A DNA stretch of 63,932 bases, filler included, from Diploschistes diacapsis (taxonomy: Eukaryota), in assembly GCA_023645945.1 (NCBI GenBank). It is 29 parts of 29 records of this genome, joined end to end, with 100 filler letters (N's around TTAATTAATTAA, not from the genome) between each part and the next. Parts side by side here need not be neighbours in the genome. Positions count along the whole stretch, not along the records: positions 42,761 to 44,183 come from JALAIB010003125.1; 28 more parts are not named here. One strand, written 5' to 3'. Position 1 is the first letter of the stretch; each line of letters opens with the position of its first letter. The position numbers and the translations under genes were made by a program. The notes under the pieces are model-generated. The model did not search any database. It was not told the DNA's origin and was given only the letters and a program-made list of their open reading frames with translations. This document shows positions 1 to 63,932 of the stretch, one piece after another.

Positions 1-240
1 ATAAGAACGCGTTATGATTCTTATAAGTCGGGATATATTTATTTTTATAAATATTTTTAGCGATTATTTGAGATCAATTTATATTCGTTTATTTTTATTA
101 TTAGATAATAATCTTTCTAGAGATCAGAACAGACCTATTACCGATCTATTTCTTCTCCTTCCATACTCCTCTTCTACCAGAGACCCAACCCACCTTGATC
201 AATACCTCGTGTCTACGTTGTAGAGATAGAGATCATAACA
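1..240 (+). mobile_element. LTR family A (Gypsy-associated), 3' part
   Basis: Ends in ...GAGATCATAACA and matches the 747-1200 copy. Confidence 0.85.
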
Positions 241-506
241 ATGATATGTTTAAATAAATTTCCTTTGGCTTGATTAAAGCAGATTTGAAAAGATTCAAAA
301 ATCCACTTTTTCGAGTCGTCATTTTTAATTCGCTTAAAAAAACTAAATAATGACGTAATCAATGTGCACTTCTTATATTTGATAGGTAATTGATTGAAAA
401 GTAATATTTAGAAAAAAAAATAAAAATAACTATTAATTCCGAAGAATTATTGAAGATTTAAAATATTTCTTGGCAAAAGTGGCCCACTTCCCCGTCAAAC
501 ACGTTA
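241..506 (-). mobile_element. pogo/Fot1-like transposon terminus
   Basis: Ends GGCCCACTTCCCCGTCAAACACGT-TA; reverse complement of the terminus at 13360-13641. Confidence 0.7.
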
Positions 507-746
507 TCTTAATAAATAAGACCTCTAGACTTCAATATATCCATTACGTTACTCAACATTTTATCTATTTAACTAATCGAGATATATTAATACTTTTATC
601 GCTTATTATTCGTCGATATTAAACCGCGATTTATTTATATTTTATACGTTTAAAAAATCGTAATCATATTATTCGAATGTCGTTTTAATTACGATAAATT
701 AACGTTTTATACGTTTATAAAAATTTTTTTATAGCGAGCGTGTTTA

Positions 747-1200
747 TGTTACGATCCAAGTAACTAGGTGGTAGCCACTTGGCACTTCACAGCTGATCGG
801 GCCTAACCTAGTTATTCCTTGTATATAGTCCAATCATAGTGACACCGGTCACGTGATGAATAGAAAGCCTTGAAGGCTATTTTATCTTTTGTAGATAGAA
901 CGGGAGAACGGTAATTCTATTTATTTATTAATTTATTTCGCTAAAAAATAGTTAATTATATAAGAACTTTTATTATAATTCTTTTAAATCCTGGTATGTT
1001 TATTTTTATAGATATCCTTAGTTATTACTCGGGATTAATTTATATTCGTTATTTTTATTATTAGAGCCTTCTTTATAGAGATAGTCTAAGATTTATGATT
1101 GTTCTATTTTCTTCTCTTGCTTGCACTCTTCTTCTAAACGAGATTAAATTCATCTTGATTAATACCTCGTGTCTATCTTGTAGAGATAGAGATTATAACA
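747..1200 (+). mobile_element. LTR family A, full-length (~454 bp), probably solo
   Basis: TGTTACGATC...GATTATAACA inverted termini; flanks GTTTA/GATTA (imperfect 5-bp TSD); contains CACGTG and a TATATA core. Confidence 0.85.
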
Positions 1201-1429
1201 GATTATCGCGTATTAAAATATTCTTTCGCTTAAGAATTCCGTAAGTTTATTATAATAAAAAAAAAGCTTACTCGCAAATATCGTAATTATAATACGGAGT
1301 AAGATAACTTTTCCGAAAATAAGGATAATTCGATTAAATCTGAACCCGAATTTGAATCTTAATTAGAATATGATGATAATATTGGTAATACGATAATAAA
1401 TACTATTATTAAGAATAAAACTATTCTTA

Positions 1430-1529
1430 NNNNNNNNNNNNNNNNNNNNNNNNNNNNNNNNNNNNNNNNNNNNTTAATTAATTAANNNNNNNNNNNNNNN
1501 NNNNNNNNNNNNNNNNNNNNNNNNNNNNN
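1430..1529. other. Artificial contig linker (N44-TTAATTAATTAA-N44); 28 copies in the window
   Basis: Identical 100-bp unit with stops in all six frames separates contigs of steadily decreasing length (~1429 to ~1415 bp) plus one 21.3-kb contig. Confidence 0.98.
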
Positions 1530-1599
1530 CAGCAACAACGGAACCCGCATATCTACTTTATAAAGATATTTCTTTATAATAAATACAGTTATCGGCGAA

Positions 1600-1776
1600 T
1601 AAAAAATTTTAAATCTCTTTTCACGAGGTCATGAAATTTAATAATATAATCTCAAAAGTATGACCTATATAGTATATTTAAGGGAAAAAGTTTTCGATAT
1701 TCTTTCAAGTTTTATCCCTATACGGCGTTAAGTTAGAAAAAAGATATTAATAATAGATTTAAATCTTCATTATATC
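1600..1776 (+). mobile_element. RIP-degraded LINE AP-endonuclease fragment (tentative)
   Basis: Translates ILIIDLNLHY, resembling the GDFNLHH motif after RIP. Confidence 0.4.
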
Positions 1777-1855
1777 TAACGTATATGCATAGCGAGCGGA
1801 CACTCATAGCGAGCGGACACTCATAGCGAGCGGACACTCATAGCGAGCGGACACC
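1777..1855 (+). repeat. pogo-type terminus (TA-ACGT...) with four tandem 17-bp repeats CATAGCGAGCGGACACT
   Basis: Four near-perfect units at 1788-1855 directly after TAACGTATATG. Confidence 0.75.
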
Positions 1856-1988
1856 CTTCTCGATTCGTACGAATTGCAATTATATTTACGCAATCAATTC
1901 TTACTATAATTTATTATATTAATGGGCCAGATGGAAATAGTATACCACGAGACATACCTGACGATCAGAACAACCAGAATGATAGAAG

Positions 1989-2932
1989 TGTTATGATCTC
2001 TATCTCTACAACGTAGACACGAGGTATTGATTAAAGTGGGTTTGGTCTCTGGTAGAAGAGGAGTATAAAAGGAGAAGAAGTAGATCGGTTATAGACCTAT
2101 ACTGATTTCTAGAAAAATAGCTTTCTAATAATAGAAGTAAGGAATATAAATTGATCTCGAGTAATCGCTAAAGATGTTTATGAAAGTAAACATATCCCGA
2201 TTTATAAGAGTTATAGCGCGTTTTTATATAATTTAGGGCGACAGTTGGTTGCCGACAGCAGAACTGTTGCGATAGAACTATTATTAATAGATAGTTATTT
2301 AAATATATTTATTTTTAATAAATATCTGTTACTGGATATCTGTTAGTCACGTGATCTAGCGTCCATAGTTGGCTATATATAAAAAATGATTAGGAAGTGC
2401 CCGACTAGCTGTAACGTATTAAGTGACCATTTAGTATTTTAAATCGTAATATTATTTCTTTTTTTTAGCCTTGTCGGCCCGACAAGTTTCGAAGAATAAA
2501 TATAAATATTAAATAAAATAGAATAGAATTTTAAATCGTGAGATAACGATCTTCTTTAACTTTTCGTAATTATAAGCTTGTCGATCGTATTTCTCGAGTA
2601 AGTAAAACCGTTAATTTCTTTTATTTCTATTGTTTTGTTTTTTACCGTTATATTATTATGTCGTTCATTTCTTCTCGCTGCGAAAGGTGTGTTTATCTTA
2701 AGTAGAAGAATTATATGTCGATATTTTAAGAGGTTATAAATAGGGTGCGCGTTTAGGCGGAATCTCGATTAGAATTAAAAAAAAGAAAAGGCGAAAGCTG
2801 TTCTTTTAATTAATAGAACATAAGGCCCGGATATAAAAATTACGAAAGATTCTAAAATTAATCGAAAAAAAATCTATAGAATAGGTTAAGTGCCTTGTTG
2901 ATCAATTGGATGAAGAAGCTGAGGCGGTTGGT
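1989..2932 (-). mobile_element. Gypsy 3' end: 3' LTR family A (1989-2451), PPT and 3' region with antisense ORF
   Basis: LTR is abutted by a pyrimidine tract (minus-strand PPT); same arrangement at 5104-6012. Confidence 0.8.
2543..2930 (+). pseudogene. Retrotransposon-borne Zn2Cys6-like plus coiled-coil ORF (RIP-mutated)
   Basis: 2622-2714 reads YFYC-FVFYR-Y-IIMSFISSR-CERC-VYLK*KN-Y; TAT positions are consistent with TGT; coiled-coil-like tail follows. Confidence 0.65.
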
Positions 2933-3057
2933 TAGGCTGGCCGTTGCGTGCCACGGTNNNNNNNNNNNNNNNNNNNNNNNNNNNNNNNNNNNNNNNNNNN
3001 NTTAATTAATTAANNNNNNNNNNNNNNNNNNNNNNNNNNNNNNNNNNNNNNNNNNNN

Positions 3058-3567
3058 CATCTGTATGGCGCGATAGTAGACTATGTTACTTCCGAGGTGA
3101 CCTTTAAATCGAATTATTGTAATTATTTATGATTATTTTCTGTTAAAGAACGAAAGAAAGTCGAAAAAGTTTCAATTATATTTCAATTAAATCCCGAAAT
3201 AATTAGAATTAATAAATTTTTGATTATTAAAATCTTACCGCGTGGAACAGTAGATAGTAATAATAAAATTAATATAAAGAATTTAATTTACTTGCCCGCC
3301 CTCCGTGAAACCAATAAACGAGTTTATACGAATAATAATTTTAATAGAATCTTCGCGATCAACGCGATAACCTTCAATATCGCCAATCGATAAATCGGGA
3401 TAGAAATATTTATTATCTCGATAAAAGAGATCGATTAATAATTAAAAAAAACGATAAGAAATAATAATAAAAAACCCTCGCGAGTCAATACTTAAAAATT
3501 ATCACGATTATTTAAACGTGTTTAATTACGAAAGAATTAACGAATTATTTCCGTATCGACTTTAATA
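3058..3567 (+). mobile_element. Gypsy pol fragment (protease-RT junction)
   Basis: KNYHDYLNVFNYERINELFPYR resembles the YHDYLDVF...LPPHR segment that precedes RT. Confidence 0.55.
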
Positions 3568-4159
3568 TAGGCTGGCCGTCACTGACACTGACACGGCCGT
3601 GTCAGTGACACGGACACTAACAGTGTCAATATCCGTGTTTTAGTTTTTTTAACTACGGTGTCCGTGTCCGTGGATTCACGGAAGTGCAGTATCCGTATCA
3701 GTATCAATGTTTTAAAATTTTTAATTATAGTGTCCGTGTCTGTGTTTTTAATATAATGTAGTGTCCGTGTTAATATCCGTGTCGAAAATTTTTTTATTGC
3801 GGTGTCCGTGTCCGTGCATTCACCGAAACACTTTAAATTATTTTTTTAATTTTAATAATTCTGGAATTATCACGTCTATTTTTTACGCTTTTATTTTTTT
3901 AAAAAAATTTCACTGCGGTGTTTCGGTGGATTTATCGCAGTATTTCGGTGGATTCACGGAAATGCAGTGTCCGTGTCAGTATTAGTGTTTTAAAATTTTT
4001 AATTGTAGTGTCCGTGTCCGTGCTTTTATTATAGTGTAGTGTCCGTGTCAGTGTCCGTGTTTTAAAATTTTAGCTGTCGTGTCCGTGTTAATGTCCGTGT
4101 TTTGAAAATTTTTGCTGCAGTGTCCGTGTCAGTGACCGTGGCACGAAACGGCCAGCCTA
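3568..4159. mobile_element. Non-autonomous TIR element (MITE family B, hAT-like), 592 bp
   Basis: TIR TAGGCTGGCCGT...ACGGCCAGCCTA with dense GTGTCCGTGT internal motifs. Partial copies at 2933-2957, 39714-39976, 42761-43225, 44284-44391, 45436-45705 and 59485-60027. Confidence 0.85.
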
Positions 4160-4445
4160 GTTAATTACCGATTCAAATTATTAAAAAACGCGAAAGTTTA
4201 TTTAATATTCTATTCACGATATTTCGAATTAATATATCTAGAAATATCGTTGTAAAAAACCTTCTACTTTAAATCAGACAACGAAAACGAATACAAAGTC
4301 GAAAAGATTCTGGATAATAATTTTAAGAGATTTTTTATTAAATAAAAAAGATACCCATCGAAATAGAACACGTGAGAACTTCTAAAGAACTTGAATAATT
4401 ATAAAAAGAAGATAAAGGAATATCGTAAACTTAATCAACCTAAAA
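4160..4445 (+). mobile_element. Gypsy integrase C-terminus with chromodomain (RIP-mutated)
   Basis: NEYKVEKILD..FIK*KRYPSK*NT*ELLKNL matches the chromodomain pattern EYEVEKILD..KWKGYP..NTWEP. Confidence 0.85.
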
Positions 4446-4585
4446 AAATAGAAACTTCATTCCTTAAAAACTAATTTAATTAAACNNNNNNNNNNNNNNN
4501 NNNNNNNNNNNNNNNNNNNNNNNNNNNNNTTAATTAATTAANNNNNNNNNNNNNNNNNNNNNNNNNNNNNNNNNNNNNNNNNNNN

Positions 4586-5103
4586 AAATAAGATTACTGG
4601 ATTAGAATTTTGTTACCGCACTAATTATATAAAAAACACATAAAATACAAGATATATAAATAACGATATTATAAATCTCGATACCTTAATTAACAAATTC
4701 CGGTCCAATTAAAAGAAAGGAACTAAAAGATTTAACGAAAGACCTTCAATTAAAAGAAAGAAATATTTTAAATGTAACAAAATAAGCCACTTCGTTCGAG
4801 ATTATAGATCCAAAAATAAAATTATTAAAAAAAATATCTTAATAACGATAGATCAGTATTATCTTAACGTAACTATAATTATCCTTATAGAAAATTATCC
4901 GACCGACGGATAACCCTAAAAGGAAGTTATAATTAATTCGGACACCATAGTTTGACAAAGCGACACCGACGATTCAATTAATGAAAATATTAAAACCACG
5001 TTTTCGCAGATTATAATATCAATTACGTAGGTTTCGAAAAACAACGATATTCCGAATCTAAATATAATGAAATACAAGGAATCGACTTAGACATGCGATC
5101 TAA
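4586..5103 (+). mobile_element. Retrotransposon gag fragment with CCHC zinc knuckle
   Basis: CNKISHFVRDYR at ~4773-4808, equivalent to C..GHF.RDCR after RIP. Confidence 0.6.
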
Positions 5104-6012
5104 TGTTATGATCTCTATCTATACAAGGTATACACGAGTAGAATCAAGGTGGGTTTAGTCTCTATTAGAAGAGGAGTGTGGCAGGAAAAGAAGATAAAGT
5201 AGTTATAGATCTTGAACTATCTTTAAAAAGAAAATTCTTTAATAATAAAAATAATAAATATAAATTAATCTCGAATAATAATTAAAAATATTTATAAAAG
5301 TAAACACACCCTTTTTCACGAAAATAGAACCGTGTTTATATATAATTAACTCGCTCGTCGCTTATCGTAAATCTAACGAGCGATATTTTCGAGGCTCGCC
5401 GCTTACGAAAATAAACGCGATTATCGAGCGGTGACGAAAGCTTATTCGCCGCTTACGAGAATAAGCGCGAATAATAAACGCATCACGTAACCTTTAATCC
5501 CGTAATTAACCTATATATAAAACTAAAACGTATTAAATCTGATACTTAGATCGTAATATTATCCCCTTTTTTCAGCATTATCGGCCCGATAATTCGCCGA
5601 AAGATCTAATATAAATATTAAATAAAAAAAAATCTTAAGTCGTAAAATAACGATATTTCTTTTAACTTCTCGTAATCGGTTCGTTAAACGAATTTAACTT
5701 TCCCGTTCTATCGTTCGTTATAAAATCCTTATTATTTCTTTTTATAAATATGGTTTTTTTAACGATAAGTTTTGCTTTATTATATCGTCCGGTTTTAGAG
5801 TCTTGAAATGTTCGAAATATATACGCCGTGATCGTCTTTACGTAAAAATATTATAAACTCGTTTAAAACGGATATAAAATATATTAAAACGGTCTATATA
5901 AAAGGATATTAATCGGTTTCTCGAACTTACTTGTCGTATCGAACGGAATAAATTTCTTTTATAAAAGATATAAGCCCGTATTGATGTAAAAATAAAATAT
6001 TTAACGGAATTA
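5104..6012 (-). mobile_element. Gypsy 3' end: LTR A variant (5104-5558), PPT and antisense ORF
   Basis: TTATCCCCTTTTTT immediately after the LTR is a minus-strand PPT (AAAAAAGGGGATAA). Confidence 0.8.
5647..6012 (+). pseudogene. Antisense Zn2Cys6-like plus coiled-coil ORF, second subfamily
   Basis: YKYGFFNDKFCFIISSGFRVLKCSKYIRRDRLYVKIL*TRL followed by a helical tail. Confidence 0.65.
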
Positions 6013-6112
6013 NNNNNNNNNNNNNNNNNNNNNNNNNNNNNNNNNNNNNNNNNNNNTTAATTAATTAANNNNNNNNNNNNNNNNNNNNNNNNNNNNNNNN
6101 NNNNNNNNNNNN

Positions 6113-6421
6113 AATATTCCGTTAAGATAAACCAAAATATCGTTTAAATAAAAAATAACGTACTCGTTTAAAACATCGCGTAATATAATATTTATAAATT
6201 CCTATTCGGTAATTAATACGTTAATAAATTTAAAAGATATTATTAAATATTCGAATAACTCGTAACGTGTTTTAAATATTATTTTTCATTCTTCGCCCTT
6301 TTTTATTCTTATGGGGTTGAAGTTTGCTCGTTAATCTAATTTCGTATATCATAATACGCCATATAATCGATCTCGTAACTTTTAAATATTCGATATAAGA
6401 TAACGATTTTTCACGATGATG
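6113..6421 (-). mobile_element. Gypsy reverse transcriptase fragment (RIP-mutated)
   Basis: TKLD*R..NPIRIKKGEE*KIIFKTRYELFEYLIISF...YVIFYLND, the EWKTAF..YLDD core. Confidence 0.9.
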
Positions 6422-6876
6422 TGTTATGATCTCTATCTCTACAATATAGACACGAGGTATTGATCAAGATAGGTTTAGTCTCTGTTAGAAGAAGAATGCA
6501 AGCAAGAGAAGAAGTAGATCGATAACAGGTCTGTTCTGATCTCTAAAAAGATTGCTATCCGTTAATAAAAATAACGAATATAAATTAATCCCGAGCAATC
6601 GCTAAGGATATTTATAAAAATGAACACACCAGGACTTACAAGAACCATAGCGACGTTCTTATATAACTAACTACTCCTTAACGGAGTAAATCAGTAAATA
6701 GATAGAATTACCGTTCTCCCGTTTTACTTATAAAGGGTAAAATAACCTTCAAGGCTTTCTATTCATCACGTGACCAGCGTTACCATAATTGGACTATATA
6801 TAAGGAGTGGTTGGGTTAGGCCCGATCAGCTGTGAAGTGCCAAGTGGACTACCACCTAGTCACTTGGATCGTAACA
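6422..6876 (-). mobile_element. LTR family A, full-length
   Basis: TGTTATGATC...GGATCGTAACA; reverse complement of 747-1200. Confidence 0.9.
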
Positions 6877-6949
6877 TAAAGTAACAAAACCCGCGTGAGA
6901 ATGTACTTTAGTTAACTAAAACTATTATAAAGAAGAAAAGTCAAACAAC

Positions 6950-7539
6950 CACTATCGCGCAGACTAAATAATACGGTGGTTAAGAAACGTTAATAACTTT
7001 ATTAATTTAGTTAATCCTAATATGTCAACGACGAGTCAACGACAGGTTAATTACGTGTTAACAACTCGTTAATAACAGATTAATATTATAAGGTCATTAA
7101 CGAATTCGAATACATTAATAATTCCGTGTTAATGACATAACGTGTTTCATCAGGAAACGGGTCATTCCATAAAAGGAATCATAATTCCTACATCTCTATA
7201 AAATATATTTCTTAAAAACCGAAGAAAGGGATAATATAATTAAAAACAGATTTAATTTCTTACAAATATGAAAACGCTAGATCTAGCGCAATTACATATA
7301 ATGTAATAACCCGCTTCGTGGAGTAACCCGTTTCCTAATAAAACACGTTATATCGTTAACACGGAAGTATCAATATATTCGAACTCGTTAATAACCCTAC
7401 AATATTAACCTGTTATTAATAAGCTATTGACACGTAATTAACCCGTCGTTGACGAGTTATTAATATATCAAAACTAACCGAGTCGATAAGATTACTAACG
7501 TCTTTCAACCATCGTATTATTTAATTTACGCGATAATAA
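6950..7539. repeat. Long inverted repeat centred on a 209-bp pogo-type MITE (7140-7348)
   Basis: 6950-7137 is the reverse complement of 7351-7539, differing mainly by transitions. MITE has TA-ACGTGTTT...AAACACGT-TA ends. Confidence 0.85.
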
Positions 7540-8280
7540 NNNNNNNNNNNNNNNNNNNNNNNNNNNNNNNNNNNNNNNNNNNNTTAATTAATTAANNNNN
7601 NNNNNNNNNNNNNNNNNNNNNNNNNNNNNNNNNNNNNNNATTTTATTTTTATCGAATCTTTATAATCATATCTGAGAACGAAGACGTCCCTACTACCTCT
7701 AAAGATGAAAGCATTCGCCCTAAAAAGGTAAAGATGGTGACGTATTATCGTATTATTGTTAACAAGCCAGCGTATCGTTATCTCGGAATATGAACTAAAA
7801 AAGTTCGTCTGTATCCGATATACGAAATAGATCCTAACCCGTCTATATTCTTATAACGGTATCTTAACGACTCGTCTAACTTACGACGTTTATTATAAAA
7901 AATATTATACTTATAAACCGGTAAGCCGACGAATCATAAACGAGATACCTATTAATTATTAAAATCTCGAATAAATACATTTCTTAAATTATAAAACTGC
8001 AAGCCATTCGTAATATCATTTTAAACGATAAGAAAACCGAGTAAGATATAAATAACAATAGCAAAGCGATGCAGGCCGATTTTAATAAAAGTATCGATAG
8101 ATATAAGCGGGCGGTTCGGAAAGTAAGAATAACTATTTCATCCTTTAAGTAAATAATGTCTTATTACGTTTCGCTGTTTAATCGTAATAGGCCCAAAGGT
8201 TCGACGATTACGAACCTCCTTATTTTACACGAACGAAAACGCGTTAATCGCCTAATAAAAAAGATCGAAATATAAGAGAA

Positions 8281-8661
8281 TGAAACGCCAGCGCAGGAAA
8301 GGATGCTACTCTACCGGGGGCTGGGCCTGATCCGGAAGGATTAGGTGTAGCTTAGGTATCTGCAGGTAAAAGGTCTCGATTCAAAAAGCTGAAAAAGAAA
8401 CTATTTAGGTGGGAAAAGGGTATCGTTAAGTAATATGGATGTTAGCCTACCGGGGTTCGAGGACTACCCATCTACACAGCCATCTCCTGACCCTGCCGTG
8501 TCTTGGTAAGCATCTGGGCATTAATCCTGCCGTGGCTTGGCAAGCACCAGGGCATTGACCCTGCCGTGGCTTGGCAGGCCCAGCTTGGCAAGCATTTGGG
8601 TATTGACCCTGCCGTGGCTTGGCAGGCCCAGCTTGGTAGGCCCTTGGGTTGGGCTGTTTTA
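8281..8661 (-). mobile_element. LTR family D2 (3' LTR) with internal ~30-45 bp tandem repeats
   Basis: TGAAAC...GTTTTA termini; minus-strand PPT GGAAAAAGGGGTAG abuts 8661; homologous to the solo LTR at 35468-35767. Confidence 0.8.
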
Positions 8662-9165
8662 CTACCCCTTTTTCCAGATGCTTGTATTTTTTATAAGCGC
8701 GATATTCTTTTTTAGTTAATTTTTATTTCGATCTTTATTTCTTTTTTTGATTTATTTAAAAGAATATTCGTTATTTTTTTATAATAGATGTTTTCGCTTT
8801 TTTAAATCTTTTTTAACGTCGTTTTTAATTAAATACGTTTTTAGATTCTATAAAAGAATGTAATCGTCGTAATAATCGATATTATTTTATTTTAAAGATT
8901 CGTTCCCGTTTATAGTTTTTATTGACGTAAGTTGTTTATCCTCGGGTATTATTAATTACGGAAATTTTATTTTTTCGGGATTTAATTAATAAAACTCCCG
9001 TAAGATCTTAAAAATATTTTTAAAATTAACGACGGGACATCACGAAAAGTTTTTGTTGGCGGAAANNNNNNNNNNNNNNNNNNNNNNNNNNNNNNNNNNN
9101 NNNNNNNNNTTAATTAATTAANNNNNNNNNNNNNNNNNNNNNNNNNNNNNNNNNNNNNNNNNNNN

Positions 9166-10283
9166 CGTAATATTCGTTCGGAAGTTATTAAAACGTTTAA
9201 CGAATAATTTAGTATTTAATATCGAAGACGTTAAAAACGTAATAACGATAAAGGTAAAGGTTTAGCTGAACGATACTAAATCTTTATTATTTGGACTTAC
9301 GGTAGATCATAGTATCTTAAAGGCCTCTGTTTCCGCTCCCTGTGATTAACCCGAACCAGATGAGGATGGCCGACGGTTAGTGAGGAGATTCTTGCGGGTC
9401 GAGGTTCCTAGGAAAAGAGTAACACGTGAACCTGAACCTGAATTTACTGAATCGAATATATTATTAAAGCCTCCTGCGTCAACAACGAGTATTGAACACG
9501 TTATTGACAATTTAATTACGTATGTAATACTTATCAACGTTATACTAACAACGTCCAGTATATAGGATTTATAAATAATGGATATGTAACAGCGGGGGTA
9601 GTGCCTAATGGGTAGCGTTATCCCACTGAGCCAAAAGACTGAACACAATGCTTTCAGGAACCCCGAAGCACTGTTTCCCTATTACACTATATGTAGGTGC
9701 GTGGCTGTGGCAGCAGGGAGACCTGAACCCCAGGGCGCACCTTTGGGCGTTACAGGATAATACGAACGACGTTTTAATAATTATAAATATTTAAAATATT
9801 AGAAAGCTATATGACACAAATATCATTATTAATAAACGACAGCGAGATATCGAATAATTCTCATTAATTAAAGTATTGAGAAGTTATATGGCGTTTATAA
9901 CTAATAAATAAGAAATAACGAGCGACGTTGATTCAAAACCGACGCGTGTCAGTATCCTAAGGAATTACAGGAAGGCCGTGAATGATCTAATTTTTGGGCA
10001 AGAATGGGAAGCAGTAGTAAAGAGAAAAAACGATTCTTTGTTATTGAATCAGATCTGGACTGAACCACCTAAACCACCTGAATCCATCAATATCGAAAAG
10101 TATAACTTCAATAAGGATATCGAGGGGTTTAGGGCCAGATTAATCGTAAAAGGGTTCTCGTAAAGACAGAAGATCGTTTTCGATGAGATATTTGATTTTA
10201 TTATTCGAATCAATTCGCTACGGATTTTATTAGCAGTCATAATAACTAAAGATCTAGAATGTTATTAAATGAACGTTAATAAC
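9166..10283 (+). mobile_element. Copia pol (start of RT), RIP-mutated, interrupted by a solo LTR
   Basis: PKELQEGR/NDLIFGQEWEAVVK...FRARLIVKGFS*RQKIVFDEIF...RILLAV..KDLECY*MNV; paralog at 44708-45435. Confidence 0.9.
9585..9754 (-). mobile_element. Solo LTR of TRIM family C (170 bp)
   Basis: TGTAAC...GTTACA with perfect TSD GGATA; empty site visible in the paralog near 45113. Confidence 0.95.
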
Positions 10284-10591
10284 TGTTACGATCCAAGGTA
10301 CTAGTCGGTAATACTTGGCACGCAACAGCTAGTCGGGCACTTCCCAACCATTTCTTGTATATAGTCCAATCAGGGTGATAAGGGTCACGTGATGAGTAGA
10401 AGGTCTGGGAGACCATTCTACCCAATCGTGGGTAGAAAGAAAGAACGATAATTTTATTTATTTAGTCATTTACTCTATGAAAGGAGCTGTTAACTATATA
10501 AGAACGCTATTATAGTCTTTATAAGTTTAGAACGTGTTCATTTTTATAAACATCTTAAGTTATTATTCGGGATTAATCTATATTCGTTATC
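10284..10591 (+). mobile_element. LTR family A, truncated by contig end
   Basis: Starts TGTTACGATCCAAGG, inside the Copia RT. Confidence 0.85.
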
Positions 10592-10691
10592 NNNNNNNNN
10601 NNNNNNNNNNNNNNNNNNNNNNNNNNNNNNNNNNNTTAATTAATTAANNNNNNNNNNNNNNNNNNNNNNNNNNNNNNNNNNNNNNNNNNNN

Positions 10692-11021
10692 TATAAAACG
10701 CTTCTTATTAACGTAAAAAACGTAAATTAAGTAAACGAATCGAATTAAAAGATCGTTTTATATTTAATATAAACGAAGTTTTTAAAATAATAATTCGAAT
10801 TAAATCGAGTCGGATAATTTCGAAACGACTTATAACGCGGAAAAAACGTTTTCGCGTTTTTGAAATCGAGAAGGATAAAGAGTAGGAAGATAGATTCGAT
10901 TTAGATCGATTAGATTCTAATTACGACGAATAAATTCTATCTAAAAACCGTAGAATGGTAGCAGTAGTGATTTAAGGTGGCCCACTCCTGGGGGTGGCCC
11001 ACTTCCCCGTCAAACAAGTTA
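10692..11021 (+). mobile_element. pogo/Fot1-like transposon 3' end
   Basis: KRIELKDRFIFNINEV transposase C-terminus followed by TIR ...CCCGTCAAACAAGT-TA. Confidence 0.85.
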
Positions 11022-11244
11022 TTAATAATAATTCTATTTTTAAAACCTTCGTTTCGAGTCGAACATGCTCGAATTAAAAATTTATTAAAAGAAAACAAAA
11101 TAGGTAACTATAATCGAATATATTTCAGCTATTAGCGGGGTATTACCGTCTATAATTGTTTTAAAGTATTACATATCAATATCAGCTAAATTCCAGCCGA
11201 AACGCCTCGAAACTAACTATTTAATATTAATAATTACAGATAAA

Positions 11245-12116
11245 TAACGTCTTTCACCATAAAACGGGTCACACCACAAAGCGGGTTACTCATTATAATG
11301 TAGATGCACTAGATAGTTTTAAGCGAGCTTTTGAGCCCCAAAACCACACATAAAATTAAATCTTTTCAACTACACTACCCCACTTTCATCCCTGCGCGGC
11401 CGTTCTTCGGCCTTTTTTTCATCCGTTCGGACATTTTTCTATAATGTAAGTCTATCCCGTTATTACGTACGAAGCTAATGTGTTCATAAGGCGATGGTAT
11501 TTTGGATTCCTTCCGGCGACGGTGTAATAATAGTAGGAAAAGGAGGCACGATAGAAGGAGAAAAAGAAAAAAATCCGTACGACTAGTTCGTTGTCGGAAG
11601 ATAATAGTTAGCGAGCTTCGTTCATAACGTGACGTAATGTGCGATTTTTGTTCTAGCCGATATTAATATTGCTTTCGTACGAAAACGTATTATATTTAAA
11701 TAGATTAAATCGTATCGGGTTTCGTACGTGAACGCGGTCCTTATTCAGTCCCGCGATCGTACGCAAAGACGTATGATGTATTAAGTATTATCGATGTGGT
11801 TTCACGTTTTTCCCGAAATGCCGCCGTTTAATTAATTATTTTAATAAATATTACGTTAATTATAAATAATGGAACTATTTTGTAAGATGTCGGTAATCGT
11901 ATAAGAATCAAAATTAATATGATAATTTATTCGACTTGTTTTTTGACGATCAGTTAGTTATATCGATTTTAGAAATAAAGAAGCCGGATGAAGAAAAGAT
12001 AGAAATAATAGAAATAAGATGAAAGCCGCTGTTATTAAAAAGATTTAATACGGCAGACGATCCGATCGTTCTTTAAATACGTATAAAGCATTTTTTATTA
12101 TCTTTATATATTATAC
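11245..12116 (+). mobile_element. Tc1/mariner-superfamily element left end, related to the 7140-7348 MITE
   Basis: TAACGTCTTTCACCATAAAACGGGTCACACCACAAAGCGGGTTACT resembles the MITE terminus; body unassigned. Confidence 0.5.
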
Positions 12117-12216
12117 NNNNNNNNNNNNNNNNNNNNNNNNNNNNNNNNNNNNNNNNNNNNTTAATTAATTAANNNNNNNNNNNNNNNNNNNNNNNNNNNN
12201 NNNNNNNNNNNNNNNN

Positions 12217-12473
12217 ATTAAAACGTAATTATATTTTAATGAATCGACGTATGATAGTTAAACGAAGAACTTTGAATGCGCGGGCAGCTTCTCGAACGCT
12301 GATATATTATTAAGAATTTAAGGCATTAATACAGTCGTTAATATTAGATTTTAATAATATTTAATAGGTAATATTCGACGTGGCCATTGTTAAAGAAATC
12401 AAAGAAAAAGACGAAGTTGTAATAAGAGGTGACCCACTTCTGGGGATGGCCCACTTCCCCGTTAAACACGTTA
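12217..12473 (+). mobile_element. pogo-like terminus
   Basis: Ends GGCCCACTTCCCCGTTAAACACGT-TA; related to 44392-44597. Confidence 0.75.
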
Positions 12474-13308
12474 TTAATTTTATAACCGTGTTTGATAAGC
12501 TTTTTTCGATTTATCGGACCTGTTCATTTCTATTTTACAACCCTTTTTTAATCTCGAATTAATTCAATGAAGATTTACTTTCGCTCTATAGCTCTTTATC
12601 AAATATGATTAAACTAGGAAAGATTAATAAAAAGTTTAATTAAACGTTGCGAGCCGTTTTAGAATTAATTAATTCGATTCGACGTTATTCGAATCGAATA
12701 ACCCGTATTTTTAAATCAACGTATATTAAGTTCATAACGCGTCGTAAAGAAAATCGAAAATAAAAAACGCTTCTTAATAATCGTAAGAAACGTAAATTAA
12801 ATAAACGAATCGAATTAAAAGATCGTTTTATAATTAATATAGACGAAGTTCTTGAAATAATAGCTCGAGTTAAATCGAGTCGAATAATTTCGAAACGATT
12901 TATAACGCGTAAAAAACGTCGTCGCGTAGAACGCCCCTACAGGAATAGGTGCTACACTACCAGGGGCTGAGCCTGATCCGGAAGGATTACGTGCAACTGG
13001 GCATCTGTAGGCTGAATGGGTCAGATTCGAAAAGGTGAAGAAGAAACTATCTAGGTAGGAGGATGGCACAAATAAATAGTGTGGGTGCCAGCCCTACGGT
13101 GTTCAACCCTTGAACCCACAAACGTTCAGGATGTTCCATCGCGTTTTTAAAATCGAGGAAGATGAAGAAGAAGAAAACAGATTCGATTCGGATCCATTAG
13201 ATTCCGATTGCGACGAACAGGTTATATTTAAAAACCATAAAATATTGGCGGTAGTGATTTGAGGTAACCGGAATCTAAGGATGGCCGGAATCCCCGTTAA
13301 ACATGTTA
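12474..13308 (+). mobile_element. pogo/Fot1-like transposase 3' end with TIR, interrupted by a solo LTR
   Basis: Homologous to 53410-53864, 40303-41137 and 60266-60902. Confidence 0.85.
12927..13138. mobile_element. Solo LTR family D1 (212 bp)
   Basis: TAGAAC...GTTCCA with perfect TSD TCGCG; absent from the other pogo copies. Confidence 0.92.
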
Positions 13309-13359
13309 TTCAAATTTTATAAGATTTGAAACGTCGATCGAGTAATAAAATTTTATTAG

Positions 13360-13641
13360 TAACGTGTTTCACTGTCATCTGGGCCACTTTTGCCAAGAAA
13401 TATTTTAAATCTTTAATAACTCTTCGAATTTAATCGTTGTTTTTGATTTTGTTTCGAAACATAATTATTAGCTTAATTATTTAGCATACCCGAAAAGTGT
13501 ATATTGAAAATGTTAGTAGTTATTTTTTTAAAGCGAATTGAAAATAACGACTCGAGAACACGTATTATTTAATCTTTCAAAGTCGGTCAAAACGCAGCAA
13601 AAAAATATTTTTTGAATACATCATTATAAGCGGTTTTATGC
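13360..13641 (+). mobile_element. pogo-like terminus (opposite end type)
   Basis: TAACGTGTTTCACTG...; reverse complement of 241-506. Confidence 0.7.
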
Positions 13642-15673
13642 NNNNNNNNNNNNNNNNNNNNNNNNNNNNNNNNNNNNNNNNNNNNTTAATTAATTAANNN
13701 NNNNNNNNNNNNNNNNNNNNNNNNNNNNNNNNNNNNNNNNNTTATTATTCTTAATAACAGTTTAAACGACAGTTCTACATTTTTTAAAGAACGTAATGCT
13801 TATTATTATTAAATAAATTTATAATAGAAGTATTTGTATGTATTACGAAAATAATTTTTCGTAAAAAATAAATAAAGTTTGCGCGAAATATTTTACCGAG
13901 AATTTAAAGATATTTTTATATAAACATTCGTTTAAAAATTATCTCTCGATATAAGTGGCCGAGCAATTTCTCACGGTATAATCTCGTTACAATTATATAA
14001 GATCTTCCGCGATGGGGAAAAGAGCCGGCCTTAGAAGGAAACATTTCATAAAATTCCGGCATCCTTTCTTGGGTTGTGCAAAAGAGATGACTGCTATTAG
14101 CAACGCGGACGCTAAATCAAACCAGGTTTCGCTATGCCGCCCTGCTCGTAATCCCAAGAATATTTTCGCTCGAACCTTGGATGTTTCAATGTCATGCACG
14201 CCTCCGGATCGGAATGTAGACTAAAGAGAAGACCTGGATATGCTCTTCTACAGAAAAGATGCTCCATGAGTTGGGGTTGCATGAAGAGATACGCAAGCAG
14301 TATAGTACCCCGCACTTGCGGAGTTTTCCTTGCCTTGCCAAACAAGTGTAACTTGATTTCCTTGCTCCAACGTCTTCCGATACGCGTACTTTAAATATGA
14401 GACCTACCGCGTGTGACACATGTTTTATTTAGGTTGTGAGCACTTGCATTGAGTTCTCCTCATGCCTCATTCCAATGGCGAGTCCAGCCGATTCTTTCCC
14501 CTTTGCTGCACCAGCCGTGCGTGTGTCGTAACCGTCTTGGAAATGGAGTTTGTCATTCCGAAATAGACCGGCGGGTATACCTATCCGCTTAGGGTGTTAG
14601 GGGAGCGCCCAGCGCCCTCCAAACAACTATAGCGGGCCTTGGCGCGTGGGCGTAGCGGCGATAAGGCCGCCCCGGCGGCGGCTGCTCACCGGGAAGCTCC
14701 AGCGAATCCGCAAAAGTCTAGAAGGGCCGTCGATCGTGATTCGTGAGTCACGGCCCACCTACGTGGAGTCTTGATAGGACGGGCGTTCCCCCATCTCTAG
14801 CCTCTCTCCGCGTCCATTGTCCTCTGTCTTCTGTCCTCTGCTTTCGTCCCCGTCGGGCTCGCCATGTTGCACAGGGCTTGGCGGGGAGAAGCCTAAGGAA
14901 CGTTCGACGCTCAACGTTTCTATCCTACAGATCGGCGCCACCGGGTCCAATAAGGGAATCGGTTGCTCCATCGTGGTCCTGTGACCTATGGAGATGAGTT
15001 GGCTCCTCGAACGCGGACCCGTTCGGTAGAGCGAAGCCAAGTTGTATCTACCAAAATGTGCTGTGCGGTAGTCGATACAGGAATTGTTATTCCGGTAACT
15101 CCGGCTGCTGAGTACAACGTACGTGGCTGTGGTGGCTCGCCTTGGCTCCATGTAGCTGCTGGCACCTTCATCATTGCCGCTGGAGTTCCTGCTGGCGATC
15201 GATTCGCCGGATATGCGAAGGTGCTCCAAATGCTCGCGATATGCTGCGGCCGCCCGGATAGGCATGCTGGGGATGTCCCCTACCCACGGGAGGGATTGTC
15301 CGTTTTGGTAATGGAGATCGTGAAGCTCAACGACAACACCAGGATGTTGGGATAGTCTTCTCTGCATTTATGAAAATACACCGGATATCGGAAAGTAATG
15401 AGCTCTTTCCAGCACCAAGAGGGTTATCTTCACCTAACGCAATAGGTCTAAAAGTATTCCCATATGCCATCTAGCACAGTTTTGATCGATATGAACCTGT
15501 TCTGCTGGATTTGATCTGACATTCACACACACTATATTCACTGTAATTGTGATTTCTTCAACGCAGGTGCTTTCCCTCTGGACCGTCTCGCCTTTCCTGG
15601 TCGAGACCATGAACAAAACCTCTTTGCTCTCTGCGGACTGCATACCTGCCTTCGCTCTCTGCCCATCCTTTTC

Positions 15674-16815
15674 TCAGGCCGCAGTGTACCCTCCATCGAT
15701 CGGCAGGGCTACGCCCGTCACGTACGCGGCATCCTCGCTTGCCAGAAAGACGGCGCACTGAGCAACATCCTGGGGCATTCCCCACGCACCCCACGGAGTC
15801 ATCTCCTCGATACCTGCACGCAGTTTTGGGTCATCGTAGATAGGTTGAGTCATGGGGGTAAGAAGATCTATTCACCGCGAGTCCTGTCAATTTCCAACAT
15901 TCGAACATGCGGTCAATCCTTCGCGGGTAACGCGATACCGTACTGGAGACTTACAGCCAGGGCAAAGAGCATTGCAGTGGATCTTCTCCTTTCCATACTC
16001 GATGGCGATCTGTTTGGTCAGAAGCACGACGGCCCCTTTGGAAGCACAATAGGCAGCTACGAGATGTTCATATCAGTCCAAATCAACAAGCAGAATCCAA
16101 AAATATCAGCAAATGAGCTTACCGGCTTGAGGCTTGAGACCAACCAACCCCAACATACTTGCAGTGTTGATGATCCAGCCTCGGTGTCCGCTTGGATGCG
16201 GTTCCTGGCTCAAGAACTGCGCGCTTGCATACTTGCAGCCGAGGAAGGCGCTGCGACTGTTGATCCTCCTATCCGAGCGCCAGAATGTTAGCTATGTCGA
16301 TGGCTCCCCAGGCCGTGTCAGCGGAGGGCTATATGAATGAGCAACTCACATAGTGGTGTCCCAGGTCTCCTCCGTCATTTCGTGGATTTTGCCTGCCGTT
16401 TCCGTGCCTCCTATTCCGGCGTTGTTGACCATCCTGCTCCCCCAGTTCTTGTCAGCTCAAACCAGAATGTTCTCCAATCCTTCTTGTTTGAAATGGTGTT
16501 CAGACGCCACTGCACTCACACATCTAGCCTTCCTCCCGCCCTCACGGCCTCGGCCACTAAAGCCTCCATCTCCCTTCCCACCGTGGCGTCCGTCTTCTTG
16601 AAGATGGCCTTGCCTTCTCCAAATTTCTCGCAGATCATCTCGTGAGTGGGCGTTCCTTTGCCACTCGCTGTATTCTCGCGCAGGTCAGAGCAGACAACGA
16701 GCGCGGCACCCGCATTAGCAAAGCCATAGGCGATAGCCTGGCCGATGCCTGATGAGGAGCCGGTCACCACGCAGACCTTGCCAGCGAGGCGGTTGCTTGG
16801 GGCTATACTAGACAT
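15674..16815 (-). CDS. Short-chain dehydrogenase/reductase (classical SDR), 5 exons
   Basis: TGSSSGIG, VNNAG, INTAS, YCASK, NALCPG and C-terminal IDGGYTA motifs; GT-AG introns. Confidence 0.93.
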
Positions 16816-17501
16816 GGCTAAGCGCGTCCTCGAGGAAAGAAAGTGGGATCACAGGAACAGAAGAGAAGAGAAGAAAAGAAAAGCCTCCAGCACGAATGAG
16901 AATTTGAGCAAAGAAAGTGTGAAGGCGAGCATGAAGCTGCATCGAGCTTTTGAGTTGTCCATCAGTTCATGGTGACGTCTTCCCCTACAATGTGAGGTTG
17001 AGAGGGGTAGCAGTTGACCTCCTGCATGTAATGCGCAATGACGGGTACCGAAGGTGATGGATGGTACGTACCTTGTGCAGCGGAGTTGACCCTTGGAAGG
17101 TACAGGAGAACTTCCACATGGAATAGCGCCGGTAAGTGCAGAAACGTCAATGCTGCATGACGAGCCTGCTGGTGAGCCAACGATGCCACGCCTTTTACGA
17201 CAAACCATCAGTTCTAATGGCAATGCACTATCCTTCCACACCGTTGTAGGCTGTGCTTGCAATCGGCGATCGGTCGCAGCTCTTTTCAGATTTTACACAG
17301 GCTTAGTTCGATCGACGAACAAAGGCAACAAGAAAGCTAATCCGAATGTTCTGCGATCAAGCATTCACTCACTCACGACCCTTGTTCCAACCCAGGTAAA
17401 GTGGAAGCAGGAACGACTCCGAGCCCACTGGTTTACAAATTATAGGTGCTTTGTTCATCCATGGAACAACAGCAGTCGTCATTCGCAATTCCTCCTTCAC
17501 C

Positions 17502-19006
17502 TTACACCAGCGTCCCTGCCCCCTTCAATGCTGTCCTACTATCCGCTCTCTCCGCATCCCTAAAGCTCTCGCTACCGGTCCCGCCTTCGCGGCTTCCAGT
17601 CCGCTGACTCTCAAGGTCAACCTTCGTCGTCTTCATGATGCCGAACATCTCGGGCGAAAAGTTCGAGGCATCCTCCGCACTTGCAGTTGAGCACATTGCA
17701 TTCGTGTCGCTTATGTCCGGTCGCAAGACCGCGGACGGAATCACGGGGACATTTCTTGAGACGTTGAACTCGCTAGGTTTGGTGGGAACGCTAGGTTTCG
17801 TAGTTCCAGTCTTCTCCGGAATCTTGACCGCTGAGCGGGAGAGGCTGTAGGTTCGTATACGCGCTTTGAGGCTTTTATAGCCAGGCCGAAGGGCGGGAAT
17901 ACTCGCAGCGACGATGCCAATGCAGACCTCCCAACTGTTTCCAATCAGTCAGCAGCAAGAGAACAAAACATTGTAGACGTGATCTTACGAGCGCCAATAC
18001 CAGTTTACGACGCTATTCCCTAATCGCAGACATTAGCTGTGGTACCTCTTCTGGTTTCCAGACTTACATGTTGGATCTTGGTTAACATTCTGCCAGTTTC
18101 CAATGGTTCGAACAATGCAGAAACATCCGGTACTGTACAATGACCAGATCAGCCACTTCTTGAGGCGAACTTGAGACTTGCACCTACATCACCCCCAAGC
18201 CCATCAAGATACACAATCCCATTTTTATCCGCTTTGCCATCTGGATCTTCCGCAAGATAAAAACAGGATAAGTCGCCAGGATGAAATCCGAAGCTATCGC
18301 AATAACTAGGCCCTGTCAGTGTATCTGGCCTTGAAGATTGCTTCTTGTGCCTCGGAAGATGAGCCTTGAGGGGGCGCTGGACTCACTAGCTTGAGCGAGA
18401 ATAATCTGCTGGAGTTGGGTCTGTGTAAAGCAAGAGTCAGGCGTCTCGGGTGCCCACCAAGAAAGCTCCACGGGTCGGCATTGAGCGATCCATAAAATGG
18501 TCAAGATAACGTTGCTCAAGACGAGTACAACAATGAGTGCCTGCAACGAGCGAACGAATGACTTGTTGATTACGATCCGCAACAGAAACAAGCAGATGGA
18601 GACCTTCGTGAACATGAGCGTAGAGAACGTCTGGATCCATTCTCCATATGAGTATCTTGTGAACTCCACATATGATTCATGGGGAAGGTCGCCTTTATGC
18701 CGGCCGAACCCATAATGGACCTCTACCAACACAAGAGCGCAGCCGATGGTGATACCGAGCTGGATGGACTTTAGTATATTTGCAACAGGGGAGGTTCAAA
18801 TGTATTTGACCTACGGCTGCAGCAATAATTGTCCAATCATCCCAGCCAATGCTCTTGACTACCCATTTACGTGTCATGAGTCGTAGGGCGACGACAATAT
18901 CTGCTACCAGGGTGACGGTAATCGTTGTAGCGATGATGCCAGGCTGCGTATTATCTTCGCCGGGAGCAGGCGGCGGGGAAGCGCTGGGGTTCGCTATGTT
19001 GGGCAT
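17502..19006 (-). CDS. PTH11-like / rhodopsin-domain integral membrane protein (multi-exon)
   Basis: VALRLMTR..IGWDDWTI, YGFGRH, TKVSICLFLLRI, QCRP and WEVCIGIVAASIPALRP motifs. Confidence 0.88.
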
Positions 19007-20116
19007 GGAGGGCAGAGCCGGTGGTATCCCGAGGTTTGCAGAGTCAGAGTAAGCGAGGGTTTCTGGTTCTGACCCAGGACGAGCGATATAAGACAATGCC
19101 CGATAATAACCTTTTGGTACGGAGGAATTCCACAAGTTATGAAGGAGCAGCCTGATTCTATAAACCCACAGCACACTTGCTTTTCTTGGAGAAGGCCATT
19201 TGGAACCTTCAGATCAACTTACCTCAGCCTCCTGCTCCTGCAACACTTTCGTCATGAGCGTCTCAGCTGCGGACAGTGGAGATGCGTAGCATTCAACCAG
19301 CACGGCACGAATGTGGCCCTTTGCTAGGGGGGAGGTCGCCAATCGAATGGGAAAAGCCATGGAGGCACCATGCACAGTCATCCGAGCGAGACTCTGACTG
19401 GCGAGACAGGCTCCCTAATGAGAGAGTGTGAGCGGAGAAAGCCAGCTGCATGAGGCACAGCAGCGAGGTCTGAAAGCGTGCAGAAACTCAAATGCCCTCC
19501 ATGACTGCTCAACGGAACGCTGCACACGGTAATTGGACAGAAGAAGCAGCAGCTCAGAGGTGTTTGCGGGCACCTCGATCACTGTTCTTGAGACGTTTCG
19601 AACGGCACGGTTTTGGATACCGCGATTTTGGATGCCACGACGACGGTTCGAATACGAAGGGTGGGCTAAGGTACGTGCCTCTTATAAAGGCTGCACGGAC
19701 CATGTCGGTGGCGTCATCCAGGCAGCCGGGGGACATGCAATGTAACGCGCGAGATCGCCTGAAAGAAACAACAAAGGTGCGAGCGGCCAGAATACTCACT
19801 TTGGCCTGGCCATCGAATTGGGATCGAGAGATTCGCAGTCATGTCGCTTGGGGCGTAGGTTGCTTGTGCCTCAGGGCTTGATTGGATCGACCGATGAAGC
19901 ACAGAATGCATGAAGTCATGTCTTTTGAGCAACTGCATTGACGTGGGGAGACCCCTCAATGGATACCTACCTTTCGACTGTAATGGCGTCACGGCAGAGG
20001 ACGGATGAGCAGCGAAGTACGCTTTCCAACTTCAATAGCCGGCTCTCTATAAGTTGCTGATAGAAAGTACCGACGCCTTGCCCTCTTCCGCGCGATCGAC
20101 CCCGCCGTCTACAAAG

Positions 20117-22400
20117 ATGGTAGCTATCCAGATTCCACCTTCGAACCAGGTAACACCTGGTTCGCAGCAGTTGCGCCAGATATCCTTTCCAAGCCCTGTC
20201 AAGGAATCGGCCTTGTCGGTTGATCCGCATGAAATCGTCTCCAGATGGGCTTCGTCGTTCACAGATCTGATCGCACAAGGACAGACGGACGTTTCGAAGG
20301 TTTTCCTGAAGGACTCATACTGGAGGGATCTCCTATGCTTGACATGGAACTTTCACACTTTGCATGGCCCCAGCAGCATACAATCTTTCATTACCGATCT
20401 CTCAGGCAAATGGCGCATCAAATCTTTCGACGTTGACACGTCGAGCGATTTTCGCCAGCCCAAAGTCGCCGCAATTGACTTTCCAGGGACCATCAAATGT
20501 ATCCAATCATTCGTCGCCGTCGAAACTGACGTGGGTAGAGCCTCAGGCTTGGTCAGGCTTCTCCCCGATGAGACTGGATCCTGGAAATGCTACACGTTGC
20601 TCACTATCCTGCAAGAGTTGAAAGGACATGAAGAGTTGAACCATACGCGGCGGCCGAGAGGCGCGGATAATGTGTCCCGTGCTGGACGGAGTAGTTGGAA
20701 GGACCGTAGGAATCGCGAAGAGGCTCTCGAGGACCATGAACCAGCCGTGCTAATCATTGGTGAGCAATGGCGGCTATTCGAATCAAGTGAAGACAGAACT
20801 GATCGACTCGCAGGTTGCGGTCAAGCTGGGCTCACAGTTGCTGCTCGATTGAGGCAATTGGGGGTCAAGAGTCTCATCATCGACCGCATGAAAAGCGTGG
20901 GCGACAATTGGCGAAAGCGTTACCACCACCTGGTACTCCACGACTCGGTATGGTACGTTGTTATAGAGGGCCACCGCTGTCAGATGTCTTCGGGTCAAGC
21001 ACAAGCTCAACAGAAAGCAGGTTTGACCATATGCCTTACCTCAGCTTTCCGCCGCATTGGCCAGTAAGTTTGCTCCGTGATCGACGTAAGTGGACCACTC
21101 CGCCACCGTGCTGAGTTCGTTACAGGTGTTCACACCGAAGGATAAGCTCGCAGACTGGTTCGAGTCCTATGCAAAGATACTTGAGCTCAACATTTGGACA
21201 AGCACGAACCTCAAGACATCAGCATGGAATGAAGATATCAAATCATGGACCATTAGCCTTGAACGAGAAGTCGATAGTGACAAGAAGACATGTACGTCCA
21301 TGACACTTTTTCATGCTTGTCAAATTTCTTACTCATTCCGCCTTCCTAAGATACCCTTCACCCGCGCCACATCATCCTCGCCACCGGTGCCAGCGGCAGG
21401 CCCTCCATGCCTTCGATTGCCGGCATCTCCTCCTTCCGTGGGTCGCGTCTTATCCACTCATCCGACTTCCATGGCCTTCCACCAGACAGCTTCGATGAGA
21501 ATAAGGGCAAGAAGGTAGTCATTATCGGCAGCTCCAACTCGGCACATGACATTGCGCAGGACTACCACGAGCATGGCTACAATGTAACAATGGTACAGCG
21601 AAGTAGTACACACGTGGTATCAAGCCAAACACTCGTTGACGTGACGATGGCGGGATTATATTGCGAGGGTGGCGTGAGTTCACCTCCTCCATTCAGACAA
21701 TATCTCAGCATGTTTCATCTTCTCATTCACTATACTAAAATCAATCGGTGTCCTAATCTCACGCGCGCTTTCTTTCTGGGCTCTGCCGGACATGAGCTGA
21801 CTTCGTTATTTCATGTAGCCTCCCGTCGAGGATGCAGACATGATAAACCATTCCTTTCCATGGCCCGTTCTCAAGCGTTTCCAAATCGATGCGACCGCCG
21901 AATGCATGGCACGCGACCACGATTTGTTATCAGGCCTTCAGTCAGCAGGCTTTGCCCTCGACTCTGGTCCCGATGCTGCCGGCCTATGGACCAAGTATCT
22001 CTCGCGCGGTGGAGGCTACTACATCGACACCGGTTGCAGCGGCCTAATCGCAGACGGCTCTATCCGCGTTAAAGCCTCTTCCATCTCGAGAATCGATGCC
22101 CACTCCCTGACGTTCGAAGATGGCACGGAGCTCGAAACCGATGAGATCATATTCGCGACCGGCTACTCCAACATGCAGGACACGGCGGCAGAGATTCTCG
22201 GAGGCGAGGTTGCGAACAAAGCCGGTCCGGTGTGGGGCTTCGACGAGGAAGGGGAGACGAGGGGGTTATGGCGGAGGAGCGGACAGGAGGGGTTTTGGTA
22301 CATGGGGGGAAACCTAGCGCTGTGCCGGTTTTACTCCAGATGCGTCGCACTGGGGATAAAAGGACTGGAAGAAAATTTATACACTTGGGAGGATCCGTGA
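20117..22400 (+). CDS. Flavin-containing monooxygenase (class B) with N-terminal WRD domain, 6 exons
   Basis: YWRDLLCLTW, GCGQAG, GDNWRKRY..L.LH, HSSDF, GSSNSAHDI, ATGY and GGNL motifs. Confidence 0.92.
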
Positions 22401-22930
22401 GGTAATTGCGCAAGTGGTAGAAGTTGGAGAAGAGGCTGAGAAGATGACATTCGCAAAGACAATTCTGAAGAATCAAGATACGAGACTGATACCATAATTT
22501 GAACCAATCCACGTTGAGCCAACTAGGGCCACTCCGGGCATAGGATCATCCACACGAGTAAGCGCTAGGTCTGACTTTACCCCCTCGGCGAATCGTAACC
22601 GCGAACTGACTTGAGCACTCGATGTTCCCCACCCTGCGCGCATACCAGCAATTACAGCGGCTTTATCTAACCATAGAAGGTAGATATGTGGCCCTCTCAT
22701 CTTCTTTGCGTTGCCCATACAACTTTTCTAGAAAGGGAAGTGTCTCTTAGGTACCAACGTACCCTCGCACAACTCGAAAACGTATTGAGGGCGAACAGAG
22801 TAGTTACCTGGAGCAGATGCCACACCAGCCCGAATCTTTGTATCTCTTTGGACTTCTTGCACTTCCATCCTGGCTGCCGTGAGGCGGTAGTTTGCTGCTA
22901 CTAGAACCGGTAGGATGAGCGTGGACCTAT

Positions 22931-23902
22931 ATGCGAGCCAACAACTTCTGTGCCAATCCGGCTTTTAACGCGGTCCTCCCACGGGCTTTCCCATTTTGCG
23001 AAGCAGGTGTCAATTTCCTTAAAAATAAAGCGGCCCTGATTGAGACCTATAAAGCCGCTATCATACGACTCAGTCAATGCTATGTTTGTATCGTCAGCGG
23101 CGTCTCTTACATCCATGGAGAGCACATCCAATTCACTGGCCTTAGCCCCTCCAATATCTTGCTGTCGCGAGACCGCCTCTGGCTGGCAGGTTTTGGTACC
23201 CTGACCGACTTCTCTTCACCAAAATTGAGCAACACTGTTGATAGAGAGCGAGGCACATCGAAATACTTTGCCCCGGAGATAGCAGCATTCCATCCAAACG
23301 GTTATGCAGCAGACATTTTTAGTCTCGGATGTATATTTCTCGAGTTCCATGTCGTATGTGCCGGGCTTGCGTTAGAATACCTTTCTACCCTTCGGCCGGG
23401 AGGTGACTGTTCGTTCCAAACCAATATCGAGCGCCTCGACGAGTGGTGTGAACCCCTACAAGAGAACTCTTCAGTGAGGCTACGGCATCTACTTTGCGAG
23501 ATCAAGCAGATGCTCAAGGTGGAACCGGAGGCGCGGCCGACTGCCGTGGAACTAGTTTCTAGTATCTTAGGCATAAGCCGACTTGGACTCGCAAACGGGG
23601 ATGCTGACTCGCTTCCGCTCTGCGGCGCATGCTGCGTACCGCCCCCGGCGCCGTCTCCAGCGCCGTCTTCAGAACATCTCGATGAGATAGAGCGCCTAAG
23701 GTCTCAAAACATTGCGCTAAAGAACATTCTTCACGCACGAGGGGAGTGGCGACCGGCATCTCCGTTGCTGCATGAACACAGAGCCGAGAAGGAAAGATTG
23801 CAGGCTGAAGTCTCCGTGCTAAGAAATCTCGCAGTAGCGAAGAATGAGTGGTTCAATGACTGCATTGAACATTATTTCCCAGCACAGGGGCTGAAGTTGT
23901 AG
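22931..23902 (+). CDS. Protein-kinase-like protein (C-lobe with degenerate catalytic motifs) plus coiled coil
   Basis: YIH...LSPSNILL, GFG in place of DFG, GTSKYFAPE, ADIFSLGCIFLE, ARPTA. Confidence 0.7.
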   Translation: MRANNFCANPAFNAVLPRAFPFCEAGVNFLKNKAALIETYKAAIIRLSQCYVCIVSGVSYIHGEHIQFTGLSPSNILLSRDRLWLAGFGTLTDFSSPKLSNTVDRERGTSKYFAPEIAAFHPNGYAADIFSLGCIFLEFHVVCAGLALEYLSTLRPGGDCSFQTNIERLDEWCEPLQENSSVRLRHLLCEIKQMLKVEPEARPTAVELVSSILGISRLGLANGDADSLPLCGACCVPPPAPSPAPSSEHLDEIERLRSQNIALKNILHARGEWRPASPLLHEHRAEKERLQAEVSVLRNLAVAKNEWFNDCIEHYFPAQGLKL

Positions 23903-26656
23903 CGCCTCGATTACGGGTCCGGCGTGATAGGCAAGCATATCAATAGCCGGGATTCATTGAATGCCAAGGTTAAAAGAGAACGGAATTAAAAAAATACTGG
24001 TGTATACGTAGGACACATAACATCTGTACTTTCCCCGGGCTTGCGTATAGACGCAGTCGGCTTGCAGCGGACGTACACGGAAGTACAGGAACGTGTTGTC
24101 AAATATTGAAGACAGGTACAAATATGCCAAGTATGACCCGGGAAAAGCTCAACCATAAAAGATTGGGAGAGTTGGCACTGCGGTGCTTGGCTCTTTTTTA
24201 AAGAAGACATAACGCAGTCAAATATATCCTAGTACTAAATACTAATATGGTCGAAAAAAATCCCGGCCGGTCACGGACTAGCTCGTATTCTGGTTCCTTA
24301 CCTAAGCTTTATTTTTGGTTCTATTGCTACCTGTTTCTAACCATGGCACTTTTGGCGTTTCCCTCAAAAAGCGTGCAAGCCTTACAGCTTTGGGAGTACT
24401 TTGCCTTCCCATACTATCACCAAGCTTAGCGCCGCTTTCTTGCCTTAGCTATTCCCTAGAACATCCTCTTGAAGCAGACGAACCGGCGAAGGATGAATTT
24501 CGTGCTGATCCCAGACTTACCTCGCTTATCGAAGGGGCGAAAGACTTGTGTGATTGATACGTATGATATTTATTATTTTTATAAAAGGACTGAGAAAGTA
24601 TCGCATTTGCCGCGTGTTACTAACCCGATTGGTTTTTCGAAAGAAGGGTTTACTTTTTCTGGGTTTAACTTTTGTAATCACTTTTTTAACCTTTTGCGGC
24701 GCAGACATGGTTGAAGTTGGTAATGGCTATCTGTTGTCTAGCAACGCTTGCAGAATATACTATGTCTATGACAGAATTATCTTTGCGCTTCTAATACACT
24801 TCCGAAATGGACTCTGAAAGCTATAATTGGAGCCGCTTCTCGTTCCCCGGGCTTTGGTTTTCCGTTCCCATCTAACAGGATCAACTACGGAGTAAGCGTT
24901 ATGGCCAGACGCTTGGCGGTAATATAGTAAGCGGTGCCTTTTCAAAGATCGTAGTTCGCGCTTTCGAGGGTCTAAGAACGGAGCAGCACAGAGTCATAAC
25001 TGGATGCTTGTGACATCATGCAGATTAGAAGCCAAAGCGTGGCGCTGAAAGCTATATCGTCTTCTACCGATAGAAATGGGCACCGACATTTAAAAGAAGT
25101 GGTTGGCACCATTATATCGCTTCGTATAAATGGATGGGACGTAGATTGGCGAGAAAGGCTAACAGAACGTAGAGGAATACATGCCTAAAGTAAAATCATG
25201 TGGGCCAACCCTGCCCACAGTTTCTGCGTGCAAGTCAGCGCTACAGCAATAAGTATCTCCAGTCTTGAGCATAATTAATAGCGAAAAAGGCTGCGTGATT
25301 TATTTATTTATTTTTAGTCGTCAACACGTGGCAGCTCCAGGGTGCATTATTACACTAATGACTATAACACGTTATGAAAACAATAATATTAGTACTATAC
25401 CCAGTACCGCATCCCAAATGATATTTCAAACGAGGGCTTTCGAGCAACTTGTTCATAATAAAATATTAAGCCAAACCATAGAACCATGGCGCACCTATTA
25501 TGGGCGAGAAAAATAAGTTGGGGGTGTGGATTTTCTGGCGCTCGAGCGTTCAGTAGCAGGTATTTCATTCTAAAGTCTTCGAATCTTTTATTATGGAATT
25601 ACTACGACCATTTATAGACGGTGCGAAACGCGTCGATATTGTCGATACCCGGATTATCGTAAAGTATTTGTTCGAGCTCGCCGGAGAAACGAAAAGATTA
25701 AACCTTTTCAACGATAAGTTCGAGTTTGTTATAATTCCGATATCGATAATCGACGGTTAATGAAAGGTAGCGATTTCCGTTTAAGGTTGCTATATTGATT
25801 AATAAGATCGACAAAGATGGAGGTTTGAGATACCAGAAGGACGAAAGATTGAATATAGCTGCTGTATGAGAATATACCTAGATTTCATTAGGATGTCGAG
25901 ACAGTGAAGTGATCATCCATAAAACCACAAATATTTCACACAGACACATGTCCCGGGAGGGAAAGGCTGCGTTATGGGGAGGGAAACCCCCGGCCAAATT
26001 CCCTTCCACCCAAGGCCATGTCTCCATAGCATTGTACGCGCCACCCGCTGCTTGAAGACAAAGCTACAGCCCGCCTCTCCTGATAACGCCCTCTTGACTT
26101 GCCCGTAAGATCCCGTCCCTGAGCAATTTCGTTGATACGCGTGATCCCAGGCAATGCTCTTTACCCTTCCATAGAAATAGCAAGGCAAGGCCCAGCGCTG
26201 AGCCACCGAGATTAGGCTTTTGCGAGGCATGTTAAAATTATAATTACAACAATGCTCGAGTGATGTGAGGCTGGAACGGAAAAAAGAATGATCTAGCCTG
26301 AGGCGTTTTGACATCCGCCATAATGCAATCGAATGATTTAATTGCAGGCTCTTACGGTTTCCTCCGGGCCCCGTGGAGTGCCTATCAAAAGCTTTCCTTG
26401 AAGGAAAAGAATTGTCTGGTATCGTGTTGCACAGAGGCTTAACACAGTCGAAAATGGAGGAAATTCCTTCATAATCCTTTCAAGTCCCCCGCCAGCCCCT
26501 TTATCCAGGTTACCAAGTTGTTTCGCACAAATCTCTGCGTAAGTGTCCATGTACGAGCCTGAAAACATACTTTCAAATGCTCCAGCTCGAATAAGTGTGT
26601 CTGGTGCAGACAAGAGCAGCGCGAGATTCCGAAGGGTTCCCGCAACTTGCCGCATA

Positions 26657-27791
26657 TCAATGTTCAATGGATTCCTCCTGCTCTTTCTTTGTTTGAATCG
26701 GGATGCCCAGCGCTACCGATAATTCATGAAGTATCTCGCTTGTTACGTTTTTCCAGCTGCCACTCGAGTGCAAAGCGTGACGTTTCTCTGGAAAGATCTC
26801 AAGTCTGTGGTCAGCCCAAACTCCACGATTAAGTCCCGTACATGGAAGTGCGTAGCCTTGTGTAGACAAGCGTATTCGACACATGATCGCCTCACCGAAA
26901 CCTGGATATTCAAGATGCAGCCCGCGCTCACGATTCGACCTATGAAATGCCGCGAAAAGCCTATCGCCTTGGACAAACTCTGATATGGTCAGATTACGAA
27001 GAATCCACATCTGAGTCTCGGGGTAGTAATTTGTGACCTCTATTCCGTGAGCAAAATCAAATGCCTGATAGTACTTTGATTCAGGTAGACCCTGGGCTTC
27101 TTCAAGCGCAGTACGACGAAACCGGACTCCCTGAGAGCGTGAATGGATTGGTAGCTCGGGGCGCACCAGGCACAGGCTCAAGCAGCATCCGGTAAGGTTC
27201 AAATTCAGAACTGATTTTTCGAATTCAGCAACTAACCATATCCAGTAAATCTCCTGAACGTTAAAAGAAGCCATCATCAGGATCCACCTCTGCCTCATCC
27301 AGACCTTCATCAACTATGTTTTCTTCTCCTGTCGTCAAGAAGCCTGTGGGCCAATCACCAGGCTCACATTCGTCGCCCAAGCAGATAATCCTTGTACCAG
27401 CCCAAGGACCCATCAACTCGGTGACCTTCTTTTGGACAAATGGCCAGCCGATGCTCTACAGTCGTTCTGAAACCAGACTAAGACGAAACGAAGACACGAA
27501 CTCTAGATTGTTAAAGATTTCTAGAAGAAGCTCGTAGGGAAGGATCGTTAAACACGACTGAGCTTGGGAAGTTGACCTGAGGCTCGCTTCGGTGGGTAGA
27601 TGTCCAATCCTCGAAATACCATCCATCGGCTGTGGTGCATTGGATGGCTGGATTGAACTTGGCTTCACTGGCGCTGCGAACAGATCCACAAGGCAGTTGG
27701 CTTCCCTGTCCCCCAGAAATTCGCCAAATCTACCAAGGCACCACAGAATCTCGCATCTATCCATGGAGAATATATACCTATATTGCCCCAT
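26657..27791 (-). pseudogene. F-box-like protein pseudogene
   Basis: LPYELLLEIF F-box; in-frame TAG at 27456-27458 (RL*SIG, likely TGG) continuing to PWAGTRIICLGD; C-terminal LRNLT..GFGEAI..RGVWADHR lies in another frame. Confidence 0.7.
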
Positions 27792-28729
27792 GCTAAGTGC
27801 CTAGACAGACTAATGCTGCGACATTGTTGCGAGGGTTGTTATCCAGTTGCGAGTTGCTTTCGCAGCTTGGGGAGGGTGATATATTGCAGGCACCAGCGCT
27901 TTATCCAACAAGCTTCAGACGCCAAGGCTTAATGATTCGAAACACAGTATCCGAAGCCAAAAGTTCATGACTATAACCTTGCTAGGTTTCCGCATAGCCG
28001 ACAGAAAATACAACTCTCCATCATATTGTGTGTTTGCAACATCACAAATCTTTCTTATCGAAGATTAACTGCATTTTCTTTCAAACACTTTTTGGACAGT
28101 TTTTAACATTCTTTTTCTTGTTAAGACGACTCTTCCATTATTAGTTGCCTTAACGATGACCGAGTGGGATTGTATCCGATCCTCAGTAGGACTACGGTCA
28201 GATGGTAGCATGCATACATCGGGAAGATTTTGCCCCTGAGGAAATATTAAAGTGTACAGGTAGAGCGGATAACTAAATTGAATTCAGTTAAATTTAGATT
28301 AAATCGCGAGAAGTTTTTCGCTCTCGCCGGTACTGACCTGACCAGGATTAATACAACGGCTGGCGCCAGTCACACACATAAGAGCAAGCATGCTTATAAG
28401 GTATTTCTTGTGAGAAGGAGCAGGGGGACATGATTAGTCATACAGAATGTATATAATCCGCTTACAGATATCTCTTGCAGAGCAATACAATCCTTCTTCT
28501 CGACCAATATAACTTTCAGATAACACTAGCATGGACAGGGTAGGCCTGACCCCAGGTATTGCGATAGCTTTATCACCCGAGTTGGATATTAAAGCAGTGA
28601 GCTTTGGCTAATGGCAAACTAAGCTCTTTCCTGCCCTCTTTCCTGAGCAGCGGTTGTTCAGACCGTTATTTATATTAATTTTCAATATATAGTGACTAAG
28701 AAATAATCTACACATTTCGCTGTAGGCTA

Positions 28730-28762
28730 TTATTATTATTAATATTATTATTATTATTATTT
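28730..28762. repeat. Imperfect (TAT)n microsatellite
   Basis: Direct reading. Confidence 0.8.
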
Positions 28763-29289
28763 AAAGGTATCCAAGTTTTTTAAAGGCGAGAATGCCAATA
28801 AATCAGCAATATATCTTTACTTTAAATTAAAATGCTATATAGTGTTGAACTAACCCACTACGCCAAAAGATGCGCACCTCTTAGCAAGCAGCAGTTCATG
28901 TTTATATTCCGACAAATAGCTTCCCTTTAGTGTTATACGCAAATACAATACACATTCAAAATTGCGTAAAGAAACATGAAGTTTGAAAACCGTTTTGGTA
29001 TAAGATGTTCTTCCGGTAATATTAACGATCAGAATAACCGGGATTCTTTCCTGCCAAGCCTAAGAGGTCGGTCCCCTGTCATCTCTTTTGTCGGCGCGCA
29101 AAAAAGTTGTCGATCTTGCGCTGAGAGATACAGATTACGTTTACTGCATAATTGTCTATTCTGCAAAGCTGCACATGTCAGCCAATCCATCTAGTTCTGA
29201 CTCACCCGTCTACAAGCTGCATCACCTTTCCAGCCCTGCAAGAATTCGATGAAATCCCCTACAAGCCCTTTCGCAGCAGTAGCCAGAGC

Positions 29290-30092
29290 ATGGGTAGATA
29301 CGATTTCCGCCCAGCAAGAGTACAGCAAGCGGCTGCTCAACTCCTACATACCGAAAGAATTGCAGCACCACCACCATGGTACGACGTCGTGAAGAGCATA
29401 CCGCCCCCCCAAATCCTGGTCCGAACACAACCCGTCCAGCATACTGGGCATCGGAAGGGCGTTAGAAAACCGAGTAAACTCTTTCAGCCTCAGAAAGTCA
29501 CCTATCCCGAAGACCAGTTACGAAGAACGTTTTTCACAGATCATCCATGGGAACTTGCGAGACCAAGAGTTCTTCTCGAGGACTCCGGTGCCGACTGGCG
29601 GGGACAAGAATGGAGCTCTATTAGGAGGAGAGGAGGACATATAAGCGGAGAGAAGTGAGCCAATAATATGAAGAGAATTGGGTCGATTTCGCTGATATCA
29701 TGCATAGTGTTGTTCAGAGACAGGTTTGGCTCATGGAACAAAAGAACTTAACCAAGGACGAGGCTTACGAGCAAGCCCGGCGCGAATTCTATGAGGAGAG
29801 ATTGCGGGAGGATGTTGAAAGACGAGTTGCTAAGGAAGAGGCTACATCTACCGGAGCATACTTTGGGAAAACCATGATCGGTATTGGCAATGACTTAGAG
29901 GACCAGCAATTCGACAAGTTCAGGGCATGGGCAGAGAAGACGGTTACTGAACAGGAGCAGTCTCGCTCTGCCTCGAGTCCAAGTCGTTCCGCAGTCAATA
30001 CAGACAGCGTTGTGGGAGGTACGGAGGCTTTCCCAGATCCTGAACAGGTTCCAGCTTCTCCAGAAGGTGCTTTAGACCAGACGGAAAATTAG
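29290..30092 (+). CDS. RSM25: Mitochondrial small-subunit ribosomal protein Rsm25 (mS23), 2 exons
   Basis: MGRYDFRP..PPWY..KPSKLFQPQ..YPEDQLR..FF.DHPWELARPR; intron 29655-29707; VVQRQ..AY..AR.EFY..R. Confidence 0.95.
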
Positions 30093-30894
30093 CCGGTCAG
30101 CGTTGGACAACCCGAATGAGGATGTAAAGTATAATCAGATGTACATAGTTCTTTCCAACTTCCTACCAGCTCAAACGGCTTGATGTTAACCTACAGCACA
30201 AGTAGAAGATTGTGCAGCAAGTAGGAAGTTTCATCCAGCGTATCTAAAGGAAATGCCCTATTCTATACGTTCTGATCTTGCTAAGAAAGTCCATTGTAAT
30301 GCTTCGTCCTATGCCTTTTAACAACCTAGATAGCTTTTCCTCATCGTTTTCTCTGTGCAGCCACTGGAAGCTAGCAGGAAGACTTCAGCCGCTTAATTTG
30401 GGATATCCGGTATATCAAAACGCGTCAAAGTCGCTGATTGGATGTTTAGTAGACATAGCCTTGCAGGGCGTAAGGCCTCATCGGCCCGCGTCGGCCCGCG
30501 GAGCTGTTCCTGCATCTCTAGATCCGCGGATAACCAGAAATGACAACAAACCATCCTGCCTGGCCGCATACGACTCACTGTCGAGTGATAGAGCGTTTGC
30601 GCACCGTTGAGTCGGCCTTGGGCCTTCTCTACAGGTGCTATTTAAGAGAGCTGTTAGTGTCCAACCTGTGCAAGAAGAGACTGCGATTTGTTTGCCCCGC
30701 CTTTTGTTTGTTAGGTGCTATTGCCCGTCGGTTGAGCATATCATACCGCAAGCCATGGCGACGAACTTCAACCACCAAAAGGGGGACTCCGATGAGGTGA
30801 AGGATCCAAGTGATAATTATCGTCGGTTTCTGGACAAGTTGGTGCAAGCCTGTAGTAAAGACTTACCATAGCTGACAGTTGATCTGATAGTCAA

Positions 30895-33800
30895 ATGGAT
30901 ACCTCCGCGGATAGCTCTTCTAGAGCAGCGACTCCGGTTGCGAATGTACATGGACGAGGAGCGTTTCATGCCCGCACAGCCTCGGACACCATCAGGCTAT
31001 TTCAAAATGTTGTCGAGCAAGATCGCAGACAGATGCAGGAGTCGCTAGAGGGCACAAAGATCCCTTCAACCGTTCCATTGAGCCTTACTGTGGACTTGAG
31101 TCGAAAAAATCTAGAAGTGTTACCTCAGGATATTGTGGAAATCATCAGGGAAAACGTGGAGAGGTGAGTCCTCGCATGAAATTAGAAACCGCAAATATTC
31201 CCCGTTTGAAGACCAAGTCTCTGCCACCACCTCTGTTTTGGTCATATACTTGGCGCTGGTAAGGCTAGAATGCTAGCTACTATATTCCTTCTACTACCTC
31301 TTTCAAGCCATATATATGGCGCTGACATTGCGAGCTGTCAAAATTCCTACTATTACCACTTTACAGCTATGTAGTTGGCATTGAGAGTGCTAGCTAACCG
31401 CTACAGCAGAATTGTCCTCAGTCACAATCAAATCCAGGCGTTGCCGCCTGGATTCTCAGATTGTACAAATATCACGTACCTGAATCTTCGCGCCAACCGC
31501 TTCAGCGAGTTCCCCAGCGCTGTAAGTTTACAAATGATGTGTGGTATATGGGTTGCTAATCACTAGGCAGCTCTTCAACCTGCAAAAGATTCAGGTGCTT
31601 GATATGAGCCGAAACTTCCTCACCGAGCTCCCGGAAGAGCTCAGGAACATGAAGTCGCTACGTTTCCTTTCCCTAATGAACAATCGCCTACAGAATCTCC
31701 CATACTCCCTTGGATTCCTAGAAAGCCTGCGAGTCGTCAAGTTGGGATCGAATCCTCTGAACGACGCCCTTCGCGGATTGATGGATGGGGAGGATCTCTC
31801 GTTCTCTCCAGCGGACACAAGTCTTGGAGGGAACCAGAAGGAAGCGATTATCACGTTCAAGATAAAGCAGCATCTCAAGTCAGAGGCGACTACTCTTGAA
31901 TCTCCCGCAGACTCGAGGTACTATGAGCAGCATCCCGAATTTTAGCTGATTGTTAACTGCGCCCAGTGGAGAAGGTCCGTTAGACACGCCAAAGCCGCTT
32001 AAGAGGGCATCGACAACGCTGAGGTTTCCGGTAGTTCCAACCAGCGCAGGCAGCGATTCAATCTTCGATCAACGTTCCCCTAGTCTCTTCAAGCCCTCAG
32101 TTCCTATTCGCTCTCATTATCGGATTCCCTCAGGTCAAAACTCGGTCTTTCCCAGATCAAGCGGACTTCGTCCGGATATGGCCCCTCTATTAATGAGCAA
32201 TGAGAGATTTCGAAGCAACAGCGAAAGTTTTATACAGGCCACGCAAAATTATCGTGACAAAAGAATGGGTATCACGTCGAAACAGCCACAAGGCGTACAC
32301 CCATTGAGCGAATTGAGCGCGAATCGTAATAGCCTTCACCTTCGAGGCACAAGCCACGGCTCCGCTCTCAAAGAAAGGCGCCACAGGCCGTTTAAATCTG
32401 CGCTTGGAAGCGGATCTTCACAATCTAACAGCCCTACGGATGAGCACAGCCGGGGCATCTTTGTGCATCGACTTTCCAGCGTCCCTGAACAAAGGCGTGG
32501 AGCGGTACCTTCCAGTCGTGTTATCGAAGGAGCGAGAGGACTTTTATTCAGCCTCAACTTGATCCATCCTACCCTGGAACTACTGTTGTCGCTGTCCGGC
32601 GACGGAACCGCCAAGCGATCGAGTCTTGAAAAGGTGTACTACAATGCATTCTCGCATATCAGCAAGCTTGACCAAGAACTAGCCGTCTATGACCACGTGG
32701 GAAACCATACTGCAAAGCGAAGGAAACGCGTCATCGAATCCGTACACAGCACCAGCAAGACATGCATGGTTGTATACAAGCAGGTGATGACGGCACTTGT
32801 CCAGAACGGGCCTCAACTACTTGGAAAAGCCGATCAACGGTATATTCGCATGCTCCATTACCTCCTATCCTACAGTGCTGTGGAGGTGGGCAACGCAAAC
32901 GCATCGTTCCGCAAGAATAGCAGCCTTTCCCAAGCGCCAGAGGGAGCGAGAGGTCCTGTTCCGAAGATCACGAAACCACCGAAACTCACTCTACTTCCAT
33001 CGGTGCCCGTACAGAGAGACAATGCCATCTCCACGGCCCCTGTTCAGCGCCGATACCGCAGCGAGACGGTCAACTCGTTGAGAAACCAACAAACTCATGC
33101 CAAATCCGCGACAAACCCTCAGTCGGCAGTGCCGCTGTACCTAAATGGACGCAGTCGCTCAAACAGCAGATCTGCACCATTTGCAAGCTTAAACATGAGT
33201 TTACTTGCAAATACTCCTCGGTCGGGAGAGTCTTTCCTAATACCAGCTACGCCAGCGCTACCAGGTTTCGAAGGAGCTGCACAAGGTTATCCCGACAGCT
33301 ACAATCCAAGCCAAGATTCAAAGTTCGAAAAAATCTACCTCGGCTTCGATAAGGCCGTTAGTCTAGGGAAGAATGCACTACCACAGGTAATCATGCAGTT
33401 TAATCACCGCCTGAACGAGGTAGTCCAATATGGCAGTAAAGCCCACGTGGACCTCTGGAATCGCCTCCTTACCCGCGCGCACCAGTGCCGAAACATGTGC
33501 GAGGCCCTCTGCGCCCGCCTCTCCACCATCAAGCTCAAGGATCCGGAGATCCGCAACTCGCGCGACTTCTGGCGCCATGTTACGCGCTACATCAACTCCT
33601 TTGTGACGCTCGTCGATGCTCTACGTACAGAGACGGCCCGCAACCGCCAGGAACTGTCAAAGGTCGATGCACAGCGCCTGCTGAAGCCCATCCACGTCTA
33701 CATCAAAGCCGCCACCAACGACATTCGCGCATCACCCTGGGCTTACGTCCTGGACAGCAACTCCCCCCCCCCAACCGCCATCTCCACCTCGAGCCCCAAC

Positions 33801-34097
33801 TGGCCCTCGGGTTCGGGAGGAGGCAGTTACATGAGCCCCAACACCGGACAGCTGAGTGCTAATCGCGCTAACGGCCACTATCGTGCGAAGCAGGGAGACT
33901 CGCTATCAAGCCCGTACTTGCCGACCACGCCCCTCTCCGCGGCGCTGGGTCCGGCCGCTCAAGCCACTGTTCCCTCCAGTGCGACTAGTACCAGCTCTAT
34001 GGCGACGATTTTCGACCGCTCCTTTCATGGGGATGTTTTTCAGCGCGCAGATCAGCTGTTGAATACGCAGCCGGGTCTGAGGGATGGACGCCGTTAG
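30895..34097 (+). CDS. SOG2: RAM/MOR network leucine-rich-repeat protein Sog2 (multi-exon; start approximate)
   Basis: N-terminal LRRs; RSNSES, HLRGTSH, RSSLEKVYYNA, KLKDPE..FW and PTTPLSAALGPAAQATVP motifs. Confidence 0.9.
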
Positions 34098-35139
34098 GTC
34101 GTGGGAACAGGCGTTTTAGGTCTCGGGGCCGGCTTTAGTTTTTCGAGATGGTGTTGCCGGTGGTTGGGGTTCATTGCATTTATGTATAAATTATTCTCTG
34201 GACCTTCGCCCGTTTGGCTGGAAGGCGGGCTGGCATCATAGCTTTTGCCGGATCGCACCCGAGTTGCATGGAATGTGATGGGATGGGAGAGAAAGGATAT
34301 GACGTGATGGTCACGACTGGATGAATCGGATGGGCTGATTTCGTATAGATTGATCTGCCCTCGCTGCGAGGAGACGCTACCCCTAGCATGGGGATATAAT
34401 GAAGAGAAGTGTAAAGAATTGTGTAGTGACTGCATTGGTGATGGTGACATTGACATTCATTGTAGATGTTCAAATTACTTATGTTCGTCTTCTAAATTCT
34501 CTACCGTACAACAGCTAAAATGCAAGGTGTTGTGTTATAAGGCTAGAGCATGCAGTGACTCACAAACCGCAGTGCAGAACACAAAATCACTGCATCTGCC
34601 GATTTGCCGGAACGCGTAGGAAGAAAAGATCATAATAATCAATGCGCTAACCCATACAAGACACACAAGGCCCTGTGTCCCCAGCCCCAGACCTGTAACA
34701 TCATTATCCTACAAACATAGACACAAGGCGCTAACCCAAGAAATACAACCTCACTCGCCCTTATGCTACACGAGAACAAGGCGGGGAGGAGAGTTCTCCT
34801 GGTATCCCAGCGCCGCCCAAAAAAAAACCCCCTACTGGATGAGATCAGATCGTCACCGTGGTGCCCGCAATGCTCACGACACCGGCGTGCATCTGCCTCA
34901 GACTTGGATCGCCCGGCTGTGCATCGGAGTGTAAAACAACGTGCTGGCCGTCGGGCGCGATGTCGAGACCACCTGTTTGCCAAGAGCGTCAGCTGCAAAG
35001 TTCCTTCATTTCCCAGCCCCTTTACTATTTCCCCCCAACNNNNNNNNNNNNNNNNNNNNNNNNNNNNNNNNNNNNNNNNNNNNTTAATTAATTAANNNNN
35101 NNNNNNNNNNNNNNNNNNNNNNNNNNNNNNNNNNNNNNN

Positions 35140-36150
35140 TAATAAAAGCGTTCGGCACGAAGCTAAAGCATTCATACGTTTATTACCTATAAACAGACGA
35201 TTAGATAAAAAGAATAAATTAAACTTTCGAATAATATTTACGATATTATATTAATTAAAACATAAATAAATAGGTTGAATTATTATTATAAGCCGAGTAC
35301 TACCTTAACAATAGATATAAAAAAATCAAGAAAATTTAAAATATATAATTACTCAATAATAAAACATTAAATAATATTAAAAAAATTAAAACTTCAAAAA
35401 AGAATCCTTAGCTAAAGAAAAGAAATAAGGTTTATTTATATATAAATAATTTTAGGATACGTAGACCTGAGACAGCCCAGCCCAGGGGCCTGCCAAGCTG
35501 GGCCTGCCAAGCCACGGCAGGGTCAATGCCCAGGTGCTTGCCAAGACACGGCAGGGTTAGGGGGTGGCTGTATAAACGGGTAGTCCCCGAACCCCTGTAG
35601 GTCTAACATCCACACTACTTAACGGTGCCTTCCTCCCATTTAGATAGTTTCTTCTTCAGCTTTTCGAATCGAGACCTTTTACCTACAGATGCCTAGCTAC
35701 ACGTAAGCCTTCCGGATCAGGCCCAGCCCCCGGTAGTATAGTATCCCATTCCTGCGCTGGCGTTTCAAGACCCTTTAAAAAGCTAGATTATGTTAAGATC
35801 GAATCCTTTTTCATCGATAAACAACCCGTCATATTAAACGAAATTAAACGAGTCAGTTATCGACTCAAGCTATTAAAGGACGTAAAGATCTGTTTAGTAT
35901 TTTATTCTAAATATCTCGAACTAGCACATCCAGATATATTATTATAGAAAACCTTTTACTTCGAATTAGACAACGAAAACGAATACGAAGTCGAAAGGAT
36001 TATTGATGTAAAGGAAGGCAGGTATCGAGTCAGATGGAAAGGATATCTAGAAAGTTAAGACATATGGGAACCTTCGGCGAACTTAGCAAACTGTAAAGAC
36101 AAGCTTAAAGAGTATTAGGATACTCACCCGTTAACAGAAGCCTCATCCTT
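35140..36150 (+). mobile_element. Gypsy integrase C-terminus (GPY/F region) and chromodomain
   Basis: RRP|FKKLDYVKI..VSYRLKL; ENEYEVERIID..YRVRWKGY..DIWEPSANLANC at ~35975-36095. Confidence 0.9.
35468..35767 (+). mobile_element. Solo LTR family D2 (300 bp)
   Basis: TGAGAC...GTTTCA with perfect TSD AGACC. Confidence 0.93.
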
Positions 36151-36564
36151 TAGGATCTAGTTCAATTGATCAGGCGATATTGCCGCTAACTCAGACAATT
36201 CTAGACCGAATTCCGTCGATAAATCTTTTTAAGTATTGATATATACCTCGGACGATTTTAAGTCCAGTTTCTCCGTTAAATAACGCGTTTATTCGTTAAC
36301 ACGACCTTTCGTTAATTTAAGAACCTTTCGATTACGACGAATGCGACGTTTATATTAAAGACGACGATCTTTATATTCACGGGATTGTTTTTCCAGCTCT
36401 TCCTCTTATTCATTATCCTCGTTAATAAGTTTCTTATCTTTATCGATTTCTTCCTTTTTCGAAAAGATAGTTCGTTCAACTACTTTTTAAATAATAAAAA
36501 TATAATCCTTTATACCCGACTTAACACAGCGAGCGTATTTAATAAAAATAGAAGACATCTTAAT
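36150..36564 (-). pseudogene. Antisense Cys-cluster plus coiled-coil ORF convergent on the chromodomain (5'-truncated)
   Basis: KYARCVKSGIKDYIFII*KVVER...RRIRRNRKVLKLT..TRYLTEKL. Confidence 0.6.
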
Positions 36565-36687
36565 NNNNNNNNNNNNNNNNNNNNNNNNNNNNNNNNNNNN
36601 NNNNNNNNTTAATTAATTAANNNNNNNNNNNNNNNNNNNNNNNNNNNNNNNNNNNNNNNNNNNNACTAAACCTTTTCCGATAATAAT

Positions 36688-37469
36688 TGTAATACCCGCT
36701 GTGTGCGCACTGGGGTTCAGGTCCCCCTGCTGCCACAGCTGCGCACCTATATATAGTATAATAGAGAAACAGTGCTTTCGGGGTTTTTAAAAGTATTGTG
36801 GTTAATTTATTATGGCTTAGTAAATGTAAGGCCTGCGGGGTTACACATCTGCCACCTACTGCAACAGCCACGCACCTACATATAGTGTAATAGGGAAACA
36901 ATGCTTCGGGGTTCCTGAAAGCATTGTGATTAGTCTTTTGCCTCAGTGGGATAGCGCTACCGATTAGGAACTACCCCCGCTGTTACAGTAAAATAGTTAT
37001 TACTTATTAAACATTACTCCCGTTGTTATAATTATACATTCATTTCTTAGGTCGTTGGTTCAAGCACGAGGCTGAATATCGCGTACATCGAATTTATTAC
37101 GTTACGATCGGACGGCCCTGCGGGGATCATTATATATAAATATATTATTAATCGCCTTATTTACGGCTGGCGAAGCTGCGCCTCTAAATCTATAACGTAG
37201 ATGTTAAAAACGGCTTAGAATATCTAACATACCCGGGGCGCTATATAAGACGTGGCAGGTGCTGGGGGCCAGCATTATGGAAAGGGGAGATAGCTCTAAT
37301 ACCCGCAGTGTGCGCACCGAGGTTCAGGTCTCCCTGCTATCACAGCCGCGCACCTACATATAGTGTAATAGGGAAACAGTGCTTTCGGGGTCCCTGAAAG
37401 CATTGTGGTTTGTCTTTTGTGGCTCAGCGGGATAGTTGCTACCTATTAGGCACTATCCCCGCTGTTACA
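36688..37469 (+). mobile_element. Complete TRIM (family C1): LTR, 264-bp internal region, LTR; solo LTR nested in the 5' LTR
   Basis: TSD ATAAT on both sides; PPT GGAAAGGGGAGA at 37279-37290; 3' LTR 37295-37469; no ORF. Confidence 0.9.
36825..36987 (+). mobile_element. Solo LTR family C2 (163 bp) nested in the C1 5' LTR
   Basis: TGTAAG...GTTACA with TSD GTAAA. Confidence 0.92.
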
Positions 37470-37474
37470 ATAAT

Positions 37475-38089
37475 CTTGTTTTAACTTTAATATTGAAAAA
37501 TTCGAAAATAGAATCCGAAATATCATCCGTTCCGAATACTCGTAATTTAAATAAAAAATTTTAATTTCCGGCTGCGATTATCGGCGCCCTTCTACCGTGT
37601 AATTTGATTAAGTATCACGATTTTATTAAAAAGCGCGTATAATTGTTAATCATTTACGAACTTAGATAAAATACTCGTAATAAGATCAGTATCGAAAAGA
37701 ATCTTTTTACCGATAGGAAGGAATTAATGAAAGTTTTAAATAAAGTAACGTTTAATTTATTAAAAGAGAATTATGGTTCAGACGTTATAACAGGTTTTTT
37801 AATATTAATTTAAAATAGTTATTTTAATAAAACCATCGACGTTTTATCGATAATAAGGTACGCGCGGTAGTCTTATTCTTGTTATAATCTCGTTTTAATA
37901 TTAAAGTTTCACTGAATTAATTTATATTAACTTATAAATAAGCGTAGCGCGTTATATAACGTTCTATTTTTAATATTAAAAGCAGTAACGCCCGTAAAAA
38001 CGTTACGTAAAATAAGATCGAGTTTATTAAAACGGCGTACCTATTATAATAAATGCGTAAAAATAATAACGATAAGATACGATTTACTC
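37475..38089 (-). mobile_element. Helitron-type PIF1 helicase fragment (RIP-mutated)
   Basis: FTGVTAFNIKNRTLYNALRL, YLIIDKTSM, a degenerate FGGLNV.LFGDF.Q.PP and NQITR*KG, corresponding to PIF1 motifs. Confidence 0.75.
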
Positions 38090-38708
38090 NNNNNNNNNNN
38101 NNNNNNNNNNNNNNNNNNNNNNNNNNNNNNNNNTTAATTAATTAANNNNNNNNNNNNNNNNNNNNNNNNNNNNNNNNNNNNNNNNNNNNTAATTATTTTG
38201 ATAACTCGAATTGCATATTTTCTGTCGTTAATTATTTTGAAGGTTAATCGGATCTGTTTTTTGAACCCCGTAAAGTTTTTAAACATTTCGTAATTGTTTT
38301 TTTGACTTTTTAAGTATACGTCGAGGTAAGGTTTTATTTATATTAATGCGCGGTTACGTATGAATCTTACAACGAAGATTGTTCGTTTCTTTTAGTCGTT
38401 TATGATATACGGGTTTTAATAGAAGTATATTGAAAATTAAAATATCTAGTGTTTTAGTTTCTTTCGGTTTTCGTGGAACGTTATTAGTTTTGTAACTTTT
38501 ATAATAGGTTTTTTGTATAATTTATTTTCGTTAAGTTTATCGTTACTTTCGGAATCATCGTTTTTAACTTCCGTAGTATTCGTTATGGGGACATCGGTTT
38601 TATTCGGTAGCGTCGTTGTTTTAAGTGTTCGAAATAGTGCGGATCTAGTTATCGGTGACGATTGCTCGGTTGTGTTGTTAATAATATTTATTTTTAAGGA
38701 TGTTTAAG

Positions 38709-39161
38709 TATTATAATCTTTATTTATATAAGATATACACGAGTAGGATTAAGATAGGTTTGGTCTCTATTAGAAGAAGAATGTAATAGAAGAAAAAGAT
38801 AAAGTAGTTATAAATCTTGGACTGTTTCTGGAAAGAAGGTTCTAAGGTGATAAAAGTAACGAATATAGATTGATTTTGAGTAATAATTTAAAATGTTTAT
38901 AAAAATGAACACGTCTTGGATTTATAGAGGCCATAACGACGTTCTTATATAATTAGCAGTTTTTTTAATAAAATAGATGAATAAATGAATAAAATTACCG
39001 TTTTTTTTTTTATTTACGATTAAGTAGAATGATTTTTCAGATTTTTTACTTATCACGTGACCCGTGTTACCCTGATTGGATTATATATAAGGAGTGGTTG
39101 GGAAGTGCCCGACTAGCTGTTGCGTGCTAAGTACTACCGACTAGTACCTTGGATCGTAACA
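38709..39161 (-). mobile_element. LTR family A, full-length
   Basis: RIP-mutated start TATTATAATCT, end GGATCGTAACA. Confidence 0.85.
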
Positions 39162-39613
39162 TATTACTGGCAAACGAGAACGGAATAATAAAAGATATTC
39201 GTCGGTTAAAACCTTAAGGAGCCATATCGCGCTAATCGCCAGCGAGTAAGAAATGACTAACGACGTTAAATTAAAATTATCTCGAATCAGCATTCTAAAG
39301 AGCTATAAAGAGGCCATCAATAACCCAATCTTTAAGAAAGAATAGAAGGAAGCAATAAGAAAGGAAATCGATTTTTTATTCCTGAATTAGACTTAGATTG
39401 AACTACCTGAATTAAAGAATACTAATATAATAAGCTTAAAATGGGTATTCGACGTGAAATATAATTTCAATAACGATATTAAGAGGTTCAAGATTAGATT
39501 AATCGTAAAAGGATTCTCGTAGTAGAAAAGAATCGATTTTAACGAAATATTTGTTTTTATTATTCGAGCGAACTTTTTACGTATCTTATTAATAATTATC
39601 GCAGTAAAAAATC
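39162..39613 (+). mobile_element. Copia RT fragment
   Basis: KSYKEAINN..KWVFDVKY..KRFKIRLIVKGFS**KRIDFNEIF. Confidence 0.9.
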
Positions 39614-39976
39614 NNNNNNNNNNNNNNNNNNNNNNNNNNNNNNNNNNNNNNNNNNNNTTAATTAATTAANNNNNNNNNNNNNNNNNNNNNNNNNNNNNNN
39701 NNNNNNNNNNNNNGAAATATAGTATCCGTGTCAATATCCGTGTTTTGAATTTTTTAATTGCGGTGTCCGTGTTCATGAATTTATAGAAATATAGTATCCG
39801 TGGTTTATATTTTTTTAGTTGCGGTGTCCGTGTTTATAAATTTACGGAAATATAATGTCCGTATTAGTATCCGTGTTTTAAAATTTTTAGCTGCGGTGTC
39901 CGTGTTAGTGTCCGTGTTTTAAAGTTTTTTGTTGTAGTGTCCGTGTCAGTGTCTGTGGCACGAAACGGCCAGCCTA

Positions 39977-40200
39977 GAAAGAACTATATATCGATATCTT
40001 AAAAGGTTATAGATAGAATACGCGTTCAGACGGAATCCCGATTAGAATTAAAAGAAAAGAAAAGGCGAAAACTTTTTTCTTAATTAGTAAAACATAAGGC
40101 CCGAATAAAGAGATTACGAAAGACTTTTAAATTAATCGAAAAGATCTATAAAATAGGCGAAATACCTTATTAATCAATTAAATAAAGAGACGGAGGCGGC
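39977..40200 (+). pseudogene. C-terminal half of the antisense Cys-cluster ORF (paralog of 2705-2930)
   Basis: Near-collinear with 2705-2927. Confidence 0.65.
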
Positions 40201-40302
40201 TAACGATCCGAACAATAATATGATACTTACGGGTAACCCGTAAGACCTATAACTGTTAACGACTATATCGCCGTCATAAATAAACTAAAAATTAAAAAAT
40301 GA

Positions 40303-41137
40303 TAACGTGTTTCACGGGGATTCCGGCCACCCTCAGATTCCGGTTACCTTAAATCACTACCGTCAATATTCTACGGTTTTTAGATACAATCTGTTCGTCG
40401 TAATTAGAATCTAATCGATCTGAATCGAATTTATCTTCTTACTTTTTATTCTCTTCGATTGTAGAAACGCGACGACGTTTTTTACGCGTTGTAAGTCGTT
40501 TTGAAACTATTCGACTCGATTTAACCCGAGCTGTTATTTTAAGAATTTTGTTTATGCTAAATATAAAACGATCTTTTAATTCGATTCGTTTATTTGATTT
40601 ACGTTTTTTACGATTATTAAGAAACGTTTTTTATTTTCGGTTTTCTTTACGAAACGTTGTGAATTTAATATACGTCGATTTAAGTATACGGGTTATTCGA
40701 TTCGAATAGCGTTAAATCGGGTTAATTAGTTCTAAAACGGCTCGTAACGTCTAATTAAATTTTTTATTAACCTTTCGCAATTCGGTCGCATTTGATAAAG
40801 AATTATACAATAAGAATAAATCTAAATCGAATTGATTCGAGGTTAAAAAAGGGTTATAAAATAGAAATAAAGGGATCCGATAGGTCGAATAAAGCTTATT
40901 AAACACGATTATAAAACTAATAAATCATAATCTAATACCTATAAAACTTATTTAAACGTTTCGATTCGTAATAACTCGATTCCGAATTATTAAAAACAAT
41001 TCGATCTATTCCGAGCGTATCATATGCGATCCATTTAATCAAATAATTTAATCCGTTTTTTACGTTAACGCGCTTTTCAACGGCGAAAATACTGCGACAT
41101 CGAATAATTATAAAAGATAAAAATTATACGATAGTAA
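40303..41137 (-). mobile_element. pogo/Fot1 transposase 3' half and TIR
   Basis: LL*LFDVAVFSPLKSAL (QPLDV.VF.PLK DDE motif); TIR with TA. Confidence 0.88.
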
Positions 41138-41577
41138 NNNNNNNNNNNNNNNNNNNNNNNNNNNNNNNNNNNNNNNNNNNNTTAATTAATTAANNNNNNN
41201 NNNNNNNNNNNNNNNNNNNNNNNNNNNNNNNNNNNNNTTATATCGATTTTAGCTTCATAAACGAACTAAAATTTTAAAAGATTTTCCCGAAATATCTACG
41301 TAATATAACGGTTTTATAACGTAATTATAAATAAATATAATATATTTATTTTTCGTGCGTTGTTAATTATTATAAACTATTCTCGGTGTTTCGTTATAGA
41401 TAACTTTTAATATTTAAATAAAAATTAAGATCGAAGATATTTCGTGGCGTTAACAACGTGTTCGTTAAATACGGCTCGCTTACGAATAGCTTACGTCTTA
41501 TATTCCGTTTTAATTGTCGGAGACGTGGTTTGAATCTTTAGATTCGTTATTTCCGTAATTAGATCTTAGATTCTTTT

Positions 41578-42123
41578 TTATTTTAATAATTTCTGGCGTT
41601 TTCTTTTAAGGTGGGAAATATATTCTCGATTAGATCGCGAAGGGTTTACGTCCGATAGATACTTTTCTTCGATAATAGAATTTAATTGATTTCTTTCGTC
41701 TAATTTAAAAATTTCGACGGCGACGCGTTTCTTTTCGACGATTTTTTTTTTTCGCGAGGTCTCTGCGATTGCTGACCGTAAGGATTCCGTTAATGTCTCG
41801 TTATGCATTAATGATTCTCGTCGGGATAAAATAACGGTTTCCGTTAAATCTACGGTTGTTATCGATTTTTTAATATTTCGAGATACCGTCGCGGCCTTTC
41901 GTTTTCCTTTCGTCATTTTACCGGACTACTGTTTCATTAAAGGAAGAAAAATTAGAATTATAAAGGATAAAATACAATAATATAATAATAATAGTTATAA
42001 TATTCATAAACTAAACTCTAAAAAAAAAAAGAAGAGATCCTTTTATAAAAACTCCTTTTATGACCAGCGGCCTTGGCGCGGCGCTAGGACTGAGTTCCTC
42101 CGCTCGCCCGGAGGACTGTCACA
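41578..42123 (-). mobile_element. Probable LTR retroelement 5' end (short LTR starting TGTGACA) followed by a basic ORF
   Basis: GC-rich TG-initiated segment ~41994-42123 upstream of ORF 41578-41916 in RIP-mutated DNA. Confidence 0.4.
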
Positions 42124-43257
42124 GCTATCTGTTACAATTATCTAGCTCGGGTTGATTATATGGAGCGGGAGTAGGGGCCTTTAGGGTATTATGATCCTCG
42201 GTAGGAATAAATAATGTAAATTTAGTATAATTTAGCTGAACTTTTGTCTTTATCGTTAATACGTTTTTGGCGTGCGTAATTAATGCGTCTTTAACGTGAT
42301 TAATTGATTCGTCGTTAATATAAATAATTGACCCGTCGTTGATACCTTTAATATCAAGTATTAAATCGTTGGTTAAACGTCTCGATAGCTTTCGAATAAG
42401 TATTACGTTATCGTCCTCTTTATAGTTTTTAAGTAATTTTAGTTTTTGAAAAATAAGCGTTTTATTTTTTTTAAACTTGATTGAATTGGTTTTAATGATT
42501 TTTTAAATATCGGGTATTTAGATCTTATATTATTTATCGATATTAATATATCCGATCATTATATCTTATCTTATCTTATTTATCAACTTATTTTATCGTC
42601 CAAATAATAATTTAAGATTTACGTAATTATAACATCTTAATATTCAGATACGGATATTATNNNNNNNNNNNNNNNNNNNNNNNNNNNNNNNNNNNNNNNN
42701 NNNNTTAATTAATTAANNNNNNNNNNNNNNNNNNNNNNNNNNNNNNNNNNNNNNNNNNNNGTATTAATATCAATATTTTAAAATTTTTAATTATAATGTC
42801 CGTGTCCGTGTTTTTAATATAATATAATATCCGTGTAAATGTCCGTATCGAAAAATTTTTTATTACGGTGTCCGTGTCCGTGTATTTATCGAAATATTTT
42901 AAATTATTTTTTTAATTTTAATAATTCTAGAATTATTACGTTTATTTTTTATACTTTTATTTTTTTAAAAAATTTTTATTGCGGTATTTCGGTGGATTTA
43001 TCGTAATATTTCGGTAGATTTACGGAAATGTAGTATTCGTGTTAATATTAATATTTTAAAATTTTTAATTATAGTGTCCGTGTTCGTGCTTTTATTGTAG
43101 TGTAGTATCCGTGTTAATGTCCGTGTTTTAAAATTTTAGCTGTCGTGTCTGTGTCAGTGTCCGTGTTTTGAAAATTTTTGCTGCAGTGTCTGTGTCAGTG
43201 ACCGTGGCACGAAACGGCCAGCCTAAACGAAACTAATCTCCCTCCCGTTTTTCAACA

Positions 43258-43760
43258 ATAGATCCTTCAGCTCGTCGTCAGCGCAAAATCACACACCGTA
43301 ATAAAAGAAAGGAACTTTCCCGTCTCGCCGACGAGATCGAATCCTTTCGATACTTTCCCGAGATAGCCTATAATTCTTACTTAATCTTTAATCACCTTTA
43401 CTTTATAGCTCCTTCTAATATTAACGTTGGTTCTAATAAATATTCTAAATATATCCGTTTAAAAAGGCCTTATTTCTTTCGCTCATAATTTTCGTTAAAT
43501 AAGATCCGTAATTAACAAACCGCGAAATTATTATTTCTAAAACGGGATCGCGATTAAAAATTTAAAGAACTTTCCGAGATACAAATAAGATTTAATAGAG
43601 AACGTAAGGTTTAAGAATTAACGTAGAAGGAAGCGATCACGAAAACCAGTTATTTTACTCAATAATTAAAGGACGATAACGAAAATCTATTAATAAAAAA
43701 TACTCTCGCATCGACGGATTTTTAAATAAAGTTATTCGATCTTTAGTCTGTTATCGAAGT
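43258..43760 (+). pseudogene. Antisense Zn2Cys6-like plus coiled-coil ORF convergent on the chromodomain
   Basis: 43369-43473 reads Y-x2-Y-x6-Y-x13-Y-x2-Y-x6-Y; all six codons are TAT/TAC, i.e. TGT/TGC after G>A. Confidence 0.72.
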
Positions 43761-43829
43761 CCCTAAAGATATAAATATAACATAAAAAACATTATTTATA
43801 TATTTTCCTTTCCTTGGCCTTCGAATTTA

Positions 43830-44183
43830 ACTTTCCTTCTTTTATCTTTTATAAGCTCTAACCTTCTGTTTATAGTGTTATAAATTCTCGATAGGTTCTC
43901 ATATGTTCTATTCCGATGGGTATCCTTTTTATTTAATAAGGAACCCTCTAGAACCATCATCTAGAATCTTCTCGACTTCGTATTCGTTTTCGTTATCTAA
44001 TTTAAAATAGAAGGTATCTTATAACGATATATCGAGATATACAGATTTAAAGTATCGTAAATAAAATATTAAATGGATTTTCGCGTCTTTTAATAATTTA
44101 AATCGATAATTAACTCGTTTAATTTCATCCGATATGACGGGTTATTTATCGATAAAGAAGAATCCGACTTTAACGTAATCTAA
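43830..44183 (-). mobile_element. Gypsy integrase C-terminus and chromodomain
   Basis: LDYVKVGFF..VNYRFKL..IH; NEYEVEKILDD..FLIK*KGYPSE*NI*EPIENL. Confidence 0.9.
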
Positions 44184-44707
44184 NNNNNNNNNNNNNNNNN
44201 NNNNNNNNNNNNNNNNNNNNNNNNNNNTTAATTAATTAANNNNNNNNNNNNNNNNNNNNNNNNNNNNNNNNNNNNNNNNNNNNAATACTTCTATAGATAT
44301 TATATTATAATGAAAGTACGGACACGGACATTACGGCTGAAAATTTTAAAACACGGATACTGCCACGGCCGTGTCCGTGACGGCCAGCCTAATTTTAAAT
44401 ACGCGGGCAATCTTTCGAATGCTAGTATATTGTTGTGATTTTAGGGCTTATAAATAGTCTTTGATATTAAATTTTATTAGAATCGAATTATTATTATACG
44501 AGGTAGTCATTATTAAGAAAGATCCAATGTAAGATAAAAATAATAATTTGAGGTGGCCGGAATCTGGGGATGACCGGAATCCCCGTGAAACACGTTATTC
44601 GACGTTCAGAAAGTTATCAAGATTAGTTTAGTTAAGTTTAAAGAGAATAAAATATTTATTTATTAAGAATTAAGATTATCTAAAAGTTACAAGAAGGGCG
44701 ATAACGT

Positions 44708-45435
44708 AATATCCGTTCGGAAGTTATCGGGACGTTTAACGAACGATTTAGTATCTAATATCGAAAGCATTAAAAACGTAGTCACGATAAAAGTAAAGAT
44801 TTAGTTAAATGATACTAAATCTTTATCATTTAAACCTACGATAAATCATAATATTTTAAAGGTTTCTATTTCCGCTCCCTATGATTAACCCGAATTAAAT
44901 AAGGATGGCCGACGGTTAATAAAGAGATTCTTACGGGTCGAGATTTTTAGCACGTGAATCTGAATCTGAATTTAAATTTATTGAATCGAATATATTATTA
45001 AAGCTTTTTACGTTAACAACGAGTATTGAACACGCCATTGATAATTTAATTACGTATGTAATATTTATTAACGCATCTCAACAACGTCTAGTATATAGGA
45101 TTCTTAAGCAATGGATAACATGAACGACGCTTTAATGATTATGAATGTTTAGGGTATTAGAAAGTTATATCACATGAATGCCGTTATTGGTAAGCAATAG
45201 CGGGATGTCGAGTAATTTTTATTAATTAAAGTATTGAGAAGTTATATGACGTTTATGATTAATAAATAGGAAATGGCGAGCGACGTTGATTCAAAACCGA
45301 CGCGTGTTAGTATTTTATAAAATTATAGAAAAGCCGTGAATGATCTAATTTTCGGGTAAGAATGGGAAGTAGTAGTAAATAGAAAAATCGACTCTTTATT
45401 ACTGAATCAGACCTGGACTGAACCACCGGAACCAC
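44708..45435 (+). mobile_element. Copia pol fragment, interrupted at 45436 by MITE B
   Basis: Paralog of 9166-10080 lacking the solo LTR. Confidence 0.85.
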
Positions 45436-45805
45436 TAGGCTAGCCGTTTCGTGCCACGGTCACTGACACGGACATTACAGCAAAATTTTTCAAAACATGG
45501 ACACTGACACGGACACTATAATTAAAAATTTAAAACACGGATACTAACACGGACATTATATTTCCGTAAATTCACGGACACGGACTCCGCAATTAAAAAA
45601 TTTAAAACACGGACATTAACACGGACACTATAATTAAAAAATTTAAAACACGAATATTAATACGGACATTATATTTCCGTAAACTTATTAATACGGACAT
45701 TATATNNNNNNNNNNNNNNNNNNNNNNNNNNNNNNNNNNNNNNNNNNNNTTAATTAATTAANNNNNNNNNNNNNNNNNNNNNNNNNNNNNNNNNNNNNNN
45801 NNNNN

Positions 45806-45930
45806 ATTATAATGATTAATAAAGATTTTCGAATTTTTAATACGCGAAAGAATTACGGATCGTTAACCTTTATTAATCGCGGACGATTATAAAAGTTATA
45901 TTCGAACCGATTTTATTATTTATTTATTAT
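45806..45930 (+). mobile_element. pogo DDE fragment
   Basis: LLIADDYKSYIRTDFII, equivalent to LLI.DGH.SH after RIP. Confidence 0.65.
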
Positions 45931-46253
45931 ATTTATTTATTATTTATAGATTTTTTAGTCGATTAATATTAACGTATTTTTCATGTTTAAGCGGCGATAT
46001 ATTAACGGGACGGATACAATTTTTCGATTGAATTTTTAACGTATTTTCGATTAAAATAAAATAAATTATTTATCGAAATACGGAAAAAGGTTTTAATTAT
46101 ATAAAATATTAAAGACGGATAACGAAAAATAAACTTAATATTAATTATTTATATTTATACGAATATTAAATTCTTTATTTTACGAAGCGATTTTAATTAT
46201 CATTTAACGCCGTATATCTTTCGAGATTATTGATTTAGATTATATTTTATTAT

Positions 46254-46804
46254 TGTAAGGCCTGCGGGGTTACACATCTGCCACCTACTACCACAGCCAC
46301 GCACCTACATATAGTGTAATAGGGAAACAGTGCTTCGGGATTACTGAAAGCATTGTAATTAGTCTTTTAGCTTAGTAAGATAACGCTACCTATTAGGCTC
46401 TACCCCCGCTATTATAGTTATACTTTTAATTCCTAGGTCGTTAATTCAAGCACAGCCTTATCATTTATGGGTCGAATTAATTGCGTATTATTATTACCTA
46501 CAAATGTGGATCTATTCGGGAACGTAATGAACATACTTAGGGGCTTCTGAATCATTATAGATAATTACGATAAACGGCTTAAAATATCCAACATACCCGA
46601 GGCGCTATATGAGACGTGACAGATGCGAGGTCAGTCAGTGCGCTGGGGGCCAGCACTGTAAGGAGGGGAGATAGTTGTAAGACCTGCGGGGTTACACATC
46701 TGCCACCTACTGCCACAGCCACGCACCTACATATAGTGTAATAGGGAAACAGTGATTCGGGGTTCCTGAAAGCATTGTGGTTAGTCTTTTGGCTCAGTGG
46801 GATA
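46254..46804 (+). mobile_element. TRIM family C2 (5' LTR 46254-46416, internal region, truncated 3' LTR from 46676)
   Basis: Direct LTRs starting TGTAAG; PPT AGGAGGGGAGA; internal ends shared with C1 and C3. Confidence 0.85.
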
Positions 46805-47365
46805 CGAATCTTTTAAAAATAAAAACCAGTGAAAAGTTTTAAATTATTTTATCGACGTTAATAAATTTAGTTCGTAATCGACGTCGTTTAATTTTCGTAA
46901 TACGTTATTAGGGCCGTTTTATTTATTATTTAACTTTTTATAGGCTCGGGTGATTCTAATATTACGTATATTCAACTAAATCGAATCGTCGGGATTAATC
47001 TTTTTAATAAAACGTCGATATTCGTCCGCGTATCGCTTTTATCGTTGTTAAATTAGTGTCATATATTTTTTAACGAAGTTTTAGATATCTTATATAGTTT
47101 CGACGATGGTATTAATATTTCGATTATTTATTCTTTCGCGGGTAATAACCTTTTATTTCGTTATTTTATCGATATCGAAAGATATCCTAAATTCATATTT
47201 TTTAATAACGAAAAACGATAAATAATTNNNNNNNNNNNNNNNNNNNNNNNNNNNNNNNNNNNNNNNNNNNNTTAATTAATTAANNNNNNNNNNNNNNNNN
47301 NNNNNNNNNNNNNNNNNNNNNNNNNNNCCCTTTCCCCCCCTCAATCTAATTCCGGCTCGAGAATC

Positions 47366-48748
47366 ATGCGCAAATCAGCCCTCAGCGCCCTCTGCAGATT
47401 CTCCCGCCGGCGGGAGTCCCTCCTCGAAGACCTCGTCCGCAAGCGGCGCCAGCAGCAGCAGCAGCAGCAGCAGTGCAGAGGCTTCCGCTGCTCGGCGAGA
47501 TGGCACGTCGTGAAGCCGTTTGTTTTGGCGGATATTGGCGAAGGTGAGTTCCTTCTTTTTCTCCCTTTTCCTTCGTTTTGTTCATAAGCTTTGAAGTCCA
47601 AGTGGTGCTGGTCTGGGGCTCTTATTCTTGTTTGTGGAGGTGAGGTGGACGTGAAGGGCTGCCTGTGGGTTCCGTGATATGCATTGGATTATTTTAGATG
47701 GTGAGATCGTTGCACTTTGTGGGCTGATGCGTGGAGAGGGGGGATTAGGTATCAAGGAGGTGCAGATTATACAGTGGTTCGTGCAGCCCGGGGCCCGGGT
47801 GGAGCAGTTTGATAAGTTGTGTGAGGTGGCGAGCGATAAGGCTATTACGGAGGTATGCTTTGCTTTGCTTGCCCTGTGTGCTCTTCGGTTGTGTGGGCTT
47901 TGATTTTACGCATTATTGCTGTGGCCGGGTACTGATCGGGTGGTCAGATTACGTCGCGGTTCGACGGGGTCATCAAGAAGCTGCACTATGAGCCCGAGGC
48001 CATGGCGCAGGTAGGGAAGGTAAGTTTGGGCGTGGACGTAGCTGCTTCGAGCAAGGAACGATACTGACCAAAAACTAGCCTTTGTGTGATATCGATATCC
48101 AAGGAGAGATATCACCGGCAGACAAAGCGCTCATCACGCCTGACTCGGAAAAGCAAGACGAAAGCGAACCAGAAGCCCAAGAACCTCCTATGCCGATGGA
48201 TAAGGTCGCTCAAACTTCGCAAGCAGAAGCAAAGGACCCGCATCAGGCTCCAAAACAGTCACAAGGGCCTTCACAGAGAAGGGCCTCCAACCTCGCTACG
48301 CCCGCCGTCCGCGGTCTTTTGAAAGAGCATCGCCTCGACATTTCCGATATCAACGGCACAGGCAGAGACGGCCGAGTGCTAAAGGAAGATATACACACTT
48401 ACCTCGCCTCCCAGCATTCCTCCCCGGCACAAACCCCAGACACGTCTCCACCTACGAGGTCGCCCTCCGACACCATCCCATCCGCAGCCGCAGACCAGCA
48501 ACCCGAGACCTCCATCCCCCTAACGCCCGTCCAGCACGCCATGTTCAAAACAATGACCCGCTCCCTCTCCATCCCACACTTCCTCTACACAACCGACGTC
48601 GACCTCACAGATCTATCCTCGTTACGGCGACGCCTCAACGCAGCACCTCCTCCCACCCCACCAACCCCAGCATCTTCCGATCCCTCCAACCACCCAATCC
48701 CAAAACTAACCGCCCTTCCCTTCATCATAAAAGCCCTCTCCCTAACCC
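47366..48748 (+). CDS. DBT: Branched-chain alpha-keto acid dehydrogenase E2 (dihydrolipoamide acyltransferase), 3'-truncated
   Basis: LADIGEG, QWFVQPG..QFDKLCEVASDKA lipoyl domain, ATPAVR..GTGRDGRVLKED E3-binding domain, MFKTMTRSLSIPHF. Confidence 0.92.
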
Positions 48749-48848
48749 NNNNNNNNNNNNNNNNNNNNNNNNNNNNNNNNNNNNNNNNNNNNTTAATTAA
48801 TTAANNNNNNNNNNNNNNNNNNNNNNNNNNNNNNNNNNNNNNNNNNNN

Positions 48849-49112
48849 ATTTATTTATTAATCTATTTTATTAAATAATTAATTATATATAAATACCGCT
48901 ATAGCTCCTATAAGTTAAAACTTGTTTATTTTTATAAATATCTTTAGCGATTATTCGAGATCAATTTATATTCGTTATTTTTTATTAACGGATAGTAATC
49001 TTACTAAAAATTAGTATAGATTTATAACCGATCCTATTTATTCTTCTGCCACACTTCTTTTCTAATAGAGACCAAATACATCTTAATCAATACCTCGTGT
49101 CTACATTGTAGA
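48849..49112 (+). mobile_element. LTR family A fragment, cut off by the TRIM array
   Basis: Matches family A up to CTACATTGTAGA. Confidence 0.8.
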
Positions 49113-50145
49113 TGTAACAGCGGGGGTAGTGCCTAATAGGGTAGCGCTATCCCACTGAGCCAAAAGATTAACACAATGCTTTCAGGAACCCCGAAACACT
49201 GTTTCCCTATTACACTATATATAGGTGCGTGGCTGTGGTAGTAGGGGGACCTGAACCCTAGGGCGCATCTTTGGGCGTTATAATTATCTTTCTTCTTTAT
49301 ATTGTTAGCCCCCAGCATCTATTACGTCTCATATAACGCCCCGAGTATGTTAGATATTTTAAGCCGTTTCTAACACCTACGTTATAGATTCAAAGGCGGG
49401 GTTATTTAATCGTATTTAAGGTTAACCGCATGTTTCATATAACGTCAATCCCGTAAGATAGCACGTTCAACCGTAACGTAATAAATTCGACAGATTATTC
49501 ACGCTCGTGCTCGAATTAATGATCTAAGAAATAAAAGCATAATTATAACAACGGAAGTAATATTTAATAAGATAACGCTATCCTACTGAATTAAAAGATT
49601 AATATAATGCTTTCAGGAACCCCGAAGCACTGTTTCCCTATTACACTATATGTAGGTGCGTGGCTGTGGCAGCAAGGGGACCTGAACCTTAGGACGCACC
49701 TTTAGACGTTACAGTTATCTCCTTTCCCCACAGTGCTGGCCCTTTAATACTTATTACGTCTCATATAGCGTTCCGAGTATGTTAAATACTCTAAACCGTT
49801 TCTAATATTTACGTTATAGATTTAGAGGCGGGGTTATTCAGTCGCATTTAGGGTTAACCGTATGTTTTATATAACGTTAATTCCGTAGGGTATCACGTTT
49901 AACCGTAACGTAATAAATTCGACGTATTACTTACGCTCGTGCTCGAACCAACGATTTAGGGAATAAAAGTATAACTATAATAGCGGGGGTAATGTTTAAT
50001 AAGCTAGCGTTATCTCACTAAGTTAAAAGATTAATACAATACTTTCAAGAACCCCGAAGCACTGTTTCCCTATTACACTATATGTAGGTGCGTGGCTGTG
50101 GCAGCAGGGGGACCTGAACCCCAGGGCGCACCTTTGGGCGTTACA
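49113..50145 (-). mobile_element. Tandem-array TRIM (family C3): LTR-int-LTR-int-LTR
   Basis: LTRs at 49113-49282, 49544-49713 and 49976-50145; two ~262-bp internal units; minus-strand PPT GGGGAAAGGAGA. Confidence 0.9.
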
Positions 50146-50369
50146 ATATTCGAAACAAAATAATAAGATTATTTAAATTAAACGGTTTAATCGCGATATT
50201 TATCGAGCATTAATTAAACGAAAAGCCGTAAATAAATAATATCCGTATTTAAAAGTTAAGATGTTATAANNNNNNNNNNNNNNNNNNNNNNNNNNNNNNN
50301 NNNNNNNNNNNNNTTAATTAATTAANNNNNNNNNNNNNNNNNNNNNNNNNNNNNNNNNNNNNNNNNNNN

Positions 50370-51775
50370 CCACAACCCCAACGCCCACCCCAACCCAGTC
50401 CACAACCTACCCAATCCTCTACCACAACGACTCCTCCTCCCCCACACCTTCTCGGAGCCTCGCTATACGCCAGCGCGATCTCGTGTCCGCATTCGTGTAT
50501 GCGCGGGACGTTTTCTTCGAGACTAAGACCCTCTCAGCCGGAGCAAAAGAGAATAGTCTGCACACTAAAAACAACGACAACAGCGCCGACGACGGCAATA
50601 GTCACACAAGCAACGAAAACAAAGCCAGCCAAGCGCAGGCCATCCTGGCCTCAAGCGCCGTCCTCCTGCTCCTCCATCCGGAGCACCTCACCGCCGCCAA
50701 CGAGCGGAAACGGGCTCTCCTCCGCCTCCACGACCTTCTCCTCCCGCACCGGTCTCCTTCCCCGCCGCCTCCACATGCCGCTTCCCGGACACACAGACGC
50801 CCACCACATGACCTCCCCGTCGAGCAGGACCTCCTCCTGACAACCTCCCTCCTGACCAGCCCTCTCCGGCGGCACGCCAAGAGCCCCACGCTCTGGGCGC
50901 ACCGGCTCTGGCTTCTAACGTACTTCCGCTTCCCCCACATCCTGCCCCCCAGTCCCAGTCCCGAAGCTTCCCCACCACGAGCCACTGCTCCCCCAACCGT
51001 CGATGACTTGGCTATTGATTCCGCTATTGTCGGGGAAGGTCCTCGAAGGCGGAGGAGTCGGAGAAGGTGCTTGGAGGCAGCGCGGGGGCTGTTCGAGCGC
51101 GAGCTGGACGTGCTCCTGCGGGCGGGGGAGCGGCATTTTGCGAACTACTATGCTTTTGCGCACGGGCGCGCCGTGCTGGACGGTGTTGAACGGTGGCTCC
51201 GGCTCCAGCTCCGGCTCCAGCTCCAGCGGGAGCATCCTCCGCAGCCGAAGCCAGAGTCGCCGGAAGCAAAGGCAAAGGGCGAGGGCGAGAGCGAGGACGA
51301 ACGGGTAGAACCGCATCCCGCAGACGAAACCCAGGAGGAGCTGTATGGGGAAGAGGCAGATGGAATGGCGGGGAATGAGAGGGCGGACGACGACGAAGAC
51401 GAGGACGACGACGGCGATGAGGACGACGACGACGAAGAAGAAAACAAGCACCACCGGGACCACAGCGTGCCGGCCTGCCCCCTCCTCCTCCCGCACATCC
51501 TCCGCAGAACACACGCCTGGTGCCTGGCCCACCCGCGCGACATATCGGGCTGGTCGTTTCTGCTGCATCTGCTGCAGCACCGCTGCGGGGCGCCGTGCGC
51601 GTGCCGCGCAGCGGTACGGAAGGGAGCGAGTATGTTTACAAGGAGGCGAACGGGGAGCGGCGGGGAGGATCGGGAGGAGGTGGCGCAAGCCATCGTGCGC
51701 GAGACGAGGGCGTTCCACGAGAGGTTCGGGTGGAAGGGGGAGGGGGTGCGGTGGTTCCTTGAGGCTGTGCGGTAG
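50370..51775 (+). CDS. Protein prenyltransferase alpha-subunit repeat protein (PTAR1/Ecm9-like), 5'-truncated
   Basis: PEHLTAANERKR, HAKSPTLWAHRLWL, AGERHFANYYA and WCLAHPRDISGWSFL motifs. Confidence 0.85.
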
Positions 51776-51908
51776 AGAGGAGGAATGGGNNNNNNNNNNN
51801 NNNNNNNNNNNNNNNNNNNNNNNNNNNNNNNNNTTAATTAATTAANNNNNNNNNNNNNNNNNNNNNNNNNNNNNNNNNNNNNNNNNNNNCCCCCCCACGA
51901 TACGGCTC

Positions 51909-52253
51909 CTAGTCAGTGGTGCGTGCTGCACCCAGCCCATTGATACTCTCAAAGATCCCCTTGAGCTGAGACCGCTGCCTCTCGATCTTGACTTCCAGGG
52001 CCGCAATCTCGAGCTCCTGGGTCTCGATGGTTCGATTTATATCCGGTAGACTCTCGATCACAGTCCTAGCCCGCTGTAATTTCTGCTTGACGTCGAACAC
52101 GGCGGCGGCGAGATCCTTTGGCTGGAGCGCGTTCTTGTCCGTGGGATCAAGCAACAAGCGGGAGACAATGGCATGAATCGAAGGGACAAAGTCAAAGGTT
52201 GAAGCTGGCGGGAGGACTATCGGAGGCTCGGATGTGTTTAGTGACAAGACCAT
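51909..52253 (-). CDS. MED9: Mediator subunit Med9 (Cse2)
   Basis: LPPASTFDFVP, L.PKDL and KLQRAR..IESLPDINRTIETQE.EI..LE motifs. Confidence 0.85.
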   Translation of the reverse strand: MVLSLNTSEPPIVLPPASTFDFVPSIHAIVSRLLLDPTDKNALQPKDLAAAVFDVKQKLQRARTVIESLPDINRTIETQELEIAALEVKIERQRSQLKGIFESINGLGAARTTD

Positions 52254-52948
52254 CGCTGGCGATATCGGTGCGAGTCACGGAAGTATGCACGGAGAGGGCC
52301 CAGATGATGATAGGGCAGGTAAGTTGGCTTCAGTAATGTCTTAAAGAGTATGAGTGCTATCTACAGATGCAGGAGAAGTGATGACCATGAATATTTTAAT
52401 AGACTAGACATAGGTTGCTTTAATATCTCAGATCAGGACCTCGATTGTGTCAACGTTTAATACGCGCCCTGGTTCTGCGTTAATTTGATTTTAATTATGA
52501 AGACGTGGTGTCAAACAAAGACCTCTTGCGATTACGACTTATACGGATGGCCGATTTTTAAAAGTCATTATCATCGTCCGAACTGGAAGAGGTCCGGTAT
52601 CTAAAAGATATCAAACAGAATATAACTTTTCAGAACGCACTTAATATAGCTGAAACAGCCTGGCTACTGCAGAGGTCCAGGGGCTCAGGGATTGAGCCCT
52701 ATAGGACTGTGGGGCTGATGTGGGAGGTATTTGTACTTCCATTTAGTTTGGCCCTGTTTGGTGGTCAGCGTAGAGCTCATCCTACGTAGATTGTACGAGG
52801 TCATATAACATTCTACGCTTCTACTAAACGGCTTTTTTTGTAAAGCTCCTATATAGACGTCGTAAGAACTTTACGACCTTTACGATTATTAAAATCTATA
52901 TAAAGCTTATCGAGACCTTTTAAGATCTCGATAAGTTCTATATATTAA

Positions 52949-53169
52949 TGAAACATCCTGAACGTTTGTGGGTTCAAGGGTTGAACCTTGTAGGGCTGTG
53001 GGGCTGACCTGGGGAAGTATTTATACCTCGCTACTTTCCACCTAGTTAATTTCTTGTTTACCTTTTCGAATCTGAACCATTCAGCCTACAGATGCCCAGT
53101 TACACGTGATCCTTCCGGATCAGGCTCAGCCCCCGATAGTGTAGCACCTATTCCTGTAGGGGCGTTCTA
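52949..53169. mobile_element. Solo LTR family D1 (221 bp)
   Basis: TGAAAC...GTTCTA with TSD ATTAA; reverse-orientation homolog of 12927-13138. Confidence 0.9.
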
Positions 53170-53409
53170 ATTAATTTAAAATAAATCGAAACCTTATCGC
53201 CGCCGTCTCCGTTATTTATTTTCTTTTTTATTTTAATTAGAATAAACGATTTTTGATTTAAATATCGCGAAAATGACGATAAAATAATCGTTATTTTATT
53301 CGTTAATAANNNNNNNNNNNNNNNNNNNNNNNNNNNNNNNNNNNNNNNNNNNNTTAATTAATTAANNNNNNNNNNNNNNNNNNNNNNNNNNNNNNNNNNN
53401 NNNNNNNNN

Positions 53410-53864
53410 TAATCAGACGTTACGAGCCGTTCTAGAACTAATTAGTCCGATTCGATGCTATTCGAGTCGAGTAACCCGTATGCTTAAATCGACGTATACT
53501 AAGCTCACAACGCTTCGTAAAGAAAACCGAGAATAAAAAACGCTTCTTAAGACTCGTAAGAAACGTAAATCAAGTAAACGAATTAAATTAAAAGGTCGTT
53601 TTATGTTTAGCACAGACGAAGTTCTTAAGATAGCAGCTCGGGTTAAATCGAGTCGGACAGTTTTAAAACGACCTGCAACGCGCAAAAAACGTCGTCGCAT
53701 TTCTGAAATCGAAGAGGATGAAGAGGAAGACGATAGATTCGATTTAGATCGATTAGATTCTGATTGCGACGAACAGGTTGTATTTAAAAACCGTAGAATG
53801 TTGGCGGTAGTGATTTGAGGTGGCCAGATTCTAGGGGTGGCCGGATGCACCGTCAAACACGTTA
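53410..53864 (+). mobile_element. pogo/Fot1 transposase C-terminus and TIR (least mutated copy)
   Basis: KRIKLKGRFMFSTDEVLKIA..., acidic tail, TIR ...GTCAAACACGT-TA. Confidence 0.88.
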
Positions 53865-54129
53865 TCGAAGCCTTAAGCTTTACAGTAAAAAAAAGAAAAC
53901 AAAATATGGTGTTATGATTTTAAAAAGGAATTAAAGGAATATAAAGAAAAGGCTATAAAACAGAATAAAGAAATAAATAAGGAATATCATTCTTCTTTTT
54001 TTTCATATCGTTTATAAGCTAATTAAAAAGATTATTCACGGACTATCGCGTCTTTCTTTCTTTCGTGATTAGCTTATAAATCCTTTCACGTATTAGTATT
54101 ATTAGGGACCTCTAGAGGCCACTATTTGA

Positions 54130-54500
54130 ATAATATGGAAGAAATATATCGTGATCTTAGGCCTGAGATCTTATTAGAGACAGGTAATCAGCCCGATGTT
54201 GTACCTTCGGAAGGAAGCGAGCAATCAGGAACGTTTATTTAAGGAGAATCGCTGCCACCGAATGAACCGCTTACGGATGTATGGCCAGAATTACTTCTAA
54301 TATAGACCCAGAATGTTTTAATATCGACGACGAGTATAATTAATCTTCTTTATTACTATCTCGCTTCTAAGCTAGGTATAACGGGAGTTCCTTTCTTCAT
54401 TAATAAGGATGTGTTTGAGTTTATTATTCAATAAGAAAGATTCTGTCGGAAGTATTTTATAACGGTAATAGATTTCTTTGTCCGCCTATTTAATTATAGT
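54130..54500 (+). mobile_element. Retrotransposon gag N-terminal fragment (tentative)
   Basis: GVPFFINKDVFEFII..ERFCRKY. Confidence 0.5.
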
Positions 54501-54505
54501 AAAAA

Positions 54506-54829
54506 TGTTTGGCAACGTAATGGATATATTGAAGTCTAGAGGTCTTTTTTAGGAGGTTATCCTACTTTACAGACTTTTATCCTCGTGGGATACGTTAAGT
54601 TTTATTACCTACACTATTACTTAATCGATCTAGTTAGAATTCCAAAAGGTTTAACTAAACTAAACCTCAGAGTTCAACTGAACTGAACCTTCTTCTAAAA
54701 TTTAGTTGAATTTTCAGCTATATCTTCTACTTATTTATTCAATATTGTCCTATAGACGGAATTATCCGATATATCTATATAGTTTAACTGGATATCTTTT
54801 AAACTAGACCGAGTTTTTTAATAAAGACG
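54506..54829 (+). repeat. Dispersed repeat starting TGTTTGGCAACG (LTR-like family F); second copy 59028-59384
   Basis: Two copies share TGTTTGGCAACGTAATGGATATATTGAAGTCTAGAGGTCT and downstream sequence. Confidence 0.7.
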
Positions 54830-55329
54830 NNNNNNNNNNNNNNNNNNNNNNNNNNNNNNNNNNNNNNNNNNNNTTAATTAATTAANNNNNNNNNNNNNNN
54901 NNNNNNNNNNNNNNNNNNNNNNNNNNNNNGTTATATTATATGCATTAAAACCTAAGCAGCTGGATTATACGCTGCGATACTCAATTTCGATAAATAAAAG
55001 GCGAAGACGATGATAAAGAAAAGACGGATAACGAAGATTTATTAATTATAGATTTATAATTAGCACGTAATTGAAATTATTAAAACAGAAATTAATTCGT
55101 ATGAATAAATACGACAAACATAACTACCGGGCTCGCACGGCAAATCTCCAAGTCCAGTAAACGGATAATAGATAAGCGACGCAGTAGTTATTAATTAACT
55201 CCTTTATTTTTAATTTGTTGTAGGACTATTCGTTAATCTCGTTAATATCGTCGATTAATTCGTGATTAACTTTTATTTTATTTTCTATTTATTATTTTCC
55301 ATCCTTCTATCACCATTCGAAAAACGTCT

Positions 55330-56348
55330 ATTTCCGCTTATTTAATCCTTTTTCATAAATATCTTCCTAATTCTTCCATTCTTTCTTCATATCTTTCTTC
55401 CTTCATCCGTTCCTTTAATCCCTTTCGATATTTTTTCCAACCGTAACCCATCGTTACGATCTTTATTACCATATTTTTTAATTAACATCTTCCTTTCTTA
55501 TCCTTTTCGAACAATTTTCTTTAATTTTTATCTTTTTTTTCTTTCTATTTATTGTACCATTCGTACGGCATTAAATATCGATAACATTTCCTATATTTTT
55601 TTAATCCTTACCTTCTCTTAATCCATTTCTTAATTTCTTTATACCGTTATTTATTCTTCTATACCTCTTCCTTCTTATATTTATATAATAAATATTTTTC
55701 CCCGCCTTTTTCCGTTTCGTATTCTAAATAATATACATATTTATTTATTATTTCTTTTAATTCTTTCCGTATCGTTTTACTTAATTTTATTTCTTTTCGT
55801 ATCTATTTTTTCGTCTTATCCGTTATTCTTTTATTCGATAACATCTTTTATTCTTTTTCTTTTTCTTCCTTTTCCTTCTCTTTTTCTTTTTTCTTATCTT
55901 TATTCTTATTCTTTTTTAATTTTAATTTTAACTTTGATCCTCTTCTTTCTTCTTTTTCTTCCTTTTCTTTTTTTTATCTTCTTATGCAGTCTTAATATCT
56001 TTCTTTTCCTTCTTTATACCTTTCTCGGTCTATCTTATCGTTTAAATACTCGTTTATTATCTTCCGTTAGCACCCTGTTTCCAAAAATTCTCTAACTTTC
56101 GCTCGCTCCTTCTTATCCGCTTCTCCCTCTTCCCTTCTTTCTTCCTTTCCTTCCGCCTTTTTTTTCTTAATCCTGTCTTTTATTACTATTGCCTCGCTGC
56201 TCCCTTCGTCCCGACCCCCCCTACCGTTTTCTTACGCGTATTCTAATATTTCTTTCGGCTCGTTCGCGTATATTATTATTTTAATTTTTGTTATATCGAT
56301 TCTTATCCCGAACGCGCTCGTCGCTATTATTACTTATTTTTATTTTTT
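55330..56348 (-). pseudogene. RecQ-family (telomere-linked helicase-like) relic, RIP-mutated
   Basis: VIIATSAFGIRID..IIIYANEP..LEYA*ENGRGGRD (motifs V/VI), GC*RKIINEYLND, and distal CYRYLMPYEWY. Confidence 0.8.
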
Positions 56349-56448
56349 NNNNNNNNNNNNNNNNNNNNNNNNNNNNNNNNNNNNNNNNNNNNTTAATTAA
56401 TTAANNNNNNNNNNNNNNNNNNNNNNNNNNNNNNNNNNNNNNNNNNNN

Positions 56449-57235
56449 GTATTATATTCTTTAAATTCGAGTTTATTTTATTAATAACGTATACCGCCGC
56501 GTTTTATTCCGTAATATTCACGGAATTCATCCGTATCTTATACGTTATTATTATAAATTCTTTTCGTATTACTTTCGCCTTTCGTTCGAGCATCGTTATC
56601 TATTCTTCTATTTTCTCGATTTCGTTTTTTACTTCTTTCTAATCTATTATAAATCTTACGTCCCCGCTAAGGAGCCGTCGGGTTATAATAATATTCTTTA
56701 TTTCAATTTTCTTCGCGTCCGTTATTAACTCGGGTCCATTCCGTTGCTTTCTCGCTTATATCTTATCTCTTAGCCGAATTATGACTTTCCTAGTCGTTCT
56801 TTTTAATATCTTCATTACCTTATTCTTTCTCTCGGGGGTAGAACCTACCACTTGGGCCCAGCTTTTATTCCCGATATTACTACGGTTGCTTTTTTATTTT
56901 TCTATAGTTTCTTATATCGCTTTTATACCTTCTTTAATCGTGTTCAATCTTTCTTTTAATTTTAACGCGTTTTTTTACGATTAGATTCCGGCGCGCCGAC
57001 ACCGTTTCCGCGTATCGCTTCCGTTATTATAATCTAAAATTATATTAATCTTTCGTTTTATCTTACTTTCACGTATATCCCGATTACTTATATTACATCT
57101 TTTAATTTATCTTTCGCGTTCGAGCTTCCCGCCGGCCCGCATGCGCGGTCCTGCTAGAAATAAAACGCGTCACGACGCAACTCTCCTCCTCCTCGTTGCG
57201 TCGTTGCCATCTCTCCGTTGTTGCCTTAGGGGCAA
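56449..57235 (-). mobile_element. Tad1-like LINE 5' end (ORF1), RIP-mutated
   Basis: KSWAQVV...RKVIIR...TRRLLSGDV, resembling fungal LINE ORF1; GC-rich 5' UTR. Confidence 0.7.
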
Positions 57236-57369
57236 TTAGTAATATTATATATATCTATATATCATATATCGCCAAAGGGTCCGATCTTTTTTTGTCGAGG
57301 TAGATTATTATTTATAAACAATTAATAAAGCTAAGATGAATTAAGTTTGTTTCGCGATTTAGTTTTTTT

Positions 57370-57560
57370 AACTGACATTTCTGATATTTCTTGCAGATTT
57401 GTTTGGTATTTATATATATTTTGTTTCATTAATATCGCTAAATTATTATCTTTTAGGTGGTATTATAGCTTCGATGGCTAGATTAAAAATGCATTTCCTT
57501 TAAGATGTGTATTTTTTCGTCGGGATCATCGATCACTTTTCTCGTTGTTTATAGGTGGCG
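57370..57560 (-). mobile_element. Gypsy integrase HHCC zinc-binding fragment
   Basis: ILKEMHF*SSHRSY..RY**NKIY..QICKKYQKCQ. Confidence 0.7.
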
Positions 57561-57966
57561 GCCGCGTCTAAAAAGTTTTTTATGTTGGACTAGATACTGA
57601 ATGGTTTGGCGTTTCAAATTCTTAAAGTCGGTATTAGATATTTTAAGTGATTTCTGTAATAAAGTTAGGTATTTTGTTATTTTTCGATGTTTATTAGTAT
57701 AATATGAATCAAAATTTAAAGTTATAAACAGGATTCTTTCTATACTGGGATCATTAGCCCCTAGGGTCTCTTATTCAGATCTGTCCGGATCATTCCGGGA
57801 TGAAGGTTCGGTATAACCCGTATGATTTTGGGCGTAAATCCGATAACGAATCCCGAAGGATTGTTTNNNNNNNNNNNNNNNNNNNNNNNNNNNNNNNNNN
57901 NNNNNNNNNNTTAATTAATTAANNNNNNNNNNNNNNNNNNNNNNNNNNNNNNNNNNNNNNNNNNNN

Positions 57967-58145
57967 AATAAATAGAATTATCGTTCTTTCTTTTTATTTA
58001 TTATTAGGTAGAATGGCTTTTTAGACCTTTTATTCATCACGTGACCTGTATTAACCTAACTGGACTATATATAAGGAGCGGTTGGGGAGTGCCCGACTAG
58101 CTGTTGCGTGCCAAGTACTACCGACTAGTACCTTGGATCGTAACA
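57967..58145 (-). mobile_element. LTR family A fragment
   Basis: Ends GGATCGTAACA. Confidence 0.85.
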
Positions 58146-60265
58146 AATATTTTCTTGATGGAAATCTTTTCGAGATTCTTCCGATCAAGTTCAGTTTTAG
58201 GTTTAATTTCAGCGAGCTATTTTTCGTGAGTTTAATTATTTTAGTTTAAGTAAATACCGTATCGTGATATTCTTTAAGTTAGTTTAGTTTTAGTTTTAGA
58301 TTTATTTCTTGGAGGTCTCTTCGAGTTCCTTCCGTATAGTTTAGTTTCGTGGGTTAAATGTTTTTATATTTTTTAAATGGTAAGGAACGCGATAGTAATC
58401 TTACTATAACGTGCGATAATAATTACCTATAAAAAATTAAGTTCCCGTGAGAATATATTTTTATTAAATAAAACTACTGTAAAGAAGCAAAGTTAAATTA
58501 TCGCGATCTCGTAGATTAAATAATGTGGTGACTGGGAAGCGTTAGTCCCGTTATTAACTAGATCAATCCTAGCGTGTCAACGACGCGCCAATAATATGTC
58601 AATAACGCGCCAACAATGTTTCTAATTCGTCACAGGAACCTCGGATCGTAACATCGAGCGTCTAGCATTTTCAAGTATTCTATATTAAAGTCTTTCAATC
58701 TTTCTATATTTTAACATCGACGTTATCGAATTTCAGTTATAATCTTCAGAACTTTCATTATGATTATTATAAAACGTAATATATTATAATGGTTTATAAA
58801 GGGTCTTAAAACGATCGATAATATCGTCATATTAATTTTCGCAAGATTTTATCTCGATTAATAGTAGAAGCTAAAAATTAAATCTTTTTATATTGAATTT
58901 AAGTTTGTTATTATTTTTTCATATCGTTAGTCATCGGTTAATTAAGGATAGCGATTTTCCGTTTAAGTTATAATTTTATAATTTAAATTATTTATATTCG
59001 GGAGTTCATGGCTTAAAATTATCGATACTGTTTGGCAACGTAATGGATATATTGAAGTCTAGAGGTCTTATCTTAGGAAGTAATCCTACTATGCAGACTT
59101 TTATATCCACGGGACTCGCTAAGCTTATTACCCATATTATATCTGATCGGTTTAATCAAGATTCCATCGGATTCTATAAGGTTCAGCTAAATTAAATTAA
59201 ACTAAAATTCCCGGGTTCTTTTAATAAATCTTTTGAAATGAGCCGAGTTTACAGCCATGCCTTCCGTCTAGTTGTTTAATATTCCTCTATAAACGGAGTT
59301 ATTAAGTATATTAATTTAACTAGATATCCTTAGATTAAAACCGATTGTCTTTAAAAGACATTATATTTTCGAATAATATAATAGNNNNNNNNNNNNNNNN
59401 NNNNNNNNNNNNNNNNNNNNNNNNNNNNTTAATTAATTAANNNNNNNNNNNNNNNNNNNNNNNNNNNNNNNNNNNNNNNNNNNNGTATTAATATCAATGT
59501 TTTAAAATTTTTAATTATAGTGTCCGTATCCGTGTTTTTATTATAATATAATGTCCGGGTGAGTGTCCGTGTCGAAAAATTTTTTATTATAGTATCCGTA
59601 TCCGTGCATTCACCGAAATACTTTAAATTATTTTTTTAATTTTAATAATTTTAGAATTATTACGTCTATTTCTCACGCTTTTATTTTTTTAAAAAAATTT
59701 TACTGCGGTGTTTCGATGGATTCACCGTAGTATTTCGGTGGATTCACGGAAATGTAATGTTCGTGTTAATATTAATGTTTTAAAATTTTTAATTATAGTG
59801 TCCGTGTCCGTGTTTTTACTGTAGTGTAGTGTCCGTGTTAGTGTCCGTGTTTTAAAATTTTAGCTGTCGTGTCCGTGTCAGTGTCCGTGTTTTGAAAATT
59901 TTTGCTGCAGTGTCCGTGTCAGTGACCGTGGCACGAAACGGCCAGCCTAATCTAAAACACTAATTCTGACACCACGGTATCCGTGTCACGGACACCGGCA
60001 GTGTCAGTGTCAGTAACGGCCTGCCTAATTCTAAATTTAATAAATATCGATATCTATAGACCGTTCTTAAGGTTATTTAATAATAACTAGTATTTTATGG
60101 AAATAGTAAATAATTTAATAGACTATATCCGTGTCTAAGGATTAAAATGTTTTAGCTACGTGAATCCGGAATTATTATTTGAACAATAAGATAAGTTAAT
60201 AAATAGGATAAGACTAGGGATAAGGATTGAATATATTAATATCGATAAACAGTATAAGATTTAGG

Positions 60266-60902
60266 TAACGTGTTTCACGGGGATTCCGGCCACCCCGAGA
60301 TTCCGGTTACCTCAAATCACTACCGCCAACATTCTACGGTTTTTAGATATAACCTATTCGTCGCAATTAGAATCTAATCGATCTAAATCGAATCTATCTT
60401 CTTCCTCTTTATCCTTCTCGATTTTAAAAACGCGACGACGTTTTTTACGCGTTACAGATCGTTTCGAAACTGTTCGACTCGATTTAACTAGAATTATTAT
60501 CTTAAAAACTTCGTCTGTATTAAATATAAAACGAAATTTTAATTCGATTCGTTTACTTAATTTATATTTCTTACGATTATTAAGAAACGTTTTTTATTCT
60601 CGGTTTTCTTTACGAAGCGTTATAAATTTAATATACGTCGATTTAAGTATACGAGTTATTCGATTCGAATAACGTCGAATCGGATTAATTAGTTCTAAAC
60701 CGATTCGCAACGTTTAATTAAACTTTTTATTAATCTTTCGCAATTCGGTCGCATTTGATAGAGAATTATATAATAAAAATAAATCTAAATCGAATTGATT
60801 CGATGTTAAAAAAGGGCTATAAAATGAAAATAAAAGGATCCGATAAATCGAATAAAGTTTATTAAACACGGTTATAAAATTAATAAACTATAATTCAGTA
60901 TT
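60266..60902 (-). mobile_element. pogo/Fot1 3' end
   Basis: Near-identical to 40303-40930. Confidence 0.88.
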
Positions 60903-61216
60903 NNNNNNNNNNNNNNNNNNNNNNNNNNNNNNNNNNNNNNNNNNNNTTAATTAATTAANNNNNNNNNNNNNNNNNNNNNNNNNNNNNNNNNNNNNNNNNN
61001 NNATTATGTTCTAGAATATTCTAGAACCTTCCAGAATACTCGAACATGCTAGAAGCTTAGTAAGCAATCTGACAAACCTATGTAGGTTAGTTTTCTGTCA
61101 AATAAATTTCTAATTCGGGTTAAAACTATTAATCTACGAATTAAATTACGAACCGAGATTAACGCGAAGAATAAACTTCGGAAATAAACTTAATTACGAA
61201 AAAAGAAGCTCGCGTG

Positions 61217-62417
61217 ATGGTAAAAACGAGGAAAGTAAAAGGAAAGAAAGATAATACCAATAGACATAAATTTAATCTTATCGGCGCTGTCGACGGCGAC
61301 GAGGGAAAAATTAAGAAAAAAATTGACGTTTAAAGCATCTACAGCCTCAGACGCATGTATAAATAAATTTATAAATCAATAAATATTATTTTTATAGAGA
61401 TATTATAAAATATATTTATATAATAGATCAAATAAAGAAAATTCGATGAAAAGAAACATCGAACGATAGGGCTGTACGTCGACAGCGTTTCTAGAATAAC
61501 ACCAAATCTTAAAAAAAGCTCGCCTTTTTTTGATATTATTATACTTATAGATTTCGTTCGTTTCCATACCGTTATCGATAATAGAAAAATCCACGATAAC
61601 GATTTAATGACCGTCGATTCATCGAATTCTTTTTATAAATTAATTTTTCGCTAAATTCGCCCGAGTTACCGGCATATAAATCGACGAACAGAATAAAAAG
61701 GAAATATATCAAATATCTACTAGCCGATCTATTTCTATGGCTAATGTATCTCGCCGTAGTTAATTAGAACGGTATTAGTTAACGAGGGAATAATTGTAAA
61801 TAAAAGAAAAAAGAAGAATCTATATAATAAGACCGAGTTAATCTAATTTAATAAAATATTTTAAACTATCGACGACGCTATCTTCGTATATTTACGCAAT
61901 AAAATTCAAATATCCTTTATAATTTCAATATTCTATTAAATGGGAATTAGAATAAATACATTTTTCCCTAATTCCAGCAATAAAGAATGTGGAGGACTTC
62001 GGTATAAGACATATTTTAAATTAATAACGATAGGAAAGACGTTCATTTATTAATAATAAAATATCGAGATTATATTAAAACGTAGATCTAGCGGTGGATG
62101 AAAAGCGATATATCGTTTTGATTAACGTTGGGTGAAAAACAACCGCGATTCGAAAAATACTACGTACAAAGCGTCTATTAATTAATAAGATATACCGTTA
62201 TTTAATAATACGCAGTTTCTTCTCGTTATGGTTTTCGTAAATAAAACGCTGTTTAAAATCGATTCGGTATAATAATTAAACGATTAATAAATTTCTGAAA
62301 ACGATAACGAGTTTTTTTTTCGATAAAACGATTCGGTATTTATTCGTTTATTTTACGAAATATTACGATATAGAACGACGTGTTAAAAGAATTTTGTTTA
62401 AAAAAAGAGTCGATCGT
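61217..62417 (+). pseudogene. DUF3435 tyrosine recombinase (Starship captain-type) relic, 3'-truncated
   Basis: DFVRFH..TVDS..FFAKFARVTG; EGIIVNKRKKK; IDDAIFVY.R.KIQ; GLRYK..IEIILKR..G*KAIYRFD*RWVKNNRD; FLVMVFVN..LF. Family recognised from recalled motifs only. Confidence 0.7.
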
Positions 62418-62517
62418 NNNNNNNNNNNNNNNNNNNNNNNNNNNNNNNNNNNNNNNNNNNNTTAATTAATTAANNNNNNNNNNNNNNNNNNNNNNNNNNN
62501 NNNNNNNNNNNNNNNNN

Positions 62518-63244
62518 ACCTCCCACACAGCTCTCTCCACTGCGCGAACTGCGCCTGATAGCCACGCTAGCCCTGAGAATAATGTTTACCGAACCCATCG
62601 TCACATTCCTCGCCCTCTACAACTCCTTCGCCTACGGTTTATTGTTCCTCTACCTCGACGGCGTCTACAACGTGTTCACCATCAACAACGGCCTCTCCCC
62701 CCTCTCCGCAGACCTGACCTACCTGAACCTTGCCGTGGGCGTCACCTTCACCTTCCTCTTCATCCCCGTCCAAACATACCTGTACAAGCGCGACCGCCAG
62801 AAGCGCCAAGCCCACGGCAAGCTGCCCCGGCCCGAAGCCCGGTTCCTGACCAGCCTCGTCTGCGTCTGGCTCTTCCCCATCAGCCTATTCTGGTTCGCGT
62901 TCACGTCCTCGGGCCCGCCGTCGGACCCAGGCTACTGGCCGCCCATCGTGGCCGGCGCCGTGCTCGGCTTCGCCAACCCGCTGCTGTACCTGAGCATGCT
63001 GAACTACCTGACGGACTCGTACCCGCACGTAGCGGCCAGCGCGGTCGCGGCGTTCCTGATCCCGAGCTTCCTCGGCGCGGCGGGGTTCGCGCACGTGGGC
63101 GTGGTGATGTTCACGAATATGAACACCACGTGGGCGGTTGCGACGCTGGGGTTCGTGAGTTTGGGGTTAGTAGGGCTGGTTTATGTTGTTTTCTTCTTGG
63201 GGGAGAGGTTGAGGGGGTGGAGTAGGTTGGCGGCGAAGAGGTAG
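62518..63244 (+). CDS. MFS transporter (DHA1-like), C-terminal half
   Basis: MFTEPIV..LYNSFAYGLLF, PEARF, NYLTDSY..AASA motifs. Confidence 0.9.
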
Positions 63245-63505
63245 AGGCAGAGGTAGGGGTTGTGGGGAGGTGGCGTTGATTGTATGAGGGGAGAAGGGGG
63301 CAGCAGGAAGCTGTAAGGGTAGGGAACAGAGGGGCTGATTGAGGATTGGATTGGAATAGGAGGATTGGCCGGGACATGAAACGGACGATTTAACTAATAG
63401 TCAAAGAGAAAGACCCGGGCCGCTAGTTAAGTAAATATCGACTGCGAGCCGAAGAAAGAAGAAAAAACATGCTTCTAATCAAAAAACGCAAAAAACAAAC
63501 AAACA

Positions 63506-63537
63506 AACCACACCACACCACACCACACCACACCACA
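63506..63537. repeat. (ACCAC)n microsatellite
   Basis: Direct reading. Confidence 0.85.
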
Positions 63538-63932
63538 TGAGCAACCGAGCCCACGAAGGAAACCCCCCAACCACGCCATCTATCCATCGATAAATATTCA
63601 ACGCAAGATCCCACCGCTTCACACCACCATCCTTCCTTCCATGTCCGACCTCTCTACCCGACCGCCCGAAGCCCATTGTGAGCCGCGCGAAGTCCCCCCC
63701 AACAGAGCCAAGGAGAAGATCCAGGAAAAGCAAGAAATCTACTTCCTATGCTCCGACTTCTATGGCCGGGGGGTGTGTCCTATCTATATCCCACTTATCC
63801 ACCGGATTGTATGAGCGCAGTATTCCCGAAAGAACAGAGATCGTCGTCGGTCAGCAATAGATACGGTATACAGGGTATGCACGAAGAAAGAAGGCCGAGG
63901 GGCGGGTGGCCGGGCCAGAAAAGGGGGGGAGG

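Follow-up and report, generated by a model that had tools for sequence, protein, structure and literature searches.

Gal4-type Zn(II)2Cys6 factors (PF00172) combine a cysteine cluster, a linker and a coiled-coil dimerisation element, and the Gal4 dimer is parallel. The cysteines of the Zn2Cys6 cluster are spaced C-x2-C-x6-C-x5-12-C-x2-C-x6-8-C, and in Gal4 the stretch from the second to the third cysteine contacts DNA through basic residues. Among reverse-transcribing elements, HTLV-1 carries a retroviral antisense gene, HBZ, that is transcribed from the 3′ LTR and encodes a basic leucine-zipper regulator. An antisense extra gene of a fungal chromovirus has also been described, and in the passages cited here it appears as brtn of Boty-like elements (Zhao et al., 2011, Virology 417:248; PMC7264820, PMC8365987, PMC4227169, PMC5987419), a Boty-like gag-pol with CHROMO domain occurring together with ‘brtn-106’ in one of them (PMC4227169). 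The first-pass annotation of the locus described below had taken standard chromoviruses to encode only gag and pol, a premise against which brtn, as presented in these passages, is a printed precedent (PMC7264820, PMC8365987, PMC4227169). In plants, antisense frames between pol and the 3′ LTR (aORF-3R) are listed in the cited part of a review for maize Grande, rice RIRE2, Silene Retand and Phaseolus PvRetro13 (PMC7264820), of which Retand is placed in a non-chromovirus lineage in a further passage (PMC11963269). Literature searches on brtn and on antisense genes of zinc-cluster type in Gypsy elements or chromoviruses found no paper describing such a gene, Zhao et al. (2011) lying outside these searches.

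We analyzed a window of 63,932 nucleotides from Diploschistes diacapsis (GCA_023645945.1), in which separate, unplaced ~1.42-kb contigs are joined by N44-TTAATTAATTAA-N44 linkers, so that candidate copies in the window lie on different contigs and not at one locus. Positions 43258-43785(+) very probably hold an inactivated copy of a real antisense gene borne by a transposon. Read directly, the plus frame 43258-43830(+) translates as ...EIAYNSYLIFNHLYFIAPSNINVGSNKYSKYIRLKRPYFFRS followed by a stop and FSL..., with codons 1-76 open and 10 stops in 191 codons. The RIP-mutated accessory gene runs in this frame from an ATA at 43258 to a TAA at 43783-43785 with eight internal stops; the ATA aligns near the Met of intact relatives, and ATG to ATA is a RIP-type change. 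A basic N-terminal region, RRQRKITHRNKRKELSRLADEIESF, occupies 43273-43347(+), aligned to residues 10-34 of the intact relative P0001, and is a possible nuclear-localisation or nucleic-acid contact segment. The motif Y-x2-Y-x6-Y-x13-Y-x2-Y-x6-Y was present in direct translation at 43369-43473(+), in frame from 43258, as the first-pass annotation had claimed; its six Tyr codons (TAT or TAC) start at 43369, 43378, 43399, 43441, 43450 and 43471 and, by codon reading and alignment to relatives, replace the cysteines of C-x2-C-x6-C-x13-C-x2-C-x6-C. After the motif, a TAA at 43486-43488(+) takes the place of the conserved Trp of an RPC-SFRS-W-PSLDR motif in the alignment to relatives, and the remains of a long coiled-coil helix follow at 43495-43734(+), in gapless alignment with P0001 residues 84-163.

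Intact relatives of this frame were recovered from protein databases. A phmmer search of 1,835,955,588 proteins with the X-masked frame returned three hits at E <= 0.001, namely P0001 (E 2e-21, 158 residues), P0002 (3.6e-11) and P0003 (1.1e-4), while P0004 and P0005 came from a profile search, the latter being an NCBI hypothetical protein from Trichophyton interdigitale. BLASTP aligned the frame with P0001 without gaps (E 5e-33, 55/155 identical), and a profile built from outside proteins matched over 43252-43752 at E 8.8e-25. The three phmmer hits are 112-191 aa long, and intact relatives of 176-198 aa have a basic N-terminal helix, cysteines spaced C-x2-C-x6-C-x9/13-C-x2-C-x6-C, a conserved Trp and a helix of ~80 residues. 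The five outside sequences showed 24-48% identity to P0001, with ten invariant columns that include five of the six cluster cysteines and a Trp, while R10, R11, R13, K14, R18 and R20 were invariant in three intact relatives. The earlier proposal that the tyrosines stand for cysteines and the stop after ‘RS’ for Trp agrees with these relatives, which carry Cys and Trp at those positions except that the remaining cluster cysteine, C4, is Tyr in P0002. All seven P0001 cysteines in the aligned range are opposite Tyr in the window copy, and five of the seven window-copy stops in this alignment are opposite W, R or Q. The window copy departs from the intact relatives mainly by C>T and G>A changes, which put Tyr in place of every cluster Cys and ATA in place of the likely ATG start and converted codons for Trp, Gln and Arg to stops. 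RIP indices of the main piece were 1.04 for TpA/ApT and 0.53 for (CpA+TpG)/(ApC+GpT), compared with 0.76 and 1.25 in a GC-rich 21-kb piece. The window copy is dead and without function in itself; what the protein does is a matter that we infer.

Pfam assigned no family to the RIP-mutated frame (stops as X), a word-index protein search scored none of 22 candidates with the mutated frame and matched only P0001 itself when P0001 was the query, and a scan of IMG/VR gave 49 pattern matches with no relative among them. A Bacteroidota MAG locus, the sole one from a scan of prokaryote genomes, matched over only 23 residues and was judged irrelevant. The sequencing-run search matched DNA contigs, with no RNA run among the matches; a run labelled as lichen metagenome shared 0.45 of the words, and two others shared small fractions.

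On the strand opposite the antisense gene, a RIP-mutated Gypsy pol 3′ end with integrase C-terminus and chromodomain occupies 43827-44183(-) and runs off the contig end, its putative stop likely lying at 43827-43829. The minus strand of 43700-44183 matched Pfam Chromo at E 3.1e-5 (24.2 bits vs. a cut-off of 25.1), chromodomain residues 68-113 of the translated frame corresponding to window positions 43845-43982, and this pol end was 52% identical over 95 aa to that of piece 35140. The first-pass annotation had the gene antisense to, and converging on, a chromodomain pol end, and the Chromo match at the locus supports this, as does the same arrangement in an independent, non-RIPed metagenome contig, L001. 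There, an ORF at 401-874(+) converges on a Gypsy integrase/chromodomain end at 810-1106(-), overlapping by 68 bp a minus-strand pol fragment that matched SH3_Tf2-1 (5.7e-14), Integrase_p58_C (1.5e-7) and Chromo (6e-5); the L001 frame upstream of the first Cys has neither a Met nor a basic segment. Antisense placement behind pol was found both in the window (43258-43785(+) vs. 43827-44183(-)) and in L001, the latter being one instance, outside the window, of the linkage to Gypsy 3′ ends that had been put forward as a check. Genomic context could be read for only one of the five outside relatives because all five sit on short contigs (884-1784 bp). The window itself holds three pol ends, one with the gene, one with a doubtful version of it and one cut by the contig end.

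A polypurine-tract-like run, AAAAACGGGAGGGAGA, was read directly on the minus strand at 43237-43252, 5 bp from the start codon of the antisense gene and within a 20-mer found nowhere else in the window; the run is probably the 3′ boundary of the Gypsy internal region. No 3′ LTR was seen at the window locus or in L001, nor an antisense promoter at the window locus. The gene had been placed between the chromodomain and the 3′ LTR, and here the LTR is not supported; the repeat ending at 43225 belongs to a terminal-inverted-repeat element, and only the polypurine-tract-like run marks the 3′ end. This repeat is a partial copy at 42761-43225(+) with GTGTCCGTG-type subrepeats and the end ...ACGGCCAGCCTA, ~90% identical to pieces 59485 and 3058, and its terminus was found 9 times in the window vs. 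0.2 expected. The reading of 42761-43225 as the Gypsy 3′ LTR was rejected because each of the six termini read has a different flank and because one 592-bp copy, at 3568-4159, has inverted termini at its two ends (TAGGCTGGCC...GGCCAGCCTA). Most likely a MITE-like terminal-inverted-repeat element inserted beside the gene, and the repeat is one end of it.

Further sites in the window were scored against 174 six-frame targets with profiles made from intact outside proteins only. The strongest was 39964-40125(+), a copy of a second family with the C-terminal part only (E 6.8e-5), its N-terminal part being cut at the sixth Cys codon by an inverted-repeat terminus at 39976. A second copy at 2574-2935(+) has Y C Y C C Y at the cluster positions and its coiled coil in another frame; the two parts, 2574-2732(+) (E 0.028) and 2768-2935(+) (E 0.029), are colinear with a frameshift between them, and the copy, 82% identical in nucleotides to piece 39714, ends at about codon 142 at the inverted terminus of an inverted-repeat element (2933-2944). 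A third, at 5665-5907(+), has Y G C C Y Y at the cluster positions (E 0.024 and 0.032). The real cysteines that the first-pass annotation had noted in CERC and KCSK sit at aligned cluster positions, CERC of piece 1530 being C4-C5 and KCSK of piece 4586 being C4. A possible third version of the gene, KYARCVKSGIKDY at 36150-36564(-), is unproven; it does converge, as noted earlier, on a chromodomain at 35984-36121(+) (Chromo E 8.8e-10), and its resemblance to the main copy is weak (29% over 72 aa), this frame scoring 25.8 bits and the other five at most 18.5. It gave no match with two outside-protein profiles and only E 0.24 with P0005 in BLASTP. Of the four divergent versions proposed, three look homologous, two of them weakly, and 36150-36564 has no profile match; the statement that at least four divergent subfamilies retain the gene and thereby imply selection was too strong, the three sites that look homologous making up one other family.

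Whether the cysteine motif is a Gal4-type cluster was examined in the relatives. Their spacing agrees with the Zn2Cys6 pattern, P0005 and L001 having C-x2-C-x6-C-x9-C-x2-C-x6-C, and the 13-residue linkers of P0001, P0003, P0002 (Tyr at the fourth position) and the window copy (Tyr for Cys) exceed the usual range by one residue. Pfam Zn_clus (PF00172, gathering cut-off 21 bits) scored 9.5 bits for P0001 (E 1.4) and 15.3 bits for P0005 (E 0.021), and at E <= 10 did not match P0002, P0003, P0004 or the window frame. In the five outside sequences the Cys2-Cys3 segment reads LGFGSI, LLFGSV, IHFGVV, FSSGAL and FSSVSL, with no Lys or Arg, as in CDECLGFGSIC. The binuclear cluster of the first-pass annotation thus stands as to Cys spacing and falls short as to Pfam, all relatives tested lying below 21 bits; membership in the Gal4-type Zn2Cys6 family is unproven. 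A profile search of PDB sequences at E <= 10 found no Zn2Cys6 chain and only coiled coils (E >= 0.17), and a bZIP profile matched none of P0001-P0005 in Pfam at E <= 10, where a Myc-LZ fragment on P0005 (E 0.027) was the only such match.

In the AlphaFold2 model of P0001, a helix at residues 7-33 is followed by short helices at the CxxC pairs (43-47 and 67-72) and by one helix at 84-163, the long helical tail that the first-pass annotation had read after the motif; pLDDT was 85-97 over residues 90-140 and about 61-71 in the Cys region. Foldseek with the whole model returned no row at E <= 0.001, and 4 of its 14 rows at E <= 10 were Pho7 or Gal4 DNA-binding domains (E 3.6-9.7). Long coiled coils (Z <= 7.1) filled the VIA-align list for the whole model, placing the Cys domain out of reach, and a weak domain-only model (mean pLDDT 59.9) gave no Foldseek row and a best VIA-align Z of 3.4. 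The nearest ESM Atlas cluster is auto-named ‘Zn(2)-C6 fungal-type domain-containing protein’ (score 0.91, 77 members, Ascomycota). Homodimer prediction scored 0.56 vs. 0.00 for the best control, with the long helix as interface, 100% contact agreement between runs and pLDDT 80-82; 21 of 30 proteins solved as one-chain pairs, and none of 23 solved as single chains, passed the dimer mark, a calibration from which this job differs because zinc was included. The chains of the dimer are predicted to run antiparallel (sum of contact pairs ~214), so that the two clusters would sit at opposite ends, unlike those of the parallel Gal4 dimer.

Two alternatives would remove the gene from the element. One is that the Tyr pattern arose by chance in AT-rich, RIP-mutated DNA and that no gene ever existed. 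In the AT-rich pieces, 5.7% of codons over the six frames are Tyr, and the relaxed motif [CY]x2[CY]x6[CY]x5-16[CY]x2[CY]x6-8[CY], searched in all six frames of the whole window, occurs once, at the 43369-43473 site, where 300 first-order Markov simulations led us to expect 0.52 occurrences with stops allowed and 0.06 stop-free; the Tyr motif by itself is only borderline against chance, and the weight therefore rests on the database relatives. Chance would nevertheless have to account for the phmmer match to an intact protein over 158 residues, for the gapless BLASTP alignment and for the distribution of mismatches, of which C>T or G>A alone explains 44 of 100 to P0001, compared with 12.6% (sd 2.5%) in shuffles, none of 2000 reaching the observed share. 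These three results refute the chance reading, to which we attach practically no credence. The other alternative, that this is simply a host gene, or a piece captured from a host Zn2Cys6 factor, lying beside Gypsy remnants and outside the element, could appeal to the second family (pieces 1530, 4586 and 39714), whose contigs show no pol end, and to the unreadable contexts of P0001, P0002, P0003 and P0005. It is hard to reconcile with a convergent, abutting or overlapping Gypsy arrangement in two instances that share only ~27-35% protein identity, with a gene that is multi-copy and RIP-mutated in the window like repeated DNA, and with Pfam results in which host-factor domains, among them the fungal transcription-factor middle homology region, are absent, and we consider it very improbable.

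The remaining question is what the intact protein does, and here the explanation that we moderately favor joins a RIP-killed antisense gene of one fungal Ty3/Gypsy chromovirus lineage to a regulator mechanism. One chromovirus lineage very probably carries the gene opposite gag-pol, between the pol end and the polypurine tract, and a promoter in or close to the 3′ end of the element would drive its antisense transcription. The basic segment may take the protein into the nucleus, the six cysteines would bind two zinc ions in the fashion of the Gal4-type binuclear cluster, the coiled coil would mediate dimerisation, predicted to be antiparallel, and the product may regulate its own element by binding nucleic acid, acting for instance on LTR-driven transcription or on sense/antisense balance. 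That the protein is a zinc-binding dimer seems reasonably probable; that it is a sequence-specific DNA-binding regulator is somewhat doubtful. A transposon-borne zinc and coiled-coil protein could instead use its zinc module to bind protein or RNA and serve the element elsewhere, for example in assembling particles or handling RNA, in targeting integration or in opposing host silencing. Zn_clus scores under the Pfam cut-off in every relative tested, a PDB sequence search without a Zn2Cys6 chain, a first cluster half without basic residues and a dimer predicted to be antiparallel, unlike Gal4, would all fit such a protein. On the other hand, binuclear clusters are recognised by just such a doubled C-x2-C-x6-C spacing, the second half of the motif, K-C-S-E-C-L-R-L-N-R-P-C, is similar to that of the Gal4 cluster, and both the weak Pho7/Gal4 Foldseek rows and the Zn(2)-C6 name on the nearest ESM Atlas cluster point the same way. 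The cited part of a review gives no known function for antisense ORFs so placed, which sits well with a role other than Gal4-type regulation (PMC7264820). We think a protein of that kind rather unlikely.

Should the intact protein be a DNA-binding regulator, these elements would bring their own transcription factor, which is rare for LTR retrotransposons, and would offer a handle on the control of sense and antisense transcription in chromoviruses or on their escape from silencing in RIP-prone genomes. Annotation systematically misses the gene because its copies have been mutated by RIP or are hidden by repeat masking, while intact copies are filed as orphan ‘hypothetical proteins’. In its widest form, which we put forward tentatively and with more doubt than confidence, the proposal is that a widespread ascomycete chromovirus clade encodes a miniature Gal4-like, zinc-binding dimeric regulator from a 3′-end antisense transcript, that this regulator controls the LTR promoter or blocks silencing as a counterpart of HBZ, and that its family is distinct from canonical Zn2Cys6 proteins and undescribed as such.

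Compared with Gal4-type factors, the family of the window gene differs in lying below the Pfam cut-off, in its lack of basic Cys2-Cys3 residues and in the 13-residue linker of the window’s subfamily, and it is further set apart by its size (~180 aa), the lack of a recognised regulatory or activation domain, the antiparallel predicted dimer and its encoding by a retrotransposon. The two are alike in the doubled C-x2-C-x6-C followed by a coiled coil, in its N-terminal placement, in a restriction to fungi and in the short helices predicted at each CxxC of the intact relative. HBZ shares no homology with it, no bZIP match was obtained in the relatives (Pfam E <= 10), and antisense promoter and transcript are putative in the window family; in both cases, nevertheless, a reverse-transcribing element has an antisense gene at its 3′ end whose product is a small basic coiled-coil protein that may regulate the element. 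The plant aORF-3R elements are not fungal, and the cited passages on them make no mention of a Cys6 motif; the likeness, drawn by description, concerns position and orientation, which are those of the window gene, and conservation within element families (PMC7264820). A fungal counterpart by description is brtn, whose name is on none of the five relatives. The cited passages on brtn do not mention a six-cysteine or coiled-coil protein, both of which characterize the relatives of the window gene, and the window copies are RIP-dead; by description alone, both genes lie antisense between pol and the 3′ end or LTR of a chromodomain Gypsy element.

In the window lies a dead copy of an antisense gene, conserved and carried by a transposon, whose product is about 180 aa long and has a basic head, six invariant cysteines and a long helix. 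The frame of this main copy runs from 43258 on the plus strand, with the translation IDPSARRQRKITHRNKRKELSRLADEIESFRYFPEIAYNSYLIFNHLYFIAPSNINVGSNKYSKYIRLKRPYFFRS*FSL.... Six tyrosine codons start at 43369, 43378, 43399, 43441, 43450 and 43471, at just the intervals given in the first-pass annotation, and a TAA stop follows at 43486. The chromodomain claimed for the opposite strand was also recovered, as a Pfam Chromo match at 43845–43982 on the minus strand (E 3.1e-5; searched interval 43700–44183), scoring 24.2 bits where the cut-off is 25.1. By itself, the tyrosine motif is evidence of only borderline weight: a relaxed pattern admitting Cys or Tyr ([CY]) occurred once across the six frames of the whole window, where 300 Markov simulations gave an expectation of 0.52 occurrences with stops allowed and 0.06 stop-free.

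Searching 1.84 billion representative proteins with the main-copy frame (phmmer, stops as X) gave three matches at E ≤ 0.001: P0001 (176 aa, 2e-21), P0002 (112 aa, 3.6e-11) and P0003 (191 aa, 1.1e-4). All three begin with Met and have a basic N-terminus, the motif ...PCDxCLxFGSxC...SSKCSECxRLNRPCSFRSWPSLDR... and a heptad-rich tail after it. The best match, P0001, aligned to the frame without gaps (BLASTP E 5e-33, 55/155 identical). All seven P0001 cysteines in the aligned range lie opposite window tyrosines, seven of the eight window tyrosines there lie opposite cysteine, and five of seven window stops face W, R or Q. Among the 100 mismatches, 44 can be reached from the codon of the P0001 residue via C>T or G>A alone, compared with 12.6% (sd 2.5%) under a shuffle null in which none of 2000 shuffles attained the observed share. 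Natural intact relatives thus confirm the earlier inference that the tyrosines stand for cysteines changed by repeat-induced point mutation (RIP). The first codon, ATA at 43258, falls at about the Met of the relatives, and ATG>ATA is the same type of mutation. RIP indices of the piece 42761–44183 were 1.04 (TpA/ApT) and 0.53 ((CpA+TpG)/(ApC+GpT)), compared with 0.76 and 1.25 in a GC-rich 21-kb piece; customary thresholds are at least about 0.89 for the first index and at most about 1.03 for the second. Judged from its sequence, the main copy is a real gene inactivated by RIP.

Another round of profile searching brought in P0005, listed by NCBI as a hypothetical protein of Trichophyton interdigitale (198 aa). 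Each of the five outside relatives is a singleton or nearly so, and their contigs span 884–1784 bp. The 112-aa P0002, from a contig in the Logan assemblies (public sequencing runs), carries Tyr in place of the fourth Cys (residue 66) and may be a transposon copy that has itself suffered slight mutation or truncation. In L002, a Bacteroidota MAG contig, 4258–4332 matched the Cys motif over 23 residues at 60% identity; the stretch is Cys-rich and probably unrelated.

The profile of P0001–P0003 also led to one metagenome contig, L001 (1108 bp, GC 0.435, normal RIP indices). Its plus strand has an open frame that contains ...FPCDSCFSSVSLCVIMDSKSSKCSECVRHDRVC... and then a coiled-coil tail and ends at 874, and on its minus strand 810–1106 encodes an integrase/chromodomain end (...GPFKILEKLG...HPVFHISLL...EYEVEQILDS...; Pfam SH3_Tf2-1 5.7e-14, Integrase_p58_C 1.5e-7, Chromo 6e-5). 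These frames run towards each other and share 68 bp. The arrangement in the window is the same, with the gene ending near 43785 and a putative pol stop at 43827–43829. A hidden antisense gene with six cysteines and a coiled coil at chromoviral Gypsy ends, as first proposed, is thus borne out by the P0001–P0003 matches and by the convergence in both the window and L001. The tie to the Gypsy end holds beyond the genome of Diploschistes diacapsis, L001 being the single outside context. At 250–400 of L001, the part of the frame ahead of the first Cys lacks a Met and the basic segment, which may reflect an intron, another start site or decay of the copy; in the same interval a TATA-like motif (ctatatttaag) is present, as is a purine tract on the opposite strand.

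The 63,932 bases of the window comprise 29 pieces separated by N44-TTAATTAATTAA-N44 linkers (e.g. 44184–44283), more than one locus. Twenty-eight pieces measure 1415–1429 bp and run from longest to shortest, and the remaining one, which lies among them (13742–35039), is 21.3 kb and GC-rich; their order is an artificial adjacency, the pattern of chained unplaced contigs. GC is about 0.28–0.37 in most short pieces, which are AT-rich, and 0.50 in the 21-kb piece. Profiles built from the outside proteins only were scored against 174 six-frame translations of the pieces (named here by their first coordinate). Besides the main copy (43252–43752, E 8.8e-25), plus-strand matches fell in piece 39714 (39964–40125, E 6.8e-5), piece 4586 (5665–5907, E 0.024 and 0.032 with two profiles) and, in two frames, piece 1530 (2574–2732 and 2768–2935, E 0.028 and 0.029). 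Three of the four further copies originally proposed look homologous, two of them only weakly, and the fourth, at 36150–36564 on the minus strand of piece 35140, had no profile match. At the six cluster positions, piece 1530 has Y C Y C C Y, piece 4586 has Y G C C Y Y and the main copy has Y throughout, so that Cys or Tyr occupies 17 of 18. The three matched copies form one second family (64–82% nucleotide identity), and no pol end was found on their contigs. The frame at 36150–36564 converges on a good chromodomain (E 8.8e-10) and has a local KYARCVKSGIKDY motif. Its BLASTP match to P0005 was at E 0.24, and its similarity to the main copy (29% over 72 aa) ranked top of six frames (25.8 bits vs 18.5 or less); as a version of the antisense gene it is an unproven candidate. 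With three sites in one family and the fourth unmatched, the suggested selection across four subfamilies is not established. Within the AT-rich, RIP-mutated piece 35140–36564, a GC-rich stretch (about 35480–35800) lies directly upstream of the integrase and chromodomain end, and one of its frames reads PSPGACQAGPAKPRQGQCPGACQDTAGLGGG.

The repeat beside the main copy (42761–43225), taken at first for the 3' LTR, did not prove to be one. It contains GTGTCCGTG-type subrepeats and terminates in ...ACGGCCAGCCTA. This terminus occurs 9 times in the window vs 0.2 expected, the flanks differ at all 6 termini read, and a 592-bp copy at 3568–4159 lies between inverted termini TAGGCTGGCC...GGCCAGCCTA; these features point to a MITE-like element with terminal inverted repeats, about 592 bp long. 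Other termini matched at 2933–2944, 39965–39976, 43214–43225, 44380–44391, 45436–45447, 59938–59949 and 60016–60027. TA always comes next after the terminus, and the element possibly makes TA target duplications. A minus-strand purine tract, AAAAACGGGAGGGAGA (43237–43252), lies 5 bp from the start of the antisense gene; the element is inserted 11 bp past this tract, and the 11 intervening bases may be the first of the true LTR. Its termini also cut the second-family gene, once at the codon of the sixth Cys (39976) and once near codon 142 (2933), and the element adjoins a chromodomain at 4159. Four termini thus lie in or beside Gypsy 3' regions: two within the antisense gene, one by its start and one at a chromodomain.

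The intact protein would be nuclear, hold two zinc ions in a doubled C-x2-C-x6-C module resembling that of Gal4, dimerise via its coiled coil and, by binding nucleic acid, regulate its own element. An AlphaFold2 model of P0001 (5-sequence alignment, mean pLDDT 71.4) has a helix over the basic segment (7–33), short helices at 43–47 and 67–72, each beginning at a CxxC pair, and a single long helix at 84–163 (pLDDT 85–97 over 90–140); its cysteine region is weak (about 61–71). Foldseek against the PDB returned no row at E ≤ 0.001; among 14 rows at E ≤ 10, four were Zn2Cys6 DNA-binding domains at E 3.6–9.7 (Pho7, 6o19_A and 6e33_A; Gal4, 3coq_A and 1d66_A). Long coiled coils (Z of 7.1 or less) took up the whole VIA-align list for the full-length model. 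A poor domain-only model (mean pLDDT 59.9) gave no Foldseek row and a top VIA-align Z of 3.4. Membership of the Zn2Cys6 family, as initially suggested, is not established: Pfam Zn_clus stayed under its 21-bit cut-off (P0001 9.5 bits; P0005 15.3 bits, E 0.021; the others none at E ≤ 10), and a profile search of PDB sequences had no zinc-cluster chain among its matches. As leads only, the nearest ESM Atlas neighbours of P0001 were ascomycete clusters whose members are about 200 aa long; one of these clusters (77 members; score 0.91, 208/256 features) bears the automatic name 'Zn(2)-C6 fungal-type domain-containing protein'. For P0005 the nearest were ascomycete clusters without a name, with 210 and 646 members.

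Residues 36–165 of P0001 with four zinc ions passed a homodimer test (score 0.56 vs 0.00 for the best control), zinc making the job unlike the calibration; contact agreement between runs was 100% and pLDDT 80–82. Of proteins solved as same-chain pairs, 21 of 30 reached the mark, against 0 of 23 solved as single chains; among eukaryotic proteins without an older solved relative, 1 of 7 did. The residue numbers of contacting pairs add up to about 214 (95 with 119, 91 with 123, 105 with 105), so the coiled coil predicted at 84–140 (homologous to 43495–43665 of the window) is antiparallel, whereas Gal4-type factors form a parallel dimer. This antiparallel dimer, the lack of any basic residue in the first half of the cluster and the sub-threshold Zn_clus scores make a zinc and coiled-coil adaptor for protein or RNA, rather than for specific DNA, a serious alternative to the DNA-binding regulator.

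Among the papers covered by a full-text literature search, none was found to describe an antisense gene of Gypsy elements with six cysteines or a zinc cluster. Extra ORFs that lie antisense between pol and the 3' LTR are known from the plant elements Grande, RIRE2, Retand and PvRetro13 and, in the same placement, as brtn of the fungal Boty-like elements of Botrytis and Sclerotinia (PMC7264820, which cites Zhao et al. 2011 for brtn). Passages elsewhere treat brtn as part of BcGypsy1, missing from the latest B05.10 annotation (PMC8365987), and mention a Boty-like gag-pol with a CHROMO domain plus 'brtn-106' (PMC4227169; for brtn see also PMC5987419). The likeness between brtn and the gene in the window is one of position and orientation in a fungal Gypsy element. 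An antisense extra gene of an LTR retrotransposon is thus of an already known kind, for which brtn is the fungal precedent.
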